From positions 1-10,893 of the forward strand of contig JBHHYO010000083.1 in NCBI GenBank assembly GCA_046757665.1: 10,893 bases of DNA. Direction: 5' to 3'. Source of the stretch: Nitrospinales bacterium (GTDB taxonomy: Bacteria; Nitrospinota; Nitrospinia; Nitrospinales; JAJDAT01). The translations under genes were made by a program, and so were the position numbers. The notes beneath the pieces are model-generated. The model had not been told where the DNA came from. It ran no database searches and was given only the letters and a program-made list of their open reading frames with translations. Below, piece after piece: positions 1 through 10,893 of the stretch (the first letter of the stretch is position 1; the number at the start of each line of letters is the position of its first letter).

Positions 1-164
1 TACTCAAAAACAACTTTATAAAAAATACTCTAAATTACGCAATTAAGTACTAGTCGTCTAAAAGTGTGTGAACCGGGGGTGCCTGCATTTTTCTTTGCGT
101 TCCCGGCGTCTTTGCGTTTCAATAGGGAAACCCAGATCAATCCGGAACCTTCATGGAGCCGCGC

Positions 165-509
165 ATGGAGAACTGCCTGTTTTGCAAAATTGAAAAAGGG
201 GAAATCCCCTCCGAGAAGGTACACGATGGGGAAACACTTTTCGCCATCAAGGATGTCAATCCCGTAGCGCCGGTGCACATCCTGATCCTGCCCAAAAAAC
301 ATTTTTCCACCATCCTGGAAATCGGGGAGGAAGACCGGGAGTTGATCGGATCGGTGTACACCTTGGCCAACCGGATCGCCGGAGATAACGGGCTGGAGCA
401 ATCGGGATTCCGGATTGTCCTCAACTGCGGGGCCGGGGCGGGGCAGTCGGTGTTCCATGTTCATTTTCATTTGTTGGGTGGCCGGCCGATGCACTGGCCG
501 CCAGGTTGA
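165..509 (+). CDS. hinT: Histidine triad nucleotide-binding protein (HIT/HinT family)
   Basis: N-terminal CLFCKI, FAIKDVNPVAPVHILILPKKH, HIT motif HVHFHLLGG and C-terminal WPPG. The start is placed at ATG 165 because GGAG (155-158) lies 6 nt upstream; the ORF track starts at 153. Confidence 0.95.
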   Translation: MENCLFCKIEKGEIPSEKVHDGETLFAIKDVNPVAPVHILILPKKHFSTILEIGEEDRELIGSVYTLANRIAGDNGLEQSGFRIVLNCGAGAGQSVFHVHFHLLGGRPMHWPPG

Positions 510-516
510 ACTCGCC

Positions 517-1536
517 ATGATCGACGCCAAGACCCTTTATGACAAATTAAAACCGATCCGCGTGGGCAATCCGCTCTGCCGGTTCACCGAGGAGCGGTGC
601 GAGCGGCTTCTGCCGCTCATCCGCCGCATCGAGGAATTGAAACGGCGGAAGAACGCCATCATCCTGGCCCACAATTACGTGGCTCCGGAAATCCTTTACG
701 GCGTGGCCGACCATACCGGCGACTCCTACGGGCTTGCGAAGGCGGCCCGGCGCTCCAAGGCGGAGATCATCGTCTTTTGCGCCGTCACTTTCATGGCGGA
801 AACCGCGAAAATTCTCAATCCCCAAAAAACCGTCCTCAATCCCAACCGCAACGGCGGATGCTCCCTGGCCGACGGTATTACCGCCGCGGAGGTGAGGCGG
901 CTTCGCAAAACTTATCCCGACCATGCGTTCGTCTGCTACATCAATACCACGGCCGCCGTGAAAGCCCTGTGCGATGTGTGCGTCACCTCCTCCAACGTTT
1001 ACGACATCATAGAGCGGATCGAAAACGACAAGATTTATTTTCTTCCCGACCGGCTCATGGGCCGGAACGTCATCGACCATTTGCGCGCCAAGGGCATTCG
1101 CAAGCACATCGAGGTGTATGACGGCACTTGCTACGTGCACGAGGAATACCTGCCGGAGAGCGTCGAGTTTGTCCGCAAAAACAACCCCGGCGCGCAAATT
1201 CTGGCGCATCCGGAATGCCGGCCCGGCGTGGTGGGAAAAGCCGATTTCGTGGGCAGTACGTCCATGATGCTGGACCATGTCCGCCAATCGCCCGCCTCGA
1301 CTTTTTTCCTGTTGACCGAATGCGGATTGACGGGCATCCTGCAATCGGAATATCCCGGAAAAAAATTCGTTGGCTCCTGCACTCTTTGCCAGTACATGAA
1401 AACCAATTCGCTGGAAGACATCCTTCGGGTTCTGGAACACCCCGGTCCCGGGGACAGGATTGAACTTGATGCGGACGTGCGGGAAGATGCCCTGCGATGT
1501 ATTGAGCGCATGTTCGACTACGTGGAGCGCAGATAG
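517..1536 (+). CDS. nadA: Quinolinate synthase A ([4Fe-4S])
   Basis: Motifs ILAHNY, GDSYGLA, FCAVTFMAETAKILNP, GCSLAD, CYINT, CVTSSN, CYVH, AHPEC, GSTS, TECG and CTLCQYMK. ATG 517 lies 7 nt after the hinT stop, avoiding the overlap of the track's 415 start. Confidence 0.96.
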   Translation: MIDAKTLYDKLKPIRVGNPLCRFTEERCERLLPLIRRIEELKRRKNAIILAHNYVAPEILYGVADHTGDSYGLAKAARRSKAEIIVFCAVTFMAETAKILNPQKTVLNPNRNGGCSLADGITAAEVRRLRKTYPDHAFVCYINTTAAVKALCDVCVTSSNVYDIIERIENDKIYFLPDRLMGRNVIDHLRAKGIRKHIEVYDGTCYVHEEYLPESVEFVRKNNPGAQILAHPECRPGVVGKADFVGSTSMMLDHVRQSPASTFFLLTECGLTGILQSEYPGKKFVGSCTLCQYMKTNSLEDILRVLEHPGPGDRIELDADVREDALRCIERMFDYVERR

Positions 1537-1540
1537 CATT

Positions 1541-1744
1541 ATGGTCAAAGCCGTATTCCGATATCTTCTGGCCTATGAAACTCCGGAAGGCGTCACCAAC
1601 ATCGTGGAATTCAGCGATGAGGCGGAATATAAAGATTTCCAGGAAGAGTTGGCGAAAGAAAACATTTCCAGCCGCTTGATCAATCCAAGAAAACTTGCTG
1701 AACTTCTGTACCAAAAGGCCAACTATATCGACATGAGAGGCTGA
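1541..1744 (+). CDS. Hypothetical small acidic protein (67 aa)
   Basis: ATG 4 nt after the nadA stop. The ORF fills the gap to the next gene, has protein-like composition (MVKAVFRYLLAYETPEG...YIDMRG), and has GGAG at 1524-1527. No family recognised. Confidence 0.7.
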   Translation: MVKAVFRYLLAYETPEGVTNIVEFSDEAEYKDFQEELAKENISSRLINPRKLAELLYQKANYIDMRG

Positions 1745-1763
1745 GAAAGCCGTTCTTAATGGT

Positions 1764-2951
1764 ATGAAAACGATATTCCGCTTCAAATTCAAAAATATTT
1801 TCTGCGGCGCGCTGGCTTTTGTCTTGCTGTTTTTTTCTCCTGCCGCGGAGCCGGGCACGGGTTCCATCGTCGTCAAGAACCGGTCCGGTGAACAGGTGGG
1901 GATGTATCGTAACAGTTACGCCCTGGTGCTGGCGGTGGACGAGTATGCGGCCCCCTGGACGGCCCGGCCTGGGGCCTTGCGGGATGCCGGTGAATTCAAG
2001 CGCGTACTGGAAAACCTGGCATTCGACGTGACTCTGGTGGCAAACCCGGAAACCAGTAGCCTGCGAAAACTTCTGGTGGATTTCATCAATCGTTATGGGC
2101 AGGTTGAAGATAACCGGCTCCTCATTTATTTTTCCGGACATTGCTACAACCTCGTTCCCCGATACGGCGCGGACGAAATGGAATATCTGGTTCCGGCCAG
2201 GGCGCCGGACCCCGGGAAGGATCTGATAGGGTTTCGCGAATCTGCGTTGAGCTTCTTCCATGTGGATATTTATGCGCGGAATATCCGCTCCCGGCATGTG
2301 CTGTTTCTCTTCGAGGGTTGCCGCAAGAGCGTGGCTCTGGCGTTGCGGGACGGCGGCGGCTCGAAGGAGATATCTCGGTCAGCCTTTAATCCGGCGCGGC
2401 AGTTCATTCTGCTTGGCGGGCCGGAGAAACCCGGCGCCGATTTTCGCCGCGCCTTCCTCGGTACGCGGCTGATGGCCGCCCTCAAGGGCGAGGCGGACCT
2501 GAATACCGACGGCTACGTGACCGCCTCGGAGCTGGCCGGGTTTCTGCGGCGCGAAAACCGGGAACACCCCGGCAATCGGGAAACGTTGATCTATGGCGAA
2601 CTGCAAGGCGTTGCGCCGCGGTCGGGCGATTTTATTTTTCCCTTGCCTCCGCCGCCCGACAAGCCGAAACAATCGAAAATAACCGCACACACGGATTTGC
2701 CGAAAGACCCGGCTCCCAAAGCGCGGAGTGAAAAAACGGGTGAGACCTTTGTTGCCGCTCCTCAGCCGATGCCGACCGTGGTGGAGGAATTGGTGGAAGA
2801 AAAACATGACCGGACGATTTTTTGGCCGCCGGATGAAGCGGAACGGAAAAAACCGTTTGCCATTCATGAGGAAACATTTTCCCGTTTGCAGGATTTGACA
2901 GTGGATGAAGATTTCCCGGCGGAACTGCGGCCCCCGGATTCCTCTCACTGA
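1764..2951 (+). CDS. Exported caspase-like (peptidase C14 family) protein, divergent, with EF-hand-like loop and Pro/Glu-rich tail
   Basis: Signal-peptide-like N-terminus; SYALVLAVDEY first strand; LIYFSGHC (His motif); HVLFLFEGCR (Cys motif); ADLNTDGYVTASEL; GDFIF; then a low-complexity tail starting PLPPPPDKPK. Confidence 0.8.
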   Translation: MKTIFRFKFKNIFCGALAFVLLFFSPAAEPGTGSIVVKNRSGEQVGMYRNSYALVLAVDEYAAPWTARPGALRDAGEFKRVLENLAFDVTLVANPETSSLRKLLVDFINRYGQVEDNRLLIYFSGHCYNLVPRYGADEMEYLVPARAPDPGKDLIGFRESALSFFHVDIYARNIRSRHVLFLFEGCRKSVALALRDGGGSKEISRSAFNPARQFILLGGPEKPGADFRRAFLGTRLMAALKGEADLNTDGYVTASELAGFLRRENREHPGNRETLIYGELQGVAPRSGDFIFPLPPPPDKPKQSKITAHTDLPKDPAPKARSEKTGETFVAAPQPMPTVVEELVEEKHDRTIFWPPDEAERKKPFAIHEETFSRLQDLTVDEDFPAELRPPDSSH

Positions 2952-3005
2952 TACGGCGTTATACGCTCCAGATAAAACCGCCCCGCCGGAAGGGATACGG
3001 CGCTT

Positions 3006-3884
3006 TCAGCCCCACGCTTCCTGAAAGCGTTTGAGGAACGAGCCGTCCATCCGGGTGGACCCGAAAGAGTTCCTTTGCGGGATGTTGTAGCCATGAAAAT
3101 CCCGGCTACCGGTGGGAATCAGGTCATATCGGGCGGTCAGTTCCAGGAAAAAATCGACAATGCCGATTTTTTCGTGGTAGGGGTAGATACATTCCAATCC
3201 CATCAGTCCGAACGACTTCAATTCCTCCACCATGCCGGGGATATCCTTGAAGTCCCGTCCCTTTGCGGGATTGTAAAGGGAGTATTGTCTTTCGCCCGGA
3301 TGGGCGACGACGGGGATGCCGCCGCTTTGCCGGATCATGCGGAGGGCTTCCTGGGCGGTCAAGTTTCTTTTCTCAATATTATACGGCTGGAGATATTTGT
3401 CGAAGGCTTCGAAAGTGTTGGCGACGATTTTCAGCCGGACCATTTCTTTTGCCAGGTGAGGGCGGCCGAGAACGCCCTCGGCGGCCCGCTTCACGTTGTC
3501 GAAATGAATGGCGCCCTTGAACGGGTCGGCCACTACCGCGTTGATTTTATCGATCATCGTCAACATGCGGGCCTCGCGCTGTTGTTGCATGGCCGCTACC
3601 GTGTCCCCGAGTTCGGCGGATATGGATTCGGTGGATTTAAAATAAGCGAGCAGGTGGAGGTGAAAATCGCGGTATTTTACGGTGATTTCGATTCCCGGAA
3701 AGGCGGTGATTCCCGCGGGTTCCGCCGCGGCCATGAATTCCTCGATTCCCTTGAACGTGTCGTGGTCCGTAAGGGATAAAATGGATACTTGTTTCTGTTG
3801 GGCCAGTTCTACCAAGGCGGGAGGGGAGAATTCTCCATCGGAAAAGGTGGAGTGCATGTGGATTTCGGATTTGACAACCTTCAT
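3006..3884 (-). CDS. PHP-domain metal-dependent phosphoesterase (TrpH/YciV-like)
   Basis: HMHSTFSDG, LTDHDT, GIEI, HLLAY, GRPHLA, AHP and GSRDFHG motifs. The start is placed at ATG 3884 (MKVVKSEIHMH); the track starts at 3926. Confidence 0.92.
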   Translation of the reverse strand: MKVVKSEIHMHSTFSDGEFSPPALVELAQQKQVSILSLTDHDTFKGIEEFMAAAEPAGITAFPGIEITVKYRDFHLHLLAYFKSTESISAELGDTVAAMQQQREARMLTMIDKINAVVADPFKGAIHFDNVKRAAEGVLGRPHLAKEMVRLKIVANTFEAFDKYLQPYNIEKRNLTAQEALRMIRQSGGIPVVAHPGERQYSLYNPAKGRDFKDIPGMVEELKSFGLMGLECIYPYHEKIGIVDFFLELTARYDLIPTGSRDFHGYNIPQRNSFGSTRMDGSFLKRFQEAWG

Positions 3885-3971
3885 GGACTGTTTCCCAAGG
3901 GACGGCCTTTGCCGGGCGGAAAACATTTCGGCCCGAAGCGCGGGAAGTTGCTCCCGCTTTTAATCAGTTAA

Positions 3972-4000
3972 ATTATATTCGATTTTGCCGGGCAATGAAA
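3972..4000 (-). promoter_or_regulatory. Possible sigma70 promoter for the PHP gene
   Basis: Perfect TATAAT on the minus strand (plus-strand ATTATA 3972-3977) in the divergent intergenic region. The -35 at 17 nt spacing is weak (TTTCAT). Confidence 0.35.
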
Positions 4001-4067
4001 CAAATCCTTGGGATAAACGGCGAAACCCGGCGGCGGTTGTATTATTGTGCGCCAAGGACCAATTGCT

Positions 4068-4097
4068 TTGACCGACATTTTTCGATAACCTGACAAT
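4068..4097 (+). promoter_or_regulatory. Possible sigma70 promoter for the cytochrome-dsbA-ctpA cluster
   Basis: TTGACC (4068-4073), 18-nt spacer, GACAAT (4092-4097), about 40 nt upstream of ATG 4139. Confidence 0.4.
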
Positions 4098-4138
4098 CAG
4101 GGAAATTTTTTTGACGTGATTTCAAATCCGCGATTTTT

Positions 4139-5443
4139 ATGAGAAAATTCTGTTTTTCCGTGCTGGCCGCCATTGTTTTGTGGTGGGGGTTGGCCTCTGC
4201 CACGAAAACGGCTGACCTGCTGATTTTGTATACAGGCAACACGTTTGGCGAACTGAAGCCCTGCGGTTGCGCCAAGGAGGAGGATCAAGGGGGGATTGAA
4301 AGGCGCGCCGCTTATTTTAAGGAAGTCCGTTCGGGAACGAGAAATGTTCTCCTGCTGGACAGCGGCGACAGTTTCAAGGAACCCACGGTGCAGGGGAAAA
4401 TCAAGGCCCGGTACTTGATGCGAAGCATGGCGCGGATGAATTATGATGCCGTGGTTCCGGGAGACAAGGATTTTGTTTATGGCACCCGGTTTCTCGGCGA
4501 GTTGAAGGGGATTCCCTGGGTCGCCGCGAATTTGGTGTCACCGGCGCCGGTTTTACCTCCTTACCAAATCAAGCGGTTCGAAAACGGGCTTGCCGTTGCT
4601 ATTGTGGGCCTGGTGGCCCCGGAGCTTTTTTATGCCGGACCCCATACGGATATTCATGTCCGGGCTCCGCGGGAAACGCTGGAAAATTTGTTGCCGGGGC
4701 TACGGCAAAAGGAGCATCCGGACCTCGTCATCTTGTTGACGCATATGCCGCGGCAACGAGCGCTGGATTTCCTGGACGTGGCGGGCGTGGATGTCGTCAT
4801 CAACGGGCACATCGAAAAAGCCACGGACCTCATCGACATGACTCCAGTGCGCCGCGCCGAAAGGATTTTTGCGCAGGCCGGGCCGCGGGGGCAAAAGGTG
4901 GGCGAACTGCGGGTGACGCTTGACGCGGCGGGTAAAAAACATTTTCAACAGCGGATGGTCAAGCTGGATTCCCATGTGAAATTCGATCCTGAAATGGTAA
5001 AGTTGTATGGCGAATATAATGAAAAGATCGAGGAGATATTTTTTGCCGCCCTGGCCGCCAAAAAAAATAAGGGCCGGGAAAAAAATTACGCTACGGAGAC
5101 GGTGTGCAAACAATGCCATGCCGAGGCCCATGACATCTGGTCCCGGTCACGGCACGCCGGGGCCTATGCCACTTTGCAAAAAGTGAACAAAGCTTTCGAC
5201 CCGGAATGCCTGGTGTGCCATACGGTTGGGTTTGGCCGGCCGGGGGGGTTTTTGAGCGAAACGGACACCCCGGAACTGGAAAACGTGCAATGCGAGGTCT
5301 GCCACGGCCCGGGTCTGGCGCATTCGCGTGCGCCGCGGCGGGGGTGGAGCCAGCCGGCCCGTCAGGCGTGCAAACGTTGCCACGTCAAAAACCACAGTCC
5401 GCGGTTTGATTACGCGGATTACTGGCCGCGGATAAAACATTGA
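4139..5443 (+). CDS. Exported fusion: UshA/5'-nucleotidase-like metallophosphoesterase-fold domain (CGC motif) plus C-terminal tetraheme c-type cytochrome (c554-like)
   Basis: Signal peptide ending near LASA; ILYTGNTFGELKPCGC...GGIERRAAY; LLLDSGD; WVAANL; ILLTH; VDVVINGH. Four CxxCH motifs: CKQCH 5105-5119, CLVCH 5207-5221, CEVCH 5291-5305, CKRCH 5369-5383. Confidence 0.9.
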   Translation: MRKFCFSVLAAIVLWWGLASATKTADLLILYTGNTFGELKPCGCAKEEDQGGIERRAAYFKEVRSGTRNVLLLDSGDSFKEPTVQGKIKARYLMRSMARMNYDAVVPGDKDFVYGTRFLGELKGIPWVAANLVSPAPVLPPYQIKRFENGLAVAIVGLVAPELFYAGPHTDIHVRAPRETLENLLPGLRQKEHPDLVILLTHMPRQRALDFLDVAGVDVVINGHIEKATDLIDMTPVRRAERIFAQAGPRGQKVGELRVTLDAAGKKHFQQRMVKLDSHVKFDPEMVKLYGEYNEKIEEIFFAALAAKKNKGREKNYATETVCKQCHAEAHDIWSRSRHAGAYATLQKVNKAFDPECLVCHTVGFGRPGGFLSETDTPELENVQCEVCHGPGLAHSRAPRRGWSQPARQACKRCHVKNHSPRFDYADYWPRIKH

Positions 5444-5484
5444 CCCGCGCCAACACTCCCATGTCTTGAACAAGGAGATTATTC

Positions 5485-6108
5485 ATGAAACGAATTTTCG
5501 TTGCCTTTGTGGCCCTGTTGGTCTGCCTGCCCGTCGTTGCTTGCGCGCAGGACAAGATCAAGGGCAAATACGAGGTCATCGGTTCCCTCGACAGGCTCAA
5601 GGGAGCCAAACAAATCGAGATGATCGAATTTTTCAATTATTCCTGCGGCCATTGTTACAAATTTCTGGAAAGCTCCAAGCGCCTGCGGGAAAAATACAAG
5701 GACAAACTGCATCACAAGAAGTATCCCATCTACTGGGGAGGCCAGACATCCTACCCGGCAATGGCTTTTTACATTGCCGATGAACAGGGCGTCGAGGAAC
5801 AGTTCACCCAGGAGATGTTCGATACGAATTTCAAAATGCAGATCAACATTTTTCAACCCAAGGTGATCAAATTTCTGGCCCGCGAATTTCACATTGAAAA
5901 AGCCATGACGGACGGAATGCAGTCCGAGCGGATCAAGGATAAAGTCAAACAATCGCTGGATTTTGCCAAGCAGTACAACGCCAATGAAACCCCGACGGTT
6001 ATCATCAACAAGGTTCTGAAGGTGACGCCCCGCATCGCCGGTGGAGATATAGAGAAGATGACCCAGGACCTGGAAGTTATTTTCGACGACATTCTCGGTA
6101 AGAAATGA
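5485..6108 (+). CDS. dsbA: Periplasmic DsbA-family thiol:disulfide oxidoreductase
   Basis: SD AAGGAG upstream; signal peptide; EFFNYSCGHCY (CxxC at 5644-5655); cis-Pro loop ETPTVIIN; 207 aa. Confidence 0.85.
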   Translation: MKRIFVAFVALLVCLPVVACAQDKIKGKYEVIGSLDRLKGAKQIEMIEFFNYSCGHCYKFLESSKRLREKYKDKLHHKKYPIYWGGQTSYPAMAFYIADEQGVEEQFTQEMFDTNFKMQINIFQPKVIKFLAREFHIEKAMTDGMQSERIKDKVKQSLDFAKQYNANETPTVIINKVLKVTPRIAGGDIEKMTQDLEVIFDDILGKK

Positions 6109-7697
6109 ATTTTCCGAACTCACCACAATGGAAACGGGGTATCCGCAAGTTTGCGGTTGGCGCCGCCGTTGCGCTGGTTTGTTTTTTTCTGTATTCCCCG
6201 GGCGGTTTTTGGGGAAGCGCGGAGCATTTCCCGGCCCCTGTTCACGCGGGATTTTTCAGCGATGATCTGGAATTGTTCGATGAGGTGTTGACGCTGATAT
6301 CGGACCGTTATGTTTACGAGCCCGACTACAAAAAGATTTTTTCCTCCGCCATTGAGGAGATGCTCAGCACCGCCGGTCTGGAAAATCTGATTTTCGAAAA
6401 CACAGGTTCGGGGCAAACCATCATCAAGGGCGCGCGCGAGGTTTCTTATCAGTTGAACACCAACCGGTCGCATGACCTGCGGGCATTCAAGCATGTGTAT
6501 TATTTTCTGGCAGACGAATTCAAGGGGTCGCCGGACAAAAAAGAGTTGGAAGTTGCCGGAATCGTTGGAATGATGAAGGCATTGGACCCGTTTTCGCAGT
6601 ATCTGGACAAGGAGCTGTTCAAAAAATCCATGCGCGATACGGAAGGCCGGTACGGCGGCCTGGGCATGGTGATCACCTTGAAGGATTTGCAACTCACCGT
6701 TGTGCGCACAATGAAAAACTCGCCCGCCCGCCGCGCCCACATCCTGCCGGACGACATTATCACCCACATCGACGGGAAATCGACTAAAGGACTGCAAATC
6801 GACGAGCTGGCTTCCCGGTTGCGGGGATTGTCCAAGACCAAGGTTACCCTGACGATTTTTCGCCCCGGCACCCGGGAGAAAAAGACCTACACGCTGACGC
6901 GGGAAATCATTTCGGTGGAAACGGTCAGCTATAAACCTCTCGGTCGCACCGGGTACATCAAGATCACCAGTTTTTCAAAACAAACCAACAAGCAACTGAA
7001 ACGGGCGCTTCGGGAGGGCTTGCTGGACGGGGTGAAATCTTTCATCCTGGACCTGCGCAACAATCCCGGCGGACTTTTGGACCAATCGGTCCACGTTGCC
7101 AGCCACTTTCTGACGCAGGGTCAAATGGTGGTTTATACCCAGGGGCGCGACAAGGATGACCGGCGGGAATACCGGGCCATCTACCGGAAAAATTTCAACC
7201 GATACCCGATGATTATCTTGATCAACCAGCACAGCGCCAGCGCCGCGGAAATCGTCGCCGGTGCGCTCAGGGATTCCGGGCGCGCCCTGATCGTCGGTGA
7301 AAAATCATACGGCAAGGGAACCGTGCAAACCATTTTTCGCATCCGGGACGGCTCCGGATTGCGGATCACGACGTCAAAATATTACACGCCCTCGGGGATC
7401 GACATTACGCGGGAAAAAATCGTCCCCGAAATCAGGATCGTCGATGATCTGTTGCACAAGACGGGAGACTCGTTTCTGGCCGATGTGGACAGCCCGCACA
7501 AGTTGTTTTACGAAACGTCCATCAGTCTCAAGAAATCCGATGTGGAAAAATTTCTGAAAGAACGGGGAAAGACGGTTGACAGAGAAAATGACCCTGTTGT
7601 TTTGTTCGCCCAGATGATTTTGCAAGATTCCACCACTGCCAGCAAAAGCTACGCCCTGGCCAAGGCGCGGGAGCTTGCGGCCAATATCCTTTATTGA
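6105..7697 (+). CDS. ctpA: S41A carboxyl-terminal processing protease (CtpA/Prc family)
   Basis: N-terminal hydrophobic segment; LDPFSQYL; PDZ domain (YGGLGMVI...SPARRAHILPDDIITHIDG); GYIKITSF; ILDLRNNPGGLL; catalytic Ser in SASAAEI (7239-7241) and Lys in YGKGTVQ (7314-7316). ATGA overlap with the dsbA stop. Confidence 0.93.
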   Translation: MNFPNSPQWKRGIRKFAVGAAVALVCFFLYSPGGFWGSAEHFPAPVHAGFFSDDLELFDEVLTLISDRYVYEPDYKKIFSSAIEEMLSTAGLENLIFENTGSGQTIIKGAREVSYQLNTNRSHDLRAFKHVYYFLADEFKGSPDKKELEVAGIVGMMKALDPFSQYLDKELFKKSMRDTEGRYGGLGMVITLKDLQLTVVRTMKNSPARRAHILPDDIITHIDGKSTKGLQIDELASRLRGLSKTKVTLTIFRPGTREKKTYTLTREIISVETVSYKPLGRTGYIKITSFSKQTNKQLKRALREGLLDGVKSFILDLRNNPGGLLDQSVHVASHFLTQGQMVVYTQGRDKDDRREYRAIYRKNFNRYPMIILINQHSASAAEIVAGALRDSGRALIVGEKSYGKGTVQTIFRIRDGSGLRITTSKYYTPSGIDITREKIVPEIRIVDDLLHKTGDSFLADVDSPHKLFYETSISLKKSDVEKFLKERGKTVDRENDPVVLFAQMILQDSTTASKSYALAKARELAANILY

Positions 7698-7939
7698 TGA
7701 ATATTATCGACATCGATTTTGAAAAGGGCACCGTTCACTGCGATTACAAGGAGTGGAAGATCGTTTCCAACAACAACAATCAATACCTGTTGTTGCAACG
7801 CGAGGAAAACGGGCGTTTTCACGCGGCGGAAGCGGAAGTGAAGCGCAAGCAGATGTTCGAGGTGAAGGAAATCGCCTACCGCGGCCCGAACGGTGAAACG
7901 TTTGTGTTCGATCCCGAATCCGGAATCATAAAAATCTGA
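7697..7939 (+). CDS. Hypothetical protein (80 aa)
   Basis: TGATG stop/start overlap with ctpA, protein-like composition, followed by a hairpin. No family recognised. Confidence 0.75.
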   Translation: MNIIDIDFEKGTVHCDYKEWKIVSNNNNQYLLLQREENGRFHAAEAEVKRKQMFEVKEIAYRGPNGETFVFDPESGIIKI

Positions 7940-7942
7940 CCA

Positions 7943-7970
7943 CCCCCTCCCCCTGATCCAGGAAAGGGGG
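7943..7970. terminator. GC-rich imperfect hairpin between convergent genes (possible bidirectional terminator or REP-like element)
   Basis: CCCCCT (7943-7948) pairs with AGGGGG (7965-7970), and CCTG pairs with CAGG around an ATC loop. No clear U-tract. Confidence 0.45.
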
Positions 7971-7983
7971 GATGCTTGCCACG

Positions 7984-8358
7984 TTATTCCTCCGGGAAGT
8001 AAGTGTCCTGGTCGGCGAAGACGGGCGGGGAATGGAAGTTGAGCATCTCCAGGGATTCGTGGCGTGTTTGAAACCGGTGCAGGGTGCGCGGCGGTACGCG
8101 GAAAAAACATCCCGGACGCAGATGAAATTCCTCGTCACCCAGAACGGCGACGCCTTCGCCGGACAACACGTAGTACAGTTCCTCGCCCGATTTGTGAAAG
8201 CTCGGTTTCTTTTCCTGGTGGGGCTTCATGATGACTCGATACGCGGAAAACCGGGCGCAGTATTCCCTGCCCAGCAACTGTTCGATCTCGATGCCCTTCA
8301 AGCGGAAAACTCCGCCACCGTCCGGTTCGACAAATACGACCTTTTTCGTGGGGTCCAT
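7984..8358 (-). CDS. Cupin-domain protein (Cupin_2-like)
   Basis: SFHKSGEELYYVLSGEGVAVLGDEEFHLRPG and FRVPPRTLHRF cupin motifs; 124 aa. Confidence 0.9.
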   Translation of the reverse strand: MDPTKKVVFVEPDGGGVFRLKGIEIEQLLGREYCARFSAYRVIMKPHQEKKPSFHKSGEELYYVLSGEGVAVLGDEEFHLRPGCFFRVPPRTLHRFQTRHESLEMLNFHSPPVFADQDTYFPEE

Positions 8359-8382
8359 TTTTTGTTCGCGGGTTTTGTTTGA

Positions 8383-9480
8383 CTATTCTACGACGCGCAG
8401 TTCCTTGAGGACGTCTCCCGACCATTCAAAAGCCAGGCGCGTCCGGTTCCGGGAAAGCTTTTTCTGAAAAGCGTATCCGTACAGGAGGGGCAGGGAAACG
8501 CTGGGTTCCACGAAGGCCATGGCGAAGTTGGCCTCCTTGTTGATTTTCCCCCAGGACTGGGCTTCCCCCAGCGTACTGCCGCTCAGCCCGCCCCAATGCG
8601 GGGAATCGGTGGTCACCTGCAGGGCGTACTTGTGGCCGCCGGTATTTTTCCCGAAAATATAGGCCATGACAATGGAATCGTTGATGTAGTTTTTCGGTAC
8701 GCCGCCGGCGACGTAAAAAGCCGCCGTCCTTGAGGACTTGACCACCGCCTGGGTGATCTCATAGTTGTCGCGGATGGCGTTGAGGGTGATGGGTGTCTTG
8801 CCTTCGCTCCTGGTGATGTAGTAGTGTTCGGCCAGGCCGATGCCGATGCTGGAATCGCTGATGGCAGGGCAGAAAATGGGAACGCCCTGTTTGCGGGCGG
8901 TTACCAGAATGGAGTCGTCGTCGTCAATGGTCTCGGACAATTTGTATAAAAACTCGCGGCTGGAGTAATCCCTCGGTTCCAGGGTGCCCGCGAAATTGCC
9001 GATCAGGGTGTCGTATTCGCCGAACAGCTCTTCGTCGATGTAAGTGTCGTAGATGCGGTTGATGTACAAATCCCGCAGGCGCTTGTCGTCGGCGTTGGGT
9101 TGGCCGCGGTAGTGGCCGCCGCCCTTGGCGGCATAAAAATCCTGGTACAGGATGGCGCCGGTGGAGACAATGAGGTCCACCATGTTGTAATGCACCATGT
9201 CGCGGATGACTTTTCGCAAACCGGCGGCGATCAGCGGACCGGCAAGGCCGAGCATGATGGTGGGCCTTTCGGGGTCCGCCAGCATCTTCTCGAATACGCC
9301 GGCGGCCAGCCCGATATTGCGGGCTTGAATCGAGGACGAGCCGAAGGCTTCCACCAGGTCGGCGACGCTGTGCGTTCGCTCGAAATCGACCTGGGAAATT
9401 TTCGTGTCCAGAACGGATTTCTTTTCCGTCCGCTCGGCCTCGCTCAAGGGCTTCGATTTCAAGAAGTCCTTATACAGCAT
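8383..9480 (-). CDS. Deoxyhypusine synthase-like protein (DHS family; possible homospermidine synthase activity)
   Basis: IVSTGAILYQD, NRIYDTYIDEE, PIFCPAISDSSIG, GGVPKNY and DSPHWGGLSGSTLGEAQSWGKI with the active-site Lys (K312). SD GAGGA upstream. Confidence 0.93.
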   Translation of the reverse strand: MLYKDFLKSKPLSEAERTEKKSVLDTKISQVDFERTHSVADLVEAFGSSSIQARNIGLAAGVFEKMLADPERPTIMLGLAGPLIAAGLRKVIRDMVHYNMVDLIVSTGAILYQDFYAAKGGGHYRGQPNADDKRLRDLYINRIYDTYIDEELFGEYDTLIGNFAGTLEPRDYSSREFLYKLSETIDDDDSILVTARKQGVPIFCPAISDSSIGIGLAEHYYITRSEGKTPITLNAIRDNYEITQAVVKSSRTAAFYVAGGVPKNYINDSIVMAYIFGKNTGGHKYALQVTTDSPHWGGLSGSTLGEAQSWGKINKEANFAMAFVEPSVSLPLLYGYAFQKKLSRNRTRLAFEWSGDVLKELRVVE

Positions 9481-9509
9481 CTGTGTTCCTCAACGTGGGT
9501 GAAAGCGGC

Positions 9510-9538
9510 ATCATAACCTTCCGCTTGAGCAAGGTCAA
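9510..9538 (-). promoter_or_regulatory. Sigma70-type promoter for the DHS-like/cupin pair
   Basis: Minus strand TTGACC (9538-9533), exact 17-nt spacer, TATGAT (9515-9510). Both boxes match consensus 5/6 and lie about 30 nt upstream of the ATG. Confidence 0.75.
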
Positions 9539-9575
9539 GTAAGGCAGGCGGCCCCGGGGTGCAAAGGGTTTCGGC

Positions 9576-10013
9576 CTACAATCGGGAACCAAGCTCGCTG
9601 GCGTGAGTTTCGGTGTTGACCTTGGGGATCACCTCGGCGATTGTGCCGTCTTCGTCGATCACGTAAGTGATGCGGGAAGCGTATTCATCTTCCGGGCTTT
9701 TAACCGCGCCGTAGGTTAGAGCGACGCGGCGGTCCACGTCGCACAACAGCGGGTAGGGCAGGGAAAATTTTTCCGCAAAGGCCTTGTTGTCCGCTTCGCT
9801 GTCCAGGCTGATGCCCAGGACGGCGATTTTTTTCTCCTCGAAAGCCCTGTACTCGTCGCGGAATCCCTGGCCTTCCATGGTGCAACCGGGGGTGTCCGCG
9901 CGCGGGTAAAACCACAGCACGACTTTGCGTCCGCGAAAGTCTTTCAAACTTACCGTATTGCCGTTGTGGTCCTTCACCGAAAAATCGGGAGCCTCCGTTC
10001 CAATCGACAGCAT
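9576..10013 (-). CDS. bcp: Peroxiredoxin, BCP/PrxQ family
   Basis: APDF, VSLKDFRGRKVVLWFYPRADTPGCT (PxxxTxxC) and RITYVIDEDG. Perfect SD AAGGAGG upstream. Confidence 0.92.
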   Translation of the reverse strand: MLSIGTEAPDFSVKDHNGNTVSLKDFRGRKVVLWFYPRADTPGCTMEGQGFRDEYRAFEEKKIAVLGISLDSEADNKAFAEKFSLPYPLLCDVDRRVALTYGAVKSPEDEYASRITYVIDEDGTIAEVIPKVNTETHASELGSRL

Positions 10014-10048
10014 AAACAGCCTCCTTTACTCAGAAGTGAAATTGATGA

Positions 10049-10282
10049 TTATTTTGCGTCCTTGTTTTTGGGGTCTCCATTCAGCCTTTTCCCCAGAAAG
10101 GCGGTCAGGTCGACGCCGAAATAACGAAAGACCGCCAGCACCAGGGCGCAGGCCGTCGCTTCGTCCAGGTTGCCCACGTAAGGGAAATTATCCGGGATGA
10201 CTTCAATGATGCCTGCGCCCGGGTTGAACAAGTATATCAAACCGACAATTCCCATCAACAAAACGGCGATGTCCTTGATCAA
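10049..10282 (-). CDS. DUF1232 (YkvA-like) small membrane protein
   Basis: Hydrophobic segments flank YLFNP...IPDNFPYVGNLDE, which resembles the DUF1232 motif. TTG start with GAGGA 9 nt upstream. Confidence 0.8.
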   Translation of the reverse strand: MIKDIAVLLMGIVGLIYLFNPGAGIIEVIPDNFPYVGNLDEATACALVLAVFRYFGVDLTAFLGKRLNGDPKNKDAK

Positions 10283-10298
10283 AAAAAATCATCCTCGG

Positions 10299-10331
10299 AA
10301 AAATTAGCGGCGCCACGATAGCGGTCGCCGC
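10299..10331 (-). terminator. Intrinsic terminator after the degP-like gene
   Basis: Minus strand GCGGCG-A-CC...GG-CGCCGC stem (10331-10307) followed by TAATTTTT, starting 4 nt after the stop codon. Confidence 0.6.
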
Positions 10332-10335
10332 GGGT

Positions 10336-10893
10336 TTACCCCCGGTGGACGCCGATGAACATCGTGTTTTCGCCCCGCTTTACCAGAAACAACACAACCC
10401 CCTTGTCGAGATTGGCGGTGATCCGCAGGTAATCGGCAAGGTTGGCGACGGGTTTTTGGTTTACCTCGGCAATGATGTCTCCGCGCCGCAACCCGGCCTC
10501 CGCCGCCGGCTTGTCGGGCATGATTTCGGAAATTATGACTCCCGCCACATCCTGCAATTTAAGCTGTTGCGCCTGTCTGCGGGTGATCTCCCGAATTTCC
10601 ATCCCCAATGACTTGTCAAAAGAGGCCAGGGGTTTCTCTCTGTCGGGAGCGGGAAGGGCGGTCAGTGTAACGTTCAGGGTTTTCATTTTTCGGTCGCGGA
10701 TGATTTGCACTTCGACCGCTTGCCCCGTCGGGGTGATCTGGATAGCCTTGGGTAAATCGCCCAGGACTCGGATGTAATGCGTGTCGAAGCGGACGATCAC
10801 GTCTCCTTGTTTGATTCCTCCCTTGTCCGCGGGACTGCCGGGTTTCACTTCGCCCACCAGGACACCGTTTGTTTCCACCAGGCCAAAGGCCTC
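10336..10893 (-). CDS. HtrA/DegP/DegQ (Do) family serine protease, C-terminal two PDZ domains (5'-truncated by the window edge)
   Basis: GVLVGEVKPGSPADKGGIKQGDVIV and GVIISEIMPDKPAAEAGLRRGDIIAEVNQKPV...LVKRG. The frame is open to the window end. The protease domain is not visible and is inferred from the tandem-PDZ architecture. Confidence 0.85.
   Translation of the reverse strand, partial: EAFGLVETNGVLVGEVKPGSPADKGGIKQGDVIVRFDTHYIRVLGDLPKAIQITPTGQAVEVQIIRDRKMKTLNVTLTALPAPDREKPLASFDKSLGMEIREITRRQAQQLKLQDVAGVIISEIMPDKPAAEAGLRRGDIIAEVNQKPVANLADYLRITANLDKGVVLFLVKRGENTMFIGVHRG

Follow-up and report, generated by a model that had tools for sequence, protein, structure and literature searches.

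A UshA-like C-G-C tetrahaem protein paired with a DsbA-like protein in Nitrospinota: a possible haem-linked route for DsbA re-oxidation

What does a periplasmic protein do that combines a nucleotidase fold, a close pair of cysteines and four c-type haem motifs? The question is raised by a gene in a 10,893-nucleotide stretch of DNA (the window; contig JBHHYO010000083.1 of assembly GCA_046757665.1) from a Nitrospinales bacterium of the phylum Nitrospinota. An earlier note on this DNA had proposed that a degenerate phosphoesterase site had been remodelled into a redox centre wired to haems. The gene occupies the only long open frame at its position and encodes a putatively secreted protein of 434 residues with the following features.

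4139..5443, forward strand: gene of the UshA-like CGC tetrahaem protein, 434 aa, stop codon counted in
4139..4201, forward strand: putative Sec signal peptide, residues 1–21, ending in GLASA before TK, read from the sequence
4202..4987, forward strand: 5′-nucleotidase/metallophosphoesterase-type N-domain with a degenerate dimetal site (N34-T35-F36, D77, G108-D-K-D111, H202, H224)
4262..4270, forward strand: C42-G43-C44, the family-invariant C-G-[C/Sec], proposed redox-active site
4988..5068, forward strand: long linker helix in the AlphaFold2 model, residues 284–310, as between the domains of 5′-nucleotidases
5069..5440, forward strand: cytochrome c554-like tetrahaem domain, residues 311–434 (PF13435; 1bvb match)
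5105..5119, forward strand: haem motif 1, CKQCH (C323-H327), in 73/73 family members
5153..5155, forward strand: H339, candidate distal haem ligand, 73/73
5207..5221, forward strand: haem motif 2, CLVCH (C357-H361), 73/73
5291..5305, forward strand: haem motif 3, CEVCH (C385-H389), 73/73
5321..5323, forward strand: H395, candidate distal haem ligand, 73/73
5369..5383, forward strand: haem motif 4, CKRCH (C411-H415), 72–73/73
5438..5440, forward strand: H434, the last residue, candidate distal haem ligand, 70/73

The signal peptide and four CxxCH motifs of the earlier note are recovered by sequence reading, and its 5′-nucleotidase-like domain by Foldseek. The hydrophobic N-terminus, which is the sole hydrophobic stretch of the protein, ends by eye at ASA before TK and contains a helix at residues 2–16 in the AlphaFold2 model. 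In Pfam, the protein matches Cytochrome_C554 (PF13435) with an E value of 1.2e-16 (61.8 bits versus a cut-off of 20.8), and its Metallophos score of 20.9 bits is slightly short of the gathering cut-off of 21.5. The nucleotide-binding C-domain 5_nucleotid_C gave no Pfam match at E values up to 1, and the DsbB, VKOR and MauE models (PF02600, PF07884 and PF07291) are absent from the Pfam matches of the protein. A profile search of the PDB identified a 5′-nucleotidase-type N-domain (E 1e-13) and matched the haem domain to cytochrome c554 (1bvb, E 8.5e-12). The tetrahaem domain is a replacement of the nucleotide-binding C-domain of 5′-nucleotidases. The four-haem module resembles that of Nitrosomonas cytochrome c554, with fewer conserved distal His residues than haems, but the protein is not an orthologue (32.5 bits versus a cut-off of 400 for Cyt554_Nsmonas, NF043010).

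The AlphaFold2 model was built on a 40-row alignment and exhibits high pLDDT in the N-domain. Foldseek matched this domain to CD73, UshA and the Thermus 5′-nucleotidase (E 6e-22 to 5e-20), the best match having an E value of 6e-22 and a TMq of 0.55 over about 313 columns. The N-domain superposes on those of CD73 and UshA, and past the linker helix comes the haem domain, where these enzymes have their substrate-binding domain. The protein shares with UshA, CD73 and SoxB the N-domain fold, the GGxxRR helix, the linker helix and residual motif positions, but it lacks motif I and the catalytic His and carries a cytochrome for the C-terminal substrate domain; the UshA profile scores 37.4 bits versus a cut-off of 600, and that of the SoxB thiosulfohydrolase (TIGR04486) 52.8 bits versus 550. 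The CGC loop (residues 41–49) and the haem domain (residues 312–434) have pLDDT values below 50, and models of cytochromes made without haem stay poor. A complex prediction with residues 22–434, four haems and residues 24–207 of the DsbA-like protein encoded downstream, run without controls, scored 0.00 and gave no answer.

Judged by its sequence, the 434-residue protein is related, in a Cys form, to NF041198 (UshA_like_PCGU), a family of UshA-like (seleno)proteins. The NCBIfam model matches with an E value of 7.9e-81 and 272.2 bits, 2.8 bits short of its cut-off of 275. A genuine TGA-bearing member from Blastocatellia (L016) scores 262.4 bits, likewise under 275, which shows that the family extends below the cut-off. 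The architecture corresponds from end to end, with a degenerate 5′-nucleotidase N-domain, a P-C-G-[U/C] motif that follows strand 1 and a tetrahaem domain at the C-terminus; the protein differs in being the Cys form, in being shorter than the 519-position model and in its score just under the equivalog cut-off. Model positions 347–519 align to residues 266–426, so the model covers the tetrahaem domain. The fusion to a tetrahaem domain that the earlier note had highlighted is therefore present, but the whole family is normally built in this way, and nothing about it is special to this gene. The note had also rightly pointed to a UshA-like CxU/CxC family of no known function (NF041198, E 8e-81). 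This family is catalogued in PMC2398784, PMC9312934 and PMC13188914, without a function in the available parts of these sources, and is named ‘COG0737 UshA-like, CxU’ by Zhang and Gladyshev in 2008 (PMC2398784). In the literature outside subscription journals, no paper was found that gives the family a function or ties it to DsbA.

The codons TGC-GGT-TGC lie at exactly 4262–4270, where the earlier note had placed the CGC motif, and encode C42-G43-C44 in the context K-P-C42-G-C44. PCGC and exactly four CxxCH motifs are found in all 120 close homologues among the matches listed, and of 80 genome loci spread over many phyla, 77 show C-G-C or C-G-TGA, the remaining three being a fragment, a locus that was not parsed and a non-member. 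Because the CGC and the four haem motifs are kept in these homologues, and the C-G-C or C-G-TGA in these loci, they are not a product of chance. Cys/Sec exchange, which the earlier note had considered, was observed as an in-frame TGA precisely in place of the second Cys codon in 12 loci with a clean reading frame and in a 13th (L048). Such exchange is typical of redox-active residues. The family comprises 983 cluster representatives at E values up to 1e-30, and its gene is present in 55 of the 57 high-quality Nitrospinota genomes.

Across 73 diverse members, the invariant residues are C42, G43, C44/Sec, G51, G52, G76, the four CxxCH motifs, H339 and H395; with H434 (70/73), only three non-motif His residues are conserved family-wide for four haems. 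The canonical metal-ligand positions (34, 36, 77, 109, 202 and 224) vary freely across the same members in an alignment that was made with fast mafft settings and is rough in the H202–H224 region. Within the clade of the window's protein, the picture is mixed. The motifs read NTF, DSGD, GDKD, LTH and GHIE, as previously described. Motif I (N34-T35-F36) aligns to columns that are D-[IVT]-H in some Sec-form relatives; position 34 is N, Q, M, S or H and position 36 is F, L, M or I in the clade, and the D-x-H that holds two M1 ligands is missing. In motif II (G76-D77), the DSGD bridging Asp is invariant within the clade but not family-wide. Motif III reads G108-D-K-D111 instead of G-N-H-[ED], with K, H, R or L at the catalytic-His position. 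Motifs IV and V are kept, H202 (LTH) being invariant and H224 (GHIE) nearly invariant in the clade, and both vary family-wide. The remodelling of the dimetal site claimed in the earlier note thus holds in that the site is degenerate and family-wide conservation is limited to the C-x-C/U and the haems, but four M2-site ligand positions (D77, D109, H202 and H224) survive in the clade. Since the clade conserves D77, D/E109, D111, H202 and H224, a metal may still be bound there. The family-wide conservation of the CxC/Sec and haems, but not of the metal ligands, makes a redox role likelier than that of a nucleotidase, in line with the oxidoreductase of the earlier note; nothing points to the sensor that it had offered beside it.

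The earlier note lacked the most informative feature of the locus, a conserved DsbA-like partner encoded 42 nt downstream.

5472..5477, forward strand: AAGGAG ribosome-binding site, 7 nt 5′ of the DsbA-like ATG
5485..6108, forward strand: DsbA-like thiol:disulfide oxidoreductase, 207 aa, with a signal peptide, proposed redox partner
5644..5655, forward strand: C54-G-H-C57 (CGHC) active-site motif of the DsbA-like protein
6105..7697, forward strand: S41 C-terminal processing peptidase, its start overlapping the DsbA-like stop by 4 nt

The best NCBIfam matches of the DsbA-like protein are DsbA models over their full length. Both CGHC cysteines are invariant in 12 of 12 orthologues, as is the cis-Pro-type loop at T169-P170. 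A promoter/terminator scan of 3900–8400 returned counts at chance level and no terminator-like site in the 42-nt gap between the UshA-like and DsbA-like genes. The 4-nt overlap makes the S41 peptidase the probable third member of the operon; its linkage is found only inside the phylum (the window and five loci). In 100 of the 103 Nitrospinota genomes that bear the UshA-like gene (bearers), the DsbA-like gene comes next downstream in the same orientation, after a gap of 13–302 nt. It is also directly downstream in six Nitrospirota/Thermodesulfobacteriota loci whose UshA-like protein is only ∼30% identical, and upstream in a Pseudohongiella locus.

The pairing extends to single polypeptides. Among 20 long family representatives, eight contain a DSBA domain and eight a DUF1573 domain, and the UshA-like protein is fused to DSBA at two Poribacteria loci. 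At one further locus, a TlpA/redoxin gene abuts the UshA-like gene. In total, a thiol-redox partner is adjacent or fused in 30 of 73 loci; none was found within 700 nt in the other 43, with 104 of the 142 listed flanking and long ORFs scanned. Outside the DsbA and DUF1573 clades, the neighbours are lineage-specific housekeeping genes (DciA, Maf, an ABC transporter, ResB, LptD, AMP-binding enzymes and others), with no recurring genes of sulfur, selenium or nitrogen metabolism. The pairing and fusion with DsbA and DUF1573 constitute the first concrete functional lead for the UshA-like family.

On this sequence evidence, the 434-residue protein is tentatively proposed, at somewhat short of an even chance, to be a haem-linked thiol:disulfide oxidoreductase of the periplasm whose task is to re-oxidise the DsbA partner. 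The 5′-nucleotidase N-domain would serve as a scaffold only, and the working group would be the Cys42-Gly-Cys44 pair (Cys-Gly-Sec in other lineages), predicted to sit on the loop that directly follows what used to be metal motif I, at the edge of the one-time active site. There, the c554-like domain would take the place of the nucleotide-binding domain that closes over the site in 5′-nucleotidases. The reduced DsbA-like protein (CGHC) would pass two electrons to the CGC disulfide through thiol-disulfide exchange, and the nearest haem would then re-oxidise the CGC dithiol in two one-electron steps. This haem is probably five-coordinate or Cys/Sec-ligated because only three distal His residues are conserved for four haems. 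The haem chain would finally deliver the electrons to the periplasmic cytochrome pool, so that a soluble cytochrome would do the job performed elsewhere by membrane-bound DsbB, VKOR or MauE. We infer the exchange with DsbA, the electron direction, the haem chemistry and the downstream acceptor alike. Haem-driven S–S bond formation is established chemistry in TsdA and SoxAX; Cys or Sec ligation of a haem in the 434-residue protein, by comparison, is speculation.

The proposed job would be analogous to that of DsbB, VKOR and MauE, each of which takes electrons from a DsbA-type protein via a vicinal Cys pair. VKOR also occurs fused to a thioredoxin-fold partner, as the UshA-like family is fused to DsbA. 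The UshA-like protein differs in being non-homologous to these enzymes and without a membrane domain, and it would deliver the electrons to four c-type haems where those use a quinone. According to a recent preprint (bioRxiv 10.64898/2026.03.05.709764), the question of how DsbA is re-oxidised without DsbB or VKOR goes back to Dutton et al. 2008. The preprint reports MauE as a new DsbB replacement with a C-x-C active site in which Gly is the commonest middle residue, making it mostly C-G-C as in the UshA-like protein, and finds none of DsbB, VKOR and MauE in 20.1% of 20,704 species.

The genome of the window (97.6% complete) contains a DsbD-type reductive arm, and no DsbB, VKOR or CxC-bearing MauE was found in it. 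MauE was rejected as its missing oxidase; the only PF07291 match is a 136-residue DoxX protein (75 bits for DoxX versus 32.8 for MauE) that contains a single Cys and lacks a CxC. Across 120 Nitrospinota genomes, neither DsbB nor VKOR occurs in the bearer families f1–f6, and full-length MauE is absent from 80 of the 103 bearers and present in 23. The three genomes of family f7 are without the UshA-like gene and all possess VKOR; in G115, the only one of them with a DsbA-like match, this match and VKOR stand side by side within one open frame of 425 codons. The complementarity inside the phylum represents one or two evolutionary events and not 100 independent ones.

A second class (that of genome G001, 81 genomes) was tried for the same pattern, and no complementarity was observed; DsbB, VKOR or MauE is more frequent in bearers (10/23) than in non-bearers (11/58). 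DsbB is also found in two of five gammaproteobacterial bearers, one of which has a DsbA-like neighbour, and in one of five pair-bearing genomes of other phyla. Outside the phylum of the window, the UshA-like protein and DsbB or VKOR are thus not mutually exclusive, and given this co-occurrence it would be too simple to call the protein a stand-in for DsbB. The pathway that it serves may be a dedicated or a redundant one.

The partner evidence is blind to direction, and electrons could instead leave the haem chain through the CGC, reach the DsbA-like or DUF1573 partner and end up on periplasmic targets, which would make the protein a cytochrome-fed disulfide reductase or isomerase and a soluble counterpart of DsbD/CcdA. 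Such a reverse relay is rather unlikely. It would suit the Thermodesulfobacteriota, anammox Planctomycetes and Nitrospirota, in which the family is common and which include anaerobes with low-potential periplasmic cytochromes. It is also consistent with the TlpA/redoxin locus, proteins of this type usually acting reductively, and the co-occurrence with DsbB or VKOR in the second class fits a non-redundant reductive role. The genome of the window, however, already possesses a DsbD-type membrane reductant and is without every known oxidant, and the top matches of the partner are full-length DsbA models. A low-potential periplasmic donor would moreover be improbable in this lineage, which we take to be one of aerobic nitrite oxidisers.

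Two further readings concern the active site itself. The C-G-C/Sec might lie over an open haem as its Cys/Sec ligand, as in TsdA/SoxAX, or hold Cu, as in MccA, and act on inorganic sulfur, selenium or a similar substrate, with the DsbA-like protein only maturing or repairing the site. The three distal His residues for four haems argue for this small-molecule chemistry, C42 and C44/Sec being the sole other invariant side chains, as does the resemblance of the haem domain to cytochrome c554, which has a five-coordinate haem. Weak similarities to the SoxB family and MccA, the 43 of 73 loci without a nearby partner, and the clade-conserved D77, D109, D111, H202 and H224, which could hold a substrate or metal, point the same way. 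Nevertheless, the chemistry is likewise rather unlikely: conserved neighbours indicate sulfur, selenium or nitrogen metabolism in no clade, the SoxB score is far below its cut-off, and repeated independent fusions to DsbA and DUF1573 are hard to square with a maturation role. If the protein were an active phosphoesterase or nucleotidase of the periplasm with a cytochrome domain simply attached, this would explain the fold, the weak HMM matches to 5′-nucleotidases and cyclic-nucleotide phosphodiesterases and the M2-site positions kept in the clade. Such a reading is very improbable given N-T-F for D-x-H in motif I, Lys, His, Arg or Leu for the catalytic His of GNH(E/D), the absent substrate-binding C-domain and a family that conserves its CxC/Sec and haems but varies its metal ligands.

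If DsbA re-oxidation by the UshA-like protein is true, the making of disulfides with a c-type haem in the quinone's place would be a new route. Whatever the direction or substrate, a nucleotidase fold has been recruited as the scaffold for a Cys/Sec redox site. The family itself was already known, having been catalogued since 2008 as a selenoprotein without a function; the 73-member conservation pattern, the TGA loci, the DsbA synteny, the DsbA and DUF1573 fusions and the re-oxidase gap in the phylum are new here.

A broader and doubtful extension is that the UshA-like C-G-C/Sec tetrahaem proteins constitute a fourth class of enzymes that generate disulfides de novo, independent of quinones, and that DUF1573 is a previously unrecognised CxC disulfide carrier. 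Such a class would close the gap of DsbA without DsbB, VKOR or MauE in Nitrospinota and other phyla. A soluble periplasmic cytochrome would form the Cys–Cys (or Cys–Sec) bond at a haem and hand it to carriers of the DsbA or DUF1573 type. DUF1573 has itself been catalogued as a UGC selenoprotein, and each DUF1573 protein, whether fused to the UshA-like protein (8/8) or encoded beside it (12/12), contains one C-x-C.

P0001 is encoded by the sole long frame at its position in the window and consists of a putative hydrophobic leader ending in ASA (followed by TK), a 5′-nucleotidase-type N-domain and a tetrahaem C-terminal part with four CxxCH motifs at residues 323, 357, 385 and 411.

Features of the window (position, strand, description)
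1764–2951, +, 395-residue caspase-like protein (Peptidase_C14, E = 2.4e-10) with a hydrophobic N-terminus
3006–3926, −, PHP-domain protein, divergent, 213 nt upstream of the UshA-like gene
4139–5443, +, UshA-like protein P0001, 434 residues
4262–4270, +, C42-G-C44 of P0001 (TGC-GGT-TGC)
5485–6108, +, DsbA-like protein, 207 residues, 42 nt downstream of the P0001 gene, behind AAGGAG
6105–7697, +, S41 C-terminal processing peptidase (Ctp; PDZ and Peptidase_S41), ATG overlapping the DsbA-like stop codon by 4 nt
7691–8110, −, candidate 139-residue ORF without a Pfam match, overlapping the next ORF
7694–7939, +, candidate 81-residue ORF, recurring about 2.3 kb downstream of the UshA-like gene in five related loci
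8383–9480, −, full-length deoxyhypusine synthase-like gene (PF01916, E = 5e-83) in a bacterial host
9576–10013, −, Bcp-type peroxiredoxin, adjoining the deoxyhypusine synthase-like gene
10336–10893, −, HtrA/DegP-type protease (PDZ end), also beside the deoxyhypusine synthase-like gene

In the Pfam search, P0001 matched Cytochrome_C554 (E = 1.2e-16) and scored below the cut-off for Metallophos (20.9 versus 21.5 bits), and no 5′-nucleotidase C-terminal domain was found. The top NCBIfam match is NF041198, ‘UshA-like (seleno)protein’ (PCGU; E = 7.9e-81), at 272.2 bits, under the cut-off of 275, and the haem domain falls within the last 170 positions of this model. The AlphaFold2 model (mean pLDDT 70.7) is confident at residues ~22–310 and of low confidence in the CGC loop (residues 41–49) and the haem domain. 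The N-domain groups with those of CD73, UshA and other 5′-nucleotidases (Foldseek, E = 6e-22, TMq 0.55), and a PDB profile search likewise identified a 5′-nucleotidase-type N-domain and a C-terminal part similar to cytochrome c554. The observation of the earlier note, which had described these elements and the CGC motif, is thus borne out throughout.

P0001 adds a new Cys-form protein to an already catalogued family. Selenoprotein listings have included the UshA-like family since 2008, under a CxU motif and with no function assigned in its entries (PMC2398784, PMC9312934, PMC13188914); these listings and the NF041198 match show that the earlier note correctly named a CxU/CxC (seleno)protein family of unknown function. 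An exhaustive search yielded 983 family proteins at E up to 1e-30 (50%-identity representatives). PCGC and exactly four CxxCH motifs are present in 120 of 120 close homologues among the matches listed (52–86% identity), all named ones being Nitrospinota/Nitrospinaceae. From 557 relatives found in a genome-contig scan, 80 loci were kept, which originate from Nitrospinota, Gammaproteobacteria, Poribacteria, Blastocatellia, Planctomycetota (including anammox genera), Latescibacterota, Nitrospirota, Thermodesulfobacteriota and others. C-G-C or C-G-TGA is observed in 77 of these loci; of the remaining three, one is a fragment, one a locus in which frame extension failed and one a nine-haem non-member. 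The Cys/Sec exchange for which a survey had been suggested is seen at the second Cys: 12 loci contain a single in-frame TGA at this position and no further interruption up to the normal C-terminus, and a 13th, L048, carries C-G-TGA in the first of two tandem family genes (3763–6263). Among the 150 best representatives, the middle residue of C-x-C is mostly Gly, with N, T, A, E, R, D and others also found; 92 follow the strict P/V/T/A-CGC pattern, and the other 58 include N-terminally cut entries beginning right after the Sec position. The combination of a nucleotidase N-domain, CGC and tetrahaem domain is the norm of the family.

Conservation was counted over 73 diverse members (P0001 and 72 loci) aligned quickly with MAFFT, 8 of the 80 loci having been left out as fragments or badly extended. 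C42, G43, C44/Sec, G51, G52, G76, the four CxxCH motifs, H339 and H395 are invariant, and the C-terminal residue H434 is kept in 70 members. In the family as a whole, the positions of the canonical dimetal ligands are free to vary, and D-x-H is retained solely in some Sec forms, which lack the remaining ligands. Inside the window's own clade, D77, D/E109, D111, H202 and H224 are conserved, but conservation does not extend to motif I (N/Q/M/S/H-x-F/L/M/I) or to the catalytic His. The hydrolase site is degenerate, as had been claimed. Since C-x-C/Sec and the haems are invariant and the metal ligands variable, the 5′-nucleotidase fold reads as a scaffold on which the C-x-C/Sec and the haems are the selected features. 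The four haems have just three conserved distal His between them, and the two Cys are the sole other invariant side chains; one haem is therefore likely five-coordinate or Cys/Sec-ligated. The haem ligation of P0001 and a role for its residual D77/D109/H202/H224 site are putative. Motif I is kept as D-[IV]-H, with the other metal ligands gone, in the Blastocatellia Sec forms L016, L019, L020, L035 and L064, and a ResB (cytochrome c synthesis) gene lies near Blastocatellia Sec-form members at five loci.

The most widespread neighbour in ORF clustering around the loci is the DsbA-like gene: it occurs in 13, counting the window, and in each case directly downstream. Nitrospirota/Thermodesulfobacteriota account for six of the 13, with UshA-like proteins ~30% identical to P0001. 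The 207-residue protein matches Pfam DSBA (E = 6e-14), its top NCBIfam hits are DsbA models matched over the models' full length, and its CGHC and T-P loop are unchanged in each of 12 orthologues. In a 120-genome sample of the window's phylum, 103 genomes (55 of the 57 of high quality) bear the UshA-like gene, and in 100 of these bearers a DsbA-like gene follows on the same strand, 13–302 nt downstream. The S41 peptidase gene follows the pair in five related loci of the same phylum; given this order and the 4-nt overlap, the UshA-like, DsbA-like and Ctp genes probably form an operon.

Thiol-redox partners are also found elsewhere in the family. Of 20 long representatives, eight contain DSBA in the same polypeptide, eight an N-terminal DUF1573 and four neither. 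In 12 Planctomycetota/Poribacteria loci the gene immediately upstream encodes a DUF1573 protein, and each DUF1573 protein, fused (8/8) or neighbouring (12/12), contains one [ST]-C-x-C motif; DUF1573 is itself listed among selenoproteins, as UGC. A DsbA-like gene lies upstream at L015, DSBA is fused at L058 and L060, DUF1573 is the partner at L063, and the abutting gene at L076 is redoxin/TlpA-type. Counted over the 73 loci, a thiol-redox module is adjacent or fused in 30, and none was found within 700 nt in 43 (104 of 142 listed flanking and long ORFs scanned, the rest being clusters already annotated or opposite-strand shadows judged by eye). Three giant members of about 1,200 residues (P0131, P0134 and P0177) have an additional C-x-C on the N-terminal side (P-C-E/D-C), a DSBA domain within the chain, and the family's C-x-C and tetrahaem part at the C-terminus.

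We tentatively propose that P0001 would be a periplasmic thiol:disulfide (or selenenylsulfide) oxidoreductase. Its C-G-C would exchange with a dedicated carrier, in the window the DsbA-like protein, with which it may physically interact, and would be cycled by the tetrahaem chain, which would occupy the place of the mobile substrate domain that closes on the 5′-nucleotidase active site. In TsdA and SoxAX, S–S bond formation is driven by c-type haems. According to a recent preprint on the MauE C-x-C active site, a vicinal C-G-C can make disulfides for DsbA (bioRxiv 10.64898/2026.03.05.709764). In the literature outside most subscription journals, neither a link of the family to DsbA or DUF1573 carriers nor a proposal that it is a haem-based disulfide generator was found. 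The proposal addresses a long-unanswered question and lends itself to standard assays.

The window's genome (97.6% complete) holds a gene of DsbD type and two of DSBA type, and no match to DsbB or VKOR was found in it. Its only MauE-family match, a 136-residue DoxX protein (75 bits; L085 667–1077, contig G000:C15, − strand), has a single Cys and no CxC and was rejected. In the phylum sample, DsbB occurs in one genome and VKOR in three, all of family f7, in whose members G113, G114 and G115 VKOR is present throughout and the UshA-like gene is missing; both oxidases are absent from families f1–f6 (108 genomes, the window's own included). Near-full-length MauE is present in 24 of the 120 genomes, 23 of them bearers, with N-C-G-C-F-G in 4/4 proteins inspected; partial PF07291 matches (model positions ~2–90), probably DoxX, are not to be counted as MauE. 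Because f1–f6 have neither DsbB nor VKOR and only 23 bearers have MauE, 80 of the 103 bearers have no known DsbA oxidase, a gap that represents one or two events since the sampled genomes are kin. In G115, a DsbA-like match adjoins VKOR in a 425-codon open frame (G115:C191:1763-2920) that looks like a VKOR–thioredoxin-fold fusion and mirrors the UshA-like–DsbA fusions of other lineages.

A simple ‘DsbB substitute’ reading is opposed by the class of G001, a second lineage surveyed, in which 23 of 81 genomes bear the family (match E up to about 1e-44 in a ~400-residue frame; weaker matches, being lone tetrahaem proteins or ordinary nucleotidases, were not counted) and DsbB, VKOR or MauE occurs in 10 of 23 bearers versus 11 of 58 non-bearers. 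DsbB in two of five gammaproteobacterial bearers also counts against it. Among five pair-bearing genomes of other phyla, of unknown completeness, DsbB was found in one, and VKOR and above-cut-off MauE in none. The same relay run in reverse is unlikely; in the window's lineage the oxidising direction, from DsbA through CGC and haems to the cytochrome pool, would be favoured because the reductive arm is present, all known oxidants are absent and high-potential acceptors are available to an aerobic nitrite oxidiser. Likewise improbable is a small-molecule oxidoreductase acting on sulfur or selenium, with a Cys/Sec-haem or Cys-Cu site, for which DsbA would be a helper. A working phosphoesterase, for which the clade-conserved D77 and H202 might speak and the lost motif I and catalytic His do not, is hardly credible, and something else takes the remainder.

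Upstream of the P0001 gene, the divergent PHP-domain gene is arranged identically in 6/6 related loci of the phylum, and the caspase-like protein continues after its Peptidase_C14 domain into a Pro/Lys-rich tail.
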